Shown: piece by piece, positions 1-64,000 of the stretch
How positions within the stretch are numbered: the stretch's first letter is position 1
How the letters are laid out: every line of letters starts with the position of its first letter
Virus record (IMG/VR): IMGVR_UViG_3300046665_000548
Location: 124,001-188,000 of that record
Length of the DNA stretch: 64,000 nt
Direction: 5' to 3' (one strand)
Made by a program: the position numbers and the translations under genes
Notes under the pieces: generated by a model
What the model was told of the DNA's origin: nothing
The model's database searches: none
Seen by the model: the letters and a program-made list of their open reading frames with translations, nothing else

Positions 1-233
1 ACCGCAACTGCAAGCACCTGGGCGCTGTTCAGCCCGCGCTCGCCAAGATCACGGCGCACTGATGACCTCCAACGAGAGAGAATTACTGCTACAGATCGGC
101 CGTTGCATGTCTATGCTTATGGCCGAGGCTTCAAGGGGTCATCCGCACCGAACCCTGTTTGAAGATGTTCGAAACGAGCTAATCGGATCGATGGCGAAGG
201 TGCGTGAAGAATCACCTAAAGAGGTAGGCTGAA

Positions 234-602
234 ATGGGTCGCGCTCGTCTCACCCCGGAAGAACGTGATGCCAAGCGCCGCGAGCGTGCTAAGTTCTCGT
301 TCTCGGACGCCGCCTACACCCATTACAATCCGAAGACCGAAGGCTATGGTTCCTACGAAGAGTGGGTGCACACGGCCGAACAGCTTCTGAACGACAAGGG
401 CATTGCTCGCCCGCAGCGCGCCGATACGCAGTTGCAGCGCGATCTCGCGACGCTGTACTTGGACGCGCTGCCGGAGACTGGCGCGATGCTCAAGACGGCA
501 TTCCGCAACACCCTCAAGATCGTCCATCCGGACGTTGGCGGTTCGAACGAAGCGACGGTCGAGGCCATCAAGGCTTTCGAGCGCCTGTCGAAGCACTATT
601 GA
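234..602 (+). CDS. J-domain (DnaJ-like) protein
   Basis: C-terminal LKTAFRNTLKIVHPDVGGSNE with the HPD motif; GAGG SD upstream. Confidence 0.75.
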   Translation: MGRARLTPEERDAKRRERAKFSFSDAAYTHYNPKTEGYGSYEEWVHTAEQLLNDKGIARPQRADTQLQRDLATLYLDALPETGAMLKTAFRNTLKIVHPDVGGSNEATVEAIKAFERLSKHY

Positions 603-1235
603 AGGATATCCAGATGGTCTCCGCGTCGAGCAAGAAGGAAATGAAGCAGTCGTTCACCAACGTCGCGAAATTTCTGTCCGGTGTACTGGTTGGCGTTGCG
701 ATGCTGAAGTTTGGTTTTGGCGAGCGAGACGCAATCGCGGCGGCGGCGGGCATCCCGCTGATCGTCGGCTTCTTTGTGGATTGAGGACATGGGAATCACT
801 CGCGACAAGTTTCTGCTGAGGCACGTCACGTTCGGAAAGCGTGACGAACACGGCAACTATACTGTCAACTACAAGGGGCAGCGCATCGGTGATGTTGTCG
901 AAGACGGCGGCTACTGGTATGGTTGCCCAACGGGTCAGTCCAAGATCGAAGCGTCTTCGCGCCACAATGCCAGCGAGGCCCTGCTCGACGCCTGGATCGC
1001 GGAGCACGGGGAATAATGGCAAACACTGACGTAACATCTTCATTGAGCCGTTGCCGGTTCAGAGTCATGCTCTGGATTGATCTTCTCCCGGAAGAAGCAA
1101 AGGCAGAAGCGTCGATGGCAATGGATGCACTGATGCATACTGCTATTCGTGAAATCGAGCAGGCGTACCGGGATGGTATGACTCACCGATCCGATGCGGT
1201 GCAGTCTCAAAAGATGAAGAACGGAAAATAGGAGG

Positions 1236-1595
1236 ATGGACCCGTTTTTCTTCTTGACCAGCGATAATCCTCGCGTTCTTACCGAGGACGAGGTTCGGGA
1301 CCTGTTTCTCAAACGTGTGGCGGCTATCTCCAACTACTGGGCTACGAACAAAATCGACGGCGAGCAGGGCTCGGTCAAGGGTCGCTGCGAAGGCGTAGCA
1401 TTCTCCATACTTGCGCTGCTCGATGGCTCCAATGTCGGAATGCCCGGCATGAAGGTTATTCCGAACCCGCACGCCGAGGATGAAGAATATCTTCGGGGCG
1501 ATGGTAAGAATTGGTTTCCGGATGACGTGGATATCGCCGGAGGTCTTCACGAGCATATCCACAAATATTTCAACAACACTCCAGGGGATAAGTGA
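1236..1595 (+). CDS. hypothetical phage protein
   Basis: Strong GGAGG SD; part of a co-oriented gene string. Confidence 0.6.
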   Translation: MDPFFFLTSDNPRVLTEDEVRDLFLKRVAAISNYWATNKIDGEQGSVKGRCEGVAFSILALLDGSNVGMPGMKVIPNPHAEDEEYLRGDGKNWFPDDVDIAGGLHEHIHKYFNNTPGDK

Positions 1596-2050
1596 TGGGC
1601 GAGTATGCACGCAAGCTTCGAGCACGGACGCTCGGCAACACACAAGCCCCAACGGCGGCAGCCGATGCGCCGAAGCAAATGACCAACAGCGAATTTCTCC
1701 ATCAGCGCCAGATGTTCTGCGTGATCGATGGTATTCCATACGTGGCCGCGCCAAACGATTCGCGCTACCATCGGGAATGGATGAACGAACTTGTCGATGG
1801 CGGCCACATTGATGATCGAACCTACAATCAGTCGCCGCGTGGTTTCTACCTTGCGCCAGACATGGTTTGGTATCGCGGGCCGATGCAGCCCGTTGGTATG
1901 CGTGACATTACCGAAAAAATTGCGGTCCTCACGCTGATGATGGCGTTGCCGCAAGAGACCATGGTTTATTCGGGCGCGCGGTCGGGGCACGACGACGTGC
2001 TCAAGGGCGTCAACATGATCGGTACAATTCAGGATATTTCGGAGTATTAA
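1592..2050 (+). CDS. hypothetical phage protein
   Basis: Abuts the previous gene; co-oriented. Confidence 0.55.
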   Translation: MMGEYARKLRARTLGNTQAPTAAADAPKQMTNSEFLHQRQMFCVIDGIPYVAAPNDSRYHREWMNELVDGGHIDDRTYNQSPRGFYLAPDMVWYRGPMQPVGMRDITEKIAVLTLMMALPQETMVYSGARSGHDDVLKGVNMIGTIQDISEY

Positions 2051-2051
2051 G

Positions 2052-2624
2052 ATGCCCCGCTACGTCTGTCAGCATAACGGAATATGGTTCGAATGGTCCA
2101 CCGTCGTGGACGCTCCTGTCACGTATGGGATGAACAAGGAAGAGTTCATCGCTTACTACCAGGAAGAATACGGCAGGCGTGAGCGCGAGCAAGGTGCTCA
2201 GGACGCCGTTGCGGCCCGAATGACTCGCGCCGAGGTGAAAGGCACTTCTGCGTTGAACTATTCATCGCTCGAAGACCTGATCGTGGCCAATCGCGCGGGG
2301 TACCGTGAGAAATATCTCACGCTGAAAGAGATCGAACGCATCTACCTGATCGAGAAGCGTGACCTTGTTGAGGGCGATGGCACGAAGATGTGGCACGAAA
2401 TGCATGACGACAAAATTGAGGTCGCACTCGTTTCTCTCAACAAACATCTGATCGACAATCCAGGCGAAGAGATCGCCCATGTTCGAAATCGCGGCAAGAC
2501 AATCCAAGTCTTCCGCAAGAACGATCAATACGCGGTGTTCGCAGATGGCGTCGAACGTCATCCGAAATGCACCCCCGAAGATGCCATTCGTGCGCTCACC
2601 ACCTACATGCACGACGGAAGCTAA
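2052..2624 (+). CDS. hypothetical phage protein
   Basis: GGAG SD; 190-aa ORF in an operon. Confidence 0.6.
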   Translation: MPRYVCQHNGIWFEWSTVVDAPVTYGMNKEEFIAYYQEEYGRREREQGAQDAVAARMTRAEVKGTSALNYSSLEDLIVANRAGYREKYLTLKEIERIYLIEKRDLVEGDGTKMWHEMHDDKIEVALVSLNKHLIDNPGEEIAHVRNRGKTIQVFRKNDQYAVFADGVERHPKCTPEDAIRALTTYMHDGS

Positions 2625-2914
2625 TCATGGCGATAAACGTGCTTCTTCTAGTACGACTTGATAGTCTTCTAGAAGAAGTAAGCTCGCTCAGGAAAGTTAT
2701 TGCTGAGCAAACTCTCCAAGAGCTAACGGAAGAACCGAAATGCCCTGCGTGCGGAAGCGGTGTGTTGCGGCCGAAATGCATGTTAGCGTCGGACGATTGT
2801 CCTCGCCATCTTATAGTTCAAGAGTTGGGCGGTCACGACCGACTATGGACTCGCGTGCGTGAAGTCACGAAAGTAAAATTCATTCAAGATTTGGACGGAC
2901 GGAAGAAATAATAG

Positions 2915-3883
2915 ATGGCTAATAAGTTTGTAGGCCCGACATTGGCGGCGATCACGATTTTCATGAAGTCAACAAAACTGTTGGCTGTATTGAAATCCGT
3001 CAGCTTCGCCAAGCCTCTGATCACTGTCATATCGATGCTGATCTCGGCCATCGTTTACGGGCTATGGCTCGGACCGTGGTTCGGCATCGGTCTCGTAGGG
3101 ATCATCTTCGTTCACGAGATGGGGCATATCATTGCTTTGCGTCAACGAGGTTATGAGACGCCCGGACCTGTCTTCATCCCGTTTCTCGGCGCGGCTATTT
3201 TCGCCCCGAAATTCGAGGATCGAGACACCGAAGCTTATGTGGCTTTCGGCGGTCCGCTAATCGGGACGCTGTTCGCACTGATCACCTTTATCGCGTGGTA
3301 CGTCACGGGTTCGGAGATTATGATCATGCTGACTTACATTGGTGTGTTCTTAAATCTTTTCAATATGCTTCCAATCAGCCCGCTCGACGGCGGACGAATC
3401 ACACAGGCCGTGGGTTCTTGGTTCAAATGGATCGGCCTCGGTCTGTTATTGGCGTACAGCTTCTTGATGGCGCAGCCGTCTATTCTGCTGATCTGGATTC
3501 TGATCCTTGATAGTTTCGAGAATATGCCACTCCGCGTACGGCCGATCTTGGCGGGATTGATCACTGTTGTGATGGGTGTGTTCATGCTGCTCGGATACGG
3601 CTCTCAGCCACTGTGGGTTAATTGGCTGGATATCTTCCTGGCTTGCTTCTTTGTGTGGATGTTCAACTTTCGCGACAATCAGCGAGTGAAAAATCCAGAG
3701 GAAGAAGAGAAGCCTGACCTCCGACCGGCCGCGACTCCGGCGCAGCGACGGAAATGGCTGGTTTGCTTTATCGGCCTCACTGCCGTGCTTGCAGGTCTGT
3801 TGGTTATCACGGTCGGACATCTTCCTCAGAAGGTGAAGACGGATGCAGCCACGATGGCCGCTCCAACGCCAGAGAAGCAATAA
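2915..3883 (+). CDS. site-2 protease family (M50) membrane metallopeptidase
   Basis: HEMGH zinc motif, GGP, NMLPISPLDGG, multiple TM segments. Confidence 0.9.
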   Translation: MANKFVGPTLAAITIFMKSTKLLAVLKSVSFAKPLITVISMLISAIVYGLWLGPWFGIGLVGIIFVHEMGHIIALRQRGYETPGPVFIPFLGAAIFAPKFEDRDTEAYVAFGGPLIGTLFALITFIAWYVTGSEIMIMLTYIGVFLNLFNMLPISPLDGGRITQAVGSWFKWIGLGLLLAYSFLMAQPSILLIWILILDSFENMPLRVRPILAGLITVVMGVFMLLGYGSQPLWVNWLDIFLACFFVWMFNFRDNQRVKNPEEEEKPDLRPAATPAQRRKWLVCFIGLTAVLAGLLVITVGHLPQKVKTDAATMAAPTPEKQ

Positions 3884-4172
3884 CGCATGTTGCCTGGACA
3901 CCCTTCCCACGGTCTGCCACGACGTTTCGGGTATCTGATGCGTAATTGCGGCCTATCGTATCGCAACTTTTTAGTTGTCACGAGACCGTGGCAAGACTGG
4001 ACCGAGTTGGGGCCGATCAAGAAACGTCTCGGGATCAAGACCAAATACAAGGTGGAGCCTTGGACACCATCAACGACGACAGTTCGTTGGTGGATCGCGC
4101 TAGTATGCGCATTTTTATTTGGACGTTACCTCTAAACTTGACCATTGGGGATGCATCGCTGTAAATAGAGAC

Positions 4173-4211
4173 ATGCGTAACCCTCGAAACCCAATCTTTG
4201 CTGTCGATTGA
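4173..4211 (+). CDS. putative leader peptide MRNPRNPIFAVD
   Basis: ATG 5 nt after TAAATA (4162-4167); its stop lies in a hairpin (4204-4234) abutting the GAGG SD of the next gene. Confidence 0.55.
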   Translation: MRNPRNPIFAVD

Positions 4212-4242
4212 GCGGACTTTCCCGCTTTAATCGAGGTACATC

Positions 4243-4812
4243 TTGTCTAAGAAAGATTGGCGCAATCTGGGCGCTGTAACTGTTTGCGACTACAACAACC
4301 GTCGCTATCAGTTCAACTCTCTTGCCGAAGCTGCTCGTTACTTTGAACGCTACATCCCCGACCTGAAAAAGGGTCACCTGGGATATGAGCAGTTTGAGAC
4401 GCGTCCCTACCGGCGAGTTTTCATCGGCGGCGATAGCCACGTGTTCTACGACGAACTCGGGCTCACCATTCCTGTGTGGAAAGTTCAGGAAGCCTGCCGC
4501 AACCTGCCCTACGAAGCCCGCAGAAGCCGCTGGAGCCGTTTCCCTGATTACGATCATGCCAAGCACTACCGCAACGGTAGCGTGCCTGGAGTGCGTTGTA
4601 GGCGCTGGCATCGCGGCACTGGATCGCCGCGTCTCCACACTCAGTCGGAGATTCGCGAAAATGACTTTGCGAACAACTACGATGAGGACTGCGCGGAATT
4701 CCAAATCAAAACGCGCGGGCGGCGCTCTAAGCTTCCCCACCAGTGGGACGATCCAATGCGCTCGCGGCGCGGCGACGGATGGAAGCAGCACCGCCACAAT
4801 CAGTGGCGGTGA
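4243..4812 (+). CDS. Arg-rich hypothetical protein (TTG start)
   Basis: GAGG SD at 4233; 189 aa; basic C-terminus LPHQWDD...WK...QWR. Confidence 0.65.
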   Translation: MSKKDWRNLGAVTVCDYNNRRYQFNSLAEAARYFERYIPDLKKGHLGYEQFETRPYRRVFIGGDSHVFYDELGLTIPVWKVQEACRNLPYEARRSRWSRFPDYDHAKHYRNGSVPGVRCRRWHRGTGSPRLHTQSEIRENDFANNYDEDCAEFQIKTRGRRSKLPHQWDDPMRSRRGDGWKQHRHNQWR

Positions 4813-5242
4813 CTCAGACTTTTCGGATCATATAGTAGAGGTCCCAGACAAGGACCGAGACTGCGCCATCTTCGTGATCTTCCCACGGCCACGCCTCCTC
4901 ATCTGGAAAGGGCGGAAACGGAAACAGCATCACCGATGGGTCTTTGCGCGCCCAACGCGCAGACGCTTCCATACCGGCATGAAACGCTACCCGTGCTTGG
5001 GCATCAAGGAGAGTGGGAACCTCCGTAAACCCGTTCATCTCTACTAGCGCGTCATTGCAGTGAACAGTGAAACTCATGTGCTCAAATCGATGTCAGGGCG
5101 GACCCGAGTTAGGTATACGAATGCAGTGGCGAAGCCTATTGCCCCCGCCAAGTTATCCACGCGCGGTAGATCAAACATCCAACAAACTGTACCAGCGAGG
5201 GCTAATGCGGCCAAAGCTCCTCCGCATGACAATCTGACCACT

Positions 5243-5629
5243 TCAAGAAACCTGCGCATTTTTCATCATTTCTTGTTCGAGTTGACCCACGTCAAGAACA
5301 GGCATTGCGGTAATGTCTATCACGCCTTTGTATAGAAATACACCAGGAACGTCTATCAGATGAGGATCGTGTCTTAGCATGGTTTCATTCACGCGCGCAT
5401 CATCGATAACAATAACACGAAATTCTTTTAGCTGTTGAGAAGGAATACTATTCTCGTCACCCGCGTCGATATAGTGCTCGATCAGAAAATAGAGACAGAA
5501 TTCTGGCGTAAGACTGAGATAGACGCCGTTGTCACAGTCTGGATAGTTCTTCTCTACCAAAGCTCCGCCCAGCCCAAACCGGCGAATACTCGGGAGCTTC
5601 CAGGAGTGGGTTCCGTGATAGTAGGGCAT
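5243..5629 (-). CDS. ADP-ribosyltransferase-like / KptA-Tpt1-like fold protein
   Basis: YYHGT...IRRFGL...GVYLS pattern typical of the H-type ART/Tpt1 fold. Confidence 0.55.
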   Translation of the reverse strand: MPYYHGTHSWKLPSIRRFGLGGALVEKNYPDCDNGVYLSLTPEFCLYFLIEHYIDAGDENSIPSQQLKEFRVIVIDDARVNETMLRHDPHLIDVPGVFLYKGVIDITAMPVLDVGQLEQEMMKNAQVS

Positions 5630-5705
5630 CCAACGATGGTACCAGAAATATTTGGTTTGACCAGACAAGCATGATACCCAAGTGCATTGACTGGAAAGTT
5701 TTCGC

Positions 5706-6170
5706 ATGCTCGGATATTCGTACGAAGTTGATATCGTCTCAACACCCCTCTCAATCGATGAAATCCGGTCCTGGCTGGACGAATTTTTACCGCCAGAGCG
5801 ATGGAAGCTGATGAAGCATCCTTATGAGGATCGGTGCGTGCTGTTGTGGTTCAGGTTCGAAGCTGACGCTCTCATGTTCGGCTTTGCACATGATCGGAGA
5901 CCGAAAAGCGGTGCACTAGTTTATCTGTCGATGCTATCCCGTCTGGCATCCATATGCGTATTGGCGGGCATGATGCTTTGGTTGTATCTTTGGTCCAGAA
6001 TAGGATATCATATTGCTCGTCTCTTTCGAAGCAAGGATCATCTCGTCTATGAACCGGAGTTTGACGAGTTCGTAGAAGACCTAGTTCACGTTAGATTTCC
6101 ATTTCTACGAGGATTTGGTCAGTGGTTTGAAGATTGGCATAGAACTGCAACAGGAGGAGGCGAACTGTGA
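5706..6170 (+). CDS. hypothetical protein, F-x-F-x3-DA-x2-F paralog family, with TM segment
   Basis: WFRFEADALMF motif shared with other small ORFs in the window. Confidence 0.55.
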   Translation: MLGYSYEVDIVSTPLSIDEIRSWLDEFLPPERWKLMKHPYEDRCVLLWFRFEADALMFGFAHDRRPKSGALVYLSMLSRLASICVLAGMMLWLYLWSRIGYHIARLFRSKDHLVYEPEFDEFVEDLVHVRFPFLRGFGQWFEDWHRTATGGGEL

Positions 6171-6393
6171 TCTGTCAGGCGCTCTGGTTTCTGATCAAAG
6201 AAGGTCTGTTCAACTACGTCAAACATATGGGTTTCATATCCCATGAGGTCTACGTGGTCATAGAAAGCCATGGCTATCAGGAAGGCAACAAAATCTACCT
6301 TCCTAAGACCCGTGTGATCTCCAAGCTGAGGCTGCCAGGATTGAGCAAGATCGTCGGTCGATACCATCACGTCATTGAGCGTGAGTTGGTACT

Positions 6394-6792
6394 GTGACGG
6401 AACAGCTATGGGCGTTCGAAATCGAGCGCATGGGGATGTCTACTGATCTTGATCCCCATATAGATTCCCTCCTCAGTGCTGTTGGAGACGCCATAGATAA
6501 ATTTCGAAACAGTCCTTTTCCGCTGCGTGAGTGGTTACAGAGGTTCGATACGCTCATGGATTGGGTAGAAAAAAACCAAATTGAATGCTCAGTCTCTTAC
6601 GAGCTAATCGGACATGGCGTGAGCCATACCGGAAAGGTCGCGCATGTTCGTCTTATGCTAGTAATGGACGAGAAAACTGCTACGTTGTTTCGCTTATATC
6701 ATCCAGAGACGAAGCACGAACCATTCGAACGCCACTGGAAAGAATGCAAACTCAAATGGCCAAGAGTATCCGATGACGCTGTATGCGTTTAA
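6394..6792 (+). CDS. hypothetical protein, paralog of 6773-7210
   Basis: LVMDEKTATLFRLYHPE vs LVMEEKEASLFRIFFPE. Confidence 0.6.
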   Translation: MTEQLWAFEIERMGMSTDLDPHIDSLLSAVGDAIDKFRNSPFPLREWLQRFDTLMDWVEKNQIECSVSYELIGHGVSHTGKVAHVRLMLVMDEKTATLFRLYHPETKHEPFERHWKECKLKWPRVSDDAVCV

Positions 6793-7210
6793 GCTGGTCG
6801 ATAGAAATCTCTACGTATGGCCAGAGGCCAACATCGTTGATCCATTCGGCAGTTATCTACGAGACGACGCTATACTGCGTAAGAAGAGAAATGTATTTCT
6901 CGCCGCGATGAAGCACGTGGAAGAAAACCAAATCGCTTCTGCCACTGCCTGTCGCATTATTAAGAGCGACAATTGCAGCATTCGTGACGGGCAGCTTTAT
7001 CGGCGTGTCCACGTCTTCTTGGTAATGGAAGAAAAAGAAGCTTCGCTCTTCCGCATCTTTTTTCCAGAATTGAAATGGGAGAAATGGACCAAGACGCGAT
7101 TGAACAATGTGAAAAAACCGAAGCCGTCTAATTTCGAATTCGCTTCTTGGTACGCAACCATGCGCGCAAAGAAGACACTGGCGTCAGCCAAACAGACACC
7201 AGCCCAATAA
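6773..7210 (+). CDS. hypothetical protein, paralog of 6394-6792
   Basis: Shared motif, also VEKNQI/VEENQI. Confidence 0.6.
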   Translation: MTLYAFKLVDRNLYVWPEANIVDPFGSYLRDDAILRKKRNVFLAAMKHVEENQIASATACRIIKSDNCSIRDGQLYRRVHVFLVMEEKEASLFRIFFPELKWEKWTKTRLNNVKKPKPSNFEFASWYATMRAKKTLASAKQTPAQ

Positions 7211-7994
7211 GAATCGCGCAGACTATCCAATAGGTGCTCACCAAGGTATTAAGCCGCGACGCTTCGCATCGTAGTCATCCGCCTCTGCTTGAGTGCTGAG
7301 TTCGCGCACATCAGCCGTAGACCTGCCAGTCACATAATCCGCGAACTTGCCCTGAGCTTCATATGGGCGGATGCGATAACCGTTCGGTTTCACTCCTTCG
7401 ACCTTGCCGAAGCCAACCTCGCCCATACCTTCATAAACCATCACGAAATCACCGACCTCAAATACCGAGTCGGGAGCATCCGAGATAGCCTGGACGATTT
7501 TGGCCGCGTATTCGTCAGTTATCGTCAAGCCTTCATACCTGAGCATTTCGTGCAGGACTTTGATTTTCTGGTTAATCATCTTTGCTCACATTTCGGATCA
7601 GGACCCGCTTGCACGTAGTCCCAACTTTGTCAAATCAAGTTATTGGGTACAGGTTGTAAATTAATGGGTATTGACCCTGGAACAAACGGGAGTTCAAATT
7701 AACGGGCGATGAACGCTAACCACATTTAAGGGGCTTAGTATGATCTGCACCGTTGTCGAAGCTCGCTCCCTGAATAATAACGCAAAGATTCTAAAAAATA
7801 ACATTTCCCCTCACGAAATCGCCTGCCTTTACCACCTGACAGAGGGCGACCTACAACGAATGAAGGCAGAACTAATTCGGGTGGGGATTTATTACGTTAC
7901 GACGAATACCGTCATCACTCTACGACATGCCGTACATTAATATCAAGGTATCCTCTTGATCAGGGGTGTAACCACTCCAGATCAGGGTATCTGA

Positions 7995-8414
7995 TCAAGT
8001 ATCTCCACGGACGCAATTGAAGCCTAGCGGGGCGAGTGACTGCTCGATACGGTCAGCCAGGAAACGAATTTGATTGTGACCGAGGTGATGTTCGGCTGAT
8101 CGGTTGTACTCTTCGAGAGCTTCCTCGATCTGATGCCAATGAATATCATCTCCTTCGTCACACTGTGCCATCAGGCGCTTGACGATCTTACGGCAAATCT
8201 CGTCGTCCGACATCGGCAGACCATCTTCGATTTCATCGATAGTCACGATACGACTATCCAAACTCTTCGCAACGTCAATATACGACCAATCGACGGTAGC
8301 ATTGCTCAGATGAGGATGGATACCCTTGACCTCTAATGCCTCTTGAATGACTTTAGCCAACGTAGTTTTACCGGACCCCTTCGGGCCGCAAATCTTAATC
8401 GTAATGCTCATCAA
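7995..8414 (-). CDS. P-loop-containing small protein
   Basis: Walker A GPKGSGKTT near the N-terminus. Confidence 0.6.
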   Translation of the reverse strand: MMSITIKICGPKGSGKTTLAKVIQEALEVKGIHPHLSNATVDWSYIDVAKSLDSRIVTIDEIEDGLPMSDDEICRKIVKRLMAQCDEGDDIHWHQIEEALEEYNRSAEHHLGHNQIRFLADRIEQSLAPLGFNCVRGDT

Positions 8415-8438
8415 TACTCACAAATGAAAAAGTAGAAA

Positions 8439-8897
8439 TTATTTAACGACTACTGCCTTCAACGCGGATGCTGCACCGTAGAGCGAGAATTCAATCATCT
8501 CACCACCGTCGTTGGAGGTCATAAACGTAATAAACATACGCCTACTCGTTGCCAGCTTCTCTCTAAGATCGGCATCTATGTGGAGAGAACCTTCACACGA
8601 AGTCTGATCGCAGCTATCGTAGAAGCCTAGACCGTACTGCTTGCCGTCGAAACCGAAAGCAAACCTATCCGTGGCGCGCGGCGTCTTAACCTGGAGTTCA
8701 ACCCTGCGATGCTCATCCGACGAAATGACCAGCTTAGTCCACACGCTGTCATTATTCGCGGGTTTTGCCGTTAGGGTTGCTATACAATCGTCGTTTAGGC
8801 AATCAATAGACCACTGACCTGCGCTCTCTTCTGCAACAGACGCCACCGGGGTCGCCATGAGAAGCACCGCAAGACTTTTGAGGATCATCGATTTCAT
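8439..8897 (-). CDS. secreted IalB (invasion-associated locus B)-like protein
   Basis: Signal peptide, GQWSIDC...C, C-x4-C, FSLYGAASAL C-terminus. Confidence 0.55.
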   Translation of the reverse strand: MKSMILKSLAVLLMATPVASVAEESAGQWSIDCLNDDCIATLTAKPANNDSVWTKLVISSDEHRRVELQVKTPRATDRFAFGFDGKQYGLGFYDSCDQTSCEGSLHIDADLREKLATSRRMFITFMTSNDGGEMIEFSLYGAASALKAVVVK

Positions 8898-9088
8898 CTG
8901 TAGACCATAACTCGTTCGAACCGGTGCACGCAATATAAGCAATCAAGCTCGATTGATAGGCGCAGGCGGTCCCGGTCGCTCTAACGTGCCGCCGAAAGCC
9001 TTCCAGCGGCTCAGATCATTCACTCGAAGCCTCCGGCGCGGCGGTGGTGCTAGGAGAAGCGCAAACACCGCAAGACCAACAAGCCAAA

Positions 9089-9349
9089 TCATACCGTTAC
9101 TCCCGGAATATGTGCGACCCAGCCGTGGTTCTCTTCCAACTGCTCAATCCGACGTTCCTCGGCCTGCGCGGCGAGTGGACTCATTGCCATCGAATTCTCA
9201 ATCATCTGCCGCATAAACTCGGCAGGCTTGAGCTTCAATTCAGCAGCACGCCTCTTGACGTAATCTTGATGCTCGCGGCTAACCGCAAAGTTCATCGTGC
9301 ATACGAGAGAAGTTCTTGGGCTTCGCTTCCCCAGGTTGATCTTATACAT
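9089..9349 (-). CDS. possible ribbon-helix-helix DNA-binding protein
   Basis: TMNFAVSREHQDYVKRRAAELKLKPAEFMRQMI pattern. Confidence 0.4.
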   Translation of the reverse strand: MYKINLGKRSPRTSLVCTMNFAVSREHQDYVKRRAAELKLKPAEFMRQMIENSMAMSPLAAQAEERRIEQLEENHGWVAHIPGVTV

Positions 9350-10077
9350 TCACGCTCTCAAGAACAGTCGGGATATTAGCTGTGGACATTTCGCGAATTC
9401 TCTTTCGCTCGGCGGCTCTGTTTCGTGCTTGATACTCGGGCCACACCAGAATGAACAGTGATAGCAATATGCCCGCAGCGATAGCGATCCATGCAGCCGC
9501 AGTGGCCATCTGAGTATGAACCCCATCAGCTAAGACCTTATCTAGAAGCCAATCAATCCCTATCCACGCCACGGCATCAAACGCGAGCGCGTAGAGGAAC
9601 AACTTCCAATACGATGTTGGAATGAAGGTCTCGGGCTTGTCCAGCCGCATGAAGCCCCACTGGGCAAGACCAGATTCTATCTTTGCCTCAGGTCCATTCC
9701 ATCGGCCAAGAATGTTATCGGTTCTCACGATGGTTTCCACCGTGTCGCCCACACCATTTCCGAACAGCATTCGATACTCTGTCATCATATCCCCAACAAC
9801 CAAAGAACGAATTTTCCCCTCTCTATCACCCAAAACGACCTCTAACAAGAGAAACCAAATAACTTTAGAAATCTTTGACAAAATACCAAAGCATGCTACG
9901 CATACCGTGCTCGACGCGGCTCCCAACTGCACTCACTGAACCGTTACGCTTACCTGCTGTGGACGGATACTTGGAATCCCCCTCCAAGGACCAGTGGCGC
10001 GAAGAACAGGGTAGGGGACGGGGCTGCGTGGTGTAGGCTGAAGGCCCCCTTAGCCGCGTCGGGCACAAGGAGATCGC

Positions 10078-10464
10078 ATGAGAACCGAACCGATAGCTGA
10101 AATTTTGAAAAAAGCTTTCGATGAAGAAAGCCCTATTTCAGTTGCCCTGGTTGAAGCCGCTGGCAGAACCAAAGACGATCTGGACAATTTCCTGAACCAG
10201 ATCGCGATCATGATGTGCATCGATGTGGATGGGTATTGCGTCATCTCTCAGAACGATCTCATGAATTTGCGCATTGCGGCCGGACACTACGCAGACCTTA
10301 GCGAAGCCGCTATCCATCAAGTCAGAGAAATCTGTGTCGCTATGGATGCCAACGCGGCCTTCATAGATGACGCCGTGGTCCAGGCAATCCAGATCGCGTA
10401 CAAACGGGGGCAAGCTGGCGAACCATTGCAGCCGCCGCGCCCTACCGAGGAAGCAGCAGGATAA
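10078..10464 (+). CDS. hypothetical protein
   Basis: AAGGAG SD; preceded by a long structured leader. Confidence 0.6.
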   Translation: MRTEPIAEILKKAFDEESPISVALVEAAGRTKDDLDNFLNQIAIMMCIDVDGYCVISQNDLMNLRIAAGHYADLSEAAIHQVREICVAMDANAAFIDDAVVQAIQIAYKRGQAGEPLQPPRPTEEAAG

Positions 10465-10826
10465 TGCAAGGATACCTCTATCTGTCGCAAGAGCGCATAG
10501 AGATGCTTCTAAAGCTCAACATCCCCGATCCGGAGTTGGTCAAAACCTTAGAACATCATCTAGCACGCTATACCGAACAGGATTGGATAACGCTGCGGGT
10601 GAGATTCGGTCTAAGAAGCCGAGATGCAGCAAGTTCAATGTTTCGTTGGTGCAATGAGCATTTTGGAGACAGAAATATGATCGACCGTCGCTGGTATGTC
10701 GCGACAGATCATAAGACTAAGCTCTATCGCCACATCCGAGTTGCTTTCCGCTATCCAGCCGATCAGATGCATTTCAAGATTTACTGGCACGACAATCTGT
10801 GGGAACCGAAGGTGAAAGAAGCATGA
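10464..10826 (+). CDS. hypothetical protein, F-x-F-x3-DA-x2-F-K-L-x-W paralog family
   Basis: WCNEHFG...RW...FRYPADQMHFKIYW. Confidence 0.6.
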   Translation: MQGYLYLSQERIEMLLKLNIPDPELVKTLEHHLARYTEQDWITLRVRFGLRSRDAASSMFRWCNEHFGDRNMIDRRWYVATDHKTKLYRHIRVAFRYPADQMHFKIYWHDNLWEPKVKEA

Positions 10827-11425
10827 CCGCCTTAGTCACTATATCCACGATTATGTTCGCTATTTTGTGGTTCAACCGTAAAACTTGGTGGCCGATTTGA
10901 CGTTCACTGAGAAAGACCTCTCAATGCTACGCCTTCTGAAGCAGAACGCTCGGCGGCTAGACGGCGACGGACGATATATGGATCGTTTCTCAGAGGCTAC
11001 TGTCGGAAAGAAGCTTTTCCGAAAGATGCCCAGAGAATGGATGGTGCAAACTGGCATATTCCTGATGAGCGGGCGGGCCTGCTACCGGCTCACACCGGCC
11101 GGACTGAAAGCCATCGCATGACCATCCTCCCCCTAGACCCCGACAACCGCATGGCCCGTATGGGCTTCGGAAAGAATAAGGGCAACTGGTTCTTCCGAAT
11201 CGATCTGTGGTTTTTCGGATTTCGCTTCGGCGGTGCCAAATCTACAATGGAGATATCCAAATGTCTAAAGACGAAGTGATCGCCATTCTTAATCGTCTCC
11301 ATGAAGCCGCGTTGGATGAAATGAGCAACCTGATGGTCATCGAAACCATACCAGGACAAAGCGATGCGGCCAGCAACATCAGTATAAAAATACAGGAAGA
11401 GATCGACAAACTTAACGCTTGACGA

Positions 11426-11456
11426 AAGCCCCGGTGTAAAAGCCGGGGCTTCTTTC
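11426..11456 (+). terminator. intrinsic terminator
   Basis: AAGCCCCGG/CCGGGGCTT stem followed by CTTTC. Confidence 0.7.
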
Positions 11457-11482
11457 GTGTTGAGGCGGCACATAAATATTTA

Positions 11483-12637
11483 ATGACCCCAACATTCTGT
11501 GCTGCGGCTTGGTCGAACGCCGTTCTCAAAACAAACGGCCGAAGCTCTATCTGCTGCGCAAATTCGGAATCATACGAGGTGCCGCACCTCACCGAATCGC
11601 TTCAACATCCCGTTCGTCTCGCTGCACGCGAAACTATGTTGCTGGGTCAGCCCGCGCGCGGATGCGAATCCTGCTATATGACTGAGGCAAACGGATCAAA
11701 AAGCCTCAGACACGAATACAACAATATGTTCGAGAACTCGCTCGACCGCAAAAGGCTGAACGAGCCCGCATACAGCCCAATCATGTATTACGATCTCTCA
11801 CTGTCGAATACATGCAATCAGAAATGCAGAATGTGCGGCCCCGATTCCTCTACGCACTGGATAAAAGATTACGCCGCTCTCCAAAAAGAGGGAATAGCTC
11901 CGGCTCAGGAAAACCAAGCGCATAGTCAAATCAATTCAATCGATTCAATCATCGATTCGATGAAAAGAAGCCTTGTGATCAGGCTCTCACTGAAAGGGGG
12001 CGAACCCCTATACATGCGCGAGGTAAAAATTCTGCTGCGAAAGATGGTAGAAAATAATCTCCATAGACGAACAACCTTCCTCCAGATCATCACGAACGGA
12101 TCAGTAGCCGATCAAGAAACGCTCGATCTTCTTCGACATTTTCAAATCTGCTATATCACTCTAAGCATCGACGCGTGTGGTCCCCTCTACAATTACATTC
12201 GGGGATTTAACAAGCCGTTCGAAGAAGTCGAAGAATCATTCCGGAAGATCATCGAAGTGCTACCGAGACACGTCACGCCGCGCATCAACACGACTGTCCA
12301 AGCCCTCAACGTCCTGCATCTGAACGATCTCGAAATATGGATCAGAAAATTCTTCAACGGGCCAGTCGATCAATACCTGTCGTTGCTGATATACCCAAAT
12401 TTCCTCAACATCTCTAACCTTCCCCTCATCGTCAAAGAAACAGCCATCGCCCGGCTCCAGCCACTTGGAGCCAGAGCCAATCACATCATCGCTCGTCTGA
12501 ACGAAGAAGAAAATCCGGAACACTTTCGCCAGTTCTTCCCTTATACGAGGGCGCTCGATGCACGCCGCGACGAAAATCTTGAAAACGTAGCACCAGAACT
12601 TGCCGAAATGCTCAGTTACAAAAAAACTGAAAAATAG
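11483..12637 (+). CDS. radical SAM protein with N-terminal twitch/SPASM-like Cys cluster
   Basis: CNQKCRMC (CxxxCxxC), GGEP, N-terminal C...CC...CxxC; TAAATA 4 nt before the ATG. Confidence 0.85.
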   Translation: MTPTFCAAAWSNAVLKTNGRSSICCANSESYEVPHLTESLQHPVRLAARETMLLGQPARGCESCYMTEANGSKSLRHEYNNMFENSLDRKRLNEPAYSPIMYYDLSLSNTCNQKCRMCGPDSSTHWIKDYAALQKEGIAPAQENQAHSQINSIDSIIDSMKRSLVIRLSLKGGEPLYMREVKILLRKMVENNLHRRTTFLQIITNGSVADQETLDLLRHFQICYITLSIDACGPLYNYIRGFNKPFEEVEESFRKIIEVLPRHVTPRINTTVQALNVLHLNDLEIWIRKFFNGPVDQYLSLLIYPNFLNISNLPLIVKETAIARLQPLGARANHIIARLNEEENPEHFRQFFPYTRALDARRDENLENVAPELAEMLSYKKTEK

Positions 12638-12639
12638 TG

Positions 12640-12671
12640 TTGACTTTCGAAACATGGTCTGTGTATAAATA
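12640..12671 (+). promoter_or_regulatory. promoter of tRNA cluster 1 (TTGACT -35 overlapping T4-type late box TATAAATA)
   Basis: TTGACT 12640-12645, TATAAATA 12664-12671. Confidence 0.75.
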
Positions 12672-12674
12672 GAA

Positions 12675-12782
12675 ATGTTCGCGGATGGTCCGCGTCAAAA
12701 GGATTCGATACGTAAGATGTCCAGCTTGTTTAACAAACGCTTTTGGCGGCGCGTGCGCGCTGTCTCGGAGGTCGCAAGCTGA
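12675..12782 (+). CDS. attenuator leader peptide MFADGPRQKDSIRKMSSLFNKRFWRRVRAVSEVAS
   Basis: Codon run TTG TTT AAC AAA CGC TTT TGG CGG CGC GTG CGC matches the downstream tRNAs; 3' end overlaps the antiterminator arm (alternative start ATG at 12717). Confidence 0.75.
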   Translation: MFADGPRQKDSIRKMSSLFNKRFWRRVRAVSEVAS

Positions 12783-12813
12783 TCTGACGCTTTCACGTGT
12801 CATCAGGTTACCG

Positions 12814-12850
12814 AAGCCCTCCGAGGAAAATGATTTCCGGAGGGTTTTTT
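12814..12850 (+). terminator. attenuator terminator T1
   Basis: AAGCCCTCC/GGAGGGTTT stem plus T-tract. Confidence 0.8.
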
Positions 12851-12864
12851 CTTGTCTGCTTTGC

Positions 12865-12906
12865 AGAGCCCTCCCTGGAAAATCCTCGGAGGGCTTTTGT
12901 TGTTTT
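12865..12906 (+). terminator. attenuator terminator T2 (duplicate of T1)
   Basis: AGAGCCCTCC/GGAGGGCTTT stem plus TGTTGTTTT. Confidence 0.8.
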
Positions 12907-12939
12907 AGATAGGAGAAATACACGGGCGAATGCCCACAT

Positions 12940-13015
12940 GCTTCTGTAGCTCAGTTGGTAGAGCACTCGACTGAAAATCGGGGTGTCGGCGGTTCGAGCC
13001 CGCCTGGAAGCACCA
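12940..13015 (+). tRNA. tRNA-Phe(GAA)
   Basis: Cloverleaf, loop CT-GAA-AA, encoded CCA. Confidence 0.95.
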
Positions 13016-13031
13016 ATTCAATGCTGGTCAC

Positions 13032-13115
13032 GCGGGCGTGGCGGAATGGTTTAGACGCGCTGGCTTCAAACCCCAGTTCTTCGGAGTGGGGGTTCAAGTC
13101 CCTCCGCCCGCACCA
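13032..13115 (+). tRNA. tRNA-Leu(CAA)
   Basis: Class II, loop TT-CAA-AC, C31-C39 mismatch, A73, CCA. Confidence 0.85.
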
Positions 13116-13130
13116 GCATATACCAAGTTT

Positions 13131-13206
13131 AAGGGTGTAGCTCAATTGGTAGAGCGTCGGTCTCCAAAACCGAAGGTTGCAGGTTCGATGCCTGTCGCCC
13201 TTGCCA
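13131..13206 (+). tRNA. tRNA-Trp(CCA)
   Basis: Loop CT-CCA-AA, G73, CCA. Confidence 0.95.
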
Positions 13207-13207
13207 C

Positions 13208-13284
13208 GGTCTTATAGCTCAACTGGATAGAGCACCTGACTACGAATCAGGAGGTTTCAGGTTCGAGTCCTGATAAGACCGCCA
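13208..13284 (+). tRNA. tRNA-Arg(ACG)
   Basis: Loop CT-ACG-AA, A20, CCA. Confidence 0.95.
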
Positions 13285-13330
13285 CCTTATAGTCCACTTG
13301 GGCGCATCCACGGGGTGCTCTAGGCCGACT

Positions 13331-13405
13331 GGTCCGTTAGCGCAGCGGTAGCGCATTCGCCTTCGAAGCGACTGGTCGGCGGTTCGAATCCGTCACGGAC
13401 CTCCA
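13331..13405 (+). tRNA. tRNA-Arg(TCG), atypical identity elements
   Basis: Loop CT-TCG-AA, U73, no A20, CCA. Confidence 0.85.
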
Positions 13406-13448
13406 AATACGTGAAGGCTACGATAGTGCCAGCGAGACGATTTTTGAT

Positions 13449-13524
13449 GGGCGTATAACTCAGTTGGTAGAGTAGCTGACTCTTAATCAGTTTGTCGCAG
13501 GTTCGAACCCTGCTGCGCCCACCA
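13449..13524 (+). tRNA. tRNA-Lys(CTT)
   Basis: Loop CT-CTT-AA, A73, CCA. Confidence 0.95.
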
Positions 13525-13535
13525 AAAATCGTTTT

Positions 13536-13622
13536 GAGCCGGTGTCCCGAGTGGCGAAGGGGGCGGACTTTTAATCCGTTGTTGAGAGACCATCGTGGGT
13601 TCGAGTCCCACCCGGCTCCCCA
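13536..13622 (+). tRNA. tRNA with TTT (Lys) anticodon in a class II, Tyr-like body
   Basis: GAGCCGG/CCGGCTC acceptor, loop CT-TTT-AA, 15-nt variable region, C73, CCA. Confidence 0.8.
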
Positions 13623-13673
13623 TCTATCTCAGTTTCGCGAAGCTAAATACTAGTTTAGCTCAGTAGGACTGAA

Positions 13674-14213
13674 ATGTTTTCTTGTGATGTTTGCTCTAAA
13701 GATTTTGCCACTTATCGCGGCTTAAACGGACACAAAAGACTCCATGGAGAATCCAGGGGGACGTATGTTGAAGGCTCTAGAGTTGGCGTTGGAGGGAAGA
13801 AACCGTTTAGACAAAACAAACCGTGCCAACGGTGCGGTCAAGAGTCTTTGAACAGCAAATACTGTTCGAATAAGTGTCAGAACGCTTATGAAAAAAGCTC
13901 TTTGATTGAGGACTGGCTGAACGGAAAAGACTCAGGTCTAGCTGCGGGCAACCGTCTGAAGAAATCAATACGTGATCATCTTCTTGCAGAAGCAGAATAC
14001 AAGTGCTCTTCATGCGGTTGGGACAAGATCAATCCAAAGAGCGGAAAGACTCCGTTAGAGATAGATCACATCGACGGAAATTCGGACAATTGCGTGAAAG
14101 ATAACCTAAGGGTCTTGTGCCCTAACTGTCATTCTCTGACGCCCACATATCGGGCGTTAAATTACGGTCGCGCAAATAAAGGTAGACTAAGATACTCTCG
14201 CCTGTGTAAATAG
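13674..14213 (+). CDS. HNH homing endonuclease with N-terminal C2H2 zinc finger
   Basis: CDVC...H-x3-H, LEIDHIDGN...NLRVLCPNCH; inserted within the tRNA cluster. Confidence 0.9.
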   Translation: MFSCDVCSKDFATYRGLNGHKRLHGESRGTYVEGSRVGVGGKKPFRQNKPCQRCGQESLNSKYCSNKCQNAYEKSSLIEDWLNGKDSGLAAGNRLKKSIRDHLLAEAEYKCSSCGWDKINPKSGKTPLEIDHIDGNSDNCVKDNLRVLCPNCHSLTPTYRALNYGRANKGRLRYSRLCK

Positions 14214-14220
14214 GGGTATT

Positions 14221-14296
14221 GGCCGGTTAGCTCAGCGGTAGTAGCGTTTCCTTTACATGGAAAATGTCGGGAGTTCGATCCTCTCACCGGCTACCA
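14221..14296 (+). tRNA. tRNA-Val(TAC)
   Basis: Loop TT-TAC-AT, A73, CCA. Confidence 0.9.
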
Positions 14297-14565
14297 CAAT
14301 TTCCCAACGAGAATTCCATTGGCCAAATACTGGTATTTCGCAAAGTGCGATAAGTGCAAAGAAGTCGCGCACGTGATGGTGAATAATCCCATCGCTTCTG
14401 CCAGCTATCTTGGCGCGAAGAGCGGAAACATCCAGGCTTGGTTGACGAAGCATTATGCTTGCGAACTAACATTGGGATGGCGCGACGATCATCTCGATCA
14501 GCTTTGGGACGAAGGCTACACCAACGCCGATCTCCGAATGGATGACGACAAACCATAAATATCGG

Positions 14566-14943
14566 ATGAACTTGTCAGAAGTCATCCAGCCCGAACTTTC
14601 AAATGATTTGCTCGCCCAATTCACTGATGAGCTTGAGCAGCGTCTTGGCCTCAAGACCTTTTCCGTTTTCCTGTCCGGCAACGATATCAAGTTGAACCTG
14701 ATAGTCCTAGGAAAGGACAATCAGAGACTTGGGCGCGGCACTCAGGCCGTCTTCGCTCTGTGTGGACTGGCTGACAAGTATCACAAGCGAATCATCCTCA
14801 CGCCCGCTCAGAAGGACACGCACCATGGAACGACTTCCACTGCGCGGCTGGTCAATTTCTATAAGCGTTTCGGCTTCAAAGAGAACCGTGGGCGCAACAA
14901 GGATTTCTCGATTACTGCCGGAATGTATCGCGATCCTATGTAG
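14566..14943 (+). CDS. GNAT-family acetyltransferase-like protein, late leaderless
   Basis: QRLGRGT motif A, RLVNFYKRFGF; TAAATA 14556-14561 then ATG (MNLSEVIQPE). Confidence 0.7.
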   Translation: MNLSEVIQPELSNDLLAQFTDELEQRLGLKTFSVFLSGNDIKLNLIVLGKDNQRLGRGTQAVFALCGLADKYHKRIILTPAQKDTHHGTTSTARLVNFYKRFGFKENRGRNKDFSITAGMYRDPM

Positions 14944-14995
14944 AATTTGACTACACAACGCCGCTTTAGTAGTCACAAAGGACTCTCTAGCGATT

Positions 14996-15754
14996 GTGAA
15001 ACAGATGTCTGCAAAATTCGATAGCCTCGTTGAACGTTTGGTCAAGAAGATGGGTCTGTCTCAGACTCCAGTTCCTGGCTTCATCATTGGCCTCAGCGGC
15101 ACCGATTCAATCATTGCATTCCTCTTGGCTTACCGTGCATGTGAGCGCCTCGACCTCCCTCCTGGTGGGATGGCTGATCGCCTTCTTGGCGTTCACTACA
15201 AATCTGGCGATAAGGTCGATTGGTTCGAGGCTGAGATCATGCCTTGGCTTGCTGCCGAATGTCCCAAAGCTACTTTGATAACTCGCGTGCCACGTGGCGG
15301 AAACGCCGATCCTCAGCGTTGGGCGGATATGCACCTACGTGCGTTAAATTCAAACGTTGATGAGAACACCACGCGATACACGCCGCACGATGCAGGCAAG
15401 AACTATTGGGTTGCCGGGACCATCAACGCTACTGAAAAGGTTCTTGGCAAGTTCAGCATGCTCGCGGAGAGCGTCAGCATCCAACTTATTCAGACCGTGT
15501 GGAAGAGCGAGATCATGGCTCTTTGTGAAGAGTATGGTGTGCCGTCGATTGCGATGGAGATGTCGCGTATTCCTGATTGTCTATGCGGGCGTGACGAGAT
15601 CGCGGCCAACAACATTGAACTTATTGATCAAATCATTCGTCACAAGGTGAAGCCATCTGAGCATCCACCTGAATTGCTCGATACGCTGTTCTCGTACATC
15701 GCGATGGTCAGGTCAGAAAATGACTTTAAGAATCGCATTCCGTACACAATTTGA
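14996..15754 (+). CDS. NAD synthetase (NadE)-like PP-loop protein
   Basis: IIGLSGTDS PP-loop, GTINATE...LG, WKSEIMALCEEYGVP. Confidence 0.65.
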   Translation: MKQMSAKFDSLVERLVKKMGLSQTPVPGFIIGLSGTDSIIAFLLAYRACERLDLPPGGMADRLLGVHYKSGDKVDWFEAEIMPWLAAECPKATLITRVPRGGNADPQRWADMHLRALNSNVDENTTRYTPHDAGKNYWVAGTINATEKVLGKFSMLAESVSIQLIQTVWKSEIMALCEEYGVPSIAMEMSRIPDCLCGRDEIAANNIELIDQIIRHKVKPSEHPPELLDTLFSYIAMVRSENDFKNRIPYTI

Positions 15755-15875
15755 GCAGTCGAGCTTTACGAATTTACTAAAAAACCTTCTCTCGCGCCTT
15801 GACTAACTTCACGTTCTGGTAGACTTTACGCGTGCCGGGCGATTCCGGTGTGGTCAGCAACCAGGACGGGGAAAG

Positions 15876-17276
15876 ATGTCATCACAAGACTTGATCGCGG
15901 CGCGCGATCTTATTCGCGAGCAGGGTGAAATTCTTGAGCGTTACGCCGAGGGTGGATTGACGCTGGCTTCCGTTCTGTCCGTCACGAACGAGCGCGTGTT
16001 GATTTCCACATCGTCGGGAATCATGGAAACCGCTCGTCCCAAGGAGATTTGGGGTAAGAAACTTAAGCCGGGTTCGGCTGTTCTCATAATCGAAGGCGCA
16101 ATCGTCAAGACGTGCGATATGCTTGCCTATGGAAGTATTTCGACAGTCTCTCGGCTTGTGGACGCAACCACGGTCGAGGTTACCTCCGAAGGACAGCCAC
16201 GTTTGGTCTATTCTGGCGTTGCTTGTCAGGTTGGTGATACGGTTTGTCTTGACGCGACCAATCGCGTCGTCGTGCGAGTTCTTCCGCAAGACAGCAAACG
16301 TTTCGAGGTGGCTATTCCGTTCGTCTCTTGGGATCATATCGGCGGCCAAGAACAGGCCAAGATGGAGATGCGCGAGGCGGTCGAATTGCCGCTTCTGCAC
16401 CCGAAGCTTTTCGAAGCATACGGCAAGAAGCCGTCTCACGGCATCATGCTGTACGGTCCTCCCGGCTGCGGCAAGACCAAGATCGGCAAAGCAACGGCAT
16501 CGTCCCTTGCTCAGCGCGGTGATGGCGGCGGCTTCATGTATGTCAAGGGCGCGGAAGTGCTCGATCCTTACGTGGGCGTGGCTGAAGCTACTGTGCGGGC
16601 GATCTTCGACCGGGCGCGAAAATACAAGAACGAGACGGGGCAGCAGGCTGTGGTGTTCGTTGACGAAGCCGATGCTATTCTCGGTCGGCGCGGCGGGCGG
16701 CAGTCTCATATGGAGAAGACAATCGTCCCGACTTTCTTGACCGAAATGGACGGTCTCGAAGAGTCTGGCGCGATGGTGATCCTTTCCACGAATCGTCCGG
16801 ACACGCTCGACTCGGCCATTACTCGTGACGGTCGTATCAGCCGTCAGGTGAAGGTATCTCGACCGACGAAGAAGGATGCGGCTGAAATCTTCAACATCTA
16901 TTTGAAGGACAAGCCGCTGACAGACAAGTCGGCCGAGGTGGCTGAGGCTGCGAGCCACGCGTTGTATGATCCGGCTCTTCGGATTTTCTCGTTGAAGCTT
17001 TCGGACAACACCGATCATGATTTCACTCTCGCCAATCTCGCCAGCGGCGCGATGGTCGAAGGTATCGTGGATCGGGCGGTGTCTCGGGCTATGCGCCGGG
17101 ATATCGAAAACAAGGAACGTAAGGCCACGGGTCTCAAGGCAGAAGATGTGCTGGAGGCCGTTGTTAGCACGTATCGTCAGAACATCTCTGGCGATCACAT
17201 CGAGGCTCTAGTCGATTTCGCGGATGGTCGCGAGATCATGAGAAAGGATAGGTACCATGTTTCAGAAGCAGCGTAA
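15876..17276 (+). CDS. ARC/Mpa-like AAA+ ATPase
   Basis: N-terminal coiled coil and OB-like region, WDHIGG, GPPGCGKT, VFVDEAD, TNRPDTLDSAITRDGR, SGAMVEGIVDRA. Confidence 0.85.
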   Translation: MSSQDLIAARDLIREQGEILERYAEGGLTLASVLSVTNERVLISTSSGIMETARPKEIWGKKLKPGSAVLIIEGAIVKTCDMLAYGSISTVSRLVDATTVEVTSEGQPRLVYSGVACQVGDTVCLDATNRVVVRVLPQDSKRFEVAIPFVSWDHIGGQEQAKMEMREAVELPLLHPKLFEAYGKKPSHGIMLYGPPGCGKTKIGKATASSLAQRGDGGGFMYVKGAEVLDPYVGVAEATVRAIFDRARKYKNETGQQAVVFVDEADAILGRRGGRQSHMEKTIVPTFLTEMDGLEESGAMVILSTNRPDTLDSAITRDGRISRQVKVSRPTKKDAAEIFNIYLKDKPLTDKSAEVAEAASHALYDPALRIFSLKLSDNTDHDFTLANLASGAMVEGIVDRAVSRAMRRDIENKERKATGLKAEDVLEAVVSTYRQNISGDHIEALVDFADGREIMRKDRYHVSEAA

Positions 17277-17466
17277 GGTTGGTGACGGCGGCGGTTCCCC
17301 CAACATGCCGGGGTACGATCCGGCTGGTGGCCGCGAGGCCAAGGATGCTGTTGCCAAGGCAAAGGCGATGATGTCGAAGCTCGACGGCAGCATCAAGTCC
17401 TCGCAAAACGAGGAAAAGGCGCAGAAGAAGAAAGAGGAGTGGACGGGCCGTGGGTGTGTTTGCTGA
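17257..17466 (+). CDS. small disordered protein, Pup-like N-terminus, C-terminal GCVC
   Basis: MFQKQRKVGDGGG...; AAAGGA SD; overlaps the ATPase stop. Confidence 0.6.
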   Translation: MFQKQRKVGDGGGSPNMPGYDPAGGREAKDAVAKAKAMMSKLDGSIKSSQNEEKAQKKKEEWTGRGCVC

Positions 17467-17821
17467 ATACTTTATTCTGTGTGCTCTTGCGGTGTCGGCC
17501 ATCTCTTTGACGGTCGCCCGCACGAAGATCACAATGCAGGCAAGGGACTGGGCATTGGATCGATCTCCAATGCTCGGACACCTTTTGGGTTGCCCTTATT
17601 GCTTGTCGCACTGGGCGGCGTTCTTCGTAGCGTTCACCTTTCCCTACCAGGGCTTGGTGCATTTCGTGATCCTGACGTTCGGCCTCATTGGGGCTAGCGC
17701 GATTATCACTGCACTGGTCGTGCATTTCTTGCTCAAGCAAGAAAACGAGATCGAGTATCTTCGAGAAAAGCTCACGGAGTCTCGTGATATGATCCAGTCG
17801 CTACTCCCCAACGAAGACTAG
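17450..17821 (+). CDS. DUF1360-like membrane protein
   Basis: LGHLLGCPYCLSHW motif, TM helices; GAGGAG SD. Confidence 0.65.
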   Translation: MGVFAEYFILCALAVSAISLTVARTKITMQARDWALDRSPMLGHLLGCPYCLSHWAAFFVAFTFPYQGLVHFVILTFGLIGASAIITALVVHFLLKQENEIEYLREKLTESRDMIQSLLPNED

Positions 17822-18228
17822 CGGTTATCGAATTCGAATTTGGCGTATCCGACTGACTTTCTGCCGGTGATCCTGAATCCTTTGGTGATCCGCAGAAAGT
17901 TTGGTACGTCCTTGATGGCCCAGTCGTGGTCACCGAGTGGAATCCACTCGCACTGGATATCGCCGTCTTTGTCTGGCGTCACGATGATGATAGCCACCTC
18001 TCCATAAATGTGAAGACCCTGGCTCATTGGCGAATGGGTCGCTTCCATAGCATCCCAATAGTATTGATTCCCAGCCTCATCGATCAGACCGCGCAATTCG
18101 GTGTGCATCTTAAGCCCGGCGAGGAATTGCGTTCGGGAAGGGTTCGCGTACACCCTCACGTTCTTGTTGAAGATTTGTATCTGGAGGATTTTACCCTCGG
18201 TGAGGGTCAAGACTTCACGTATACGCAT
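17818..18228 (-). CDS. late leaderless hypothetical protein (paralog of 20176-20601)
   Basis: TAAATA 4 nt upstream; MRIREVLTLTE; NP...LRGL.D. Confidence 0.7.
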   Translation of the reverse strand: MRIREVLTLTEGKILQIQIFNKNVRVYANPSRTQFLAGLKMHTELRGLIDEAGNQYYWDAMEATHSPMSQGLHIYGEVAIIIVTPDKDGDIQCEWIPLGDHDWAIKDVPNFLRITKGFRITGRKSVGYAKFEFDNR

Positions 18229-18235
18229 CCGATAT

Positions 18236-18742
18236 TTAGGCTCTGTATCGATCAATTACCGCGAAGCATCGTGCGAGGTCTGGCATCATCTGCGTGGCCT
18301 CGATTTTGAAGCGGTCGTATTCCATTGGCTTCTGAATCTTGATTGCTCGGATAGCTTTCACGACGCCCTGAACGGGTCCGACAATCCGTTCCTCATATTC
18401 AGAATATGTTGGCGAGCCGCTTTTGAAACCGTCATCGAACGGCACGATCTTATGACGTTGCACGAGAATGTTGCGGTCGAAGACAATCACCGCGCCGCAT
18501 ACAGAATTTCCTGAGGGAAGGCATTGGATCAACTGATCTTCGATGTCGGTATCTTCGAGATCGATGAGCGTTCTGGTTGTTGCGAATTTCGAAGCGATAG
18601 CGGGTGATCGCGTGAGGCTTGCTGATCGAGCGCCTTCTGCGGTCAGTCTATCCGTTTCAATGATACGTACGAGCCATGGTAAACTGGTCCCGTGGTACAA
18701 GACAGATTGTCCAACATCTTCGTTGAGTTCGCGTACTAGCAT
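18236..18742 (-). CDS. ART-like protein, late leaderless
   Basis: LYHGT...SLTRS...EYEE; TAAATA 4 nt upstream; MLVRELNE. Confidence 0.6.
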   Translation of the reverse strand: MLVRELNEDVGQSVLYHGTSLPWLVRIIETDRLTAEGARSASLTRSPAIASKFATTRTLIDLEDTDIEDQLIQCLPSGNSVCGAVIVFDRNILVQRHKIVPFDDGFKSGSPTYSEYEERIVGPVQGVVKAIRAIKIQKPMEYDRFKIEATQMMPDLARCFAVIDRYRA

Positions 18743-18774
18743 CCGATATTTAGGATGTTCGAGTAAATACTTTC

Positions 18775-19041
18775 ATGGATATTCGTGCAATCATGAACCT
18801 CATTGAAGGTTCTTCAATCTACCCGTCGAAGAAGCATGGATCAGACCATGATTACGATGATAAGCATCTCGCTGCGCTAGAAAAAGCAGGCGTCGGTAAG
18901 GGTCCTTCTATTGAGGATCAGAAGAAGGAACGCGACGACGCCAAAGAGCGTGTTGCTGACAAGCGCGAAAAACGCGCCGTTTCCGAAGAAGAGCGCGTCC
19001 AGGTTCGCGAGTGGTTAGATCGGATTCTCGATAACCGCTAA
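18775..19041 (+). CDS. late leaderless small charged protein
   Basis: TAAATA 5 nt upstream; MDIRAIMNLIE. Confidence 0.7.
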   Translation: MDIRAIMNLIEGSSIYPSKKHGSDHDYDDKHLAALEKAGVGKGPSIEDQKKERDDAKERVADKREKRAVSEEERVQVREWLDRILDNR

Positions 19042-20099
19042 GAGACTATCTCTGGCAGCGGCCGACCGATGAACGGGATGTTTTCGAGTTCGAAGACATC
19101 CTTCGCCAAAATCAGGCAGCCGTGTCCGGTCAAATTGAAGCGCCGCGTATTGTGACGCTTTGCCAATTCAACCACCTCCTCAACCTCTTCCAACGCACCG
19201 CACGGCACGAGACTGTTCGTGTAAGGCGCGTCTTCGATATAGACGTGCGCGTGCATCATGTACTGGGCATCATCGAAGCGGCTGAACAGTTCACGCTGTA
19301 TCGGCGCATCGACTGACGGCTTTGCCTCTCCATAGTATTGGATTTGCGGCGTTAGTTCGGCTTCAATAGCCACGAAACCATCTGTGCTGATCTGGCGCTT
19401 GTCGATGTTACGCCGAGAGATGTAGAGCTTGTCTTCGTGTCGGAATGCCGGGAAGCCGCCCTTTGTACAGCGATACGAAGCATTGCCGAGGAAGCGCGAA
19501 GGGTTCACGCCATGGACCAATTCATGGAAGCGATCCGCGTAACCGTGGACGAACCCGAAGAACCGCTCCAGGTCTGCATTAGACGGCGACGCAATGGCTT
19601 CACCAACTTGCTTGGACCCAAGTCGGGTAAAACCCATAAGAGCCTTGGTGCGCCCATACAGGGCTTGCGCGACGGTTTCCACGTTTCCTTCACGCCACGC
19701 GAATGCGTTTCCGAGCGGATCGAGCACCGAAGCGTGGAAGGGAGCGCCGGTATCGATGATCAGGCTCAGGTTGGCGCGGGCCGCCAGCATGCGCCCCACG
19801 ATATCAATCGGCTGATACTTGTCTTGACTGTTGTTCTTTGAGATTACCAGGACGGTTCTCGGTGCATTCTGCTTCAATGATCCGACGAACTTCGGAACCG
19901 AGTTGTCGATCTCCGGCATCCACCAGATTGCCCGATACCGGTGACAGTCGCCAAGGATTCGCGAGAGATCATCGAGAGACCCGCCGTTGATCAGGGTTAT
20001 GTCCGCGTCAGGTAGGGCGGCTGCGATCTTCGCCATATAGCCCGATGGCTTACCGCCTTCATGATCGAAACGACCGGCCACGAACAGAATTTCTGACAT
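19038..20099 (-). CDS. class II aldolase/adducin-domain protein
   Basis: GNAS.R, KPSVDAPIQ, MHAH, GHG motifs. Confidence 0.65.
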   Translation of the reverse strand: MSEILFVAGRFDHEGGKPSGYMAKIAAALPDADITLINGGSLDDLSRILGDCHRYRAIWWMPEIDNSVPKFVGSLKQNAPRTVLVISKNNSQDKYQPIDIVGRMLAARANLSLIIDTGAPFHASVLDPLGNAFAWREGNVETVAQALYGRTKALMGFTRLGSKQVGEAIASPSNADLERFFGFVHGYADRFHELVHGVNPSRFLGNASYRCTKGGFPAFRHEDKLYISRRNIDKRQISTDGFVAIEAELTPQIQYYGEAKPSVDAPIQRELFSRFDDAQYMMHAHVYIEDAPYTNSLVPCGALEEVEEVVELAKRHNTRRFNLTGHGCLILAKDVFELENIPFIGRPLPEIVS

Positions 20100-20175
20100 T
20101 TTGTAATCCCACGGTGTATTGTTTCGACTCAATCTACATCATTTCGATATTCAAGCAAGCGAAGTAAATACTCTC

Positions 20176-20601
20176 ATGAATATGCGAGAGATCATGAACC
20201 TGACCGAACGAGCTTCGGCGGTCAGGGTGACGACCCGATACGGCGACGAGAAAAAGGTTGTGGTTCATCGCAATCCTACCGCTATGGACCTTCATGCGTT
20301 CTTCTCAAATAAGGGCGATCTACGTGGTTTGTTGGACGTATCTAGTGGTACCGTTTTCTGGTGGGCTGCGGAAGAAGCTGTTCATTACGACGTGATCGAC
20401 GCGCTCGGGCTGGATAACTCGAAGGCTCTCTATGTGTATCCGGAGAGTTCTCCCGAAGCCGAATACTACGAACGCAATACTGGACGCCAGCCCCACGAAG
20501 CTGTTCTGTTGTATCCTAATTTGGATCAGAAAGTTGTTTTGAGCAATCGTTTCATCAAGTCTTACATGGAAAGCGGAATGTTTGATCCGCAGCGATACTG
20601 A
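20176..20601 (+). CDS. late leaderless hypothetical protein (paralog of 17818-18228)
   Basis: TAAATA 5 nt upstream; MNMREIMNLTE. Confidence 0.7.
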   Translation: MNMREIMNLTERASAVRVTTRYGDEKKVVVHRNPTAMDLHAFFSNKGDLRGLLDVSSGTVFWWAAEEAVHYDVIDALGLDNSKALYVYPESSPEAEYYERNTGRQPHEAVLLYPNLDQKVVLSNRFIKSYMESGMFDPQRY

Positions 20602-20638
20602 CGCTTGACGAAATTGCAATCTGTCGTAGATTGCGTGA

Positions 20639-21262
20639 GTGAAACATCCCCTGACATTCAAGCGGGCTCTCGATACCGAGGGCGACAAAAATCGCGGTTG
20701 GCGCGTAGACCGGCTCGACGCGTTCCTGCATGGTCAGGAAGTCGGCTATCTAAAAATGTCCTATATTCCAAGTGATCGTTTCCGACGCTATTATCCGACG
20801 ATATTCAACTATATGGATCAAATCCTCGGTAAGCATGTTCTTCCATATGATCGGCGGACTGCTCTTTATGTTGAATTGTTCGCGCCGGAATTGAAGAAGC
20901 TTCTCTGGTATAGCCAGCACGGTTGGTCGTCCACTGAGCCCGAGGGCACACGCGTAGAGCTTCTACGGATGGCCACTCAGCGCGAGCGCGAGCTTCTTGA
21001 GGGGCGCTTAGGAAAGTCCTTCAAGCAATTCAAGGCTTTCCACGTGAACAAGCCGATTGTGGACTATATCAATGTGGATGTGCGTCGCCAGGGTATTGGC
21101 ACGGCGCTGTATTTCGAGGGTGCCCGCTGGATGTCCGAGCGGCGCATGAAGCTGTATCGGTCGGGTATTCAAACCGACGAAGCCAAGATGGCTTGGAACA
21201 AATTTACTCAAGACGGGAACACTGGCGAGGATCGTCGCGGGATGTTCCTGATCGCCCAATAA
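20639..21262 (+). CDS. GNAT-family acetyltransferase-like protein
   Basis: VDYINVDVRRQGIGTALY; TTGACG-N16-TAGATT promoter 6 nt upstream. Confidence 0.7.
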   Translation: MKHPLTFKRALDTEGDKNRGWRVDRLDAFLHGQEVGYLKMSYIPSDRFRRYYPTIFNYMDQILGKHVLPYDRRTALYVELFAPELKKLLWYSQHGWSSTEPEGTRVELLRMATQRERELLEGRLGKSFKQFKAFHVNKPIVDYINVDVRRQGIGTALYFEGARWMSERRMKLYRSGIQTDEAKMAWNKFTQDGNTGEDRRGMFLIAQ

Positions 21263-21782
21263 TTCGATTGACATTCGTCTGAATACTGGTAAATTGCGGC
21301 GAACAGGAGATCGTGATGGAAGAACCCGTCGAGAAACTACATTGGACCGACCGGTTGGTCACCATTCCGATTGTCGTTCTCATGATTTTGGTCTTCGGGA
21401 TCGTCGCGATCAGGTCGGGGATCGTTTGGCTCCTGAACCGAGGTCTGGCTCGTTTTGACTATGAGATCATCGAGCCCGATTTTAAGGGCCGTCACGGATA
21501 TCAGATTGTTCGGCCGAAACTCGATCTTGAGAGGAAGCTGCGTCAGGACGCAGAAGATTCAGCGCAGGTTGCTCGTTTCCGAGAATGGCTCAAGAAGGTT
21601 TAAATGCGCGCGCGGTCAATGGCATTGTATTCACCAGAGCATGAGAAATTCATGCGAGAAGAGTTCTATGGTCATCGATTTAATGACCATAGCAGTCCGT
21701 TGCGCGATGCATTCTACATCGGATTAATTCTGATGAATATTGCTGCTCCAATTGCAATTCTTGTCAAACTGATTGGTGGATA

Positions 21783-22100
21783 ATGTCACACTACCCGACG
21801 TGGAAATCACTCCACCCGCAATACGATCTCAGCTATCTTGGGCCGTTTCTGCCGACGTTCCTAAACGTGTCGGACCCGCGTCCGGCAGCGCAGCAGATCG
21901 ATGATGCGTACGTGTCGGGCTGGAGTCCATTTCCGGGCTTCGAGATGCTGGAGGGCAACCGCCTCAAGTATCCCGGCGATCCCGCGATTGCACCGCTGGC
22001 GACCACCACCCTTCGCGATGAAACGCTTTTCCTTTACGAGGGCGAATGGCTCGCCATCATCCAGAAGGATGGATCGTTCGAAGTCTGTCGGGTAGATTAG
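21783..22100 (+). CDS. hypothetical protein
   Basis: GGA SD; globular-looking 105-aa ORF. Confidence 0.6.
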   Translation: MSHYPTWKSLHPQYDLSYLGPFLPTFLNVSDPRPAAQQIDDAYVSGWSPFPGFEMLEGNRLKYPGDPAIAPLATTTLRDETLFLYEGEWLAIIQKDGSFEVCRVD

Positions 22101-22102
22101 CA

Positions 22103-22549
22103 ATGTATGTGTTGTGGATCATCCTGACATATTGGTTTGGCATCGTCGTCCATGAACTTGGCCACTACGTTGCGGCCAAGTCTATCGGAATGATGGTCTC
22201 GCACGTAGAGATCGGATCGGGAAAGTTGCTTTACCGGTTCACGATGTTTCACGATAACTGGCGTGTCTACATGTTGCCGAATCGGGCGTTCGTGGCGATG
22301 TTCGTGTCCGGAAAGCAATGGAAAAATCTCGTCTCGTTCGCCGCAGGACCATTTGCATCGTTTTCGTTGGCCCTTGTATTGTGGTGGTTTGGTCTTTCGT
22401 ATTTGGCAGTGATCCCGCTCTATCAAGGCGCGTTGAACTGCATCCCGTTCAAGACCAAACATTTCAATTCAGACGGATACAACATCCGCAAGGCATGGCG
22501 GAAGCGTAACGAGAAAGCCTATCCGAAATACATGTATTCGACGGAGTGA
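22103..22549 (+). CDS. M50-family peptidase (short)
   Basis: HELGH, AAGP, NCIP...SDG. Confidence 0.75.
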   Translation: MYVLWIILTYWFGIVVHELGHYVAAKSIGMMVSHVEIGSGKLLYRFTMFHDNWRVYMLPNRAFVAMFVSGKQWKNLVSFAAGPFASFSLALVLWWFGLSYLAVIPLYQGALNCIPFKTKHFNSDGYNIRKAWRKRNEKAYPKYMYSTE

Positions 22550-22733
22550 CAATGGTCGATCAATACGATCAGTATTTCGGAGTAATGCGGCTCTATTCAC
22601 AGTACGACAAAGAGCAGAGCGGGCTCCGCCGATATGACCTTTCGCTGTTCAATTGGGGTCTGACTGATCAGGAGATCGCGCGCGATATCGCCGTGTATTG
22701 TCGTAGTGTCGGTCTAAAGTGGAGAAAGCTTCG

Positions 22734-23024
22734 ATGAGCCTGACGACGATTGTCCGACGATACACGGCAATGATCCGGAACGGACGGACGCCCAAGACCA
22801 TCATCGCGCATATGCGCGGCGAGGTCGAAGAGCTTCAAGCCGAGATCGACGGCACCGGAGACGGCCGGGACGGAATTGTTGGCGAGAACATCGACGTAAT
22901 TGCCTGCGCGCTCGATATGATCTTCGAGGTTCAGCCAAATATTACCGACGAAGAACTCGATGCCATCATGGAAGCGAAATGCGCTAAGTGGGCCAGGAAG
23001 GTCAATGAGGGCGCATACCAGTGA
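22734..23024 (+). CDS. MazG-like nucleotide pyrophosphohydrolase
   Basis: GEVEEL...GENIDVIACALD pattern; ATGA coupling. Confidence 0.6.
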   Translation: MSLTTIVRRYTAMIRNGRTPKTIIAHMRGEVEELQAEIDGTGDGRDGIVGENIDVIACALDMIFEVQPNITDEELDAIMEAKCAKWARKVNEGAYQ

Positions 23025-23546
23025 TGGACTATATCAAAGGCATTTCACTGTTAATCGCTCCAATTGTTTGCGTAATCCTACTATTCTTGGCAGCTATGGG
23101 CATAGATAAAGGATTGGATGCCCAGCTAGGCCCCATGGTGTGCACCGAGAAATCCAAAATCAAAGAAATCACGTCACTCCGTTATAGGAGTGCTACTGTC
23201 CTGCTTGAGAATGGACAAAGTGTAGATGCTTATCAGGCAACGCTAAAGCCTGGAGATTACTGGTGTCTGAAAAGAGAACGAGTAAAGGTAGGTGAATGAC
23301 ATGGACCACGAGCTATTCTTCAACAAAGTCATGGAGCAGTTGCCTCCGGCCGATGGGATGCCGCTTATGCGAGCTTACATTATGAAGCATGGCGTAAACC
23401 CGGCTAACGCGCCTGCGCGATTTATCTCTGATTACGGGGCTCGCGCGTACGTCAACGGCAAACTGAACATTAACGAGCCCGCCGATCCTCACGCGGCGCT
23501 CGAAGAATTTCTTCACAGGAATAACCTAAAGGGCTAAATAAGCCCC

Positions 23547-24068
23547 ATGGACATGCGCACAATCATCGACGCTTCTCGGGCGTCTCCGCTTACAGAGAAA
23601 AAAGTCGGTGGTTCTGCGTGGGTGTTGATTGCCTGTCCAGATACCAGCGAAGTGCTATTGGCCAAGCGAGCCAAGTCAGCAAACAATCCAGGACAGTGGA
23701 ATCTATTTGGCGGCGGGCTCGAATACGGAGAGCAAGCCGTAGATACTGCATTGCGTGAGCTTGGCGAGGAAGCCGGAATAACCATTAACGTGGATATGCT
23801 CAAGTACAAGGGCTCCCACAACGGCATGAGCTTCTTCGTCCTGTATGCGCCACGCAATATGGTCAACTCTGCGATCCGCCCGAACCGCAAAGAAGTAGCG
23901 AAGATCAAGTGGTTTCCTCTCACCGCGCTCCCTAACGATCTGCATAAAAGCACGAAGATGTTCATCAAGGTTTGCACCCGACCAAAGAAGGTTTTCGGAG
24001 AGAGCCTGACAGAGACAATGGACCTGATCGAGTTCGAGAGTATCCTAACGGCCTCTCAGAAGACTTGA
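23547..24068 (+). CDS. Nudix hydrolase, late leaderless
   Basis: Nudix box GGGLEYGEQAVDTALRELGEEAG; TAAATA 6 nt upstream; N-terminal MDMRTII...PLTE. Confidence 0.9.
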   Translation: MDMRTIIDASRASPLTEKKVGGSAWVLIACPDTSEVLLAKRAKSANNPGQWNLFGGGLEYGEQAVDTALRELGEEAGITINVDMLKYKGSHNGMSFFVLYAPRNMVNSAIRPNRKEVAKIKWFPLTALPNDLHKSTKMFIKVCTRPKKVFGESLTETMDLIEFESILTASQKT

Positions 24069-24435
24069 CCAATTAATCATTGTCGGTAGATTGTCGGCCC
24101 GGAGGCCGATATGATCGATTTACTGTTTTACTTCACCGCTGTTCTTCTTTGGCTATTCACGGGATTGATCATCTGGTTCGTATGGGCCGATGGTATTTGG
24201 TTTTTGGCCTGGGGCAGAACCGGGCAAGCTTGCCTGTTGTTTGCGACCTTGGGTCCGGTAAGCATTTTATCATTTCCGGTCGAATGGATAATGTACCGGA
24301 TCATCGATCCGGATCATCCGGAAAAGACGCGCGCTCGTGTCTTGGCCATATTGCTCGGGATGATGCCGTTGCTAATGGCCGCATATCTAGCATTACGTTG
24401 ACAAACATCCTATACATGGTAGATTGGAGATCGAA

Positions 24436-24630
24436 ATGACCGAGCGTTTTTCCGCACATATCGGAAAGCCATACGACGAGATCGAAGACGAAATTAAATC
24501 CGAAAACCCAGGGATGAAGGTACATTTCCTCCCCGAGTTCTCCATCGTGACGATGGATTATAATACGAAACGTATGCGGGTTTGGTACAACAAAGACACG
24601 AAGAAGGTGAGCAGGATCACCATAGGATAA
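24436..24630 (+). CDS. protease inhibitor I78/potato-I family protein
   Basis: IVTMDYNTKRMRV reactive-loop motif. Confidence 0.7.
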   Translation: MTERFSAHIGKPYDEIEDEIKSENPGMKVHFLPEFSIVTMDYNTKRMRVWYNKDTKKVSRITIG

Positions 24631-24642
24631 TCGAGGACCGCC

Positions 24643-24807
24643 GTGGATTATCAAGAGCGTAAAGAAGAGCGCCGTAAGCGCTTCGCTGCCGAGTATGGCA
24701 AGAAGCTCGTGACTTGCACGGCGTGCAGCGGCTCCGGCTACTACGATAATCACGGCTCGCCCCGGTGCGGCGGATGCAATGGCACGGGCAAGGTTCGGGA
24801 ACGTTAG
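24643..24807 (+). CDS. small DnaJ-type zinc-finger protein (54 aa, not in ORF track)
   Basis: CTACSGSG...CGGCNGTG; GAGGA SD, GTG start. Confidence 0.7.
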   Translation: MDYQERKEERRKRFAAEYGKKLVTCTACSGSGYYDNHGSPRCGGCNGTGKVRER

Positions 24808-25066
24808 GTTTGGCTATCGTTAATTTTGAGCACGATTCTCTAAATAGTTTTGTGCCTAGACGACCGCAAACAAGATTTTCTCGATTTATGGTTCACCTTC
24901 GCGGCGCAATGCGTGCCGCTAAGGTGGCCTTCTGCGTTATCGCGGCCTCCGTGGTCCTTTATCGGATCATCTTCACTGAGATCGATATGGCCGAAGCGAT
25001 AACCTCGCTACTTTCGGTCATTGCGGCGATGAACTAAAATAATTCACGTCAAACATGATTTTCTCG

Positions 25067-25098
25067 TTGACATCGAAATAACACCTGTGTGATAAATA
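25067..25098 (+). promoter_or_regulatory. promoter of tRNA cluster 2
   Basis: TTGACA 25067-25072 and TAAATA 25093-25098. Confidence 0.75.
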
Positions 25099-25103
25099 AA
25101 ACC

Positions 25104-25178
25104 ATGAACAAGAATGTCACAACAACCGTCGTTATTATTACGACCGTACGAAGCGGGAGCTTCGAACGAACGATGTGA
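25104..25178 (+). CDS. attenuator leader peptide MNKNVTTTVVIITTVRSGSFERTM
   Basis: 11 consecutive Thr/Val/Ile codons; the 3' half forms the antiterminator 5' arm. Confidence 0.9.
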   Translation: MNKNVTTTVVIITTVRSGSFERTM

Positions 25179-25202
25179 CGCGAGTTCATCAGTTCAGTTT
25201 CG

Positions 25203-25233
25203 AAACTCCCAGGGAAACCTCGGGAGTTTTTTT
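25203..25233 (+). terminator. attenuator terminator directly before tRNA-Ile
   Basis: AAACTCCC-AGG-GAAA-CCT-C-GGGAG-TTTTTTT. Confidence 0.85.
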
Positions 25234-25308
25234 GTGCTTGTAGCTCAGTGGTAGAGCGCTCGGCTGATAACCGAGAGGTCGGAGGTTCGAGCCCTCCCAG
25301 GCACACCA
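25234..25308 (+). tRNA. tRNA-Ile(GAT)
   Basis: Loop CT-GAT-AA, CCA. Confidence 0.95.
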
Positions 25309-25325
25309 CATTTTTTGGAGGGAAG

Positions 25326-25523
25326 ATGAAGATCAGCGCGTTAGAACTACGACTCGCTGAGGCGAGAGAACGATTTGGTGATCTAGATGTCTACGTTGGA
25401 GAGGCAAGCTCTCAGCTTCGATCTCGTATCGACGTGAACGTGGATAGCGCCATCGCCAAAGGCGAAGACGAAACGGGTGAACGAAAAATCTGCATCGTCC
25501 AGGCTTATGTCATTTTCTCCTGA
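25326..25523 (+). CDS. small hypothetical protein within the tRNA cluster
   Basis: GGAGG SD, 65 aa. Confidence 0.6.
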   Translation: MKISALELRLAEARERFGDLDVYVGEASSQLRSRIDVNVDSAIAKGEDETGERKICIVQAYVIFS

Positions 25524-25547
25524 CTAAATTATTGAGTGAAATGGAAT

Positions 25548-25622
25548 GCTGGTGTAGCACAGCGGTAGTGCAGTCGCTTCGTAAGCGAAAGGTCGGGAGT
25601 TCAATCCTCTCCACCAGCACCA
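25548..25622 (+). tRNA. tRNA-Thr(CGT)
   Basis: Loop TT-CGT-AA, CCA. Confidence 0.93.
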
Positions 25623-25632
25623 TTTTCTCAAC

Positions 25633-25707
25633 GCCGGTTTAGCTCAGCGGTAGAGCAGCGGTTTTGTAAACCGAAGGTCGGGAGTTCAATCCTCTCAACC
25701 GGCACCA
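25633..25707 (+). tRNA. tRNA-Thr(TGT)
   Basis: Loop TT-TGT-AA, CCA. Confidence 0.93.
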
Positions 25708-25715
25708 CACGTTTA

Positions 25716-25790
25716 GCTGACTTAGCACAGTGGTAGTGCACCTCATTGGTAATGAGGAGGTCGCCGGTTCGAACCCGGCAGTCAGCACCA
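25716..25790 (+). tRNA. tRNA-Thr(GGT)
   Basis: Loop TT-GGT-AA, CCA. Confidence 0.95.
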
Positions 25791-25791
25791 C

Positions 25792-25866
25792 GGGAACATA
25801 GCTCAGCGGTAGAGCGTCTGCTCGACATGCAGAATGTCCAAGGTTCGATTCCTTGTGTTCCCACCA
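25792..25866 (+). tRNA. tRNA-Val(GAC) with C33
   Basis: Loop TC-GAC-AT, CCA. Confidence 0.9.
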
Positions 25867-25944
25867 CCTTTCACTGATCGATGATTATGGATTGAATTTG
25901 GATTTAGACTTATGGTCTTTCCGAAACCCCATTTTCGTAGGTGA

Positions 25945-26562
25945 TTGGTGAAGAAGAGTAAGATTGCTGACAAAATTTTTCTGGTTCGTACCAAAACACA
26001 ATACGAACTTACGGCGACCTTTTTGCGATTTCAGGAACATTATGAGTCCCCGAAATTTCACGGCAAAATCTTCTCACTCGAAACGTATATGGATTGGTAC
26101 GCCAAGACCTACGGCAATTTTACCTACTATAGCGACTGGTCTGGGTTCAATCTTCCCTCATCAACATTCAAAGCATTCTACGATGGAAAATTTGATCCAT
26201 TGTCAGAAAAAGAACAAGCGTTCTTGCGTCTCTTCGAAAATGAAACGGGATCATTCTACGTAATTGGCGTTTACGGTGACGGCGATGGTGCGCTTATACA
26301 TGAGAAGGCTCACGCTCTGTTCTCTGTCGATGACGAATATAAGAAACAGTCACTTAAGCTTATTCGAAAGTTTGATACAGACGATCTGCGCGAGACATTG
26401 CTTCAAGAAGGCTATACCAAGCATGTCCTTGACGACGAGGTACAAGCATATATGGTAGAAGGTCTCAAATCAGTTACAGATCAACGTTTCAAGATACTGC
26501 GCAAAGAGATGAAATCTCTCTATAAAGAAAGAGCCAAGGTGATCTATGGACCCGCTGTCTGA
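25945..26562 (+). CDS. hypothetical protein with HExxH-like motif
   Basis: LIHEKAHALF...DEVQAY; possible zincin. Confidence 0.55.
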   Translation: MVKKSKIADKIFLVRTKTQYELTATFLRFQEHYESPKFHGKIFSLETYMDWYAKTYGNFTYYSDWSGFNLPSSTFKAFYDGKFDPLSEKEQAFLRLFENETGSFYVIGVYGDGDGALIHEKAHALFSVDDEYKKQSLKLIRKFDTDDLRETLLQEGYTKHVLDDEVQAYMVEGLKSVTDQRFKILRKEMKSLYKERAKVIYGPAV

Positions 26563-27840
26563 CGAAGCTTCTCTTGATGACCGCATGAAAGCGGCTGGTA
26601 TGTTCACGATTGACCAAATGATGGGCATCACCCCGCTCAGTCGTTTCACGATCCATGCCGGGATGACCGATCTCAAGTTCTTCGAAGCATGGCTGGATCG
26701 CCGGGCGCGCGAGATGCTGATGATGCGCGTCAAGTATGAGCTTGGTGATAAGCCGAAAGACGACATGTACGAATGGGTCGTGTCGCATGCCGCCTCGCTC
26801 ATGGAGGTTCGGGCCAATTTCAAAGCGGCGCTGGCAGGGGGAAACCCTAGCCGAGCCGACGATGATCCAATACCAAATAATTGACGTACAGCCGCGTCGT
26901 GATAGACTACGGGCATGAACAACCGTAGTTACGCCATGAAACGCGACAGTTTTGATTATTTCTTTTGGGGGCTTGGTGCTTTCATCGCCTGCCTCTTTGC
27001 TTTGATTATCTTCGTCGTTGTTGACGAGGCTGGCGGCACCGATCAGTCAACCCTGTCCGGCAAGGTTACGGGACGATATTACACCCCGCCTCAGACCCGC
27101 ACCACGGTGGACGGCCAGGGTCGAGTTTCGACCACGACTGATCCGGAAGAGTTTCACGTCTATGTCGAGGTTGAACAGATCGGCAATCAGAACCTCTCCA
27201 CCGATAGCCGCATCTACGGACGCGCACTAATTGGTGCTCCGGCAACGGTCGTCGGACGTGCTGGATGGATGACCGGCAACATCTACTATCGACTGAAAAG
27301 CATCGGCTCGCAGGGCGGCTCTACCGTCCAGTTCTGATGGCTTGACATTTGACAATTTTCTGTTAGTTTTCGTAGACAATTCACAGAGGGTCGGATGGGT
27401 AATTTGGAAAACACGTCGGAACGCATTAAGGCCGTGAAATCGGCCTTTAGTATCCTTGGATACGACGTGACCAGCGATCCCATTGAAGGTGCCGAGGAAG
27501 CCTTTTTGGCTGAGATTTCGCAGGTCTATATCAAGACTGAGAATTTCTATAGGAAGATTCTCAAAAAGAATCGGTACACGATGTTCAGCGACCGGTCTCT
27601 CGCGGACTTGCATAAACAGTTCCCCGAACCCGCTTGGGGGATCGAGGTTCGCCATGCGTCGGAGAAGGAAGCTCTTGAGCAAAAGATCGCTCGCGCCAAG
27701 GTAGACTTAGAGCAAGCGATTGAAGAACGCGATTCGGCTCAGCGTCGGATTGACGAGGCTCGAAGCGCCTTCCATGTGGCCGAACGCGCGCTGTTAAACT
27801 TTGAAGTTAACGCAACTGCGGCAGCTATTACTGCGAGGGC

Positions 27841-28397
27841 GAATGGCATCGAACGGAAAAATTAAGCGCAAGCGCCTCAAGAAGGAATTAGCCAAAGAGC
27901 CTGCTGCTCTCCCGGCTCGTCCTCCAGTGCTGTGCCGCCTGGAAGTGGTCAATGACCATTATAGCCACACCACTCGTCATCCCGACACCAATGACAGGTG
28001 GGATCGCGGCAATACCCATTCAAATTGGACCGTGAGCGGTCTCCGTCTGACTAATCGGGAATATGGCGACGTTACCGCCGATTTCGAGGTCATGGCCGGG
28101 GACGTGCTCTACATGGTCTACGCGATCTATTCGACCGGCGATTCGTTCGGCCGGGACGAGAACGGTCGTATTGACTACATCACTGTCCACAAGAGCGGCG
28201 AGATCGCGCGAGCGAACGAGAAGGCGCTCAACGCCAAGACCACGCTCAAGGGCAAGAACGGCGACTACGAATGGAACGTCAATCTCCAGACCGATTCGGG
28301 GATTGTATTCCCATACCATGTGCCGTGGCTCGGATACTTTGAGTCGTTGACTGGCGTCTACGTCGAGGCGTTCGAGGTCCGACCATCGGAAGATTGA
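27841..28397 (+). CDS. hypothetical phage protein
   Basis: Long ORF in an operon; start approximate (MASNGKIKR). Confidence 0.55.
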
Positions 28398-28531
28398 TTT
28401 GGAACCAAATTTGGTTTACTGCTATCAGTGATCCGCTGGTGGCCACAGTGGAAGAGGACCCCCGGTGCGTGCTGGCCGGTTACAATAACAGTTGCGACCG
28501 GGGGCCTCGATATTTTGAAACAGGGGTTTGA

Positions 28532-29134
28532 TTGATGATTTGGATAGTTTTGATTCTCGCGCTAAACGTCGCGATCTCGTTCTGGAATGCAAAGGTTTGC
28601 GGCGAGGCTTGGGCCGAGTCGAAGGCGGTCGGCGGCTTCATCAGGTGGGTTGTCTGGTCAGGAGCCATCCAATCAGCCGTTGGCTTCTCAATGCTCTACG
28701 TCTTCATGATGGCTGGCGCGGGCTACGTCACGGGTTTTCTCTCACTTAAGGCTATCGAAGCTCTGCTGTCGCTTTGGTACCTCGCGGTCATCATTCCGGT
28801 TCTCGGCACCGGCCTGATCATCACCGTCCATTCATGGATTGTCGCTTATCGCGAACGAAGCCTGCTCAACATGGGCACGGCGGCCTACAACACCTTCGCC
28901 CAGGCCCATAACATGTACAGTGCCGTTGACGGCATCGGAAAGTCATTCGGCAAGGTTGGCGATCTGTTCGATTCGGATAGCGACAATCCTCAGGCCGCGA
29001 TTGTCTTCATTCTAGCGGCTGTGGCGCTTGCTGCCGGGGCTCTCACCACCTACTCGATCATCAACATCTACGCTGGCACGCTGCCGCTTCCGAAGCCCGT
29101 TGCTTCGGTTAGCAACAATCGTCGCTACGCCTAA
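28532..29134 (+). CDS. multi-pass membrane protein
   Basis: Four hydrophobic segments. Confidence 0.65.
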   Translation: MMIWIVLILALNVAISFWNAKVCGEAWAESKAVGGFIRWVVWSGAIQSAVGFSMLYVFMMAGAGYVTGFLSLKAIEALLSLWYLAVIIPVLGTGLIITVHSWIVAYRERSLLNMGTAAYNTFAQAHNMYSAVDGIGKSFGKVGDLFDSDSDNPQAAIVFILAAVALAAGALTTYSIINIYAGTLPLPKPVASVSNNRRYA

Positions 29135-29319
29135 GGCCGCACATGCGTTCGGATTTGATTATCGGAATACTGATGGGGATAGTGCTGCTGGGTGCCGTGT
29201 ATGCTTTGCTATCACACAAACTAGACTGAGACGTGACATGCCGTGGCTGTTGATTACATTCGTAATACTAGTCGCGGCTATGTTGTTCGTTGGAAAAATC
29301 ATTGAACGGAGGGCTGAAC

Positions 29320-29805
29320 ATGGGAAGGGTGATCATGAGTGACAATGCGACGTTTGCAACCATAGGGACGGGGGTGATAGCGGTTTTCTGTGCCTTCTTC
29401 TTCTGGATTTTCTGCCTCAATCATCTGGCAGTCCAAGAGGTCGGGATCACCTACAATTCGTGGACCGGCGATATTGGGGTGCAGCGTCAACCGGGCTGGC
29501 ATATCACTGGCCCGACAGTAAGTGTAGCCACGGTAAGCACGCTACCGACCCAGGTTTGCCTGTACGCGGGCAGTCGAATCACGAACTGTAAGCTCGTGCG
29601 GTTCAAAGCGACCGATGAGGCCGTGGCGGAGTTCGTGATGCAGCAGGGTTTCCACTACTACAATGGTGGGAACAGCAGGTCGAACTGTAACAACGGTGGC
29701 ACCTGCTCGGGAGTTCCGCTCATATTGAAGGGGTATGCGTTTAGCGGCGAGACTCCGAAATTCCTCGAAATTATCCGGGAAGAAAATCCCCTATCGAAAG
29801 GCTGA
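29320..29805 (+). CDS. membrane-anchored SPFH-like protein
   Basis: TM helix followed by EVGITYN...PGWH. Confidence 0.4.
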   Translation: MGRVIMSDNATFATIGTGVIAVFCAFFFWIFCLNHLAVQEVGITYNSWTGDIGVQRQPGWHITGPTVSVATVSTLPTQVCLYAGSRITNCKLVRFKATDEAVAEFVMQQGFHYYNGGNSRSNCNNGGTCSGVPLILKGYAFSGETPKFLEIIREENPLSKG

Positions 29806-30689
29806 ACTGATGGCACAGACGATTAACGATGACGCTGGCGAACCCCAGGCCACTGAACTGCTTGATGCAATTCTGACGCCTGAAATTCAGAACGCCATCG
29901 CAGAAGGGCGTCTCCGTTTCCAACTCAAGTACGAAATGTTTCGGGACGACATGAACGAAGAGACCTGCATGCGGCCCAATATTCTGATCGAACCCGCTTG
30001 ACAATTTGTGTTTCTCTGTTAGATTGAGTGTCTAACAGGGAGACGCTACGATGGCTGATCGACTCCGTATTACTGAGGCGGTTATCGCGAATCAGATCGA
30101 AGCCCATCATTACAAGGGCGACGACGGGTATCCGACCGCCAGCGTATTTTCTCCTGTCGGCGTCACGACCGAAGATGGTCGTGACTTTTTCTTTCCCATG
30201 GGGAAGAAGGTTGTCGATGAAGAGGGGTACGTATTTTACGCGCCGCGTTACGACGCCGTAACTTTTCGCGCCAAGGTCGAAGCGGAAGGCTCTATTGACC
30301 CTGATCTGTGGATCGAGGTTCTTCCAATCGATCTGGAAGCCGAGTTCGGCTGGCAGGCGGCTTGGCGCGAGCGCGAAGAAGATCGATGGGCTCATTGAGG
30401 GAGGATCGACAATGTATGCATGGGTACTAATTCTTACGCTGTACGGCGCAACCCAGCCTATCACGGTTTCAAATATCGAATCGGAGGATGGGTGCAGGAA
30501 GCTAGGCGAGCAGATTCTTAACGATCATTTCTCGGCCACGCCTGTGCCGCGCGCTGATAAGTCACCAATCAACTGTTACCGGTATCGCGCATCATATCGT
30601 TTTTAAACAAACACCTAGATTGGTCTCTTGACAGAGATCGATTTCGTGGGCAGTCTCGCTGATCTAATCTTACAACGGGGCTTTTTTAC

Positions 30690-31727
30690 ATGTTCAGACT
30701 TCTGACGTTTCTCGCAGGTATGTTCGCGGCGACATCTGCTCTTGCCGCAGTTGGCGACGCCTGCCAAGAACTCACCGGACTCCAGGTCGCGGTGGGCTTT
30801 GTCTCGTGGCTTGGCTTTCTCAAGGTCTTAGCCATCGTTATCGGCGTGGCCAGCGTTCTCGTCCTCGGCCGACATTACGTCATGCTTCTCGTGATGGCGT
30901 TCGCGATGATCCCCATCGTGGTCTACGAGGCATTGGGCTACGGCGCGGCTCTTACGCTGCTTTACTTTGCGACCAAGGTCGGGGCGGCCGATCAGTTCTG
31001 GTACGTGTTCGGTGGGGCTCTCTTCCTCGGCGGTATGTTCATGTTGACGTGTCGTCGGTTCGATAGTGAGAACCCGTCCATGTTCTTCGGCGTTCTCACC
31101 GCGCTGTGGGCTCCAATCGCGATCTACTTCAACAGCGATGCCGTGGGTTTCCTGGCCGTGCTATCGTTCATGGGTATGCTTGGCTTCTCAGCCGCAGTAA
31201 TCCCGATGGGCTATGTAGTTGGGTTCACCGACAAAGATTCTGTCGGCCGCGCTACTGCCGCTGCGTTCATCGTTACTGCCATGGCGACGTTCAACCATAT
31301 TATGACGAGCGGTGGAGCCAAGGTTCTGAACGTCACTGGCACGACGTACAACAACCCGTTCCAGTGGGGCGCGCTTTGGATTGGGCCGTTCGTCCTATTC
31401 TTGGGGCTCTTGATCGTGGCAAGCCGCTACTATGACTGGGCGGGCGGACGCGGCGGTCGTAGCAACAACTACATTGCTCGTCAGTTTCTTCCCATCGTGA
31501 TGGGAATCGTGGCGACGATGATCGGCACGACTTACGGGGTGCCTCATCTGGCCGGGATCGGCGGCACATTCTTTGTGCTTTACCTGATTGAAAAAGCCTC
31601 AGACATTCCAATCGATGGCATGGTAGGATATGCCACAGTTGGTTTGGTGACGGCATCCATTCTTGGAGTCGGCGTGTGGTGGGCGCAGCATCATATGGAC
31701 GTGATACAGCCATACTTGCTATTTTAG
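30690..31727 (+). CDS. multi-pass membrane protein
   Basis: About 10 hydrophobic segments, 345 aa. Confidence 0.75.
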   Translation: MFRLLTFLAGMFAATSALAAVGDACQELTGLQVAVGFVSWLGFLKVLAIVIGVASVLVLGRHYVMLLVMAFAMIPIVVYEALGYGAALTLLYFATKVGAADQFWYVFGGALFLGGMFMLTCRRFDSENPSMFFGVLTALWAPIAIYFNSDAVGFLAVLSFMGMLGFSAAVIPMGYVVGFTDKDSVGRATAAAFIVTAMATFNHIMTSGGAKVLNVTGTTYNNPFQWGALWIGPFVLFLGLLIVASRYYDWAGGRGGRSNNYIARQFLPIVMGIVATMIGTTYGVPHLAGIGGTFFVLYLIEKASDIPIDGMVGYATVGLVTASILGVGVWWAQHHMDVIQPYLLF

Positions 31728-31751
31728 GAAAACTAATTTTTGGAGTAATCT

Positions 31752-32333
31752 ATGTTGCGCGGCGTTATTTTAGTGTTTTTGTGTTTCTCTTCGATGGCCA
31801 ATGCGGCCGGTTATTTGAAAGTCGGAGAGGTAACGCGAGCGCCGCGCGGCTGGATAGAATTCTGCTCTGAAAATCCGAAAGAATGTGTCGTGGGCCAATA
31901 TCAGGCCCGCGACATCATTATTACGCAGACGGCGTGGAAGGATTTGGTACGGGTCAATCGTTGGGTCAACGAGACCATCAAGCCAATGACCGACATGGAC
32001 CATTGGGGTGTGATCGAGAAGTGGTCGCTACCGACTGATGGTTACGGCGATTGCGAAGATTACGTCTTGCTCAAGCGCAAAATGCTGATCGACGCTGGCT
32101 GGCCCCGCGAGGCGCTGCTTGTCGCCGTGGTGCGCGACAAGAAAAACGATGGCCATGCCGTGCTCATCGTGAAAACCGACAAAGGCGAGTATGCTCTGGA
32201 TAACCAGAACGAAAACGTTTTGCCGGTTGGAGAAACAGGGTATCGTTACGTAAAGCGTCAGTCGCAGACTGACGAAAATTCCTGGGTCTCGCTCGGTTAT
32301 TCGACGGGTCCGGAAGCTGTAGGCAGCAACTGA
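31752..32333 (+). CDS. bacterial transglutaminase-like cysteine proteinase (BTLCP, peptidase C93)
   Basis: Signal peptide, GDCEDYVLLKR, GHAVL, LDN catalytic triad. Confidence 0.92.
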   Translation: MLRGVILVFLCFSSMANAAGYLKVGEVTRAPRGWIEFCSENPKECVVGQYQARDIIITQTAWKDLVRVNRWVNETIKPMTDMDHWGVIEKWSLPTDGYGDCEDYVLLKRKMLIDAGWPREALLVAVVRDKKNDGHAVLIVKTDKGEYALDNQNENVLPVGETGYRYVKRQSQTDENSWVSLGYSTGPEAVGSN

Positions 32334-33398
32334 GGATTGCTATGCGAACCACACGGCAAGGCGGGATGATGCACGGTGGCCCATTCGGGGGCAAGGCCAT
32401 GGCCTATAATTCCCATTTGATTCCCGTGATCATCAATGGTCTACGTGTTGGGGCATATGTGTGGGACGAGGACCATTGGGTGTGGGAACGTGAATAATCG
32501 TTTCCAACCATGGCAATGCCAAAAATGCGGAGCACAGATCGGTTATCTCGGTCTGTTCTTCCAGAAATTCTTGGGGTGCTTCCTTTTCGTTGATTGCGAG
32601 AGGAAGAAATAACAACGGGGGTGTCATGTGTCGCAGTTTCTTGACGCGCTTAAGGACTTCTTCTCGTTCGGGAAGAACCGTCCTATTGTAATTTGCGTGA
32701 GGGTCGCTAATACGCGCGTGTGGCCTCCCTACCTTGATGAACGTTGCGAGGCAGTATGCTTTTCTTGCGACACAATGGTATCGTATGAAAAGAAGAATAC
32801 CCGATATAGAAAGCTCTGCTACGAGTGCCACTTGCAGGGGAGAGCTTGAGATTTGATTGGACTATAATGGCTAAGAAGAAGCTCGCGCGGCCTCCCGTGC
32901 GTTCAATTCGCAAGGACCTTCGCGAGTGTTTGAAAGAATGTGCTCACCGAGATGAACTGTATTCGTCTTCGGTGCATTGGGTAAAGATACTCGAAATCGA
33001 ACGTCGCAAAAAGCTAGCCAAGCTTCTCAGGCTGCAAATCAAAACATTCGCGAGAAAATCGTAATCAGCCACGAACCTACTGGTTCTCCAAACATCAGCA
33101 ATACACAAAACACAATGAGAAATGGCACTGCCAGACAACGGGCTTGCACGCGTTTTAGAATGTCCATCATCGCTCCTGTCTAATCATTTTGTTCATAGAT
33201 CGCATAGTGTTTAACTTGCGATCTATCTCTTTCAATTTATTCTGCAATTCGTCATTTTTGGTCAGCGTTGAATTGAAGCTCGCCATGCCGACCAAACACG
33301 TCAAAACGTCCAGTTCCTCGTTTGTGAATTTCGACATCATGTCCTCCCGTTGAAAGAATTTACTCGACTATCTACCAGATTTCGTTCTAAATAGGGTC

Positions 33399-33476
33399 AT
33401 GAAGAAGTTAGCCGTTCAGTTTTTGCGACTTATGAACCCGTCCGCCTTGGCGGCCGGGAACGATTTAGCGCACTGA
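33399..33476 (+). CDS. putative leuS leader peptide MKKLAVQFLRLMNPSALAAGNDLAH
   Basis: TAAATA 5 nt upstream; 5 Leu codons (TTA, TTG, CTT, TTG, TTA); followed by an SD-sequestering hairpin. Confidence 0.7.
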   Translation: MKKLAVQFLRLMNPSALAAGNDLAH

Positions 33477-33485
33477 CGGCATGCT

Positions 33486-33516
33486 CTCAAGAGTGTGTCG
33501 CCCACACACTTTTGAG
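33486..33516 (+). promoter_or_regulatory. 13-bp hairpin sequestering the leuS Shine-Dalgarno
   Basis: CTCAAGAGTGTGT/ACACACTTTTGAG includes GAG of GAGGA. Confidence 0.7.
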
Positions 33517-33522
33517 GACGAA

Positions 33523-34785
33523 ATGGAAAACGATTTTTACTGCACCGTCATGTTTCCGTATCCATCTGGAGCGGGACTGCACCTGGGCCATTACTACAAT
33601 TACGCGATCACCGACTCGTACTGCCGATGGCTGCGCTATCGCGGGCAGTCTGTGTTTCAACCATTCGGCTATGATGCCTTTGGTCTGCCCGCTGAGAACT
33701 ATGCACGCGAGATTGGCGGCGATCCGGCCGATGTGACGCGAGCGAACATTGCGCGTTTTCGCGTGCAAATGGATCGCATGAACACGCAGTTCGATGAGCG
33801 GCTGGTAACATGCGAGCCGCCATATGTGAAATGGACGCAGTGGCTGTTTCTGCGAATGCAGGAGCGCGGACTGGCTTACAAGGCTTGGGGTCGAGTGAAC
33901 TGGTGCCCATCGTGCGAAACCGTACTGGCTAATGAGCAGGTCCAAGACGGCCACTGCGAGCGCTGTAGTTCGGCCGTAGACCCACGAGAGATGAACCAGT
34001 GGTATTTCCGGATCACCGACTACAAAGACCGCCTGATTGCCGGACTGGATCATATCGATTATCCGGAAGGCACAAAGAAAATGCAGCGCGTCTGGCTGGA
34101 GAACCTGCAAGATTGGTGCGTGTCTCGTCAACGTAAATGGGGCTGCCCGATCCCGGTAGAGGGAGAAACGGATACCCTGGATACGTTCGTGGACTCGTCA
34201 TTTTACTTTCTGCGGTATCTGACCGATTCGACGGAGGAGTTTTTGCCAGAGGGTGCGTTCAAACAGGTCGATCTGTACGTGGGCGGGGCCGAGCATGCCT
34301 GTATGCATCTGATCTACGCGCGCTTTGTGCATATGTTTCTGTATGATATCGGCGTCGTTCCAGTTGAGGAGCCATTCAAAAAGGTCATTCACCAGGGCAT
34401 GATCACCAAGGATGGGGCAAAGATGTCCAAGTCCAAGGGAAACGCGGTCAACGCGGATGATTATGATGCGGATGAACTGCGGTTCTACCTGATGTTCCTG
34501 GGACATTACTTCGACGGTGGTGATTGGTCCGATCAACACATCACTGGCGTTCGTCGCTTTTTCGGCAAGATGAAACGTTGGATGAGCGAACCCGGCTCGG
34601 ATCAAATCGACACGTCTAAGTTCGAGGAACTGATCGACCGCAACACGCGAGCGTTCAAGTTCAACAAGGTGGTAAGCGGCTTCATGGAGTTCTATAATCA
34701 GAACAAATCACGTAAGCCTGATGCGGAAAGCTGTCAGAAAATCGAGACACTACTGCGAATATTCGCACCTGGATTCGGTAACTAA
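33523..34785 (+). CDS. leuS: leucyl-tRNA synthetase, minimal (no CP1 editing domain)
   Basis: MFPYPSGAGLHLGH, GYDAFGLPAEN, WCPSCETVLANEQV, DWCVSRQRKWG, DTFVDSS, KMSKS; only 420 aa. Confidence 0.9.
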   Translation: MENDFYCTVMFPYPSGAGLHLGHYYNYAITDSYCRWLRYRGQSVFQPFGYDAFGLPAENYAREIGGDPADVTRANIARFRVQMDRMNTQFDERLVTCEPPYVKWTQWLFLRMQERGLAYKAWGRVNWCPSCETVLANEQVQDGHCERCSSAVDPREMNQWYFRITDYKDRLIAGLDHIDYPEGTKKMQRVWLENLQDWCVSRQRKWGCPIPVEGETDTLDTFVDSSFYFLRYLTDSTEEFLPEGAFKQVDLYVGGAEHACMHLIYARFVHMFLYDIGVVPVEEPFKKVIHQGMITKDGAKMSKSKGNAVNADDYDADELRFYLMFLGHYFDGGDWSDQHITGVRRFFGKMKRWMSEPGSDQIDTSKFEELIDRNTRAFKFNKVVSGFMEFYNQNKSRKPDAESCQKIETLLRIFAPGFGN

Positions 34786-34834
34786 TGTCTGTGAAATTTT
34801 TGAAATACGTGCCGCGATGGCCAAAGCGGGTTGT

Positions 34835-34863
34835 TAGCCGGGCTCCTTTTTGGAGCCCGGTTA
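34835..34863. terminator. 12-bp hairpin downstream of leuS
   Basis: TAGCCGGGCTCC/GGAGCCCGGTTA. Confidence 0.5.
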
Positions 34864-35145
34864 CTCATCCAAGGTTACTGAGTAAAGGTTGGGGGCCGTT
34901 TCGTTCGGAATGGTATTCGTTCTGCTCTCGGCATCCATATCATGACGAGACCTGCGGCGCGTGTCACGCCGGAACATGGAATAACATCTATAAGCTGTGG
35001 ATTTCCAACAAAGTCCACGACTGGGCGTATCCGCTATGGTATTGGTGGAAGAACTCAAGGATATCGAAATGACTTTTGATCTCGGAATACCTCCATTCAC
35101 CCGCGCGCGGCATCGGGCCGCACCACCTCGCGGGTGGAGGATGAC

Positions 35146-35391
35146 ATGGCTAAACGAGCAGAACGACGACACCACCGTGCCCGCCTAAAGCAAGCGCGAA
35201 GCGGCTATCATGGAGCCGGAAAATATTGGACTCCAGACGAAAAGGTACTTTCACGTTGGGTTGACACACCGTGCCCATGTTCGTGCATGGGATGTGGCAA
35301 TCCGCGCCGTACTTCTTGGTCTACCGGAGAACGACTAACGATCCAGGAGCGCCGGTTCTTTTGCGCACCGATTGATCCCATGGAGATGTAA
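35146..35391 (+). CDS. small basic Cys-rich protein
   Basis: MAKRAERRHHRARLK...CSCMGCGNPRR...LTIQERR; GGAGG SD within a hairpin. Confidence 0.7.
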   Translation: MAKRAERRHHRARLKQARSGYHGAGKYWTPDEKVLSRWVDTPCPCSCMGCGNPRRTSWSTGERLTIQERRFFCAPIDPMEM

Positions 35392-36193
35392 TGCAGATCG
35401 AGAACCGCATTAGTATCATCAAGCGTCGCATCAGCGATCTTGAGCAACGATCAGAAGAAAATGGCGATCATGTTTACCAGTTAAGGGATGATATCTTGTC
35501 TGGAAAGATCAGCCAAAGTGAATTTACCGCTAGACTAGATCGGGTTCGCGAAGTACATTCCAGTCTTCGTGTCGAGCTTGATGCTTTGGCGCGCGAAGCT
35601 GGAGCGTTACGTGGAGCAATTACATCGTGATTATCTAGATATCTTGGCGAAGAAGTTTCGCGCCGAGGTAATGATCGTAACTGCCGATGCTTTTATTGAT
35701 AGGCATCTCGACACTGGTCTGACAATCGAAGACATGGCGACGCGGTTGAACACCAGCGCCGATGCGATTCGCCGTATGTTCGACATGAATGACCCCGCTA
35801 CCAAACGGGGTCTCGGTCTGTTGTCCGATATGTGCGCCGCTTTGGGATGCCGCCCGGTCGTTACCATTCGCGATATCGGCAGTCCTCCTGAAATCACTAC
35901 AGATCGCGAAACTCGTACCGGGGACCATCTGCTCCAAGTGGCGAAATCGCTCGGGTGGCCCGACGATGGCGAGGGCGCGCTTGAGTTCGTTATGCGGAGG
36001 ACACGTGAGGTTGCGCTCGAAGATGCAGCAGCCACGACCGCGCTCCGAGAGATCGCGTCTATCGGTGCCCAAATCACTGATCCGGACAACGTATACGGGG
36101 TTCAGATGACGAACCTTGCCATCGCCGCGTTGGCGCGTCCTCCTGGTTCACAAAACACTTGACGTTTTTCTAATTCCTGTCATTGGATACGGC

Positions 36194-38002
36194 ATGCACG
36201 AATATCGTTCCCATACTTGCGACTCGCTGTCGCCATCACAAATCGATCAGACAGTTCGCCTGTCCGGTTGGTGTCACCGTATCCGTAACCATGGTGGTAT
36301 CCTTTTCATCGATCTTCGCGATCACTACGGCATCACGCAGTGCGTGATCGATCCCGCAGTTCTCCCTCAGGCTGAAAGCCTTGGTGAAGAATGGGTGATT
36401 CGCGTCGATGGTACAGTGCGATTTCGACCCCCAGGTACCGAGAATTCAAAACTCTCGACAGGAGAGATCGAGGTAAAGGTAGCTTCGCTTGACGTGCTCG
36501 GACCGGTCGTCGGGGCGCTGCCGATGCCTGTCGCGCATCTCCATTCCACGAGCGACGGTACGTTGCAGGAAGTCGAATATCCAGAAGACCTTCGGTTGAA
36601 ATATCGATTCTTGGACCTTCGCCGCGAACGGCTGCACGAGAACATGATGAAGCGAATGAAAATCATTCGCTGGCTGCGTCATCGCATGGAGGACGAAGGC
36701 TTCTTCGAATTCCAGACGCCCATCCTTACCGCATCGTCCCCAGAAGGGGCGCGAGACTTTCTCGTGCCTGCTCGGTTGCATCCAGGCAAGTTCTACGCGT
36801 TGCCGCAGGCTCCGCAGCAGTTCAAGCAACTTACCATGGTTGCTGGCTTCGACCGATACTTTCAAATTGCGCCATGCTTCCGTGATGAAGCTGCACGTTC
36901 AGATCGGTCACCGGGCGAGTTCTATCAACTCGACATCGAAATGAGTTTCGTAACTCAGGAAGACGTGTTTCGGGTTGTCGAACCGACGATTCGAGATTTG
37001 TTCAAGGAGTTCGGCGGCGACAAAGCCATCACCGAGACCTTCCCGCGTATTCCGTACAAGGAAGCGTTGCTGCGTTTTGGTACCGATAAGCCAGACCTGC
37101 GTAACCCTCTGCGTATTGTGGACGTGTCCAAGGCTCTCCAAGCCGACGACATGACACTCGCCCCTTTCAAGAAAGGCGTCGGCAGAGCTATCGTTGTGCC
37201 AGCCGCGATGCTGGCCGGGAAGTCGCGCAAGTGGTTCAAGGATATGGAAGGCTGGGCACAATCCCAAGGCGCGGCCGGTTTAGGATATCTGAGCGTCATG
37301 CTGACCGATGGTCGCGTGAGCTTCGCTGGACCGCTTGCTAAGTTTTTCGGTGAGCAATCTAGCGAGTTGGTTCGCGTCGCCGCCGACACAATCTTTGACG
37401 AGGGAGATGTCATTTTCTTCGCCGTTGGCGAGGAAAGCTCCACCATCAAATTCAGTGGACTGCTTCGTACAAAGCTCGGAGAGGAGCTTGGTCTGATCGA
37501 GCAAGACCGGTTCGAGTTCTGCTGGATCGTGGATTATCCCATGTTCGAGTGGAATTCTGACGAGAAGAAGATCGACTTCTCCCACAACCCCTTCTCGATG
37601 CCTCAGGGCGGCCTGGAGGCGCTTGAGGGCGATCCATTAGGTGTTCTTGCCTATCAGTACGATATCGTCTGTAATGGCATCGAGCTTTCGTCTGGTGCCA
37701 TCCGGAACCATCGACCAGATATCATGGAGAAGGCGTTCTCCATCGCTGGCTACGACAAGGAGGTGTTGGAAGAAAAGTTCGGCGGCATGCTGAATGCATT
37801 CCGTTGCGGAGCACCACCGCATGGTGGAATTGCACCGGGTATCGACCGCATGGTTATGCTTCTGTGCGAAGCTGAGAACCTGCGCGATGTCGTGCTGTTC
37901 CCAATGAACCAGAAAGGACAAGACCTGATGATGGGCGCTCCGTCTTCAGTAACTGCAAAGCAACTTGACGAGTTGAATATCAGGATCATTCCGAGGAAAT
38001 AA
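36194..38002 (+). CDS. aspS: aspartyl-tRNA synthetase (non-discriminating type)
   Basis: [50 protein letters not shown]. Confidence 0.95.
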
Positions 38003-38014
38003 ACGGAGGATATC

Positions 38015-38176
38015 TTGCCAGCAGCACGTAAATCGAACAACGGACCTAGCTTCTCGAAGAAGTCTCTCACGAAGCCCCGCGCCGAGTATAGTGATCGAGT
38101 CAATCGACGTTGGGGAAACTTGAAGACCAGCAAGAGCACTAAGATCGGCAACCTGAAACGCTGGAGCCGTTGGTAA
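38015..38176 (+). CDS. small basic protein (53 aa, TTG start, not in ORF track)
   Basis: GGAGGA SD; MPAARKSNNG...KRWSRW. Confidence 0.6.
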   Translation: MPAARKSNNGPSFSKKSLTKPRAEYSDRVNRRWGNLKTSKSTKIGNLKRWSRW

Positions 38177-38182
38177 TTCCCA

Positions 38183-38371
38183 ATGGGTGATGGCTCTAAA
38201 AATGGCGTCGGAACGGGCATGCGCAAGCATGGCCGTTCCGGTCATAACGGAAAATCTCCGAAGATGCGTCACCACGAACGTCTCTTAGCTGAACGTAACG
38301 AGGTCAAGGATCGCACACGTCTGAAGGACCCCAAAGAATCGGTCTCTGACCTTTTCCATAAGAAACCCTGA
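38183..38371 (+). CDS. small basic protein
   Basis: K/R/H-rich 62 aa in an operon. Confidence 0.55.
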   Translation: MGDGSKNGVGTGMRKHGRSGHNGKSPKMRHHERLLAERNEVKDRTRLKDPKESVSDLFHKKP

Positions 38372-38652
38372 TGTTGGACAAGGACGAGGCGTCGCTTCTA
38401 AATTCAATCTACACGCGGTCTATGGAGCAGGGTCGTGAGTGGTTTCCTTGCATCTGCAAAAAACAAGCGAGAATGGATGCGAGCGTACGGCTTATCAAAG
38501 CCGGGTTAATTGCTGTCGGAGAACGCGAGCCGCACCATCAGAGACTTCCACATTATTGGAGGATTCTCGGCCTCACCGAACAGGGAAAATTTATCGCCAA
38601 ACTATCTGGTTTCGATCTAGACATTTCAGACGAAGATTGGTAAATAACAACG

Positions 38653-38697
38653 ATGAATTCCACTCTCACCTACTTTGAGGCGATACGCACGCTCTAA
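38653..38697 (+). CDS. putative leader peptide MNSTLTYFEAIRTL with an ATA codon
   Basis: TAAATA 6 nt upstream; ATA at 38683; hairpin and two AUA-type tRNAs directly downstream. Confidence 0.6.
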   Translation: MNSTLTYFEAIRTL

Positions 38698-38714
38698 CCC
38701 CGAAAGGGGCTTTT

Positions 38715-38806
38715 GGGCGTGACCTTAGGTAGGGCGAGGGATTTATATCCCCTTTCAGGCGGTAGATGACCGTTCGGCTGTTGAGGTTCGAATCCTCCCG
38801 CGCTCA
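38715..38806 (+). tRNA. atypical tRNA-Ile(TAT) with long variable arm
   Basis: GGGCGTG/CGCGCTC acceptor, loop TT-TAT-AT, GGTTCGAATCC T-loop; reduced D-arm, ends ACTA rather than ACCA. Confidence 0.65.
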
Positions 38807-38817
38807 CTACATTTTTC

Positions 38818-38892
38818 GGGGGTGTAGCTCAATGGTAGAGCCGTTCACTCATAATGGACCGGTCGCTGGTTCGATTCCAGCCGCCCCCACCA
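38818..38892 (+). tRNA. tRNA(CAT), most likely Ile2 (lysidine type)
   Basis: Loop CT-CAT-AA; CTCATAAT...GGTCGCTGGTTC resembles E. coli Ile2; paired 1-72, so not an initiator. Confidence 0.85.
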
Positions 38893-39365
38893 TAAATGTC
38901 TCAAACGCAGTCTTGGGCGTGTATTCGTTGTCGTGAAACTCAAAGAGAAGTCCCTATGAAGAAGTTTCTGAAGACGATCATCGATCCGAACTGGCGACCG
39001 CATGATGGACCTATTCCGTTCATGAGAAATTACGGCGCGGCAATTGTCGCGATTGATCTGGCAATCATCATCGCTATCTTATTGCGAAAGATAGTAGGGT
39101 TGTCGCTATAGTCGTTTCATGTCAGATCATCTCGCATATGCATTCGTAATGGAAACCTTCCTCAAGCGGGAGCGCATTGGTTACAGCCGCCGTAACGCGG
39201 CGACCTCCAACAGCATTTACTTTCGACTGCAAGGGAAACGCCATCCATACACACTGCGGATCAGCGATCACGCAGCGATAGAAGAGAAATCCGAAACAGG
39301 ATGGGCAAGGTCTCCGGATTTCAACATCCAATCCTTTGCCGATCTAAAACGGGTTCAAACTACTC

Positions 39366-40076
39366 TCAGCGCGTTGATGAGATAGGGTGTAAATCTTCCT
39401 GGTGGAATACAAGGAAGATGGTCTGTGATTCTGGGCTGCTATCCCAATGTCTGCGGTTCCAAATGATCCCGCGTAGACCAGAGCCCTCCAGCAAGGCTCG
39501 ATACGCCTTGCAGTAGTCGGCGCTCTTACAAACCCGCGTGTAGTATTCCCGGCTCTTCTCAAGCGCGCGATACTTAGCAACCTTATCGGGTTGGCTCCAT
39601 CGAAGAACAGCCACTTCCATAGAGTTTTCGCCCTGTCGCTCCGCTTCGCGCTTTGCCTCGATCCTCAGGTCTTTCATGAACTTGATGTTCGCGCCGTTCA
39701 GGGGATACTTGGAGAGATGATCGGCGGCATCTTTGCCTACTGTGTCGCGAATGATCGGCAGACAATTCAGTACAAGCTCCCAGAAATCCTGATCGCGGCG
39801 AGCTAACAGGTATCGGCCTGGAGGAATTTGATAACCCTCAACGTTTGGCCCGTACATAGTCGTGGCCATCTCGCGGTTCGACGTGAGGTAAGTCCCCATA
39901 CTGTCGTAGGTCTTGATCTCGCGATTGGTAAGGACCTTGCCTAGAGCTTCGTGCGTGGCATGATATGCCATGACCGGCTTCTGTAGCGTGATTTCCTGAC
40001 CAAAAGACGAGCGAGAGTTCGGTTCGATAACCCCGCGATAACGTTCTGAAGCCTCTTTGATCTCACTGTAGCGCAT
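39366..40076 (-). CDS. ART-like protein, late leaderless
   Basis: AYHAT...GTYLTSNREMA..YG; TAAATA 4 nt upstream; MRYSEIKE. Confidence 0.55.
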   Translation of the reverse strand: MRYSEIKEASERYRGVIEPNSRSSFGQEITLQKPVMAYHATHEALGKVLTNREIKTYDSMGTYLTSNREMATTMYGPNVEGYQIPPGRYLLARRDQDFWELVLNCLPIIRDTVGKDAADHLSKYPLNGANIKFMKDLRIEAKREAERQGENSMEVAVLRWSQPDKVAKYRALEKSREYYTRVCKSADYCKAYRALLEGSGLRGIIWNRRHWDSSPESQTIFLVFHQEDLHPISSTR

Positions 40077-40136
40077 CACCTATTTAGAACCTTCAACTTA
40101 TTGCGTTTACTCCTCATCTGGCGATATTCTGGTTCG

Positions 40137-41123
40137 ATGCACGAATATACGCACAACGGTCATTTCAAGTGGGGCTTCAACGGCGTGTGGGGGTCGCCGC
40201 CTTCTAAAGAAGCTGGTCCCCAAAGCTACGCTGTGAAGTTTGGCGTGTCGAGTGGGCGCAAGCCGAATTTCGGTAAGGCGTGTCTGTCGGCCGCTCAGTT
40301 GATACGCGACAAAACCGATCTTCCAATCAACGTCGCGTTGTCCGGAGGTTACGACAGCGAAGTCACACTGCGATCTTTCGTTGATAGCGGCATTCCTGTT
40401 ACGGCGTACGTTGCGCGCTTCAAAGATGATGTAAACGTTGAGGAGTTCGAAACAGCCTGTTCGGTAGCAGATCGTTACGGCGTTCCTCTAAAGATTCTTG
40501 ATCTCGATGTGATCAAGTTCTGGGAAGAGAACTGGCGAGACTACGCTGACAGATACCATGTCATCTCTGGTCAATTCATGGTTCACATCTGGATCATGTC
40601 TCAACTCGATGGCTTCCCCGTTATCGGCGGGGGCGATCCCTATTTGGTGCTGACTAATCCGGATGACTATCAGGCGGCGGACGAAGACAAACGCTGGTAT
40701 TGTCGCTTCCTATCGAGGCAGCTTTCGACTACGCATTACCTGACCAGTGTTGATCGTCCAGGCGTCCCATTGTTTTATTACTATACTCCGGAACTTATTC
40801 TGTCATCGTTCGCCAACAATCACGTGGAATCTTTCATCCGTTACTGGGGCGACATCTACGCGAAATACATTACGAACTCACGGATCAAAAAACTCGTCTA
40901 TGGAGATGACTTTCCAACTCACATAGACAGACCGAAGCGAACTGGTTTCGAAGACATCGAGATCGAAGATATGGCCATTCGAAAGAAGTTGCGCACGATC
41001 TCAGAAAACCGAAACCCGCAGGCCATCTATCCGCGTGAGGATTTTGTAGCTGCGCTTCGTGGTGAACGAGAGTATCCAATCGATTGGGCCGCCCACTCCT
41101 ATACAAAGAGACTGTTTCCGTGA
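40137..41123 (+). CDS. PP-loop (asparagine synthase-like) adenine nucleotide alpha-hydrolase
   Basis: VALSGGYDSE; paralog of the next gene. Confidence 0.7.
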   Translation: MHEYTHNGHFKWGFNGVWGSPPSKEAGPQSYAVKFGVSSGRKPNFGKACLSAAQLIRDKTDLPINVALSGGYDSEVTLRSFVDSGIPVTAYVARFKDDVNVEEFETACSVADRYGVPLKILDLDVIKFWEENWRDYADRYHVISGQFMVHIWIMSQLDGFPVIGGGDPYLVLTNPDDYQAADEDKRWYCRFLSRQLSTTHYLTSVDRPGVPLFYYYTPELILSSFANNHVESFIRYWGDIYAKYITNSRIKKLVYGDDFPTHIDRPKRTGFEDIEIEDMAIRKKLRTISENRNPQAIYPREDFVAALRGEREYPIDWAAHSYTKRLFP

Positions 41124-42550
41124 CACGCATTCCTACACTGACGAAAAACAACTATTTCAAATTCGGTTACAACAACGAGTGGTTTCGTCTGAGACAGTCT
41201 CCAGATGAGGTCTTTACGGTTGATTTCGACCGGTGCACGCGCATGCCAAAAGACTGGCGAACGGAGACTATTCAGGCAGCGCGCGACATCTATGATTCCA
41301 CAGACCTTCCGATCCAAGTCATGTTCAGTGGTGGGATCGACAGCGAGGTTGTAGTGCAGGCTTTCCAAGCGGCCGGTGTGCCTTTCTCATGCGCGATCAT
41401 GCGCTTCAACAAGGGATACAATCAGCACGATATCAAGTTCGCGATAGACTATTGCACCACGCACTCAATTCCAAAGCAGATGTACGAACTCGACCTTGAT
41501 GATTTCTACGAGGGCGGACGGCTGCTTGAATATGCGGACGCCGTGAAGGCTTGCTCGTCCCATCAATGTGTGACGATGTGGTTAGCAGATCAGCTTGATG
41601 GATACCCGGTGATCGGCCAGGGCGAAGGCTATCTCTCGCGCATCGATCACGAGGCCACCGCGAAGCTTAGGGAAGACCCTATGAGCGGCGACGACTATGT
41701 TCTGATGGATAGATGGCAATATCGAGAGAAAGAGCGCATGGCCGCTTGGTATCGCTTCTTTCTTCTCCGCGAGCGTGACGGAGCGCCGGGGTTTCATCAG
41801 TATACGCCTGAGCAGCTTCTCAGCTACATTTCTGATCCTGGCGTGATGTCAGTGGTGAGCCGCAATCTCAAATACTCTACTGCGACCTCTAAGCCGGTCA
41901 TTTACGGTCGGCATTTTGGTTTGAGGCCGCGCGACAAATTCACGGGCTTCGAACAGGCTCTTCACCTTACGGAGAAATGGCAACCGTTTCTTCATGAGAG
42001 GCACATATATGCGGATCAAACCGCTTATTTTGAATATCATGAAATTCTCGATAAGCTAGCGGTAGCTCCTCTCATTCCTGATGATCTTCCGTTCGTTCGC
42101 GACGATTATCCGGATGGCGTATCGGAGGTTGACTACGAGGATTGCGTACCACTGCTGCGCAAGCTCTGGCCCGACAAGGTACCGACGCCTCGCTTCGATG
42201 ATACGCTCAAGCGGATCAAGGTGCCAAAGAGCACTCTGAAGCCTACATTCCTGATTCACGCTATCAATGGCATTCCTGTCGGCACCACGCATGCGTATCG
42301 AACTGGCGACGGCGAGGTTCGTATTCGAGGCACCTATGTTGAGCCCGAGTATAGGCGAACCAGTATTGCTAGCGATCTCGTGCTGGAGGTTCTTAAACTA
42401 TTCCCGGATTGTCACACCGCCTATACGTATCCGCGTGTTGGTTCTGAACAGTTCTATCAGAGCCTGGGTTTCGAGATTACAGGCGGACCATTTCCGATCT
42501 ACAAAGGCATCTATGAGGCCGAAAAATCCTTGCGCGGCAAAGTAGAATAA
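41120..42550 (+). CDS. PP-loop protein fused to a C-terminal GNAT domain
   Basis: VMFSGGIDSE; IRGTYVEPEYRRTSIAS...FYQSLGF; GTGA overlap. Confidence 0.75.
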   Translation: MTRIPTLTKNNYFKFGYNNEWFRLRQSPDEVFTVDFDRCTRMPKDWRTETIQAARDIYDSTDLPIQVMFSGGIDSEVVVQAFQAAGVPFSCAIMRFNKGYNQHDIKFAIDYCTTHSIPKQMYELDLDDFYEGGRLLEYADAVKACSSHQCVTMWLADQLDGYPVIGQGEGYLSRIDHEATAKLREDPMSGDDYVLMDRWQYREKERMAAWYRFFLLRERDGAPGFHQYTPEQLLSYISDPGVMSVVSRNLKYSTATSKPVIYGRHFGLRPRDKFTGFEQALHLTEKWQPFLHERHIYADQTAYFEYHEILDKLAVAPLIPDDLPFVRDDYPDGVSEVDYEDCVPLLRKLWPDKVPTPRFDDTLKRIKVPKSTLKPTFLIHAINGIPVGTTHAYRTGDGEVRIRGTYVEPEYRRTSIASDLVLEVLKLFPDCHTAYTYPRVGSEQFYQSLGFEITGGPFPIYKGIYEAEKSLRGKVE

Positions 42551-42968
42551 TATACGAGATTTGGTAGAAACGGAGCTTGTGAAGATGGCGTCAAATTTTT
42601 CAGAGCGAGAAAAACGATTTCTCGGAATTGGCGCGCTCATGGCGGTTGGCCTCGTATTTCTTCTTGCTCGGTCACCAAGCGTTGTGGTGATGCCTGCGTC
42701 GCCACCACCACCACCACCGGCAGCCGCTCCTGAGGTCCCCGTGACGCCTGTGGCCGCAAATATATCGCCCGTGACAAGAGCCCCGCTGGAATACAAAAAA
42801 GAGACAATGGAGGCTCTGAAGCTCCAGGGCGGTGATTTGGAGATCGGTCGATTGATGATCTACATCGATCCCGAAACACGTTGCCAGTATATCCGGGCAT
42901 TTTACCGAGATGGTTTGACGCCGAGGCTCCGTAAAGACGGTCACCCTTGGTGCGATTGAGGAATTAAC

Positions 42969-43391
42969 ATGGCAGCAATCGTAAAAGAAGTTTTGCTCGT
43001 AGAGCCCCATCCGACGCATGCCGGAGTGGACATCTTCCATTTGGACGGGGCGCAGGCAATCGGCGGGAAGAATGATGACGGAACGCCCCGATTCCAAGCT
43101 GGCGATCACGTTTTGTTCGTGTCTGACGGTAGCATTGTGCCCGAATATCTGCTTCGTCCCGGTTTCTGGAACGAAGACAAGAACGAGGGCACGCTCGCCG
43201 GAAACAAGAAAAACCGGGTGAAGGCTGGCCTGTTCAAGGGTGTGCAGAGCGACGGCATCATGCTGTACAAGGTCACCGACGCTGACCCGATCAGAAACGA
43301 TAAGACGAGTATCGAGAACGAACCCGAGACAGTGTTCGCCCAATTGGGATCGGATGTCAGCGAGTTCTTGGGTATTACGGAGCGCGCGTAA
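42969..43391 (+). CDS. tRNA-binding OB-fold protein (like the N-terminus of DRB0094-type RNA ligase / EMAP)
   Basis: VEPHP...GD.V.F...SIVP...RVKA..FKGVQSDGI. Confidence 0.65.
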   Translation: MAAIVKEVLLVEPHPTHAGVDIFHLDGAQAIGGKNDDGTPRFQAGDHVLFVSDGSIVPEYLLRPGFWNEDKNEGTLAGNKKNRVKAGLFKGVQSDGIMLYKVTDADPIRNDKTSIENEPETVFAQLGSDVSEFLGITERA

Positions 43392-43982
43392 TGTGGACTG
43401 TGATCAGTGAATGGGACCTCGGTTTGGGGGACGTTGTGTTCGCCTCCAAAGATGAAGCTAGAGCCGAGGCCAAGACTGCTCTAGAAAGCTGCGGCATCGA
43501 AGAAAGTCTTGAGGAGTGCGAAGGCGACGGTTTGGTTAGCTACAAACAGTTGAAGGCGCGATGATGCACGATTTAAGACCGGGCGACGGGACAACCGCGA
43601 AGAGCTTCACCAAGGTTCTTCGTTCTGATGATGGCCGCGATGCACTCACCTTGACCTTCAAGCCACCACGTGGCCAGGAATTCGTCACCTTGTTTCTCGG
43701 AGTTGTTCAGAAAGGAACAGCGGACGTGGACATTGATGCGATGTTGGAACGATTGGGTTACGTGCCGAAGAGTAAACCATGAGCGAGAAGATCAAATTAT
43801 ACTCGGAATGGTTTCGTGATCCGTCTTATCATGGCAGCTACGCAGACTACGTGCTGCAAATGACGGTCGCCAATCAACGAGCCAACGAGGATAGGTTGGC
43901 AAATAAAATTGCTGATCTCGTTGTCGAGAAATTGAAGAAGAAAAGCATCGCAGATGCGATGTAACGGCCTAAATAACTTTGT

Positions 43983-44057
43983 GAGCGCGTAGTTCAGCGG
44001 AAGAACACCGCCGTCCTAAGGCGGGTGTCGCAGGTTCAAATCCTGCCGTGCTCTCCA
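43983..44057 (+). tRNA. tRNA-Arg(CCT)
   Basis: Loop GT-CCT-AA, A20, U73, CCA; TAAATA at 43970-43975. Confidence 0.9.
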
Positions 44058-44059
44058 CA

Positions 44060-44569
44060 TTAAACGAAAGGCTTTACGCCTTTCATGGCTTTAGCGCGTT
44101 GCTTCTGTTCTTCCCCATCAACGCTACCTTCGTGGCCAAACTCATCACGTGACCATTTCTTCATCGGACCGTAAAGCTTCGCGATGATCTGCTTTTCCTG
44201 CGGGTCCTGCATATCAAGGATCGCATTCCCATGCATTCCTGCGACTTGCGTCAACCAACCATCTACGATGTAACGTCCATCAACCAGCGCAAAATCATGC
44301 CCGCCGTAGTCCTTAGCTATCAAAGATGATGGGTTGTTCTCGTCACTAAAGCCGAACAACTGCACACGATTTCCAAGTAATCGACGCACGTATTTGGCCC
44401 AACTTGTGCAGATTGCCGAAGCATCTCCATTGGGAAACACATGGCATTCTTCGCTGCGATTGAATTTGTCGGGCAGACTTTTAGCATCGTTGAAGTAACG
44501 TTCGAGTGATGCTCGCACCGGGTTGGCGCTTTCGTTCAACGTACTAGCAAGGTCTATCCAATTCCGCAT
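44060..44569 (-). CDS. hypothetical protein with putative capsid-targeting N-terminus; possible papain-like fold
   Basis: MRNWIDLASTLNE; C...H...D pattern (ICTSWA, GHDFALVDGRYIVD). Confidence 0.55.
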   Translation of the reverse strand: MRNWIDLASTLNESANPVRASLERYFNDAKSLPDKFNRSEECHVFPNGDASAICTSWAKYVRRLLGNRVQLFGFSDENNPSSLIAKDYGGHDFALVDGRYIVDGWLTQVAGMHGNAILDMQDPQEKQIIAKLYGPMKKWSRDEFGHEGSVDGEEQKQRAKAMKGVKPFV

Positions 44570-44570
44570 T

Positions 44571-44801
44571 CTAGGCTCCGATTAGTTTGGTGCGCGCCTG
44601 GATCAGTTTGACCCATGGTGTCGCATGAAAAACGCCCATCAGCACGTACATGACCGTCATACCGGTCAATACCGAGCCGGACCCTGCTACGCACAGCAGG
44701 TCAGGCGGTCCCCAGAAGATATTGAACAGAGCCATGAAGGCGAAAGTCGGTGTTGCTGCCAGGGCCAGCAATTCGATTTTTAACCAATTTGGCATAGGCA
44801 A
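44571..44801 (-). CDS. small two-TM membrane protein of proteobacterial type
   Basis: LALAATPTFAFMAL...GMTVMYVLMGVFHATPW. Confidence 0.6.
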   Translation of the reverse strand: MPMPNWLKIELLALAATPTFAFMALFNIFWGPPDLLCVAGSGSVLTGMTVMYVLMGVFHATPWVKLIQARTKLIGA

Positions 44802-44864
44802 ATCTCCAGGAATCGGTTATTTATTAGCGAACGGAACTCGTCTTTACTGGAGCTATCGGCCGAT

Positions 44865-46151
44865 ATGCATGACATTAACTACATTCGCGATAATCCAGAT
44901 GCTTTCGATGCTGGTCTGGCGGCGCGCGGCCTCAAATCTCAGTCCGAAATATTGATCAACATCGATCAGTCGCGTCGGCACGCCCTGACCGAGCTTCAGC
45001 AAAGACAATCCAAGCGCAACGAGTTGTCGGCGCAAATTGGCGCGGCGATGAAGGCTGGTCAACGCGATGAGGCCGAACGCCTTAAGACAGAGGTGGTAAC
45101 GCTTAAGCACGCAATCGAAGATTGGACCGGTCGCGCTGCAACGTCTCAGACCATACTAACGCATGAACTGGAGCGTATCCCGAATCTACCGGCCGCCGAT
45201 GTGCCCGTTGGCAAGGATGAAACTGCAAATCATTTGGAAACAGTTTGGGAGCCGGACGGTGGGAGGCGCGTGATCGCCAATCCGAAGCCTCACTGGGAGC
45301 TAGGCGAGGCCCTGGGGATGATGGACTTCCAAGCTGGCACGATGCTGGCTGGGCCGAGAAGCACTGTTCTCCGTGGTCCTCTGGCCAAGCTAGCGCGGGG
45401 TCTCGGCAACTGGATGATCGACACTATGACGTTGGAGGGATACAGCGAGGTCGATGTGCCTTGTATCGTCAACGGTGAGATCATGCACGGCACAGGCCAA
45501 CTCCCCAAGTTCGAGGCCGACGCTTATCGGCTGAACGATGCCGACCAATATCTGATCCCCACGGCCGAAGTACCTCTCACCAATCTTGTACGAGACCAGA
45601 TCGTAGATGAGGATGCGCTTCCTCTTCTGTATACGGCTCTGACCCCTTGCTTTCGAAAAGAAGCAGGATCGGCTGGCCGCGACGTGCGTGGCATGATGCG
45701 CCAGCACCAGTTCATGAAATGCGAAGTCGTGATGATCACTCAGCCAGAGTTTTCTGAGATCGACCACATGAAAATGCTCATGCATGTAGGCAACCTCCTC
45801 AAACGACTTTTCCTACCTCACCGGTACATGAAGTTGTGCAGCGGGGACATGGGCTTTTCGGCAAAGAAGACTTACGATTTCGAGGTTTGGCTTCCGAGCC
45901 AAGATGCGTATCGTGAGATTTCTTCCGTGTCGAATTGCGGAGATTTCCAGGCTAGGCGAATGAACGCTCGCTTCCGCAAAAAGGATGGCTCGATCCACTA
46001 TCTGCACACTCTCAATGGGTCTGCTATGGCTGTCGGCCGGACGTTGATTGCCGTCATGGAGAACTACCAGAACGACGACGGATCGATCACGATCCCAGAC
46101 GTTCTCATTCCCTATGTTGGTTTCGGTAAAATCGAAGCGGGCATGCGCTGA
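44865..46151 (+). CDS. serS: seryl-tRNA synthetase
   Basis: GTGQLPKF, YLIPTAEVPL, FRKEAGSAGRDVRGMMRQHQF, EISSVSNCGDFQARR, TLNGSAMAVGR. Confidence 0.96.
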   Translation: MHDINYIRDNPDAFDAGLAARGLKSQSEILINIDQSRRHALTELQQRQSKRNELSAQIGAAMKAGQRDEAERLKTEVVTLKHAIEDWTGRAATSQTILTHELERIPNLPAADVPVGKDETANHLETVWEPDGGRRVIANPKPHWELGEALGMMDFQAGTMLAGPRSTVLRGPLAKLARGLGNWMIDTMTLEGYSEVDVPCIVNGEIMHGTGQLPKFEADAYRLNDADQYLIPTAEVPLTNLVRDQIVDEDALPLLYTALTPCFRKEAGSAGRDVRGMMRQHQFMKCEVVMITQPEFSEIDHMKMLMHVGNLLKRLFLPHRYMKLCSGDMGFSAKKTYDFEVWLPSQDAYREISSVSNCGDFQARRMNARFRKKDGSIHYLHTLNGSAMAVGRTLIAVMENYQNDDGSITIPDVLIPYVGFGKIEAGMR

Positions 46152-46561
46152 TGTCGAAATACGTCAACAAACCGCATGGGCTCGTCATAGGGTCGGACAA
46201 CATCTTTTTCATTGTCGGTGACGGCGAGATGCGCTCTGATTATCGCGCTATCGTATCGTCGTACGACTATCAGTTGGACAACATCGATTCGCTTACTGTG
46301 CAGGTGCGAACCCCGGCTCAACAAATTATTTGGACTCGGGTAGACGGCACCGAAGACACCGATTTTAGGCATCACTATTTGTTAACGCGATGGTGTCGCG
46401 GTTGGCTTGACCAGAACGTAGGGGCGGAACGGGATGCTTGGGATGTTCGCTCCAAGAGCGAAAGAACAACTGAGCCTATTTTCTTCAGACGACGAACTGA
46501 TGCTCTTGCATTTGTTCGTCAAATAGATGATCGTCTCAAGGGCATCAGAATAGAGAAATAA
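46151..46561 (+). CDS. hypothetical protein, F-x-F-x3-DA-x2-F paralog family
   Basis: WLDQNVG...W...IFFRRRTDALAF. Confidence 0.55.
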   Translation: MSKYVNKPHGLVIGSDNIFFIVGDGEMRSDYRAIVSSYDYQLDNIDSLTVQVRTPAQQIIWTRVDGTEDTDFRHHYLLTRWCRGWLDQNVGAERDAWDVRSKSERTTEPIFFRRRTDALAFVRQIDDRLKGIRIEK

Positions 46562-48565
46562 TGATGGTCGAAGATACTGTTGAAGCGCGATATGAAAATC
46601 TGCGCGCCGAATTCCTTGACCTTCAAGAGCGCCACGAGGTGCTTAAGAAAACAGGCGTTTCGGTCGAAGCAATGGAGCCAGAGCGCGCGGTCCTCGTAAA
46701 GTGGGCTTGCGCCGAGGCCGCGCGATGGCTTGATCCGCGCGGCGGTAATGGCTCGACTGATGAAATGGGCAAGAAGCTGCTGGCGATGGCGTACCACCTC
46801 GCCCAAGACTCCTCACTCAAGATGAGCGCGGCAAGAAGCGCTGTGGTCGAAGAGTGCGCAACATATGTGGACGACGTTGCGACGTTCTATCCCCCAACTG
46901 GTGGTAGTAAATCGTTGCTGGATATCATTGCAAAGGAAATTCGAACCTTAGCGGCTCGTCCAAACAATCCGCGTATTCGCCAGGAGCGCGAGATACCGAT
47001 TCCGAGTGCCGTTCTCTGGTCTGCGCGCGAGGACATGTTTATTAGCGATTACGGACGCTGGGGCAACGATACGAAGTTTTATCGAAAGTGGTTCTCGCGA
47101 CGAGAGGAATTCCCAGTCCGAGACGGAGCAATTGGTGACCACTCGCAATGATACTAAGCGCAACAACGGCGGTGGTGATGACAATCACCATGTTCACGCC
47201 GAACGGCACCGAGTTGAAGATGGAGTGGCAAAAAGTCGAGCGCGTAACGCTGGAAGAATGCCTTGATACGAATCGAATTTACGGCCAGGGCGGCAAGGCT
47301 CGTGTTGTAACGGTTCAGTGCAAAGTACAGGAATGATCATGTCTATTTTCAAAGCAGAAGCTCTGTCCGGCAACGCCATTGAGGTGCTTGGCCAACTCTA
47401 CACACGAGGCCCGATCTGGGACGGAAACATTTGCAGTAAGGTTGGACGAGGCGAGCTTGTCCGTGCCGGTCTCGCTCATCACGAACACGGCTACGCCTTC
47501 CTAACATCCGAGGGCGTTCGGACTGCCGTGGAGTGGCCTATCGCTGATTTGCGGGTACGAAAAGAAGATCAGTGGATCGAGAAACGGAAACGATCATGAC
47601 CGTAGAATTCGAAGACCCACGCGTACAAGCGGTCTACGCAATACTGTGCGATGACACGATGCCTCCGAACCCGGAAGAACATTGGGAGGGATGGAAGGCT
47701 CGACGGATCGTTGACGCGCTGATTAATTTTCCAGATGTGCCGCGCGAAAAGATCAAGGGCGTCATCGACGGTTACGCGGATAGCTATCGTCGCATGTCTG
47801 GCGACGGCACGGGTACGGTTCATGCGGCGAGCGTTCGCGCCGACCTGATCAACAACATTCTTCCGCAAATTCTCTCTTTGCTCCCAGAACCAGCGCCAAG
47901 TGTCGTTGCATCACCAACAGCCTTGGAGCCCTTCTTAACGTTCGCCAAGGACAATGTAGATTTCGATGGCGAGACCTACACCTGGAAGACAAAATGCCAT
48001 CAAGAGCGCGTCTCGGATTGGTTTGGCCCAACCGATTTCGGATTGCTTGAACAATTTGCAGGCACCGAGACTGCATCGCCGGATGCGGTAAGCGCGCTAG
48101 CATCTATTGCTGAGTTTTGCAGCGGAGACGACAGCAAGCTTGGAGCGATAGCTCGTCTAGCCGAAGTGCAAAAGGTCGCACACGATGCCCTTTCTCGACA
48201 CGGAAAATGGCAAGGAAAAACCGTAAGCATCGAGCACGATGTTTTTACGGGTAGCGTGATTGGCTCTTATGTCACTCACGAAGGAAAGCGCGGTGTCGTA
48301 GTTCAGCAGGATGGCACTCGCGTTGTCCACGTTTACGGCGAAAAATGGCTTACGGAGAAAAAGTAATGGCTACCGATTGGCGCGTCGTCAAACAAGATTG
48401 GGGTGGCCACGCGGCAGGGTGGCCCTCAGTATGGAGCGACGAAGAAGATCGCTCGGTTATTCATACAGACGGCTTCAAGCAGGAATACTGGAGCGGGCCG
48501 ACTCTGAAGGAGGCGATGGAGATCGCCCAGCTTGTAGCTGATTACATGAACAGCAAAGGCGCAAA

Positions 48566-49279
48566 ATGACAACGCGCGTCACAGAGGAAATGGTCATCGC
48601 TGCGATGCGCGCTTTCGAGCCGTTCGCAATGCGTCTGCTTCGATATCCGGAAAAAGATCGTTGGCACCTGAATGACATTCAAGGCATGCGTCATGCTTTG
48701 TGGGCGGCATTCGAGTTGGATAAGAAGGATGACCCTTCGCTTGTCGAAGCGTACAAGATGGCGCGCACTCGTCTTGAGCGATTTGCCGACGAGGCCCAAG
48801 CCGGTCGTGTTCACTATGATGCCCGAGAACTGAAGAGAAAAATCTGGGGCGCTTTTTCCGACGCCGATGCATTGCCGAGTCCAACCGCGTGGCAGGATGT
48901 CAGCACGGCACCTAAGGATGGCTCTGAAATCTATTTTCTGCGAAAGCCTCCATACGGCGGGACGGGCAATATCTGTATCGGTTTCTGGCACGATGGACAG
49001 AACGAGCCGTGTTTCGTAGCGGATGGAACGGGCCATCGTATTGACCTCAATGTTTGGTCGCGATGGAAGCCAGTAGAAACGTTCATCGATTTGGAGTATA
49101 CTGACCGCACCTCTGCCGCTGAACGAGAGTACCGCATATCGCTCGCGACAGATGCTATCATGTCGTGTCCGGCGTTCTCTGATTTCAGCGCTCCTCCAAG
49201 TTTTTGTGCTCGCGATATGGCAATCGCGGTCATTGACGCTATTCAACCTAACACGCCGATGCCGGGCACCGCGCCATGA
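48566..49279 (+). CDS. DUF551-like domain protein
   Basis: WQDVSTAPKDGSEI...WKP. Confidence 0.55.
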   Translation: MTTRVTEEMVIAAMRAFEPFAMRLLRYPEKDRWHLNDIQGMRHALWAAFELDKKDDPSLVEAYKMARTRLERFADEAQAGRVHYDARELKRKIWGAFSDADALPSPTAWQDVSTAPKDGSEIYFLRKPPYGGTGNICIGFWHDGQNEPCFVADGTGHRIDLNVWSRWKPVETFIDLEYTDRTSAAEREYRISLATDAIMSCPAFSDFSAPPSFCARDMAIAVIDAIQPNTPMPGTAP

Positions 49280-50497
49280 CCCGACACCCACCACTCTGGT
49301 TTATCCGACTGATGATCTGGTTGCATGTCTGGTGCGAAGACGAAGGTGATACTCGTCACTGTCGTAAATGCGGAAGGCCATCCGCATGACGCATCCATAT
49401 ACCGAATGCGGTTGTGATCCGCCGCTTGGTAGCCTTTGCGATAGATGCAAAGCGGAGCGTGTCTGCGTTCATGGCGTTTCGCTTCAATCAGCGTGTACAT
49501 CGTGCGAGCTTAGGCGGTTGCGCGAGGTTCTTGTGATAGCCGAAGATGTTCTGTCTCGTGCACCTTTTTCTACTGGTATTTGGCCTAACGGAATGCACCC
49601 CAACGAGGGAATTGAGATTATCAGATCGGCAATAAAGTCTCCCTTGCTTGGTGACCGATCTGAGTAGAGCATGCCGGATATTCCACGCGGAAAATTTATG
49701 GGAAATCCTGTCACCGCGACGGATAATGCGGAGCACTTTATCAAGTGCGAAGAATGCGGCGGTTGGATTGACTGTCGCGACCTGGGATCGGTGTTCGATC
49801 ACGAAGGACCATTGCCACATCCTATTGGGGATCAAGTACAATGACACTGGAACAGCTTCGCGCTTGGCGCGATGGTGAAGCTCTGAAAGACACGGGGCCA
49901 AAGTTCATGAATATACCCGATGCGTGGTACGAAGATCGCCACTGGTTCTGCACAAATGGGCACGTCTCTAGTGCATTCTTGAAGAGCGAAGAGCGCGGTG
50001 ACCGTTGCTTGGGATGTCGCGAGCCTGTACTACTTGGTCCGCCAATCGGTGAAGATGAATTCGCCAGACTGGCTCCCGCTATCACCACGTCGAGAATTCA
50101 AGATGGCGCTTCTACATGAGCGCTTCAGTCGAGGGCATTCACATACACGTTCTCCTTCGTCTGGCTGAGTTGAAGCCGGATGTCGGAACTAAACCCGATC
50201 CGCTCGCAATTGGTATGATCACGGCATTCGATGAAGTACGCGCACACATTGAAAGCCTGTTGAGCCAAAGGACCACCAAATGAGCCTGCAATCGCTAGTA
50301 TTATTGCCGATAACATTACTCTTGTCCGTGGTGTTGATTGCGACAGGCGAAACATACCTAACGCCTCATAATGCGATCATTTTCGCTTGGGTAATCGGAA
50401 CAATTTCTGCGACAATCATCATTCATTGTGCCGAGCACGACGCGCGACTGAGAACAGAGCGCCGGAACAATGACAACCGAACCGGAGGGCCGCGCTC

Positions 50498-51022
50498 ATG
50501 AGCACTACTACGATTTACGTTCTAGGCGCAGAGCCGGGCGAGATAGGAGAATGCCGCAACGCGTGGCGCGGCGCGATGTATGTTTGGAACGACATCGCCA
50601 AGCGCTATTTCAATCTTGAGGGCTTTCCTATGGGCATGAGTGGTCCAGGAGGAAAAGCCAACGAAATTTGGAATGCTGCATCCACGCATCCGCTGTCCAA
50701 GCATGAACAAATCGTTCTGCTCTCGACAATGGACAATGCCATCATCTGGGCAAAGGACATCGAAGAGGCTGCCCAAGCTTTCGACAAGTACGGCGAAGAA
50801 CATCCGAACAGCAGTCTTGCCGAACAGGCAAAAATTATGCGTTCACATTTTATTCGCCCCGACGACGCCGTTGCATGGTTGCAGACATCCGTGTCCGAGT
50901 TTTGGGGGCACGACTGGAACGATGAACGCGAAGACTACGATTGGTATGAACCCGCATCAGGTACGAAGCATTTTGACGTGATGGCGGAAGTGCGATCACG
51001 AGTGTTGGAGGAAGAGACATGA
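50498..51022 (+). CDS. hypothetical phage protein
   Basis: GGAGG SD, 174 aa. Confidence 0.6.
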   Translation: MSTTTIYVLGAEPGEIGECRNAWRGAMYVWNDIAKRYFNLEGFPMGMSGPGGKANEIWNAASTHPLSKHEQIVLLSTMDNAIIWAKDIEEAAQAFDKYGEEHPNSSLAEQAKIMRSHFIRPDDAVAWLQTSVSEFWGHDWNDEREDYDWYEPASGTKHFDVMAEVRSRVLEEET

Positions 51023-51774
51023 AGGTCGATGAACCGTTTACAGGTCTTGGATTTCTGATGTTCTCATGGGCATCATATTGCGATGGTGCGATCTGGGCAT
51101 CCGGCTGCTGCGCAGGAGTCGGGTTGATGTTCACTGCCTGCTGGCTCTCCACAATAGCAGAGCGTCGTAACCTGGAGAAAGCGCAATGATGCCTCCACAT
51201 CACGAAGCCTATTGTAACGCAAACCCTTCTTTGGAAGTTGGTTGCGACGGTTGTTCTTGCCGAGCCGGGCGTGAGATCAAACGGCTACGCCGCTTGTTGT
51301 CCAACACCGATCCCGTCGCGTGGGAGGTCTGGTGGGGCATTGGCGAGATGACCAGAAGTGACCAAGTTTTTCGGAACCGCGTTGACGCTCTGACACATGC
51401 GGCACAGATCAAAAGCGGCACCGATGTTCGGCCGCTATACGATACCCCGGCCGTCTCGCCTGATGATATCGCGTCTCCTCCTCCGGCCGAAAACAGAATG
51501 AATGACGAGCCGCGCCTCGCTCTTTGGTGTGCTCAACATCCTGATGATGCAGCAGCCGAGATCGAGCGATTGCGAGCGATTATATCCTCACAGCACTGGA
51601 CAGAGCCAAGCTTGCTTCAGCAGCGCGTAGACGCGTTGTTCGCCGCGCACGATGCATCTACGGATCACAAAACCCGCGATGCCCTTCGCGCCGCTATGTC
51701 CGCATTAGAGCAGCGACGTGATTAATTCGGATCAAGCCGATTACGATAAGCCTTTGCAAGGACTCGGCTTCATA

Positions 51775-52449
51775 TCATTTCCTGGAAATTGTTCGAACCG
51801 TACGATCCTGCACGTCCTCCGGAAGGATCACGATTTCATCCTCACGGTCTAACAGCGCCAGAACTTTGTTTTTTGGAGCTAACCCCGACGCAAGCCGAGG
51901 ATTCCGGCACTGACCATCTGAAAAGCGACGAGCAAACCATATCGCGGCCTCCTTGTCGAAGCTCCAAGAGAGCCCATCCAAGCCGTCCTTGTGCGTGAAC
52001 CCTCGCCATATCGGGATTAGGTCTGGCATGGAAGAAAGTCGCTGGCGCTGCTCTTTGCTCATCGCGTAATTGATTTCTTCGTCCAGCACCGGCTGCCACG
52101 TATCGCGCCAGTCATCCAAATTCTGCCAGATGTTCTCGCTGTCCACCCATACCTTTCCGACAGCGCTCCAATAAGCCTTGGGATCGCGCTGAGCGAGATC
52201 ATCACCAAGGTACTGGTGCAGAGCGTTGAACCGATAAGGACGCTCATGGAGCCATATAACGGCATCCCATCGTCGTTCTTTGAGAGCTTCCTCCAGAGCA
52301 TCCTTCTTACGAAGATACATCCGGTTGATCAGATCATATTCGTTGGAGAAAATACTCGCGATCACCAAAGGCGAATGGACGAGCCGCCCGAGAACGGTCG
52401 CTTCCTGAACCCAAGGAACGAGGTCATCATGCAGAGCGGCGTCGCTCAT
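51775..52449 (-). CDS. putative R-S-E type ADP-ribosyltransferase-like protein
   Basis: IWRG...GLSWS...REDEIVI. Confidence 0.55.
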   Translation of the reverse strand: MSDAALHDDLVPWVQEATVLGRLVHSPLVIASIFSNEYDLINRMYLRKKDALEEALKERRWDAVIWLHERPYRFNALHQYLGDDLAQRDPKAYWSAVGKVWVDSENIWQNLDDWRDTWQPVLDEEINYAMSKEQRQRLSSMPDLIPIWRGFTHKDGLDGLSWSFDKEAAIWFARRFSDGQCRNPRLASGLAPKNKVLALLDREDEIVILPEDVQDRTVRTISRK

Positions 52450-53231
52450 TTGGGTTCCCATCCAAGAAGAACTGTTTCGGTAACCTCCGGCAACAGGGCA
52501 GCAATTTCAGCGGCCTTGGCTTCTCGAATTGGCTTGTTGTCTTTTACCCAATCTGTCGCCCGGTGCAGAAGCTCGAATACATTGCTGGCCGTGACGCCAC
52601 CGTTGTCTTGCACGTGACGATCTACGAGAATATCGCTCGCAAGACTCCAGGCTCTTGCTTCGATGGTGTCGATGAATGGAAGCACCTCAGACGGCTTAGG
52701 ATAGCCGACAGCGGACAATACGCTAAACTCTAGTCCTGCGTTGCCGGGGCGGCCATCGCGCCCCAGGATGGCATCCCAGGTCTTTTTACGGGCCGTCCAT
52801 TGGCGGGCGGAGATACCGTCTTCGCGATCCGAATTGTCCCAGTACGAGTAATCCTCGATCTCGGGCAACGCCGTGAACCACGTCGTCCACTCACGTTGAT
52901 CGCAATGCAAGATTCCATAGACGCGGCTCTTGTGCGGCATCACACTGATAGAGAATTCAAAATCCACCTGCGGATCGCGATGTCCCGTTGTTTTTATTTC
53001 TTTTTGCCTGTCACGCAATTCGTTTCCAACATGCGACAACGGATGTTCGATTTTCTCGCCACGTCCAATGGAGTTGCGGTCGATAATACCGATTGCGTTG
53101 CTGGCCAAAAACTGCAAATGCGCAGCGCGTTGTTTCTCTTGAACTACCGGCCGCAGTTCCGCCAATAGACGATAGACGCCATCAAGCGTTCTAGGCTTGA
53201 AGCGAAAACCGTTATAGATGCGGGTGCTCAT
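52446..53231 (-). CDS. hypothetical phage protein
   Basis: 261-aa ORF coupled to its neighbours. Confidence 0.65.
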   Translation of the reverse strand: MSTRIYNGFRFKPRTLDGVYRLLAELRPVVQEKQRAAHLQFLASNAIGIIDRNSIGRGEKIEHPLSHVGNELRDRQKEIKTTGHRDPQVDFEFSISVMPHKSRVYGILHCDQREWTTWFTALPEIEDYSYWDNSDREDGISARQWTARKKTWDAILGRDGRPGNAGLEFSVLSAVGYPKPSEVLPFIDTIEARAWSLASDILVDRHVQDNGGVTASNVFELLHRATDWVKDNKPIREAKAAEIAALLPEVTETVLLGWEPK

Positions 53232-53443
53232 CGGCCGGAATCCCACCTGAGTTTGAACAGCAACGCAAGCTGCTGTTCCTTAAAATAGAACATCGTCGCG
53301 TCGCCGGGTTCTTCGACGTGACAGTCATCCCAAAATTCACAATTACCAGTCTGCTGAATCAACCATGCGGTGATTTCAGCAAGCTCTCCGCGCGTGAAGG
53401 AGCGACGAATCATCACTCGTTCTGCATAATCGTCTTTGATCAT
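53228..53443 (-). CDS. paralog family protein (FYFKEQQLALLFKLRW)
   Basis: Shared C-terminal motif. Confidence 0.6.
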   Translation of the reverse strand: MIKDDYAERVMIRRSFTRGELAEITAWLIQQTGNCEFWDDCHVEEPGDATMFYFKEQQLALLFKLRWDSGR

Positions 53444-53444
53444 T

Positions 53445-53909
53445 CTACCTGAACTTTTCGACGGCCCTACAAAGGGCTTCGATTTCGAAGTTGGACATTT
53501 GCGAGCGGAGACGATCACGAACCGCTTCAATAGCGGCACGGGTTTCGTCACGATCCTTTTGCGCCTGTTCGGCGGCGGCGCGGGCCTTCTCGTCTTCAAG
53601 TCGGCGCTTCTCAGAAACGGCGGCTGCGTGAGCAATACGGTCCTCGATGGCCTTAAGACCATCTTCGGTTATCGTGTATAAACGGACAGTCCAAACCCGT
53701 CCATGCTTCTCTGGATCGTACCCAAACGAGTGGCGAGGCGCTGGGATATCTTTTTCCTCAGCGGAGACCAGCCCTCGCTTCATGAGGCTTTCGAGGATGC
53801 TTGCGTGGGTACTGCCCCACAGCCATCCAGCGCCCTGATACCAACCTTTCTCCCTGTACAGGGTCCAGAGAAAGCTCTTCTGTGAGGTGCCGAGTGGGCG
53901 GGTTTTCAT
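53445..53909 (-). CDS. winged-helix-like hypothetical protein
   Basis: LESLMKRGLV...YTITEDG; TTGACG-N16-TAGATT promoter 7 nt upstream. Confidence 0.55.
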   Translation of the reverse strand: MKTRPLGTSQKSFLWTLYREKGWYQGAGWLWGSTHASILESLMKRGLVSAEEKDIPAPRHSFGYDPEKHGRVWTVRLYTITEDGLKAIEDRIAHAAAVSEKRRLEDEKARAAAEQAQKDRDETRAAIEAVRDRLRSQMSNFEIEALCRAVEKFR

Positions 53910-53945
53910 GGTTGCAAATCTACCATGAAACTGAGTTTCGTCAAG

Positions 53946-54608
53946 TCATTTCTTGAACTGGATAGGTTGCTCGGCAGGGTCTATCATGACTAATCCGGCA
54001 TATGCAGCCCAAGTCTTGGGGTCGCCAAGATTCTTTTCCAAAGCCGCAAGATGAATTTCAACCTGGGGGAAATTCATTAGACCAACCTCTACGGCGGCCT
54101 GTCTGGCGTTCCACTGCGCCTCGTTATAGACAGTAAGCGCGGCATGAGCGTTCGCGTAAACTCGACCAGCCTGTTTCAGTTCTTCGAAAAACTGTTCGTA
54201 GGTCCCGTGATAACGTCCGTCTTCTTTTCTGTATTCGAAATTATTACGGATATTGTCCATGATTTCTCGTTCATGGCCGTATTCGTTCCTGAGGTAGCGA
54301 AGAGCTTTCCTGACCTTGGGCGCAACCGTTCCGTAGCCGCAGTTGCCGTGAACAACGTGTTCGCCATCAGCCATGCGATGAGTCAAATCACCGATATGCT
54401 CGGTATCCCAAGCGTAAAGACCTGCGCCGTGGTGAATATTAGGATTGCCGTTACAGGCACCGCCCATATTTTCAGGCTTTCCCAACTGACCTTTCGCGAG
54501 ACCATCGAACGCTTTGATAGCATTTGATTTGGCTGGCTCCGGTAGAGCCAAGATGACGGCCCATCCGCGAATAACCTCTTCTTCATTGATCAGATCACGA
54601 TATCGCAT
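53946..54608 (-). CDS. late leaderless hypothetical protein
   Basis: TAAATA 4 nt upstream; MRYRDLINE. Confidence 0.7.
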   Translation of the reverse strand: MRYRDLINEEEVIRGWAVILALPEPAKSNAIKAFDGLAKGQLGKPENMGGACNGNPNIHHGAGLYAWDTEHIGDLTHRMADGEHVVHGNCGYGTVAPKVRKALRYLRNEYGHEREIMDNIRNNFEYRKEDGRYHGTYEQFFEELKQAGRVYANAHAALTVYNEAQWNARQAAVEVGLMNFPQVEIHLAALEKNLGDPKTWAAYAGLVMIDPAEQPIQFKK

Positions 54609-54822
54609 GCGATATTTAGTGCTTCTCTACCTTGCGAACGAGTTGAGTCAGTTGATCGGATGTAATGTCGTATACGCGTAAATTCGGCGTTGGTGCGAGA
54701 AGCCAGTATTTCGAATCGAACTCGGACGAGCACGAGGAATCAGCGCCCATGGCTGCTGCGAGTAACACGCATCCTGGGCGCATTAGCGTAATGTCAAAGC
54801 ATATTTTCATCTGAACAGTCCA

Positions 54823-55095
54823 TTAGCCCCATCGGAGCTTAAAGAGTGCGGCGTCACGTGCCCGTCTGAAATAGAAACTCGATTTGTACCATGTCCAGTT
54901 AAATCCTTCATCGTACATATCGTGAAAGATTCCACCATCCTGATAATGGATCGATCCGGTAATTGGAGTTTTAAAGATATGCTCACCCCACTCGCCAGCC
55001 TCCTGTAGAGGTCCGAATTCATTGAGCGTTATGACGTGAGGTAAGCGCTTCTTAAGCCAATCATCAAGCTCAGACTGTTTAACCCGCGTCGGCAT
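54823..55095 (-). CDS. paralog family protein (FYFRRARDAALFKLRWG)
   Basis: Shared C-terminal motif. Confidence 0.65.
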   Translation of the reverse strand: MPTRVKQSELDDWLKKRLPHVITLNEFGPLQEAGEWGEHIFKTPITGSIHYQDGGIFHDMYDEGFNWTWYKSSFYFRRARDAALFKLRWG

Positions 55096-55903
55096 GGAAC
55101 ACCGGATCGGCGTCTTCGAAGATCATTTCCACTCGGTTTTTTATCTTTAGTATCTTTGGGAAGTGGAACGTCCGTAGACGACTTCTCACAACGGGACCAG
55201 TCGGCCGTCTTGCCTCTGGAATGAGAACTAATTTCTCAGCAGGAAGCTCAGCCTCGAACACCTCTGAACGAATGAACGTCCCGCGTTTGAACGCTTCGGG
55301 ATAATCCTCGAACGTCACACCCTTCTCGCTCAGCAATTCAACCATTCCCTGACGAGATACGCCATTAAGCCGCTTGTGGCTCAAATGATGATGTGCGGCC
55401 ATCGAAACGGAATTGCGTTCGGCGTCGAGCACTCTCCAGAGAATTGCATTGGCAGCTTCTTCCTTTGACGGAAGCTCAAACACCCGAGCGTCGAAATGCG
55501 GAAGCTTGTCAGCATTCTTCGCGAACTGTTCGCTGCTTGCTAGCACAGCCTGATTGAAACGGGCCGTCGCCATGCCAGCAAGGATCGAGCATAGCTTCTG
55601 CACCTTGCCGCCAAACATCAGTTCCTGAGCCGGGTTCTCGCCATCGAGGTACCAAAGCAGAGAAATTTCATCCGACTGCGTATAGCCGATAACCGCATTT
55701 GTTTTCTGAACCAAATAAGATGCGGTCTCAACCATGCAGGCGTGAAACTCGGCGTCGAACGGGCGGACCATTCCCTTAGTGAACTTAGAGAAACCTCGGC
55801 CGTCAATTCGAGCATAGAGCGGCTGCCGCGCATCGAAACGAAGGGAGGTCTGCGCCGACTCGTACTGTTTCATACGGTCGCCCAAATCATCTTTAAACAT
55901 CAC
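55079..55903 (-). CDS. tRNA(His) guanylyltransferase Thg1-like protein
   Basis: RMKQYE, RIDGRGFSKFT, GYTQSDEISL, FGGKVQK, FDARVF. Confidence 0.93.
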   Translation of the reverse strand: MMFKDDLGDRMKQYESAQTSLRFDARQPLYARIDGRGFSKFTKGMVRPFDAEFHACMVETASYLVQKTNAVIGYTQSDEISLLWYLDGENPAQELMFGGKVQKLCSILAGMATARFNQAVLASSEQFAKNADKLPHFDARVFELPSKEEAANAILWRVLDAERNSVSMAAHHHLSHKRLNGVSRQGMVELLSEKGVTFEDYPEAFKRGTFIRSEVFEAELPAEKLVLIPEARRPTGPVVRSRLRTFHFPKILKIKNRVEMIFEDADPVFHADAG

Positions 55904-56568
55904 TGTCCTCTCGGAGGAGACCTTTTCGTTTCAGTCCGGCAACCTCGTCGTCAGGCACGAATCTTTTCATCCCGTTGATGAACGTGACTTTCGTGTAGCT
56001 GGTTGTCGTCCCACCCGTGTAAAGATCAAGCTCGATCTCGCGCTTGATCTCGTCTAGTACACGCGACCGTTCTTCGTTGAGTTCAACGACAAGCTTTTCA
56101 TTCAGCCGGAGTGCTTCAACGGCAGCAAGAAACTCACTCACGTTGCCTTCATTACGAGGATCAGCGTGTAGGGCTTCGACAGCCTTCCGGTGCCGCTCAC
56201 GCGCCTTCTCGCCATCAACCTTCCACGCTTTCGTGTAGGCTTCGTTAGCAAGGTCGAAACGTTTTCGCTCGTCTTTGGTCTGGGCTCGCATTACTTTACT
56301 CGAAAGCATGTATGATAGGGACGAACTAGCTGAAAATACTCGTCCTTTTTGGGCTCAGATGGCTTCGCGGACTTTTCATCTTTTTCCGCGTCATCTTCTT
56401 CTTCGGTAGCGTGCTCTTGGGCTATACCCGTGTGAGTCTTTACCAAAGCGAGGCCCGCTGCTTCGCACAAGTCCTTGGAAGCGAAACCGTCGAAACGATC
56501 TCGCTCCAAGCGCACGTCAGCACCACTCGATTGCTGGATGAAGAGCAGCGTGAATAGGAGCGTCCACA

Positions 56569-56988
56569 TTAGACGAGCGCATCCTTGACTACCTGCGACG
56601 CAACCTTGCCGTCATAACGACCACCGTAGTTGTCCTTCAGGTGCTTCATCACGATGCCCATGTTCGCGCTGGGGTTCTCTCGGCGGATGACGAGAACGAC
56701 TTCACGAAGCTCATCCTGGCTCATCTGCTGCGGCAGATAAGCTTCGAGAATTTTGATTTCGGCCGCGATCTTGTCCGAGGGGGCAAGACCCATGGTCTCG
56801 CGGGCATTCTTGAGGAACTTTTGAACCATCGCGATAGCCTCCTCCTCGGTGGTCTCGCGATTACCCGCGTCCTTTCCGACGCGATCCGCTTCGCCCTTCA
56901 GGGCGGTAAGCAGACCGATGGCGGTCTCGTCCTTTGCCTTGCGAGCCTGGAGTTGATCGGCGCGAATGCGCTCCATCAGCGTCGTCAT
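56569..56988 (-). CDS. GatB/YqeY domain protein
   Basis: ARKAKD, EIKILEAYLPQQMS, MGIVMKHLK...G.YDGK. Confidence 0.9.
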   Translation of the reverse strand: MTTLMERIRADQLQARKAKDETAIGLLTALKGEADRVGKDAGNRETTEEEAIAMVQKFLKNARETMGLAPSDKIAAEIKILEAYLPQQMSQDELREVVLVIRRENPSANMGIVMKHLKDNYGGRYDGKVASQVVKDALV

Positions 56989-57030
56989 GATACGGTCCTC
57001 TATATTAAAGAATGCGTGTGTACCAGAAAA

Positions 57031-57573
57031 TCAGCTTTTGGCAACATTGTTTCGTGAATTTGGTGCAGAAGAACCACTGCACAGGAGTGGTACCAGAGGG
57101 CGCTTCGCCAGATTGCTGTTGGCATATCGGTTATCGTGAGAGACCTCTTCGCCAAGCCAGTCCGGCGTAACAAAGTCTTCATCCTCTCCCCCAAGCTCGA
57201 TTTCGGCCGTCACAAGCCCGTCGTGCGCACCTTCGAACACATCCACATGCCAGACATGCGAGGGATCATCTTTAACCAACACGTGATATCGCGTCTTGGA
57301 AAGAACGTACTCGCACAATTTGAGCATTTCGTTCGCGTCATCGTATGGCACCTCATATTCGTACTCGGCGCGAGATACCCCGGATGTCTTGCCCTTGACT
57401 GTCAAAAATCCCTGACGCCGGTCGCCGTCCACGACTGTACGAACGCGCACGACCGATGGCTTGGTTTGAAGGTAGCCCTGGCAGAGCTTTTCGCCGTTGG
57501 CGCTTTTCCAGCAGCCAATCTCCCGCCAGCCATCACTCTTAACTAGGAATTTTCTCTCAATCTCTACAGGCAT
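57031..57573 (-). CDS. CYTH-domain triphosphate tunnel metalloenzyme
   Basis: EIERKFLV, QGYL, VRVR, TVKG, EYEY, AEIEL. Confidence 0.92.
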   Translation of the reverse strand: MPVEIERKFLVKSDGWREIGCWKSANGEKLCQGYLQTKPSVVRVRTVVDGDRRQGFLTVKGKTSGVSRAEYEYEVPYDDANEMLKLCEYVLSKTRYHVLVKDDPSHVWHVDVFEGAHDGLVTAEIELGGEDEDFVTPDWLGEEVSHDNRYANSNLAKRPLVPLLCSGSSAPNSRNNVAKS

Positions 57574-57620
57574 TCATTTTCCCCAACTAAAGTAAGTTCT
57601 GATCCCTCCTAAATAGCAGG

Positions 57621-58097
57621 ATGATGACCATTCGGGAAATACTGTTGTTGCTTGAGAGCGAAGAAATTCAGCCTCCGGATCACGTTCGGGCGGCGGAGAT
57701 GGATTCCAGGCTGCGCGACGTTGTGAGCGCTCTCCCACCGGTTACAGAGTGGGTCCCGCTTTTGAGGTCTCAAGCATGGTTCTCTCCGTTGCATTTCAGC
57801 GGCAACGAGGCAAATGCCATGGACTTCCAACCGAACGAATACGTATATTCACCAGTGGTCGATATTAGAACTGACCCGACCGCAAGAAGCGCGCATTATC
57901 GTAGAGGCGTGAAGAAGTATGTCGCGGCATTACGGCGCGGCGATACCTTGCCTCCGATCACGTACGTGTGGAATGCCCATTACTTAAAATGGAACATGCT
58001 CGACGGCAACCACCGTTCACAAGCTTACGCAGAGACAGGCACCTCAAAGATGCCTGCCATCTTTGCTTACCCTATTCGGGCTTTACTCCAACGGTAG
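57621..58097 (+). CDS. ParB/Srx-like domain protein, late leaderless
   Basis: LPPI...MLDGNHR; TAAATA 5 nt upstream; MMTIREILLLLE. Confidence 0.65.
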   Translation: MMTIREILLLLESEEIQPPDHVRAAEMDSRLRDVVSALPPVTEWVPLLRSQAWFSPLHFSGNEANAMDFQPNEYVYSPVVDIRTDPTARSAHYRRGVKKYVAALRRGDTLPPITYVWNAHYLKWNMLDGNHRSQAYAETGTSKMPAIFAYPIRALLQR

Positions 58098-58469
58098 GTC
58101 GCGATCTCGTTCAATAGGGGAATTGAGGAAGGCCGTCTTATCAGGACGAGTCGCTTTGTCCTCACGGGTCTCTCGTTTACGGCGACGCATCTGCTTGGCA
58201 ACCTTCTCCATGGCTACACCAAACGCGACGTAGATATCCTTGTGGGAATGTTCGCCAATGAATGGAGGTATACTTCCAACGTGAACGTTTACTGTGCAAA
58301 CGTAAGACGAGCCTTCTTGGCGGAAATGCACGGATGCAGATGTTATTCGATTGAACCATTTCGAAGCTGTCAGGACGATAGTGCTACGAACATGTTCGGG
58401 GAGAGCATCTCCTAGATCAATATGAGCCCCTTGAACTGTGATCTCTTTATCGACACCTTGAAGCTTCAT
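58083..58469 (-). CDS. hpf: ribosome hibernation promoting factor (HPF/RaiA, S30AE)
   Basis: ITVQGAHIDLGDAL...DIYVAF..AMEKVAKQMRRRKR. Confidence 0.85.
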   Translation of the reverse strand: MKLQGVDKEITVQGAHIDLGDALPEHVRSTIVLTASKWFNRITSASVHFRQEGSSYVCTVNVHVGSIPPFIGEHSHKDIYVAFGVAMEKVAKQMRRRKRETREDKATRPDKTAFLNSPIERDRDLPLE

Positions 58470-58870
58470 GCATTCTCTCCATTGGGTGACATATTTGTGG
58501 TTCGATTCCACGATGCCGTCAAGGACCCCTGAACTAAATATAACCGTGCAGATCATTGGAACAAATCGTCGCGAAGGAATTGACTGGGTTCAAGATAAAC
58601 TCGGTCCTATGTGCCCGCGCACCACGGCCGAAACAACTTTCTTGGGGCTTCTCAAGGAAGGTCAGATCATCGGCTGCAAATCCGCATTCATTCTAGCGGA
58701 AGACATGGGAGACGATGATCTTCGCAACATCGCTACCGATGAAGTAAAAAAGCGAATGTCCGAACAGGACAAGAAGCGACGTAAAGCACCTCGCGCGAAT
58801 AACAATTTCGCAGTAAAGCGAGACGGCAGCGAGGACGATGGTTCTTTGATCACCGTCCAAGTGCCAAACC

Positions 58871-59539
58871 CTACGCCTTCTTCGCAACCTTAATTCGATA
58901 GCTGCGAACCTGCGCGCGGATTTCACCCCGATCATACTTTGCGAACCGCACAAGATTTTCCATCAACGCCAGCACCAGAGCGGGACTGTACTTGTGGCCG
59001 TACAAGGGCCAGAGAGTATCGAGCAGGACGCGCGGGATGGTGGGCTTGGCTTGGACGAACATCACGTACTCAGGAGCGCCGTTCTTATTGAAGCGGCGCT
59101 TGAACTTGCTCTGGCCACCCTTGCCCTGGACGAAAATGGGCGGATGCTTAGAACGATCATTATAGAGCTTGCTCACCACCTTTTGGACCTCAGCCATGGT
59201 TGCAGGCTTCGCCTTGGGCGTAACCTCTTCGTACCACCAACGCCAAATGCGTGAAGATTGATAGTCACGAGGCTTTGACGCCTTGAACCTTTTAGGTCCT
59301 GCTTCTAGCTGAGCGTAAAATCCGACCTCGGCCGAATCATAATCAGTAAAGCTTTGTACCCAACGCAACTGGGTACTAGCGACAACCGTTCGGCCGTTCC
59401 AACCTTCCCAGCCAACAAAGTACCAGTTATTGGCCGCCCGACCCAAGACCAACTTGGCTTCGGTCTGGAGATGAGGAACCCTCATAAGAATTTCGGCTGG
59501 TTGTAGTGTAAGATCAAGAGTTGATCCAAACAAACCCAT
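58871..59539 (-). CDS. hypothetical protein
   Basis: GAGGAG SD, 222 aa. Confidence 0.65.
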   Translation of the reverse strand: MGLFGSTLDLTLQPAEILMRVPHLQTEAKLVLGRAANNWYFVGWEGWNGRTVVASTQLRWVQSFTDYDSAEVGFYAQLEAGPKRFKASKPRDYQSSRIWRWWYEEVTPKAKPATMAEVQKVVSKLYNDRSKHPPIFVQGKGGQSKFKRRFNKNGAPEYVMFVQAKPTIPRVLLDTLWPLYGHKYSPALVLALMENLVRFAKYDRGEIRAQVRSYRIKVAKKA

Positions 59540-59817
59540 GGCAAACTCCTCTGTTATGGGCTCAGATGATGTAAATCACCAACGCATATATTGTACGATA
59601 CTTCACGTATACACACAAGAGCTATGTTATTTGCTCAAACGACTTTGTTGCTTCAACTATTGTTCGTTTTTACTTTGGCTTGTTTTTGGCTTTACTTGTC
59701 TAATCTTAAAGTATGCACGTTTTGAACAGTATTCTCATAGATCAATACAATCATAAAACGAGTGACAAATTCGGAGAATCTGGTAAATACAAGCCATTCC
59801 CAACTATGGAGAAGGAA

Positions 59818-60135
59818 ATGCGTAAGGTGCCCAGGCGAAGGAGCACGACTGCTCGTGCTCTGTCCGACACTCGCTACCGTCAGCGGGTAGTCATCTCGAA
59901 GAAGGTTTATTCCAGGAAGGCTCGATCTCAGAAGGTCGAGCCTTCTGACTTCCGGGGATGCGGAGATTGGGTGGGGTATTCTCCGCATATAGTGCGGAGA
60001 ATGATTGGCACGCCCGGAGAGATTCGAACTCCCGACCTACAGGGTAGAAACCTGCCGCTCTACCGGCTGAGCTACGGGCGCATGCGATTATTTAACATTC
60101 TCGATACCAAAAGAATAGCAAAAATGCTTGCATAA
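59818..60135 (+). CDS. ArfA-like (alternative ribosome-rescue factor) basic protein, probably from a truncated mRNA
   Basis: ARALSDTRYRQRVVISKKVYSRK resembles ArfA [30 protein letters not shown] SD; in-frame hairpins before any stop. Confidence 0.55.
   Translation: MRKVPRRRSTTARALSDTRYRQRVVISKKVYSRKARSQKVEPSDFRGCGDWVGYSPHIVRRMIGTPGEIRTPDLQGRNLPLYRLSYGRMRLFNILDTKRIAKMLA
60006..60081 (-). tRNA. tRNA-Arg(TCT)
   Basis: Reverse-complement cloverleaf, loop TT-TCT-AC, G73, CCA; TAAATA at 60089-60094. Confidence 0.92.
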
Positions 60136-60233
60136 CTTGATATTTTGGTGCATCTTGAATGCTCGTTGTGTGAGCACCGCAGTTCATGAGTCGATCCGAT
60201 GGTTGCATTGCATTGCAGCAGAAGGAGAAGATC

Positions 60234-60608
60234 ATGTATTACGGAGATTTCAGCAACACCGAGGACGTGTGCAGAGCGTTCGACATCGGCTACGTCGATG
60301 GCGTAATCGTCTTTGCGGCCTACGAGATAGACGGGTACGAAGGCTCCGCCGACGTGCTTTATATCAAGGACGGCAAAATCTATCATGTTACGGGCAGTCA
60401 TTGTTCCTGCTACGGCTTGGAAAATCAATGGTCGCCCGACGAGATGCCCATCGAGGCTCTGCGACACGTCGTGGAGAATGGGAGTTACGGCATTATGCAC
60501 GACCACAAGGAGGGCTTGCTCTCACTGTTGGAAGTGTTGCACGAACTGAACCTCGAAGGAGCTAAGCCGGAAACGGTTCAAATGGCTCTAAAGCTCGTCT
60601 ACGGATGA
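60234..60608 (+). CDS. conserved-type hypothetical phage protein
   Basis: YEGSA...GSHCSCYGLE; AAGGAG SD. Confidence 0.65.
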   Translation: MYYGDFSNTEDVCRAFDIGYVDGVIVFAAYEIDGYEGSADVLYIKDGKIYHVTGSHCSCYGLENQWSPDEMPIEALRHVVENGSYGIMHDHKEGLLSLLEVLHELNLEGAKPETVQMALKLVYG

Positions 60609-60612
60609 GACC

Positions 60613-60650
60613 AAACGGCTCCCTCGAAGAGATTCGACGGGGCCGTTTTG
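60613..60650 (+). terminator. intrinsic terminator
   Basis: AAACGGCTCC/GGGGCCGTTTT. Confidence 0.6.
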
Positions 60651-60667
60651 CGTTGGTATACTAGCCT

Positions 60668-60928
60668 ATGGCTTGCAAACGAAATTCAAAACTGACGGAA
60701 GCAATTGCCCCGCATCGCGTAGAGGTACGCGTGGCCGCAGAGTATTCCGGCCGCTGGAGCAAGCAACGCTGGAGGGATGCACAAAACCAGATGTTCTGGC
60801 TCGGTCACCCAGACAATGGCGCGGTTGGTGAATTCAACAACCGCTGGATCAATGAGGACGAAGGGCACGCCTGCTACTTGTTTACGGACGAGCGGACCGC
60901 TCTCCATTTCAAGATGGCGTTCGGCTAA
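60668..60928 (+). CDS. paralog family protein (YLFTDERTALHFKMAFG)
   Basis: Shared C-terminal motif. Confidence 0.6.
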   Translation: MACKRNSKLTEAIAPHRVEVRVAAEYSGRWSKQRWRDAQNQMFWLGHPDNGAVGEFNNRWINEDEGHACYLFTDERTALHFKMAFG

Positions 60929-61093
60929 TCAGCTTTCGAGATTAACTGCGTCGATGCGATACATGCTCTGCTCGACGCCAGCCGCAGCAGCGACAGCCGC
61001 AACCTTCTGCTGAGCTTTGATGTTCGTGGTGTGCACGCTGATCACAGTAACTCCGGTATTGGTCTTGCGGGAGACGACGTATACGATCTTCAT
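60929..61093 (-). CDS. small late leaderless protein (54 aa, not in ORF track)
   Basis: TAAATA 6 nt upstream of the ATG; MKIVYVVSRK. Confidence 0.55.
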   Translation of the reverse strand: MKIVYVVSRKTNTGVTVISVHTTNIKAQQKVAAVAAAAGVEQSMYRIDAVNLES

Positions 61094-61102
61094 GGTGATT
61101 AT

Positions 61103-61324
61103 TTATCCCTGATGTTGATGCGAACGTAAGCTCCTGGCCTTGTCGGCTAGACGCATTACGATGTTTGCTGAGTAGAATGGAAACAGAGCAGGGATTAACG
61201 CGTGTATGATCGAAGCCACCCCGGCAACGACTAATAAAACGCCAGCACTCAATGCGAAACAGGCATGAGCCATATAAGACTTGCCAGCTTCTTTGAGATG
61301 TTTAGCCGCAAAGGTTTCCCACAT
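61103..61324 (-). CDS. DUF6356-like small membrane protein
   Basis: KHLKEAGKSYMAH..FAL...IHALIP; TAAATA 5 nt upstream. Confidence 0.65.
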   Translation of the reverse strand: MWETFAAKHLKEAGKSYMAHACFALSAGVLLVVAGVASIIHALIPALFPFYSANIVMRLADKARSLRSHQHQG

Positions 61325-61354
61325 AACCCTATTTAGAGCGATGTAAATAGTCGC

Positions 61355-62833
61355 ATGACAGACGTTATTACGCGAAACTTGATTTCGCAGACCATTGAAA
61401 TCCATGAGCCATCTGGAGAGATCGTCCGTTACGAAGTCATAATTCGAATGATTGATTTCTATCGGGATTGGCTTGGCAGTGTTGGGATCGTTCGCGGCCA
61501 ACGCGGCATCATCTGCTTGCCCAACAGTGCAAACATGCAGGCATTGTTCTTCGCGTGTTTGGAGCTAGGGATACGGTTCATTGGTGCAGAGGAAAGGGAA
61601 TTCTACAAGTTTCCACGCTATCGAGTAGCCAACGTCGATTTTGCAATCACCTGTTCGGACTGGAAAGAGGAGATGGACGACCTTCCTTACCCTTTGCATG
61701 TTATGCCTGATGTAGCAGATATCAGCGGCATCGAGCTTCGGACACACATTGACCCAGAGGTCGAACCAGATGAGCCAGCCATCTTGGCGATCACCTCCGG
61801 AACGACCGGTGCTCCAAAAATTATTCAACACACGCACCAAACAATTTTGCCAGCAATCCGCCGCGCCATGGAATGGTACGACCCCAAAGATCGAGTTCTG
61901 TTCTACATGAACCTCAACCATCTTGGCGTGCTTACTATCTTTACCCTGCCAGTGCTCCTCACCGGCTGTCGGATCGTTCTCTGTCGCAACAATTTCGTAG
62001 AGCCACTTATCGAGGGGCTAACGACACGAAGCCTTGGCGGAATAGATAAGCTGCTCATGTTTGATTGGTCTTGGGGGCGGATCGTCAACGCGTATAAAGG
62101 CGAGCAGCCGTTGCTCGGTACAAACAAACCAACGGTGATAACTGGCGGAAAACCAATCCCGCCATCGTTCATTGAGAGCTTGCTGATCAACGGGGCAGGA
62201 GAAGTCAAAGTCGCTTATGGAATGACCGAAGCCCCGCCACCAGTGATAGTGAAGTCTGTGACCTCGGTCGAAGGTTACAGTCGTTCATTTCTGGGCCAAC
62301 CCCTGGAAGGCTGGCGTACAATCGTCATGGCAAACGGATCGCTTCTCCTACGAGGAGACGGCATTGGTTTAGACAATCGGGGCAGGTCTTTGAGCGACCC
62401 GCTTGGATGGTTTATGACCCCTGACTTGTGCTGGTTGGAGGGCGATGAGATACACATTCGATCCAGGCGAACGATCAATAAACGAAACGGTCAAACCGTA
62501 TTCCTTGACGACATTATCGCTGAGATGTTTTTCAAGCCGCTCGATGTGCCTTTTGTAATCTGTCCGCTTCAAACGAAAGAGGACGAAGACCTCAAAATAT
62601 GTGCGTTCACGGGTCGCAATCAAATTATGATCGATGGTGGACCCACGAACCTGGAAACGATCAACTCGATAATTCGCTCCACCATGATACCCGAGTACCA
62701 GATCGACCATCTGTTTCTGATGGATGAGATACCCGATAACGGTCTAAAGCCAGATCACACAAAGCTACGAAAGATTGCGCTTCAGACCATTGCGGAACAG
62801 GGAGAAAAAGGGGAATATCTGGTGAAGATTTAA
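61355..62833 (+). CDS. AMP-binding (ANL superfamily) adenylate-forming enzyme
   Basis: TSGTTGAPK, YGMTEA, C-terminal K; TAAATA 5 nt upstream. Confidence 0.85.
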   Translation: MTDVITRNLISQTIEIHEPSGEIVRYEVIIRMIDFYRDWLGSVGIVRGQRGIICLPNSANMQALFFACLELGIRFIGAEEREFYKFPRYRVANVDFAITCSDWKEEMDDLPYPLHVMPDVADISGIELRTHIDPEVEPDEPAILAITSGTTGAPKIIQHTHQTILPAIRRAMEWYDPKDRVLFYMNLNHLGVLTIFTLPVLLTGCRIVLCRNNFVEPLIEGLTTRSLGGIDKLLMFDWSWGRIVNAYKGEQPLLGTNKPTVITGGKPIPPSFIESLLINGAGEVKVAYGMTEAPPPVIVKSVTSVEGYSRSFLGQPLEGWRTIVMANGSLLLRGDGIGLDNRGRSLSDPLGWFMTPDLCWLEGDEIHIRSRRTINKRNGQTVFLDDIIAEMFFKPLDVPFVICPLQTKEDEDLKICAFTGRNQIMIDGGPTNLETINSIIRSTMIPEYQIDHLFLMDEIPDNGLKPDHTKLRKIALQTIAEQGEKGEYLVKI

Positions 62834-62847
62834 CGCCGGGGATTTAA

Positions 62848-63135
62848 ATGACTCTCAGTGAGATGGAAACACTCTTCGAGAAACACGACGGGGAATACGG
62901 CAAATACGACCGTGTGATACCTAAGGCCAGCGGAAGGCCCGATCTCGATGCTTTCATACTCTTGAACACGCTCTGCCCCGGTAGTGGCGACATTATTTCA
63001 GCGGCAGAGCACGACGAATTCTGGATAAGCGTTGACCCTGCCGATTTCGCCAAGGTTGCCGACGAGGGTCACATCCTTACGCTAATCCGCTGCGGCGTCT
63101 TCTTGATAGATGATGGTTTTAAGATGAATGCCTAG
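62848..63135 (+). CDS. hypothetical phage protein
   Basis: 95-aa ORF after the ANL gene. Confidence 0.55.
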   Translation: MTLSEMETLFEKHDGEYGKYDRVIPKASGRPDLDAFILLNTLCPGSGDIISAAEHDEFWISVDPADFAKVADEGHILTLIRCGVFLIDDGFKMNA

Positions 63136-64000
63136 CGGCAGAGTCCATCGCAGTAAGCTGGGCCTGTTCACGTCGTTGGTCAGGTACGGTGCGCTGGAGT
63201 TCTGGATTGAAGATCACGATTTCCATCGATTCTTTCTCATCTGCATATTGGTAGACATCGTTGGTGGAAGTAAACACCACAAAATCGTACTTTCCGAACA
63301 CCGCATCGCTAATCTTCGGAAGAACGTCTTCGTAAGCTTCACCGATCTGCTCACCAAAAATAATTTGTATCAGAGCGGCGCTCTCATAAAGACCCTCGTA
63401 TGGGCTCATGCGTGCGAGAAGCTGGAAAAGTTGGATACGAAACTGGCTGATCTTGCGGCCCTTCTCGTAATCGCGATCCTTGGGGCCAAACTTTACTTTG
63501 TTCTTAAGCTCTGCCAGGAGCGCGGCATCATCGAAGCGAGTCGCGTTCTGTCGGACAGTCTGCTCCATTTGTGGGGACCAGTCGCTGCGAGATTTTTGAA
63601 GGCATGTGATGAGTGCGTTCAGCACATCATCACGAGACATCTTCTTGTTTGCCGTGGAAACGAGCGGCGATCCGTTGTCCCAATGATCGTAGTTCTCACC
63701 GCATCGCTTGAACGCGGCTTTCAAAGCGCGAAGAACTAGGCTGAAACCGGTGTTCTTCCACGAGGCGTCATTGATGCGCTTATATCGGCAGCCCTGGGGG
63801 ATAACAACGCGAAACACGTTCGGGCCAAACTGAGCCGCAAAGCGTGGATTGTTTGTCGCATACATTCCGTTACCGAGGGGATTCCAATACTGCTCGCCTT
63901 TGTCGGCCGCGTGCGGGTTGAACTTATCAAAGGCAGCACTCTTCGTGCCGTGATAAAAAACCCACTCTCTCTTATTGACCTCTTCGTCAATGACAATCTC
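63119..64000 (-). CDS. ART-like protein, 5'-truncated by the window edge
   Basis: Frame open to the window end: EIVIDEE...FYHGT..AFDKF...LGNGMYATNN..FA. Confidence 0.6.
   Translation of the reverse strand, partial: EIVIDEEVNKREWVFYHGTKSAAFDKFNPHAADKGEQYWNPLGNGMYATNNPRFAAQFGPNVFRVVIPQGCRYKRINDASWKNTGFSLVLRALKAAFKRCGENYDHWDNGSPLVSTANKKMSRDDVLNALITCLQKSRSDWSPQMEQTVRQNATRFDDAALLAELKNKVKFGPKDRDYEKGRKISQFRIQLFQLLARMSPYEGLYESAALIQIIFGEQIGEAYEDVLPKISDAVFGKYDFVVFTSTNDVYQYADEKESMEIVIFNPELQRTVPDQRREQAQLTAMDSAARHSS

What the first reader, a model, noticed from the sequence alone, without database searches (positions are those of the whole stretch)
33523..34785. Minimal 420-aa LeuRS lacking the CP1 editing and C-terminal domains
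Seen: HIGH-type (HLGH) and KMSKS motifs and the zinc knuckle are intact. The sequence goes from MQRVWLE directly into NLQDWCVSRQR, deleting the CP1 editing insert, and ends soon after the helical bundle. Bacterial LeuRS is typically over 800 aa. Inference: an editing-free enzyme that may be error-prone, insensitive to editing-site (benzoxaborole) inhibitors, specific for phage tRNA-Leu, or repurposed.
Basis: partly seen in the sequence, partly recalled or inferred. Interest (0 to 1): 0.65.

Follow-up and report, generated by a model that had tools for sequence, protein, structure and literature searches.

The report
Stripped-down leucyl-tRNA synthetase of huge phages
A 608-kb phage carries a conserved 420-residue leucyl-tRNA synthetase with no proofreading domain and no tRNA-elbow-binding tail, about half the normal size and smaller than any LeuRS I found described. 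It probably still charges tRNA-Leu, but that is untested.

Summary
Window 33523-34785 (+) encodes a 420-aa bacterial-type LeuRS with an intact HIGH motif (HLGH), KMSKS motif, leucine-pocket motifs and first zinc knuckle. It lacks the CP1 editing domain and the C-terminal tRNA-binding domain.

It is not a decaying fragment. More than 120 protein clusters and about 50 viral contigs, some over 600 kb, carry the same 405-442-aa form. All end at the same point, and dN/dS is 0.03-0.08. The family is almost entirely viral.

Some relatives keep a 115-aa vestigial CP1 with the editing motifs, and one keeps the second zinc module. All of them share the C-terminal truncation.

tRNA-Leu genes are enriched next to the gene in related phages. 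The host phage has seven tRNA-Leu genes.

The phage's ThrRS, AlaRS-like and GluRS-like genes are also cut down to their cores, and no editing module is detectable anywhere in 608 kb.

Best reading: an editing-free, streamlined LeuRS that charges tRNA-Leu during infection. The main doubt is that deleting the C-terminal domain abolishes charging in E. coli and Thermus LeuRS. I class it as a new variant of a known kind.

The parts
33514..33518 (+). Shine-Dalgarno GAGGA, 4 nt before the ATG at 33523
   Evidence: Read directly. Homologues start at the equivalent Met.
33523..34785 (+). Gene for the 420-aa truncated LeuRS (P0001), TAA stop at 34783-34785
   Evidence: The AlphaFold2 model has pLDDT 91.2 and pTM 0.90. 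The best structural match is M. mobile LeuRS 3ziu, TM 0.88-0.90.
33580..33591 (+). HIGH signature (HLGH, residues 20-23)
   Evidence: H20, G22 and H23 are invariant in 65 family members.
33874..34008 (+). First zinc-knuckle module (ZN1, about residues 118-162; CPSC at 33904-33915, CERC at 33955-33966)
   Evidence: C128, C131 and C145 are invariant. A few distant members have lost the cysteines.
34093..34116 (+). CP1 deletion junction (WLE|NLQDW, between residues 193 and 194). About 190 aa of editing domain are missing here.
   Evidence: Relatives L059-L062 carry a 115-aa vestigial CP1 at exactly this point.
34144..34167 (+). Second deletion junction (CPIPV|EGE, between residues 212 and 213). 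The ZN2 module of about 54 aa is missing here.
   Evidence: Alignments. The version in the 735-kb phage LR756501 still has this module.
34405..34434 (+). TKDG linker (residues 295-298) followed by KMSKS (300-304)
   Evidence: K300 and K303 are invariant. M. mobile LeuRS has GKDG in the same place, shown experimentally to support charging (PMC3643597).
34468..34782 (+). Truncated helical anticodon-binding bundle (residues 316-420), ending at FAPGF. The last helix, tether and C-terminal domain are absent.
   Evidence: Secondary structure and alignment. dN/dS is 0.02-0.12, similar to the catalytic part. It is not recognised by PF08264.
34785..35072 (+). 95-aa ORF with a C-H-C-C zinc-knuckle motif. 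Its ATG overlaps the LeuRS stop (TAATG). Its link to LeuRS is uncertain.
   Evidence: Homologues lie just downstream of LeuRS only in one other clade, L029-L036/L045-46. No Pfam hit.
13032..13115 (+). tRNA-Leu(CAA), type II, A73, encoded CCA. It is the only one of the phage's seven tRNA-Leu genes inside the window and a likely substrate.

Best explanation
The gene encodes a functional, streamlined bacterial-type leucyl-tRNA synthetase that is typical of huge phages. It keeps the Rossmann-fold synthetic site, the first zinc knuckle, a short flexible TKDG linker before KMSKS, and most of the helical anticodon-binding bundle. It has lost the N-terminal helix, the CP1 editing domain, the second zinc module and the C-terminal elbow-binding domain.

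Shown here: the domain content, conservation of the active-site motifs, purifying selection, restriction to viruses, and linkage to tRNA-Leu genes.

Inferred: it activates leucine and transfers it to tRNA-Leu (phage and probably host isoacceptors, all with A73), mainly through contacts with the acceptor end and acceptor stem. It does no post-transfer proofreading. This would boost or safeguard Leu-tRNA supply during infection, at the cost of some fidelity.

It appears to be one part of a genome-wide set of synthetases cut down to their charging cores.
For: 1. Catalytic integrity. HLGH, MFPYPSG, the Asp in GYDAFGLPAEN, DTFVDSSFY, GGxEHxxxHLxY, HQGM and KMSKS all align with T. thermophilus LeuRS and are invariant or nearly so in 65 members. 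That these motifs line the leucine and ATP pockets is my recollection of the 1h3n literature.

2. Selection. dN/dS is 0.03-0.08 across the whole gene and 0.02-0.12 in the helical bundle.

3. Family. More than 120 clusters at 65-88% identity are all 412-443 aa. About 50 viral loci of 405-442 aa end at the same residue. The truncated forms make one clade apart from bacterial LeuRS, with SH-aLRT 94-99.

4. Vestigial editing domain. The C-terminally truncated relatives L059-L062 keep a 115-aa CP1 with the T-rich FTTKPET motif and the D..RD motif. An editing site is useful only to an enzyme that handles aminoacyl-tRNA, so the tail-less scaffold probably does bind tRNA.

5. Linkage to tRNA-Leu. In 43 non-redundant loci, 52 of 163 tRNAs within 6 kb of the gene are tRNA-Leu. 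The own genome has 7 of 57 (binomial p 4e-11; these are not independent events). The nearest tRNA is Leu in 7 of 19 loci. The 735-kb phage has five tRNA-Leu genes in a row 1 kb upstream.

6. Experimental precedents. M. mobile LeuRS lacks CP1 and the leucine-specific domain, carries GKDG, and is active (PMC3643597); it is also the best structural match. Tupanvirus mini-AlaRS lost its editing and elbow-binding domains yet charges tRNA through the acceptor stem and complements yeast (PMC10036535).

7. Genome context:
- The phage has 57 tRNAs.
- AspRS, SerRS and ArgRS are full length.
- ThrRS starts at the catalytic core, with no N1/N2 editing region.
- Core-only AlaRS-like and GluRS-like genes are present.
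- No PF13603, PF07973, PF04073 or PF01588 domain is found anywhere.
Against: - Deleting the C-terminal domain abolishes aminoacylation in T. thermophilus and E. coli LeuRS and weakens tRNA binding in M. tuberculosis LeuRS (PMC3561953). No compensating element was identified here.
- The helical bundle is not recognised by PF08264, and the protein scores below the leuS equivalog cut-off.
- There are no activity or expression data. No RNA run was found.
- In the window itself the nearest tRNA-Leu is 20 kb away.
- The tRNA-Leu enrichment is inflated by tRNA-Leu arrays.
Confidence: 0.6

Rival explanations
1. The protein makes leucyl-adenylate but does not charge tRNA on its own. Either it needs a phage or host partner that supplies the missing tRNA-elbow grip, or it uses Leu-AMP or tRNA binding for something other than translation, such as a leucine- or tRNA-Leu-dependent regulatory role. 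The Sulfolobus LeuRS-I paralogue behaves this way: it binds tRNA and forms Leu-AMP but cannot aminoacylate.
For: - C-terminal domain deletion kills charging in the two model bacterial LeuRSs (PMC3561953).
- LeuRS paralogues with lost charging activity exist (PMC9437257).
- A small zinc-knuckle ORF overlaps the LeuRS stop codon here, and a homologue sits downstream of LeuRS in one distant clade.
- The phage also has AlaRS-like and GluRS-like core fragments that may not be true synthetases.
Against: - No neighbour is conserved across the family. The small ORF is present in only two lineages and is not homologous to the ORF in the same position in the 88%-identical relative.
- No tRNA_bind (PF01588) protein is encoded in the genome.
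- KMSKS, the TKDG linker and the helical bundle are all kept under purifying selection.
- Vestigial CP1 editing sites survive in tail-less relatives.
- The gene is linked to tRNA-Leu genes.
Confidence: 0.27
2. The enzyme has changed substrate. It would charge a different amino acid, or charge non-Leu tRNAs, such as the phage's amber-suppressor tRNA with a long variable arm and A73, or the type-II-like tRNAs with Lys or Asn anticodons. It would then act as a recoding device.
For: - LeuRS does not read the anticodon (established knowledge).
- The genome encodes two CUA-anticodon tRNAs, one 88 nt long with a long variable arm and A73.
- It also encodes type-II-like tRNAs with UUU and GUU anticodons.
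Against: - The leucine-pocket motifs are unchanged from canonical LeuRS.
- There is no sign of stop-codon recoding. TAG ends 109 of 636 long ORFs, and treating TAG as sense does not raise coding density more than doing the same for TGA.
- Canonical tRNA-Leu genes, not suppressors, cluster beside the gene in relatives.
Confidence: 0.08
3. The ORF is a decaying remnant or an assembly or annotation artefact of a full-length leuS.
For: It is half the normal length and scores below the equivalog cut-off.
Against: - There are hundreds of same-length relatives with the same ends.
- dN/dS is 0.03-0.08.
- The fold prediction is confident and compact.
- The start has an RBS.
- No other LeuRS pieces are present in the genome.
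Confidence: 0.01

Closest known systems
Mycoplasma mobile LeuRS (637 aa; PDB 3ziu)
   Same: It is a bacterial-type LeuRS that naturally lacks CP1 and has an xKDG tetrapeptide (GKDG there, TKDG here) in place of the leucine-specific domain. It is the best structural match to the model (TM 0.88-0.90, 34% identity) and the second-best PDB sequence hit. It is experimentally active (PMC3643597).
   Different: M. mobile LeuRS is about 215 aa longer. The Foldseek alignment leaves roughly 100 C-terminal residues of 3ziu unmatched, which I take to be its C-terminal domain. I did not check which of the N-terminal helix, the ZN2 region or the C-terminal domain it keeps. It replaces CP1 with a nonapeptide, whereas the phage enzyme has essentially no linker. 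It is cellular and the cell's only LeuRS. The phage clade branches elsewhere, among Clostridia and Pseudomonadota-like LeuRSs, so the CP1 loss is probably independent. M. mobile itself was not in my tree.
Tupanvirus mini-AlaRS (PMC10036535)
   Same: It is a viral synthetase that lost both its editing domain and its elbow-binding C-terminal domain, yet still charges tRNA through the acceptor stem and complements yeast. This is the same kind of double loss in a virus with a large translation gene set.
   Different: It is a class II enzyme for a different amino acid, from a eukaryotic giant virus, and is known from a single example. The phage LeuRS family has hundreds of members and its activity is untested.
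Engineered C-terminal-domain deletions of E. coli and T. thermophilus LeuRS (PMC3561953 and references therein)
   Same: The same C-terminal domain is missing.
   Different: The engineered deletions are inactive in charging and editing. The phage family has kept its truncated form under purifying selection, which implies either compensation or a different job.
Sulfolobaceae LeuRS-I and Halobacteria LeuRS2 paralogues (PMC9437257)
   Same: They are LeuRS copies with impaired editing or C-terminal regions and reduced or absent charging activity. They are the model for the 'repurposed' rival explanation.
   Different: They are of the archaeal type, full length, and exist as second copies in cells. 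Their domains are degenerate rather than cleanly excised.
N-terminally truncated E. coli ThrRS (residues 242-642; PDB 1evk, 4hwo)
   Same: It is a charging-competent core without the editing domain. The phage's own ThrRS aligns with exactly this construct from its first residues. This shows that the same stripping has occurred in a second editing-class synthetase of this genome.
   Different: It is a laboratory construct of a different enzyme. That it is active but mischarges serine is my recollection, not something checked here.

Membership tests
Bacterial-type leucyl-tRNA synthetase (TIGR00396 leuS_bact) | Class I Rossmann core with HIGH and KMSKS signatures | tested here: met
   HLGH at residues 20-23 and KMSKS at 300-304. 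PF00133 matches at 9.6e-40.
Bacterial-type leucyl-tRNA synthetase (TIGR00396 leuS_bact) | Best match is LeuRS rather than Ile, Val or MetRS, with the leucine-pocket motifs conserved | tested here: met
   leuS_bact scores 402 bits against 142 or less for valS, ileS and metG. The motifs align with 1h3n and are invariant in the family.
Bacterial-type leucyl-tRNA synthetase (TIGR00396 leuS_bact) | Score above the curated equivalog cut-off | tested here: not met
   402 bits against a cut-off of 548.4.
Bacterial-type leucyl-tRNA synthetase (TIGR00396 leuS_bact) | CP1 editing domain (PF13603) inserted after ZN1 | tested here: not met
   No PF13603 in the protein or anywhere in the 608-kb genome. The alignment gap covers 1h3n residues 227-417.
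Bacterial-type leucyl-tRNA synthetase (TIGR00396 leuS_bact) | Helical anticodon-binding domain (PF08264) | tested here: inconclusive
   PF08264 gives no hit. The model shows four to five helices at 316-414, and these align with the bacterial bundle up to the AP(F/H) helix.
Bacterial-type leucyl-tRNA synthetase (TIGR00396 leuS_bact) | C-terminal tRNA-elbow-binding domain on a flexible tether | tested here: not met
   The protein ends about 95-100 aa before the bacterial C-termini. Model positions 746-843 are unmatched in the whole genome.
Bacterial-type leucyl-tRNA synthetase (TIGR00396 leuS_bact) | Leucylation of tRNA-Leu | not testable with these tools
   Needs a biochemical assay or complementation.
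Naturally CP1-less minimal LeuRS of the Mycoplasma mobile kind | CP1 replaced by a short linker, and the leucine-specific domain replaced by an xKDG tetrapeptide | tested here: met
   The WLE|NLQDW junction and TKDG at residues 295-298. The M. mobile features are described in PMC3643597.
Naturally CP1-less minimal LeuRS of the Mycoplasma mobile kind | C-terminal region retained: the chain extends well beyond the helical bundle. That this region is the C-terminal domain in M. mobile LeuRS is my inference. | tested here: not met
   The phage protein stops at FAPGF. 3ziu chains are 575-621 residues long, with TM of only 0.62-0.65 when normalised by the target.
Naturally CP1-less minimal LeuRS of the Mycoplasma mobile kind | Common descent with the Mycoplasma enzyme | not tested
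   M. mobile LeuRS was not available as a sequence for the tree. The phage clade groups with other bacterial lineages.
   ESM Atlas neighbour clusters are 95-97% Viruses. Only one such gene was found among 185,579 prokaryote species genomes, on a 2.9-kb MAG contig.

The most novel reading that the evidence does not exclude
The 420-aa protein is a fully active stand-alone LeuRS that has dispensed with elbow and variable-arm contacts. It would recognise tRNA-Leu through the acceptor end and A73 only. That would let it charge both the ordinary long-arm tRNA-Leu and the short-arm (type I, 74-78 nt) tRNA-Leu genes that these phages place next to it, giving huge phages a private, proofreading-free leucine-charging system. 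It would be one element of a general programme in which huge phages strip the editing and accessory domains from their synthetases (LeuRS, ThrRS, AlaRS-like and GluRS-like in this genome).
Probability: 0.3. Interest if true: 0.8.

Novelty: new variant of a known kind. Interest (0 to 1): 0.68.

Why it matters
At 420 residues this would be by far the smallest natural LeuRS. Mycoplasma mobile LeuRS, at 637 aa, is described as 'exceptionally small' (PMC3643597).

It lacks the C-terminal domain that experiments found essential for charging in E. coli and Thermus LeuRS. If it is active, three things follow:
- It redefines the minimal requirements for recognising tRNA-Leu.
- It is a compact LeuRS that benzoxaboroles should not inhibit, which could be useful for engineering orthogonal tRNA/synthetase pairs.
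- It would suggest that huge phages run translation on proofreading-free synthetases during infection, possibly as a general rule.

If it is inactive in charging, it is an abundant, strongly conserved synthetase-like protein with an unknown role in phage infection.

Either outcome can be tested directly with standard assays. I found no paper that describes this family. Public annotations simply call these proteins 'leucyl-tRNA synthetase'.

Tried and rejected
- Split gene or trans-acting domains. Searches of the whole 608-kb genome for PF13603 (CP1), PF08264 (anticodon-binding domain), the full leuS model, PF01588 (tRNA_bind), PF04073 (YbaK-type editing) and PF07973 (SAD editing) found nothing beyond the gene itself. 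A short divergent C-terminal-domain-like protein could still escape these searches.
- Small downstream zinc-knuckle ORF as a partner. An HMM built from it finds homologues only in one other clade. The word search found no relatives. The ORF in the same position in the 88%-identical relative is unrelated. The complex prediction gave 'no answer' (score 0.00), which is evidence neither for nor against binding.
- Stop-codon recoding, suggested by the two CUA-anticodon tRNAs. Coding density under TAG-sense is no better than under TGA-sense or TAA-sense, so I used no alternative code.
- Conserved synteny. AspRS is adjacent here but in only 1 of 65 related loci.
- Promoter and terminator scan and Rfam scan around the gene. 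Results were at chance level, and only a tRNA was found.
- Expression. No RNA run holds the locus. Only two leaf-litter metagenome DNA runs share 5% of the words, so I did not use read laying.
- Near-identical phage records. There is no megablast hit in the phage collection.
- The big representative protein search was not run. It carries no names or genomic context, so it could not separate virus from cell.
Full report
WHAT IS THERE

The window is bases 124001-188000 of a 607,744-bp virus record that CheckV rates as complete. It has 52% G+C, 57 tRNA genes and a tmRNA.

The ORF at 33523-34785 (+) encodes 420 residues (P0001). Its ATG is preceded by GAGGA at 33514-33518. An in-frame ATG 14 codons upstream (33481) has no such site, and homologues begin at the position of 33523.

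Pfam finds only the class I catalytic families (PF00133 at 1e-39, PF09334 at 4e-38). NCBIfam places it clearly with bacterial LeuRS: TIGR00396 at 5e-120 and 402 bits, against 142 bits or less for Val, Ile and MetRS. That score is below the equivalog cut-off of 548.

The LeuRS model matches in four blocks, at positions 22-221, 411-428, 484-570 and 604-745 of 843. The alignment with T. thermophilus LeuRS (PDB 1h3n, E 3e-88) jumps from residue 226 to 418, which is the CP1 editing domain. It jumps again from 436 to 487.

A multiple alignment with full-length bacterial relatives shows four clean excisions:
- an N-terminal helix of about 35 aa;
- CP1, about 190 aa, at WLE|NLQDW (window 34093-34116);
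- the second zinc module, about 54 aa, at CPIPV|EGE (34144-34167);
- the last 95-100 aa, comprising the final helix of the anticodon-binding bundle, the tether and the C-terminal domain.

The leucine-specific domain is also absent, but it is absent in the nearest bacterial LeuRSs too. The phage enzyme has TKDG immediately before KMSKS.

THE FOLD

An AlphaFold2 model built on 65 family members is confident (mean pLDDT 91.2, pTM 0.90, no disordered segment). Foldseek ranks Mycoplasma mobile LeuRS (3ziu) first, with TM 0.88-0.90 normalised on the query and 34% identity. M. mobile LeuRS is the known natural CP1-less LeuRS. Other bacterial LeuRS structures follow.

NOT A FRAGMENT, BUT A LARGE VIRAL FAMILY

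The word-based protein search returned more than 120 clusters at 65-88% identity. All but a few are 412-443 aa, and they come from contigs of up to 633 kb. They share the same N- and C-termini, ending at ...FAPGF.

A scan of IMG/VR gave 65 loci. About 50 carry a 405-442-aa gene that ends at the same alignment column.

Close pairs give dN/dS of 0.03-0.08. The helical C-terminal third is under the same constraint as the catalytic part, at 0.02-0.12, although it is more variable over long distances.

In 65 sequences the following are invariant or nearly so: H20/G22/H23, the MFPYPS strand, D51, the DTFVDSSFY segment, G254-G255-x-E257-H258...H262, H290-Q291-G292, and K300/K303.

A scan of one genome from each of 185,579 prokaryote species found the short form only once, on a 2.9-kb contig of a Bacteroidota MAG. 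Every other hit I inspected was an 807-1252-aa LeuRS with CP1. The nearest ESM Atlas clusters are 95-97% viral, mostly Uroviricota. One neighbouring 510-aa cluster is labelled mostly bacterial, and I did not resolve that.

On a maximum-likelihood tree the truncated forms are one clade (SH-aLRT 94-99), separate from bacterial LeuRS and from five full-length LeuRSs found on viral contigs.

A SERIES OF REDUCTIONS

Four loci (L059-L062) encode 526-537-aa proteins with the same C-terminal truncation but a 115-aa insert exactly at the CP1 point. The insert is recognised as PF13603 at 1e-20 to 5e-23. It retains the threonine-rich FTTKPET motif and the D..RD motif of the editing site.

These forms nest inside a subclade of fully CP1-less forms. 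CP1 was therefore probably lost more than once, after the C-terminal truncation.

The 735-kb phage LR756501 has a 508-aa version at 36% identity. It has no CP1 but still has the second zinc module, and it ends at IAPGFRM. L058 lacks CP1, ZN2 and the tail but has an insert before KMSKS.

The shared, defining character of the family is thus the loss of the C-terminal domain. The other inserts were trimmed independently in different lineages.

LINK TO tRNA-LEU

The phage encodes six type-II tRNA-Leu genes (CAA, UAA, GAG twice, UAG, CAG), all with A73 and an encoded CCA. It also encodes one 77-nt type-I tRNA-Leu(UAA) with A73.

In the window the nearest tRNA-Leu lies 20 kb upstream. In related phages the gene sits among tRNA-Leu genes:
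- In 43 loci with LeuRS less than 90% identical to each other, 52 of the 163 tRNAs within 6 kb are tRNA-Leu. The background here is 7 of 57 (binomial p 4e-11).
- That p value is inflated, because tRNA-Leu genes come in arrays.
- 12 of the 19 loci that have any tRNA have a tRNA-Leu, and the nearest tRNA is Leu in 7 of 19.
- In L020 and L025 a tRNA-Leu ends 16-22 bases before the LeuRS start. In LR756501 five tRNA-Leu genes and nothing else lie 1 kb upstream.
- Twenty-one of 57 tRNA-Leu genes found near the LeuRS gene in 13 related loci are short, 74-78 nt, without a long variable arm. All but one or two of them have A73.

A GENOME-WIDE PATTERN

The same phage has full-length AspRS (window 36116-38002, with a GAD insert), SerRS (44865-46151) and ArgRS.

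Its ThrRS is different. It is 487 aa and aligns from its seventh residue with the E. coli ThrRS 242-642 construct, so it has no N1/N2 editing region.

It also has a 287-aa AlaRS-like protein that matches only the first 160 or so positions of alaS, and a 294-aa GluRS catalytic core without an anticodon-binding domain.

No CP1, SAD, YbaK-type or tRNA_bind domain is detectable in the 608 kb, while the controls for these searches were positive. The LeuRS is therefore one case of a general stripping of editing and accessory domains in this genome.

HOW IT MOST LIKELY WORKS

Shown here: an intact, selected synthetic site; a compact LeuRS fold; viral restriction; linkage to tRNA-Leu genes; and no proofreading module.

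Inferred: the enzyme activates leucine and charges tRNA-Leu without post-transfer editing.

Three points support tRNA charging even though the C-terminal domain is missing.
1. Tail-less relatives keep a CP1 editing site, which only makes sense for an enzyme that holds aminoacyl-tRNA.
2. The xKDG linker, KMSKS and the helical bundle are all conserved. In M. mobile LeuRS, GKDG is enough to support charging, and it restores 55% of activity to an E. coli LeuRS lacking its leucine-specific domain (PMC3643597).
3. A virus has already been shown to do the equivalent. Tupanvirus mini-AlaRS lost both its editing domain and its elbow-binding C-Ala domain, yet it binds and charges tRNA-Ala through the acceptor stem and rescues yeast (PMC10036535).

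The counter-evidence is serious. Deleting the C-terminal domain abolishes charging and editing in T. thermophilus and E. coli LeuRS, and it cuts tRNA binding to about 30% in an M. tuberculosis construct (PMC3561953). I found no compensating element.

I therefore put 0.6 on a stand-alone editing-free LeuRS and about 0.27 on an adenylate-forming protein that needs a partner or does something else. I put about 0.08 on a changed substrate and about 0.01 on a remnant.

COMPARISON WITH KNOWN SYSTEMS

It works like M. mobile LeuRS (CP1-less, xKDG linker) and like Tupanvirus mini-AlaRS (loss of editing and elbow binding in a virus).

As for membership, it is a LeuRS homologue of the bacterial type. 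It fails three defining features of the curated family: CP1, the C-terminal domain and the cut-off score. It also differs from the M. mobile enzyme, whose chain runs about 100 residues past the helical bundle. It is best filed as a new, virus-specific structural variant of LeuRS.

I found no description of it. Papers on huge phages mention synthetases only as counts (PMC7162821). Searches combining LeuRS, CP1, phage, megaphage, truncated and editing domain returned nothing relevant.

LIMITS

- No biochemical or expression data exist. Only two leaf-litter metagenome runs share a few words with the locus.
- The identification of pocket residues rests on motif alignment and on my memory of the 1h3n literature.
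- The complex prediction with the small downstream ORF gave no answer.
- The tree used a quick search and a limited sample of bacteria.
- The genome-collection scans are pattern-based and can miss divergent members.

Noticed in passing
G000:C1:4091-4256 (outside the window; locus L153): Two adjacent tRNAs have the amber-reading anticodon CUA. One is 88 nt long with a 5-bp long variable arm, A73 and an ordinary 4-bp D stem. The other is 77 nt with G73. I found no sign of TAG recoding in coding density or stop-codon usage.
   Followed up: partly
G000:C1:1944-2020 (outside the window): A tRNA-like gene with an 8-nt anticodon loop, which ARAGORN reads as a four-base anticodon (ggaa). Similar odd calls (acat, gtag) occur in related phage loci L014 and L006.
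   Followed up: no
window 13536-13622 (+), and G000:C1:343310-343395: Type-II-like tRNAs (86-87 nt, long variable arm) carry anticodons UUU (Lys) and GUU (Asn), next to normal 75-76-nt tRNAs for the same amino acids. The UUU one has a Ser-like D arm and C73. Related phages also have 84-91-nt tRNAs called as Asn, Ile, Thr, Met, His, Arg and Cys. Their amino-acid identity is unclear.
   Followed up: partly
G000:C1:219040-219116 (-), and loci L008, L012, L013, L014, L019, L021, L025, L042, L154: Short (74-78 nt) type-I tRNA-Leu genes with A73 occur alongside normal long-arm tRNA-Leu, often with the same anticodons and next to the truncated LeuRS gene (21 of 57 tRNA-Leu inspected).
   Followed up: partly
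G000:C1:592053-593519 (-) (locus L152 2554-4020): The ThrRS is 487 aa and begins at the catalytic core, with no TGS or N2 editing region. It has an insert of about 73 aa inside the catalytic domain (query residues 86-158 are unmatched to E. coli ThrRS).
   Followed up: partly
G000:C1:29017-29880 (+), and G000:C1:212066-212953 (-): A 287-aa AlaRS-like protein matches only the first 160 or so positions of alaS. A 294-aa GluRS catalytic core has no anticodon-binding domain and scores better against gltX than against GluQRS. A 251-aa GlyRS-like fragment lies at locus L152 1345-2103.
   Followed up: partly
window 34785-35072 (+): A 95-aa Trp/Lys/Arg-rich ORF carries a C-x2-H-x7-C-x2-C motif, and its ATG overlaps the LeuRS stop. 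Homologues lie directly downstream of LeuRS only in the L029-L036/L045-46 clade. It has no Pfam hit and no relatives by word search.
   Followed up: yes
G000:C1:576377-576796 (outside the window): A permuted (two-piece) tmRNA gene with tag ANDNVAVSEYALAA. From memory, permuted tmRNAs and ANDN...ALAA tags are typical of Alphaproteobacteria, so this may hint at the host. The only sequencing runs sharing words with the locus are leaf-litter metagenomes.
   Followed up: no
window 55079-55903 (-): A Thg1-family tRNA-His guanylyltransferase homologue (PF04446, 7e-29). This is another tRNA-maturation gene in the window.
   Followed up: no
window 36116-38002 (+) and 44865-46151 (+): Full-length bacterial-type AspRS (with OB fold and GAD insert) and SerRS (with the N-terminal coiled coil). 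Not all of the phage's synthetases are trimmed.
   Followed up: yes
window 31752-32333 (+): A BTLCP transglutaminase-like cysteine protease (PF06035, 9e-65) with a signal-peptide-like N-terminus, lying 1.2 kb upstream of LeuRS.
   Followed up: no
window 41084-42550 (+): A 488-aa protein with a C-terminal GNAT acetyltransferase domain. A similar gene lies about 5 kb downstream of LeuRS in the 88%-identical relative (L155).
   Followed up: no
loci L059-L062 (viral contigs) and L154 (LR756501.1): Intermediate LeuRS forms. The 526-537-aa versions have a 115-aa vestigial CP1 that keeps the editing motifs. A 508-aa version lacks CP1 but keeps the second zinc module. All have the same C-terminal truncation.
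   Followed up: yes
locus L054 (viral contig IMGVR_UViG_3300033069_001351): The LeuRS frame is interrupted here. The ORF is 280 aa, although tblastn matches residues 1-416 at 69% identity. This could be a frameshift or a sequencing error in one family member.
   Followed up: no

What the first reader, a model, noticed from the sequence alone, without database searches (positions are those of the whole stretch)
38641..38892. AUA-sensing mini-leader ahead of two AUA-decoding tRNAs
Seen: TAAATA, a 14-codon ORF (MNSTLTYFEAIRTL) with its only Ile encoded by ATA (38683), then CCCC-GAAA-GGGG-C-TTTT, then tRNA(TAT) and an Ile2-like tRNA(CAT). CACGCTC (38688-38694) can also pair with GGGCGTG, the 5' acceptor strand of the first tRNA, extending the hairpin and misfolding it. 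Inference: a ribosome paused at AUA covers 38688-38700 and blocks this hairpin, so the tRNAs are made only when AUA decoding fails. This is a third instance of the codon-matched leader design, but weaker because it rests on one codon and a short stem.
Basis: partly seen in the sequence, partly recalled or inferred. Interest (0 to 1): 0.75.

Follow-up and report, generated by a model that had tools for sequence, protein, structure and literature searches.

The report
Single-ATA mini-leader before phage tRNAs
A 14-codon mini-gene with one rare ATA codon lies between a phage promoter and two tRNA-type genes that would read ATA; it is the weakest member of an apparently undescribed system in which this 608-kb phage spells out, in a short upstream reading frame, the codons read by each tRNA operon.

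Summary
The sequence features are all at the stated coordinates: TAAATA, the 14-codon ORF with its single ATA, the 4-bp hairpin plus TTTT, the CACGCTC:GGGCGTG pairing and the tRNA(CAT).

The "tRNA(TAT)" is only a tRNA-derived, non-canonical element. ARAGORN and Rfam do not call it.

The window is part of a 607,744-bp phage with 57 tRNAs. In this phage and three relatives, 11 of 52 tRNA clusters carry upstream ORFs enriched in the cluster's own codons (P<1e-4). Cross-paired controls reach this in 0.3% of cases. These strong leaders have 9-13-bp terminators.

The present locus fits the design in four ways:
- Its promoter-like site ranks 15th genome-wide.
- The ATG lies 6 nt after it, in the leaderless position.
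- ATA is rare (4.5 per 1000 codons).
- Three other terminator-less mini-leaders carry the matching rare codons: TTA before tRNA(UAA), AGA/AGG/ATA before tRNA-Arg(UCU)+tRNA(CAU), and AGA/AGG before tRNA-Arg(UCU).

The hairpin is too weak to be a terminator. The leader is unusually complementary to the 5' third of the tRNA-like element (p about 0.004).

The best reading is a ribosome-occupancy switch on precursor folding, not classical attenuation. No homologous locus or RNA data exist, so function is unproven.

The parts
38618..38623 (+). -35-like hexamer TAGACA
   Evidence: Matches TTGACA at 5 of 6 positions and lies 15 nt upstream of GGTAAATA. The combined promoter score ranks 15th genome-wide.
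   Evidence: Same class as TGTAAATA before tRNA-Val(TAC) and AGTAAATA before tRNA-Ser(GCT).
38653..38697 (+). Leaderless 14-codon mini-ORF MNSTLTYFEAIRTL plus TAA. It has no Shine-Dalgarno sequence, and its ATG lies 6 nt after TAAATA.
   Evidence: The ATG lies 3-7 nt after TAAATA in 10 of 16 promoters of this class.
38683..38685 (+). The single ATA (Ile) codon, the proposed sensing codon
   Evidence: ATA makes up 4.5 per 1000 codons in 424 long ORFs, giving P(>=1 in 13 codons)=0.057.
38669..38680 (+). Leader segment CCTACTT-T-GAGG, complementary to 38723-38733 of the tRNA-like element (helix A)
   Evidence: Seen in the minimum-free-energy fold and in pair probabilities (0.85).
38688..38694 (+). 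CACGCTC, complementary to the 5' acceptor strand GGGCGTG 38715-21 (helix B)
   Evidence: pair probability 0.94 in free RNA.
38698..38714 (+). 4-bp hairpin CCCC-GAAA-GGGG, then C and TTTT. It could be a pause site but is too weak for an intrinsic terminator.
   Evidence: Folds at -4.6 to -8.5 kcal/mol, against -16.6 to -22.5 for ten terminators of the strong leaders. The terminator scan does not call it.
38715..38807 (+). 93-nt tRNA-derived element. It has a 7-bp acceptor stem (2 G.U), a canonical T arm, a long extra arm and a possible UAU loop. The D arm is defective and there is no CCA.
38818..38892 (+). tRNA(CAT), Ile2-like (would read ATA after lysidine modification by a host TilS); encodes CCA
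   Evidence: No TilS family gene was found in the phage.

Best explanation
The locus is a small transcription unit of a 608-kb phage. A phage-type promoter (TAGACA-N15-GGTAAATA) starts an RNA at or next to the ATG of a 14-codon, Shine-Dalgarno-less ORF. That ORF contains one rare ATA codon. A tRNA-derived element with a possible UAU loop follows, and then an Ile2-like tRNA(CAU).

It is a reduced 'mini-leader' version of a clade-wide design in which a short ORF upstream of each tRNA operon is written in the codons that the operon's tRNAs read.

It has no real terminator. The likely control point is therefore RNA folding.
- In naked RNA, leader bases 38669-38694 pair with the first 19 bases of the tRNA-like element (38715-38733), so the acceptor stem cannot form.
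- A ribosome dwelling on the second half of the ORF covers both leader strands. It dwells longest when ATA is decoded slowly, with ATA in the A site covering about 38668-38697.
- The element can then fold and be cut free by RNase P.

Shown: the anatomy, the promoter rank, the rarity of the codon, the parallels in other loci and the unusual complementarity.

Inferred: the transcription start, translation of the ORF, stalling at ATA, the folding switch, and any decoding activity of the first element.

tRNA(CAU) is probably made whenever the promoter fires.
For: Genome-wide design:
- Eight strong leaders in this genome.
- 11 of 52 clusters across four phages reach P<1e-4, against 0.3% of 670 cross-paired controls.

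Promoter and start:
- The promoter site ranks 15th of all positions under a matrix trained on 11 other promoters.
- There are 16 sites with at least 5 of 6 matches in the -35, against about 3 expected by my own estimate. Ten of them have an ATG 3-7 nt after TAAATA.

Codon match:
- ATA is rare, giving P=0.057 for this ORF.
- Three other terminator-less mini-leaders carry the cognate rare codons. They are TTA before tRNA(UAA) (P=0.029), AGG/AGA/ATA before Arg(UCU)+CAU in G005 (P=2e-4), and AGA/AGG before Arg(UCU) in G004 (P=1e-3).
- Fisher's combined P for the four is 7e-7.
- This locus and the 219-kb locus align from the -10 to the tRNA start with z 5.2.

Identity of the second tRNA:
- tRNA(CAT) is Ile2-like.

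Pairing:
- The leader to 5' tRNA-like duplex is -30.5 kcal/mol, z -3.4 to -3.6, reached by 0.4% of genomic 45-mers. Four strong-leader controls give z -0.6 to +0.6.
- The acceptor-stem probability of the tRNA-like element is 0.00 in free RNA and 0.82 with 38668-97 masked.
Against: - There is only one cognate codon. Single-isoacceptor strong leaders have 4-5 (His, Asn).
- P=0.057 is weak on its own, and 0.24 if ATG is also counted as cognate for CAT.
- There is no credible terminator.
- Standard tools do not recognise the tRNA-like element, and it may be a pseudogene.
- The same thermodynamic model gives the genuine tRNA(CAT) acceptor stem only 0.05-0.20 in the precursor. Its absolute predictions about tRNA folding are therefore unreliable.
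- The complementarity test was post hoc. The other three mini-leaders show only a trend (p 0.08-0.11).
- Two other Ile2-like tRNAs in the clade lack an ATA leader (G003 114924, G004 509765).
- Rare-codon tRNAs Arg(TCT) and Arg(CCT) of this genome have promoters without leaders.
- One promoter with a leaderless short ORF (genome 128162) is not followed by a tRNA.
- No homologous locus and no RNA data could be found.
Confidence: 0.45

Rival explanations
1. Constitutive promoter plus incidental ORF. The promoter simply drives tRNA(CAT). The 14-codon frame, its one ATA and the complementarity are chance or by-products. The first element is a decaying tRNA pseudogene with no role.
For: - One ATA gives only P=0.057, or 0.24 with ATG counted.
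- An open frame of 14 codons after an ATG is about 50% likely by chance (own estimate).
- The tRNA-like element scores under 21.5 bits, while all 16 called tRNAs in the window score at least 49.8.
- Another leaderless short ORF after such a promoter has no tRNA behind it.
- Other Ile2-like and rare-codon tRNAs manage without leaders.
Against: - Direct tRNA promoters in this genome place the tRNA 7-25 nt after the -10 with no ATG.
- Here and in three other loci, a 60-100-nt leader starts with an ATG at the leaderless position and carries the cognate rare codon in 4 of 4 cases.
- The complementarity has p about 0.004.
Confidence: 0.3
2. Classical terminator attenuation. CCCC-GAAA-GGGG-CTTTT stops transcription unless a ribosome stalled at ATA prevents the hairpin, so both tRNAs are made only when ATA decoding fails.
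For: - The strong leaders in the same genome work with terminators placed just before the first tRNA, often with GAAA-type loops.
- In G005 a 4-bp hairpin also follows the stop directly.
Against: - The stem has 4 bp and folds at -4.6 to -8.5 kcal/mol, against 9-13 bp and -16.6 to -22.5.
- There are only four T, and they can pair with GAAA.
- The terminator scan does not report it.
- A ribosome with ATA in the A site reaches only about 38697 and leaves the hairpin free. The hairpin probability is still 0.39 when that ribosome is masked.
- Two of the four mini-leaders have no hairpin at all.
Confidence: 0.1
3. Translation-independent RNA element. The 65-nt irregular hairpin 38669-38733 (leader plus the 5' part of the tRNA-like element) is a processing or stability signal for the tRNA(CAT) precursor. 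It could be a 5' stabiliser or an RNase III/E site. The tRNA-like remainder would serve only as an RNase P/Z handle.
For: - The hairpin is strongly predicted (pair probabilities 0.85-0.94; ensemble free energy -88 kcal/mol for the whole precursor).
- The element keeps exactly the acceptor and T arms that processing enzymes need, while its D arm is lost.
- G005 also has a long hairpin enclosing its leader.
Against: - It does not explain the ATG at the leaderless position.
- It does not explain the cognate rare codons in 4 of 4 mini-leaders.
- No conservation data exist.
Confidence: 0.15

Closest known systems
Ribosome-mediated transcription attenuation by leader peptides (trp, his, thr, ilv, leu, pheA operons; pheST for an aminoacyl-tRNA synthetase)
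   Same: A short promoter-proximal ORF reports how fast particular codons are decoded. Ribosome position decides which RNA pairing forms downstream.
   Different: - The controlled genes here are tRNAs, not enzymes.
- This instance has one regulatory codon instead of a run.
- It has no credible terminator and no terminator/antiterminator pair.
- The competing pairing involves the tRNA-like element itself.
- The ORF appears leaderless.
- The classical examples are named from my own knowledge. Four literature searches found no paper describing such attenuation of tRNA operons.
The strong codon-matched tRNA-operon leaders of the same phage and its relatives (e.g. window 12640-12940 and 25069-25234; genome 231937-, 238128-, 253293-, 259652-, 343185+, 523712+)
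   Same: Same promoter class, ATG a few bases after TAAATA, and ORF codons matching the anticodons downstream.
   Different: They have 4-10 cognate codons in a run and one or two 9-13-bp terminators with T5-8. This locus has one codon and a 4-bp hairpin.
Mini-leaders before rare-codon tRNAs: genome 219 kb (TTA, tRNA-UAA), G005 64.8 kb (AGG, AGA, ATA; tRNA-Arg UCU + tRNA CAU), G004 262 kb (AGA, AGG; tRNA-Arg UCU)
   Same: - ORFs of 11-14 codons at the leaderless position.
- Single cognate rare codons within five codons of the stop.
- No strong terminator.
- The tRNA begins 14-52 nt after the stop.
   Different: - Only this locus has strong leader-to-tRNA complementarity.
- Only this locus has a non-canonical first tRNA.
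Rare-codon tRNA dependence such as Streptomyces bldA (UUA), and the phage-borne rare-codon tRNAs ileZ-argN-argO of Stx phages
   Same: - Phage or regulator supply of decoders for ATA, AGA/AGG and TTA.
- The tRNA(CAT) matches Stx-phage ileZ at about 79%.
   Different: - Those systems use the tRNA to gate target genes or to match codon usage.
- No upstream sensor ORF for the tRNA gene itself is known there (own knowledge).
T-box riboswitches
   Same: A feedback loop that reads the state of a specific tRNA pool to set expression of translation genes.
   Different: T-boxes bind uncharged tRNA directly and need no ribosome. No T-box or other Rfam family matches here.

Membership tests
Leader-peptide transcription attenuator | Short ORF close to the promoter, upstream of the regulated genes | tested here: met
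   The ORF 38653-38697 lies 6 nt after a promoter-like site ranking 15th genome-wide.
Leader-peptide transcription attenuator | Several regulatory codons cognate to the regulated product | tested here: not met
   One ATA in 13 codons, P=0.057. The strong leaders have 4-10.
Leader-peptide transcription attenuator | Intrinsic terminator between the leader ORF and the regulated genes | tested here: not met
   A 4-bp stem at -4.6 to -8.5 kcal/mol with four T, not found by the terminator scan. The strong leaders have -16.6 to -22.5 kcal/mol.
Leader-peptide transcription attenuator | Mutually exclusive alternative pairing governed by ribosome position | tested here: inconclusive
   An alternative pairing exists (leader 38669-94 with 38715-33, against the acceptor stem of the tRNA-like element). 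It switches in silico when a ribosome footprint is masked. It competes with a tRNA fold, not with a terminator, and the model underrates genuine tRNA folds.
Leader-peptide transcription attenuator | Conservation of the ORF and its regulatory codon in homologous loci | not testable with these tools
   No homologous locus was found in viral, metagenome or protein collections. Only analogous loci were found.
Codon-matched tRNA-operon leaders of this phage clade | Promoter of the TTGAC-N-TAAATA class with an ATG 3-7 nt downstream, and ORF codons cognate to the downstream anticodons | tested here: met
   TAGACA-15-GGTAAATA-6-ATG. ATA matches tRNA(CAU, Ile2-like) and the UAU loop. The match rests on one codon.
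tRNA (first element, 38715-38807) | Cloverleaf recognised at curated thresholds: 7-bp acceptor, D arm with GG, 5-bp anticodon stem with a 7-nt loop, T arm | tested here: not met
   The acceptor and T arms are present. The D arm is defective and the anticodon stem has an A.C mismatch. ARAGORN at default settings and the Rfam tRNA model give no call; the tRNA-Sec model gives 21.5 bits against a gathering score of 47.
tRNA (first element, 38715-38807) | Processing, CCA end and aminoacylation | not testable with these tools
   It encodes CTA instead of CCA. 11 of 57 called tRNAs also lack CCA. No RNA runs were listed.
tRNA-Ile2 (CAU, lysidine-modified) for 38818-38892 | CAU anticodon, not an initiator, and closer to known tRNA-Ile(CAU) than to tRNA-Met | tested here: met
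   It has a G1-C72 pair. Its best E. coli match (E 9e-5) is annotated tRNA-Ile and carries CAT. The genome has two initiators and one elongator Met elsewhere.
tRNA-Ile2 (CAU, lysidine-modified) for 38818-38892 | Modification of C34 by TilS | not testable with these tools
   No PF01171 match in the phage, while all 14 control genomes matched. The host is unknown.

The most novel reading that the evidence does not exclude
Huge phages of this clade run a codon-by-codon feedback on their own tRNA supply. Every major tRNA operon is preceded by a leaderless sensor ORF that lists the codons its tRNAs read.

For the rarest codons (ATA, TTA, AGA/AGG) a terminator-less mini version is used. In it, a ribosome stalled at the single rare codon frees the 5' half of the first tRNA from an anti-acceptor pairing with the leader. 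That allows folding and RNase P release, giving a translation-gated tRNA maturation switch.
Probability: 0.3. Interest if true: 0.85.

Novelty: new variant of a known kind. Interest (0 to 1): 0.62.

Why it matters
Leader-peptide attenuation is textbook for amino-acid operons. As far as four full-text searches and my own knowledge go, it has not been described for tRNA genes.

If it is real, a virus would measure codon by codon how well the infected cell decodes. It would then top up exactly the tRNAs that are short.

The mini-leaders would add a second mechanism that acts on tRNA folding rather than on termination.

The codon in each leader also gives a sequence-only read-out of what the phage 'expects' each tRNA to decode. 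Here, ATA ahead of a CAU tRNA argues that it is Ile2 and not Met.

This locus is the weakest case, so its main value is as a test bed. One codon and two short helices can be mutated cleanly.

Tried and rejected
Homologous loci to test ATA conservation. All attempts failed.
- The 90-aa upstream ORF has no relative in viral contigs or among 5.8 billion proteins.
- Exact and gapped patterns from the tRNA-like element gave 0 hits in viral contigs.
- A tRNA(CAT) 24-mer gave 0 hits in metagenome contigs.
- The PP-loop+GNAT neighbour has no relative.
- AspRS gave five relatives at 51-57% identity, but without synteny at this locus.
- The G005 tRNA pattern found only an identical copy.

RNA evidence: no sequencing run was listed.

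Relaxed ARAGORN as support for the first tRNA: rejected, because -ps85 adds 131 calls per 608 kb.

Reading the element as tRNA-Sec-like or allo-tRNA-like with an 8/5 or 8/4 arrangement: the pairs do not fit and the score is sub-threshold.

An alternative GAU 'anticodon' in the long arm: rejected by inspection because there is no U33.

Descent from tRNA-Leu(UAA) 233883: the similarity is shifted by two bases relative to the acceptor stem (inspection of the alignment), so it was not relied on.

Phage TilS: absent. The two downstream PP-loop proteins have no informative PDB or family match.

The 8-nt complementarity of CCCCGAAA to TTTCGGGG at the start of tRNA(CAT): about 0.5 such matches are expected by chance (own estimate), so it was not used.

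Full report
**What the window is**

The window is bases 124001-188000 of a 607,744-bp virus record. ARAGORN finds 57 tRNAs and a permuted tmRNA in the record, and GC is 51.7%.

The finding lies in a translation module:
- a LeuRS-like gene at 33481-34785;
- AspRS at 36116-38002;
- two PP-loop proteins at 40101-42550;
- an RNA-ligase fragment;
- SerRS at 44865-46151.

**Observation**

- TAAATA lies at 38641-46, and its TAA is the stop of ORF 38371..38643.
- ATG 38653 opens MNSTLTYFEAIRTL, which ends at TAA 38695-97.
- The single Ile codon is ATA, at 38683-85.
- CCCC-GAAA-GGGG occupies 38698-38709, followed by C and TTTT to 38714.
- CACGCTC 38688-94 is complementary to GGGCGTG 38715-21.
- tRNA(CAT) at 38818-38892 is unambiguous.

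The "tRNA(TAT)" at 38715-38807 is not.
- ARAGORN at default settings and the Rfam tRNA model do not call it.
- Its best Rfam hit is tRNA-Sec at 21.5 bits, against a gathering score of 47.
- ARAGORN finds it only at relaxed thresholds, and then with another anticodon. Such thresholds give 131 extra calls in this genome.
- It is nevertheless tRNA-derived. It has a 7-bp acceptor stem and a perfect T arm.
- The T-loop motif GGTTCGANTCC occurs 35 times in the genome. 27 of these are in called tRNAs, and I expect about one by chance.
- A TTTATAT loop on AGGGA/CCCCT is possible, but with an A.C mismatch.
- The D arm cannot be drawn without stealing the anticodon stem.
- CTA stands where 46 of 57 tRNAs encode CCA.

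**Context: the design is real**

Eight tRNA clusters of this genome are preceded by three things: a TTGAC-N17-19-TATAAATA promoter, an ATG a few bases later, and an ORF whose central run spells the codons of the tRNAs that follow.

| Leader run | tRNAs that follow |
|---|---|
| L F N K R F W R R V R | Phe, Leu, Trp, Arg, Arg, Lys, Lys |
| V T T T V V I I T T V | Ile, Thr x3, Val |
| L Y P M P C Y P | Tyr, Pro, Leu, Pro, Met, Cys, Pro, Cys |
| H Q H S H H | His |
| codons CTA CTC CAG CAA CTG CAA CTT | Gln and Leu tRNAs with exactly those anticodons |
| run of Ser codons | four Ser tRNAs |
| N R N N S N N | two Asn tRNAs |
| D E R E E D | Asp and Glu tRNAs |

Each is followed by a terminator of 9-13 bp, -16.6 to -22.5 kcal/mol.

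Three relatives share AspRS at 51-57% identity and show the same design. Over 52 clusters, 11 reach a window-binomial P<1e-4. Only 0.3% of 670 cross-paired controls do so.

Four full-text searches found no description of leader-peptide control of tRNA operons.

**Does this locus belong to the design?**

Promoter:
- TAGACA (38618-23), 15 nt, GGTAAATA is of the same class as the promoters that directly drive tRNA-Val(TAC) and tRNA-Ser(GCT).
- Under a matrix trained on 11 other promoters it ranks 15th of all positions on both strands. Only three untrained sites rank above it, one of them a shifted copy of a training site.

Start codon:
- The ATG lies 6 nt after TAAATA with no Shine-Dalgarno sequence.
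- 10 of 16 promoters of this class have an ATG 3-7 nt downstream, including promoters of ordinary protein genes. Leaderless translation is therefore the local rule.

Codon:
- ATA is rare, at 4.5 per 1000 codons in 424 long ORFs.
- One ATA in 13 codons has P=0.057, which is weak alone.

Identity of the second tRNA:
- Its best E. coli match is a tRNA-Ile carrying CAT.
- The genome holds two initiators and one elongator tRNA-Met elsewhere. The leader of the elongator's cluster contains ATG.

**Independent parallels**

Three other loci have the same reduced anatomy: an ORF of 11-14 codons at the leaderless position, single rare cognate codons near the stop, and no strong terminator.

| Locus | ORF | Cognate rare codons | tRNA(s) that follow | P |
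|---|---|---|---|---|
| Genome 219 kb | MNSLGHLRLSR | TTA (2.9 per 1000) | tRNA(UAA) | 0.029 |
| G005 | MKTRSNRLRRI, ending AGA CGA ATA TAA | AGG, AGA, ATA | tRNA-Arg(UCU) + tRNA(CAU) | 2e-4 |
| G004 | MNIRANNVLRRRR | AGA, AGG | tRNA-Arg(UCU) | 1e-3 |

- With this locus included, Fisher's combined P is 7e-7.
- The G005 case is a second ATA ahead of a CAU tRNA, and there too a 4-bp hairpin follows the stop directly.
- This locus and the 219-kb locus align from the -10 to the tRNA start with z 5.2.

Against the reading:
- Two other Ile2-like tRNAs of the clade have no ATA leader.
- Arg(TCT) and Arg(CCT) of this genome have plain promoters.
- One leaderless short ORF, at genome 128162, has no tRNA behind it.

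**Mechanism**

The hairpin cannot be equated with the terminators of the strong leaders:
- It has 4 bp and folds at -4.6 to -8.5 kcal/mol.
- It has four T, and these can pair with GAAA.
- The terminator scan does not report it.

What stands out instead is complementarity between the leader and the first 19 bases of the tRNA-like element:
- 38669-80 pairs with 38723-33, and 38688-94 pairs with 38715-21.
- The ATA lies in the internal loop between these two helices.
- The duplex energy is -30.5 kcal/mol.
- Against dinucleotide shuffles that is z -3.4 to -3.6 (2-5 per 1000), and 0.4% of genomic 45-mers reach it.
- Strong-leader controls give z near 0. The other mini-leaders give z -1.3 to -1.6.

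Masking a ribosome footprint changes the predicted acceptor-stem probability of the tRNA-like element:

| State | Acceptor-stem probability |
|---|---|
| Free RNA | 0.00 |
| Ribosome early in the ORF (38653-80) | 0.00 |
| ATA in the A site (38668-97 masked) | 0.82 |
| Ribosome at the stop codon (38680-38709 masked) | 0.76 |

The same model gives the genuine tRNA(CAT) acceptor stem only 0.05-0.20 in the precursor. These figures are therefore relative at best.

I conclude that the most likely mechanism is a ribosome-dwell switch on folding and RNase P release of the first element. tRNA(CAT) would be made whenever the promoter fires. This part is inference.

**What could not be done**

No homologous locus exists in the collections searched. 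Relatives lack synteny at this locus. No sequencing run was listed.

**Verdict**

The codon-matched sensor is plausible at about 0.45, the terminator reading is unlikely, and the first "tRNA" is unproven.
- Novelty: a new variant of ribosome-mediated attenuation.
- The larger result, systematic codon-matched leaders on phage tRNA operons, is strongly supported. It deserves more interest than this single locus.

Noticed in passing
window 12640-12940 and 25069-25234; genome 231937(-), 238128(-), 253293(-), 259652(-), 343185(+), 523712(+): There are eight strong codon-matched leader ORFs with 9-13-bp terminators ahead of tRNA clusters. The design is also present in three related huge phages. 11 of 52 clusters reach P<1e-4, against 0.3% of cross-paired controls. 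Four literature searches found nothing on this.
   Followed up: yes
window 33388-33476 (genome 157388): A leaderless 25-codon ORF, MKKLAVQFLRLMNPSALAAGNDLAH, has 2 TTA and 2 TTG codons (P=5e-4). It sits directly upstream of a 434-aa LeuRS-like gene whose LeuRS match falls below the curated cut-off. A 12-bp hairpin without a T-run follows it. It may be a UUR-sensing leader for a synthetase, in the style of pheST.
   Followed up: partly
genome 219040-219190(-); G005 64682-64900(-) = L010; G004 262068-262200(-): Three further terminator-less mini-leaders carry single rare cognate codons (TTA; AGG/AGA/ATA; AGA/AGG) before rare-codon tRNAs.
   Followed up: yes
window 13536-13622; genome 4091-4178 and 343310-343395; L009, L012, L015, L017: Well-formed tRNAs with long variable arms (85-91 nt) carry Lys, Asn, Gln, Thr or CUA anticodons. 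They are often next to a normal-length tRNA with the same anticodon or for the same amino acid, and they recur across the clade. Their charging identity is unknown. The 93-nt element plus tRNA(CAT) here would fit this 'long then normal' pairing.
   Followed up: partly
genome 258438(-), 252303(-), 230391(-), 247737(-), 438230(-), 182499(+) = window 58499: Six further canonical T-loop motifs lie outside any ARAGORN call, some within or beside tRNA clusters. These are probably more non-canonical or interrupted tRNA-like genes.
   Followed up: no
genome 4091-4256, 1944-2020, 576377-576796: The genome carries two tRNA(CUA) amber-suppressor-type genes. TAG is the least used stop, at 47 of 424 long ORFs. 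It also carries a tRNA with a four-base anticodon call (ggaa) and a permuted tmRNA with tag ANDNVAVSEYALAA.
   Followed up: no
window 40101-41123 and 41084-42550: Two adjacent PP-loop ATPase-like proteins, the second fused to a GNAT acetyltransferase domain, lie 1.2 kb downstream of the tRNAs. They have no informative family or PDB match. They are not TilS, but could be tRNA-modifying enzymes.
   Followed up: partly
window 38713-38721 and 38913-38921: The 9-nt direct repeat TTGGGCGTG occurs exactly 200 nt apart and brackets the two tRNA-type genes. Separately, CCCCGAAA (38698-705) is complementary to TTTCGGGG (38814-21) at the start of tRNA(CAT). Both are within chance expectation.
   Followed up: no
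genome 219040-219116(-); G004 509849-509926(-): tRNAs with the Leu anticodon UAA are only 77-78 nt long, so they lack the long variable arm that bacterial tRNA-Leu normally has.
   Followed up: no

Follow-up and report, generated by a model that had tools for sequence, protein, structure and literature searches.

A short open reading frame (ORF) that faces a tRNA-Arg gene in a phage genome of 607,744 bp (51.7 % G+C) raises the question of whether it codes for a ribosome-rescue factor whose mRNA is built to lack a stop codon. The window, as the whole stretch of 64,000 nucleotides analysed here is called, corresponds to bases 124001-188000 of the source virus record. The frame opened by the ATG at position 59818 of the window crosses two inverted repeats, continues antisense through tRNA-Arg(UCU) and reaches its first in-frame stop codon, a TAA, at 60133-60135. 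The initial annotation had seen a resemblance to the ArfA core in this ORF and, behind it, the architecture of a non-stop mRNA. What it described of the DNA itself is present: TAAATA at 59784 with the Shine-Dalgarno (SD) sequence and the ORF, the arms of two hairpins that fold better than shuffled sequences, and the passage of the frame antisense through the tRNA gene (ARAGORN, 60006-60081, minus strand) to a distant stop.

The genes arfA and brfA carry within their ORF a stem-loop or a rho-independent terminator that leads to a non-stop mRNA, and their product is destroyed unless trans-translation is saturated (PMC8012679). ArfA was reported only from beta- and gamma-proteobacteria and its active form has ~45-55 residues (PMC8012679). 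It is described as a factor with which the host backs up tmRNA.

The small gene and its genome context

An ortholog of the ORF product, P0075, a protein of 75 residues with 72 % identity, came up when 1.84 billion representatives were searched with a profile. Its gene is located on a 92.5-kb contig (L091) whose gene order is identical to that of the window. Both feature the genes of YqeY, of a CYTH protein, of HPF and of a protein of unknown function (222 residues in the window, 224 in L091), then the small ORF and the convergent tRNA-Arg(UCU). These are followed by a gene coding for 124 residues, a gene coding for 85 (window) or 86 (L091) residues and the gene of an AMP-binding enzyme. The features of the locus, and those of the remainder of the phage genome (G000) that bear on it, are the following (strand in brackets):

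55079-55903 (-): Thg1-like tRNA-His guanylyltransferase
56569-56988 (-): YqeY-like protein, syntenic in L091
57031-57573 (-): CYTH domain protein, syntenic in L091
58083-58556 (-): homolog of the ribosome hibernation factor HPF/YfiA (S30AE 2e-12; TIGR00741 48.7 bits, above its cut-off)
59781-59789 (+): extended -10-like promoter element TGGTAAATA (TAAATA at 59784-59789, preceded by TGG), kept base for base in L091
59808-59817 (+): SD sequence GGAGAAGGAA, the same in the window as in L091, in both directly 5' of the ATG
59818 (+): ATG start codon, opening MRKVPRRRSTTARALSDTRYRQRVVISKKVYSRK..., conserved in L091
59818-59919 (+): ArfA-like conserved coding core, codons 1-34 (MRKV...VVISKKVYSRK), delimited by the phrog_20887 match and by pN/pS
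59915-59946 (+): hairpin 1, 14-bp stem and CAGA loop, codons 33-43, from its fold and a compensatory change in L091
59947-60135 (+): read-through tail of the ORF to the TAA at 60133-60135, frame and stop different in L091
59977-60003 (no strand assigned): hairpin 2, 12-bp stem and 3-nt loop, codons 54-62, from its fold; missing from L091
60006-60081 (-): tRNA-Arg (anticodon UCU), convergent with the arfA-like gene (ARAGORN), also present in L091
G000 ~528348-528947 and 530480-531505 (-), outside the window (L090, L100): PrfH, from an equivalog match, and RtcB
G000 576377-576796 (+), outside the window (L094, 372-749): permuted tmRNA, from Rfam

Over codons 12-34 the window and L091 display 10 synonymous and 4 non-synonymous differences (pS 0.54, pN 0.08), which gives a pN/pS of ~0.15 in the plus-strand frame of the ORF. 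The element TGGTAAATA is conserved in L091 amid upstream sequence that is diverged or deleted. The ORF from 59818 is almost certainly a real coding gene, its pattern of differences being that of purifying selection in the plus-strand frame.

In place of the ATG at 59806 L091 reads CTG, while it keeps the SD sequence and the ATG at 59818, and the start is therefore placed at 59818. A start at 59713 was discarded on account of its distance, over 60 nt upstream, from the conserved TGGTAAATA; the SD sequence and ATG 59818 directly follow this element. The sigma-70 site TTGAAC-18-TACAAT, called by a promoter scanner at 59722-59751, was also rejected since it shows no conservation in L091.

Could the ORF be spurious, the region being the 3' flank of tRNA-Arg with terminator or processing hairpins? 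On the minus strand the two hairpins do come a short way downstream of the tRNA and matches to curated families are lacking, but the low pN/pS of the plus-strand frame and the conserved SD sequence and ATG speak against such a reading. So do the match to phrog_20887 and the hundreds of homologs in unrelated DNA, most of them without a nearby tRNA. This alternative is extremely improbable and effectively refuted.

Downstream of the tRNA gene, the 124-residue gene at 60234-60608 of the plus strand, conserved in L091, codes a protein that matches phrog_8792 (7.7e-25). It also matches phrog_21421, labelled 'integrase' though the protein is far too small for one.

The phage carries 57 tRNAs as well as a permuted tmRNA, whose tag is ANDNVAVSEYALAA and which scores 65.1 bits with the Rfam class alpha_tmRNA and 102.5 bits with tmRNA_permuted. 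The phage genome yielded no SmpB gene. A PrfH equivalog (217.6 bits) is coded ~1.5 kb away from the RtcB gene. PrfH and RtcB are known partners in the rescue and repair of damaged ribosomes. The HPF/YfiA gene is two genes from the arfA-like gene, a position kept in L091, and a run of genes related to translation and tRNA is found upstream of it on the minus strand (55079-57573). ARAGORN identified as well two amber suppressor tRNAs (anticodon CUA, labelled Pyl) and a further tRNA whose anticodon has four bases (ggaa), at G000 1944-2020 and 4091-4256 of the plus strand, outside the window. TAG is the rarest stop codon among the long phage ORFs (146 of 781), yet it is still used.

The phrog_20887 family and its relation to ArfA

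The ORF matches phrog_20887, a family of unknown function, over residues 8-44 (E 1.4e-5, 26 bits, positions 4-40 of the 46 in the profile), and it is the best match to phrog_20887 in the whole phage genome. A 37-member family profile retrieved 1063 clusters at E<=1e-3. Judged from these sequences, phrog_20887 is a large family of mostly phage proteins, with the core N-P-x-A-[RK]-x-L-x-x-P-x-[YF]-R-x-R-V-V-K-S-K-K-x-Y-x-R-K. Relatives include 46-residue 'hypothetical proteins' of the Sinorhizobium phages phiM12, M7, M19 and N3, and further copies are found in phiM9, in Rhizobium and Agrobacterium phages, in the 490-kb Atu_ph07 and in T4-like Acinetobacter phages. They are encoded at 76 IMG/VR loci and at 7 loci of metagenome-assembled genomes (MAGs). 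At least 2 of these MAG loci lie among cellular genes (for an AAA ATPase and AraC regulator at one, for an esterase at the other). The family was also compared to DUF7230 (PF23876): 12 of the 37 members touch this model at 16.8-22.5 bits, below its cut-off of 27 bits, and neither the window ORF nor P0075 gives a match to it.

All homologs of rhizobial and Agrobacterium phages fetched from GenBank are annotated as 'hypothetical' or were not called as genes, and none is annotated as a rescue factor. The Atu_ph07 homolog (L097, record 368250-369133) is unannotated. In phiM9 and RHph_N34 (together with IC12 the loci L095, L096 and L098) the annotated small ORF overlaps the convergent gene by ~65 nt, while in IC12 the open frame reaches into the convergent gene and the annotated ORF is shorter. 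These overlaps and the omission in Atu_ph07 are probably gene-calling artefacts caused by a stop-less design.

The hosts of the cultured relatives are Sinorhizobium, Rhizobium and Agrobacterium. On account of these hosts and of the type of tmRNA, the host of the present phage is probably alphaproteobacterial. Homologs in contigs of alphaproteobacterial and Stellaceae MAGs (L084, L085 and L086, 38-245 kb) sit among cellular-looking genes, and for this reason some alphaproteobacteria may have a chromosomal ArfA-like gene. A GC hairpin lies within the ORF of the MAG homologs L084 and L085.

The relation of the family to ArfA is distant. The ORF has no ArfA match in Pfam PF03889 or NCBIfam at E<=10, and its residues 1-55, 1-40 and 8-36 are also blank with PF03889 at E<=10. 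PF03889 was likewise without a match when the entire phage genome was scanned in all six frames. ArfA was not found either by a single-sequence phmmer search of the PDB or by a word-indexed homolog search of the ORF. Single-sequence searches returned nothing, and the link is seen by profiles only. When the 37-member profile (A2) was compared to all PDB chains, the six top matches were all ArfA (E 8.5e-5) and the others had E >=0.7. A 79-member profile (A5) matched ArfA chains only, with a best E of 1.4e-6. Its hhalign alignment to an enterobacterial ArfA profile, built from 13 proteins starting from the E. coli arfA locus, covers 42 columns and ArfA residues 8-52 (probability 95.8 %, E 8.2e-9). 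Thirteen of the 37 members touch PF03889 at 11.9-17.1 bits, under the curated cut-off of 25.5 bits. The likeness to an ArfA core claimed in the initial annotation, and the HMM comparison with ArfA that it had suggested, hold for the family profiles, which match only ArfA in the PDB; they fail for the single ORF, which has no match in Pfam (PF03889) or NCBIfam.

Family and ArfA have in common the motifs N-x-I/A...L-x-D-P-x-F/Y-R-Q-R-V-x-K-x-K-K...Y-x-R-K. Their alignments open a three-residue gap opposite G35-K36-G37, the GKG of KKGKGSY, and KK[GA]KG is present in none of the best 150 family representatives. The window copy does not have K-H after R-K, a motif which some relatives have in that register. 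In the ribosome ArfA's middle section (His21-Glu30) sits in the A site and its basic tail occupies the mRNA tunnel (PMC5378476). The alignment of the family to ArfA spans both this middle region, which contacts the A site and RF2, and the basic tail. The family is very probably a remote homolog of ArfA, the ORF being ArfA-like at the level of the family only.

Off the ribosome ArfA does not adopt a fold of its own. ORF residues 1-46 were co-folded, without an alignment, with the RF2 of Caulobacter (RF2_CAUVC). The resulting ipSAE was 0.34, whereas the best of three controls had 0.00; this is rated as weak support and is not counted here as evidence of binding. Of 78 solved complexes 51 reach the co-fold mark, as do 2 of 108 mismatches, and all 4 passing mismatches have 0.34-0.59. 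The model may also remember a solved ArfA-RF2 complex. The partner pLDDT was 56, and at least 81 % of the contacts agree between runs.

These data bear on an alternative role for the peptide, which would bind the ribosome and fill the vacant mRNA channel with its basic tail, blocking or competing with host tmRNA-SmpB or other factors without recruitment of RF2. In other words it would act in anti-rescue or in takeover of host translation. The missing ArfA-specific GKG insert, the failure of this copy with the curated ArfA model, a probable host class not known for the use of ArfA and the weak RF2 co-fold (0.34) would all agree with it. However, the homology extends beyond the tail alone to the middle of ArfA that lies in the A site beside RF2, a tmRNA-gated non-stop layout suits a backup factor better than an inhibitor, and the phage's own tmRNA argues against a blocking of trans-translation. 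Anti-rescue is an unlikely role for this peptide.

Hairpins and the position of the stop codon

The perfect 10-nt arms of hairpin 1, GAAGGCTCGA (59916-59925) and TCGAGCCTTC (59936-59945), fold with an energy of -25.2 kcal/mol (z -3.6), and none of 200 dinucleotide shuffles is as good. The hairpin starts 7 nt after the conserved Tyr codon, the R-K codons forming its 5' flank. At the sequence level the gene thus has a stem-loop within its ORF, at 59915-59946, ahead of a stop located at 60133. The corresponding stem of L091 has GAAGGCCCGA and TCGGGCCTTC in place of GAAGGCTCGA and TCGAGCCTTC, with a compensatory change from U-A to C-G. Its 5' half, GCT to GCC, is synonymous, and its 3' half, GAG to GGG, exchanges Glu for Gly. 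Pairing is preserved though the amino acid changes, and by this comparison hairpin 1 is under selection as an RNA structure. The tail that follows it, TTCTGACT, has 4 T in 8 positions, one below the terminator rule of the scanner. Hairpin 1 resembles a weak intrinsic terminator.

Hairpins at this position recur among the relatives. The best hairpin within 90 nt after the Tyr codon was scored at 58 distinct loci of the family, 27 of which have a hairpin of <=-12 kcal/mol that starts at most 25 nt from this codon. At this threshold the first in-frame stop is located 5-209 nt downstream of the hairpin in 26 of the 27 loci. With the same limit of 25 nt, hairpins of <=-17 kcal/mol are found at 23 of the 58 loci, compared to 8 of 165 control segments drawn at random from these loci (Fisher p 1e-9, in a table whose rows are not phylogenetically independent). 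The stems belong to ~13 unrelated sequence classes at the same codon position as hairpin 1. Textbook intrinsic terminators, a GC stem and then a T-run, lie within the ORF in, for example, phiM12/phiN3, L010/L024/L027, L022 and L054. The L029 group has one common hairpin; the tails behind it are unrelated and reach their stops 32-209 nt downstream. A hairpin is lacking and the stop is an ordinary one in about half of the family, for example in a marine group (D-R-R-Y-H-Q-R-V-V-K-S-K-K) and Acinetobacter phage ZZ1, so the switch is common but not universal.

In the marine group without hairpin (L014-L021, L028, L038-L053, L088 and similar loci) a second ORF, read in a different frame and starting with a C-P-T-C zinc-ribbon motif, overlaps the small ORF at its 3' end, a pattern that recurs across diverged loci.

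That a hairpin follows the core directly in frame, with no stop before it, as the initial annotation had it, is backed by the compensatory change in L091 and by the recurrence in relatives. A non-stop design of the arfA-like gene is likely on these sequence grounds.

The convergent tRNA nevertheless offers another use for the hairpin. The ArfA-like gene would be real and hairpin 1 a mere bidirectional terminator shared with tRNA-Arg. The protein would be constitutive and devoid of any sensing, made from read-through transcripts that end at 60133 or released by other means. The tRNA is convergent in both the window and L091, the homologs of phiM9, RHph_N34 and IC12 likewise run into convergent genes, and some family members have ordinary stops. 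Yet an ordinary gene would stop before its terminator, whereas in ~13 independent lineages all loci but one have no stop ahead of the hairpin. Several of these loci have no convergent gene nearby, the phiM12 copy even preceding a gene on the same strand, and the frame of the tail differs between the window and L091, which shows that the full-length product is not conserved. A shared terminator as the whole explanation is quite improbable.

The tail itself supports the non-stop design. The window and L091 do not share the frame in which they pass antisense through the tRNA, nor the stop at which they end; the read-through tail is hence not a conserved product. The segment 59947-60135 is probably untranslated in normal use.

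Hairpin 2, with the arms ATTCTCCGCA (59978-59987) and TGCGGAGAAT (59993-60002), has an energy of -19.8 kcal/mol (z -5.7) and beats all 200 dinucleotide shuffles. No T-run accompanies it on either strand. L091 lacks a 43-nt stretch that holds it (within 59955-60003) and that in the window separates hairpin 1 from the 3' end of tRNA-Arg. This stretch is unique in the phage genome and consequently is not a dispersed repeat. Its absence from L091 and its uniqueness rule out hairpin 2 as part of a sensor, and the initial annotation, which had counted it in the architecture, has to be amended in this respect. Hairpin 2 adjoins the tRNA 3' end and more likely concerns the tRNA gene than the arfA-like gene.

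Proposed function and comparison with known systems

The position of the conserved hairpin, in frame and ahead of any stop, is the reason to propose that the gene reports overload: like arfA, it would probably signal that the main ribosome-rescue system is saturated. Transcription would end at hairpin 1, or the transcript would be cut there, to yield an mRNA without a stop codon; the hairpin might at the same time be a bidirectional terminator shared with the convergent tRNA-Arg. Ribosomes would stall at the 3' end of this mRNA. As long as trans-translation has spare capacity, provided by the host tmRNA-SmpB and the alpha-type tmRNA of the phage, the peptide would be tagged and degraded. When non-stop complexes saturate tmRNA, for example upon mRNA cleavage induced by the phage or by a defence system, untagged peptide would be released. 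The functional product is expected to be an ArfA-like peptide of roughly 43-46 residues, which would bind ribosomes with an empty mRNA channel and recruit host RF2 to free them.

The balance tips slightly in favour of the gene working as such a tmRNA-gated, RF2-dependent rescue factor. The rescue-factor reading of the initial annotation keeps its footing in a gene under selection, a remote ArfA homology and hairpin 1, and loses hairpin 2; the ORF also fails the curated ArfA model and lacks the GKG motif.

A broader reading, for and against which we hold the chances about even, is that the family constitutes a large unrecognised clade of ArfA-like rescue factors, present in phages and in some alphaproteobacterial chromosomes, whose tmRNA-gated stop-less switch was kept through repeated replacement of the hairpin. 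In the present phage the factor would be part of a ribosome quality-control kit run by the virus, together with its own tmRNA, PrfH-RtcB, HPF and 57 tRNAs. Such a kit, if real, would maintain the supply of ribosomes while mRNA is being shredded by the infection or by host defence. If the family works as proposed, phages would actively manage ribosome rescue and the known range of ArfA-type factors would widen to alphaproteobacteria and their viruses. The locus would also be a natural experiment in which the coding tail drifts while the RNA hairpin stays. The Sinorhizobium phages phiM12 and phiN3 and the Agrobacterium phage Atu_ph07 are cultured relatives that can be used as test systems, and the copies of rhizobial and Agrobacterium phages that now stand as hypothetical or uncalled would gain an annotation.

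The E. coli arfA hairpin is cut by RNase III. E. coli ArfA (YhdL, PF03889) resembles the product of the arfA-like gene in being a small basic peptide with a stem-loop in the ORF ahead of the stop, and in the convergence of its 3' end with a neighbour, mscL in the case of arfA and tRNA-Arg in the window. In contrast to ArfA, the window copy has no PF03889 match, its GKG is deleted and it has no K-H; it is encoded by a phage whose host is probably alphaproteobacterial, and its hairpin is shorter (14 bp). The arfA-like gene falls outside the reported range of ArfA, being phage-borne, accompanied by an alpha-type tmRNA and represented by copies in alphaproteobacterial MAGs.

BrfA of B. subtilis has a rho-independent terminator within the ORF, gating by trans-translation and dependence on RF2 (PMC8012679); its likeness to the present gene was assessed for the layout only. 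Unlike the latter, BrfA was reported only from the genus Bacillus and makes its own distinct N-terminal contacts with RF2.

Two other phages of alphaproteobacteria code proteins that were named ArfA from a Pfam match: g10 of Citromicrobium phage RXM (PMC8953757) and gp30 of pelagiphage HTVC027P, which is reportedly transcribed both early and late in infection (PMC12753301). They are known from these annotation statements, without an analysis of mRNA architecture or function. A literature search found no description of a phage arfA with a stop-less mRNA design, nor of a divergent clade lacking GKG.

A further comparison is provided by cultured members of the same family. Gp232 of phiM12 and its phiN3 homolog (46 amino acids) have a GC hairpin and T-run within the ORF, 10 nt before the stop. 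The copies of phiM12, phiN3 and Atu_ph07 differ from the window copy in sequence, with ~41-46 % identity, and those of phiM12 and phiN3 differ also in their layout, which combines a canonical U-tract terminator with a nearby stop and has no adjoining tRNA.
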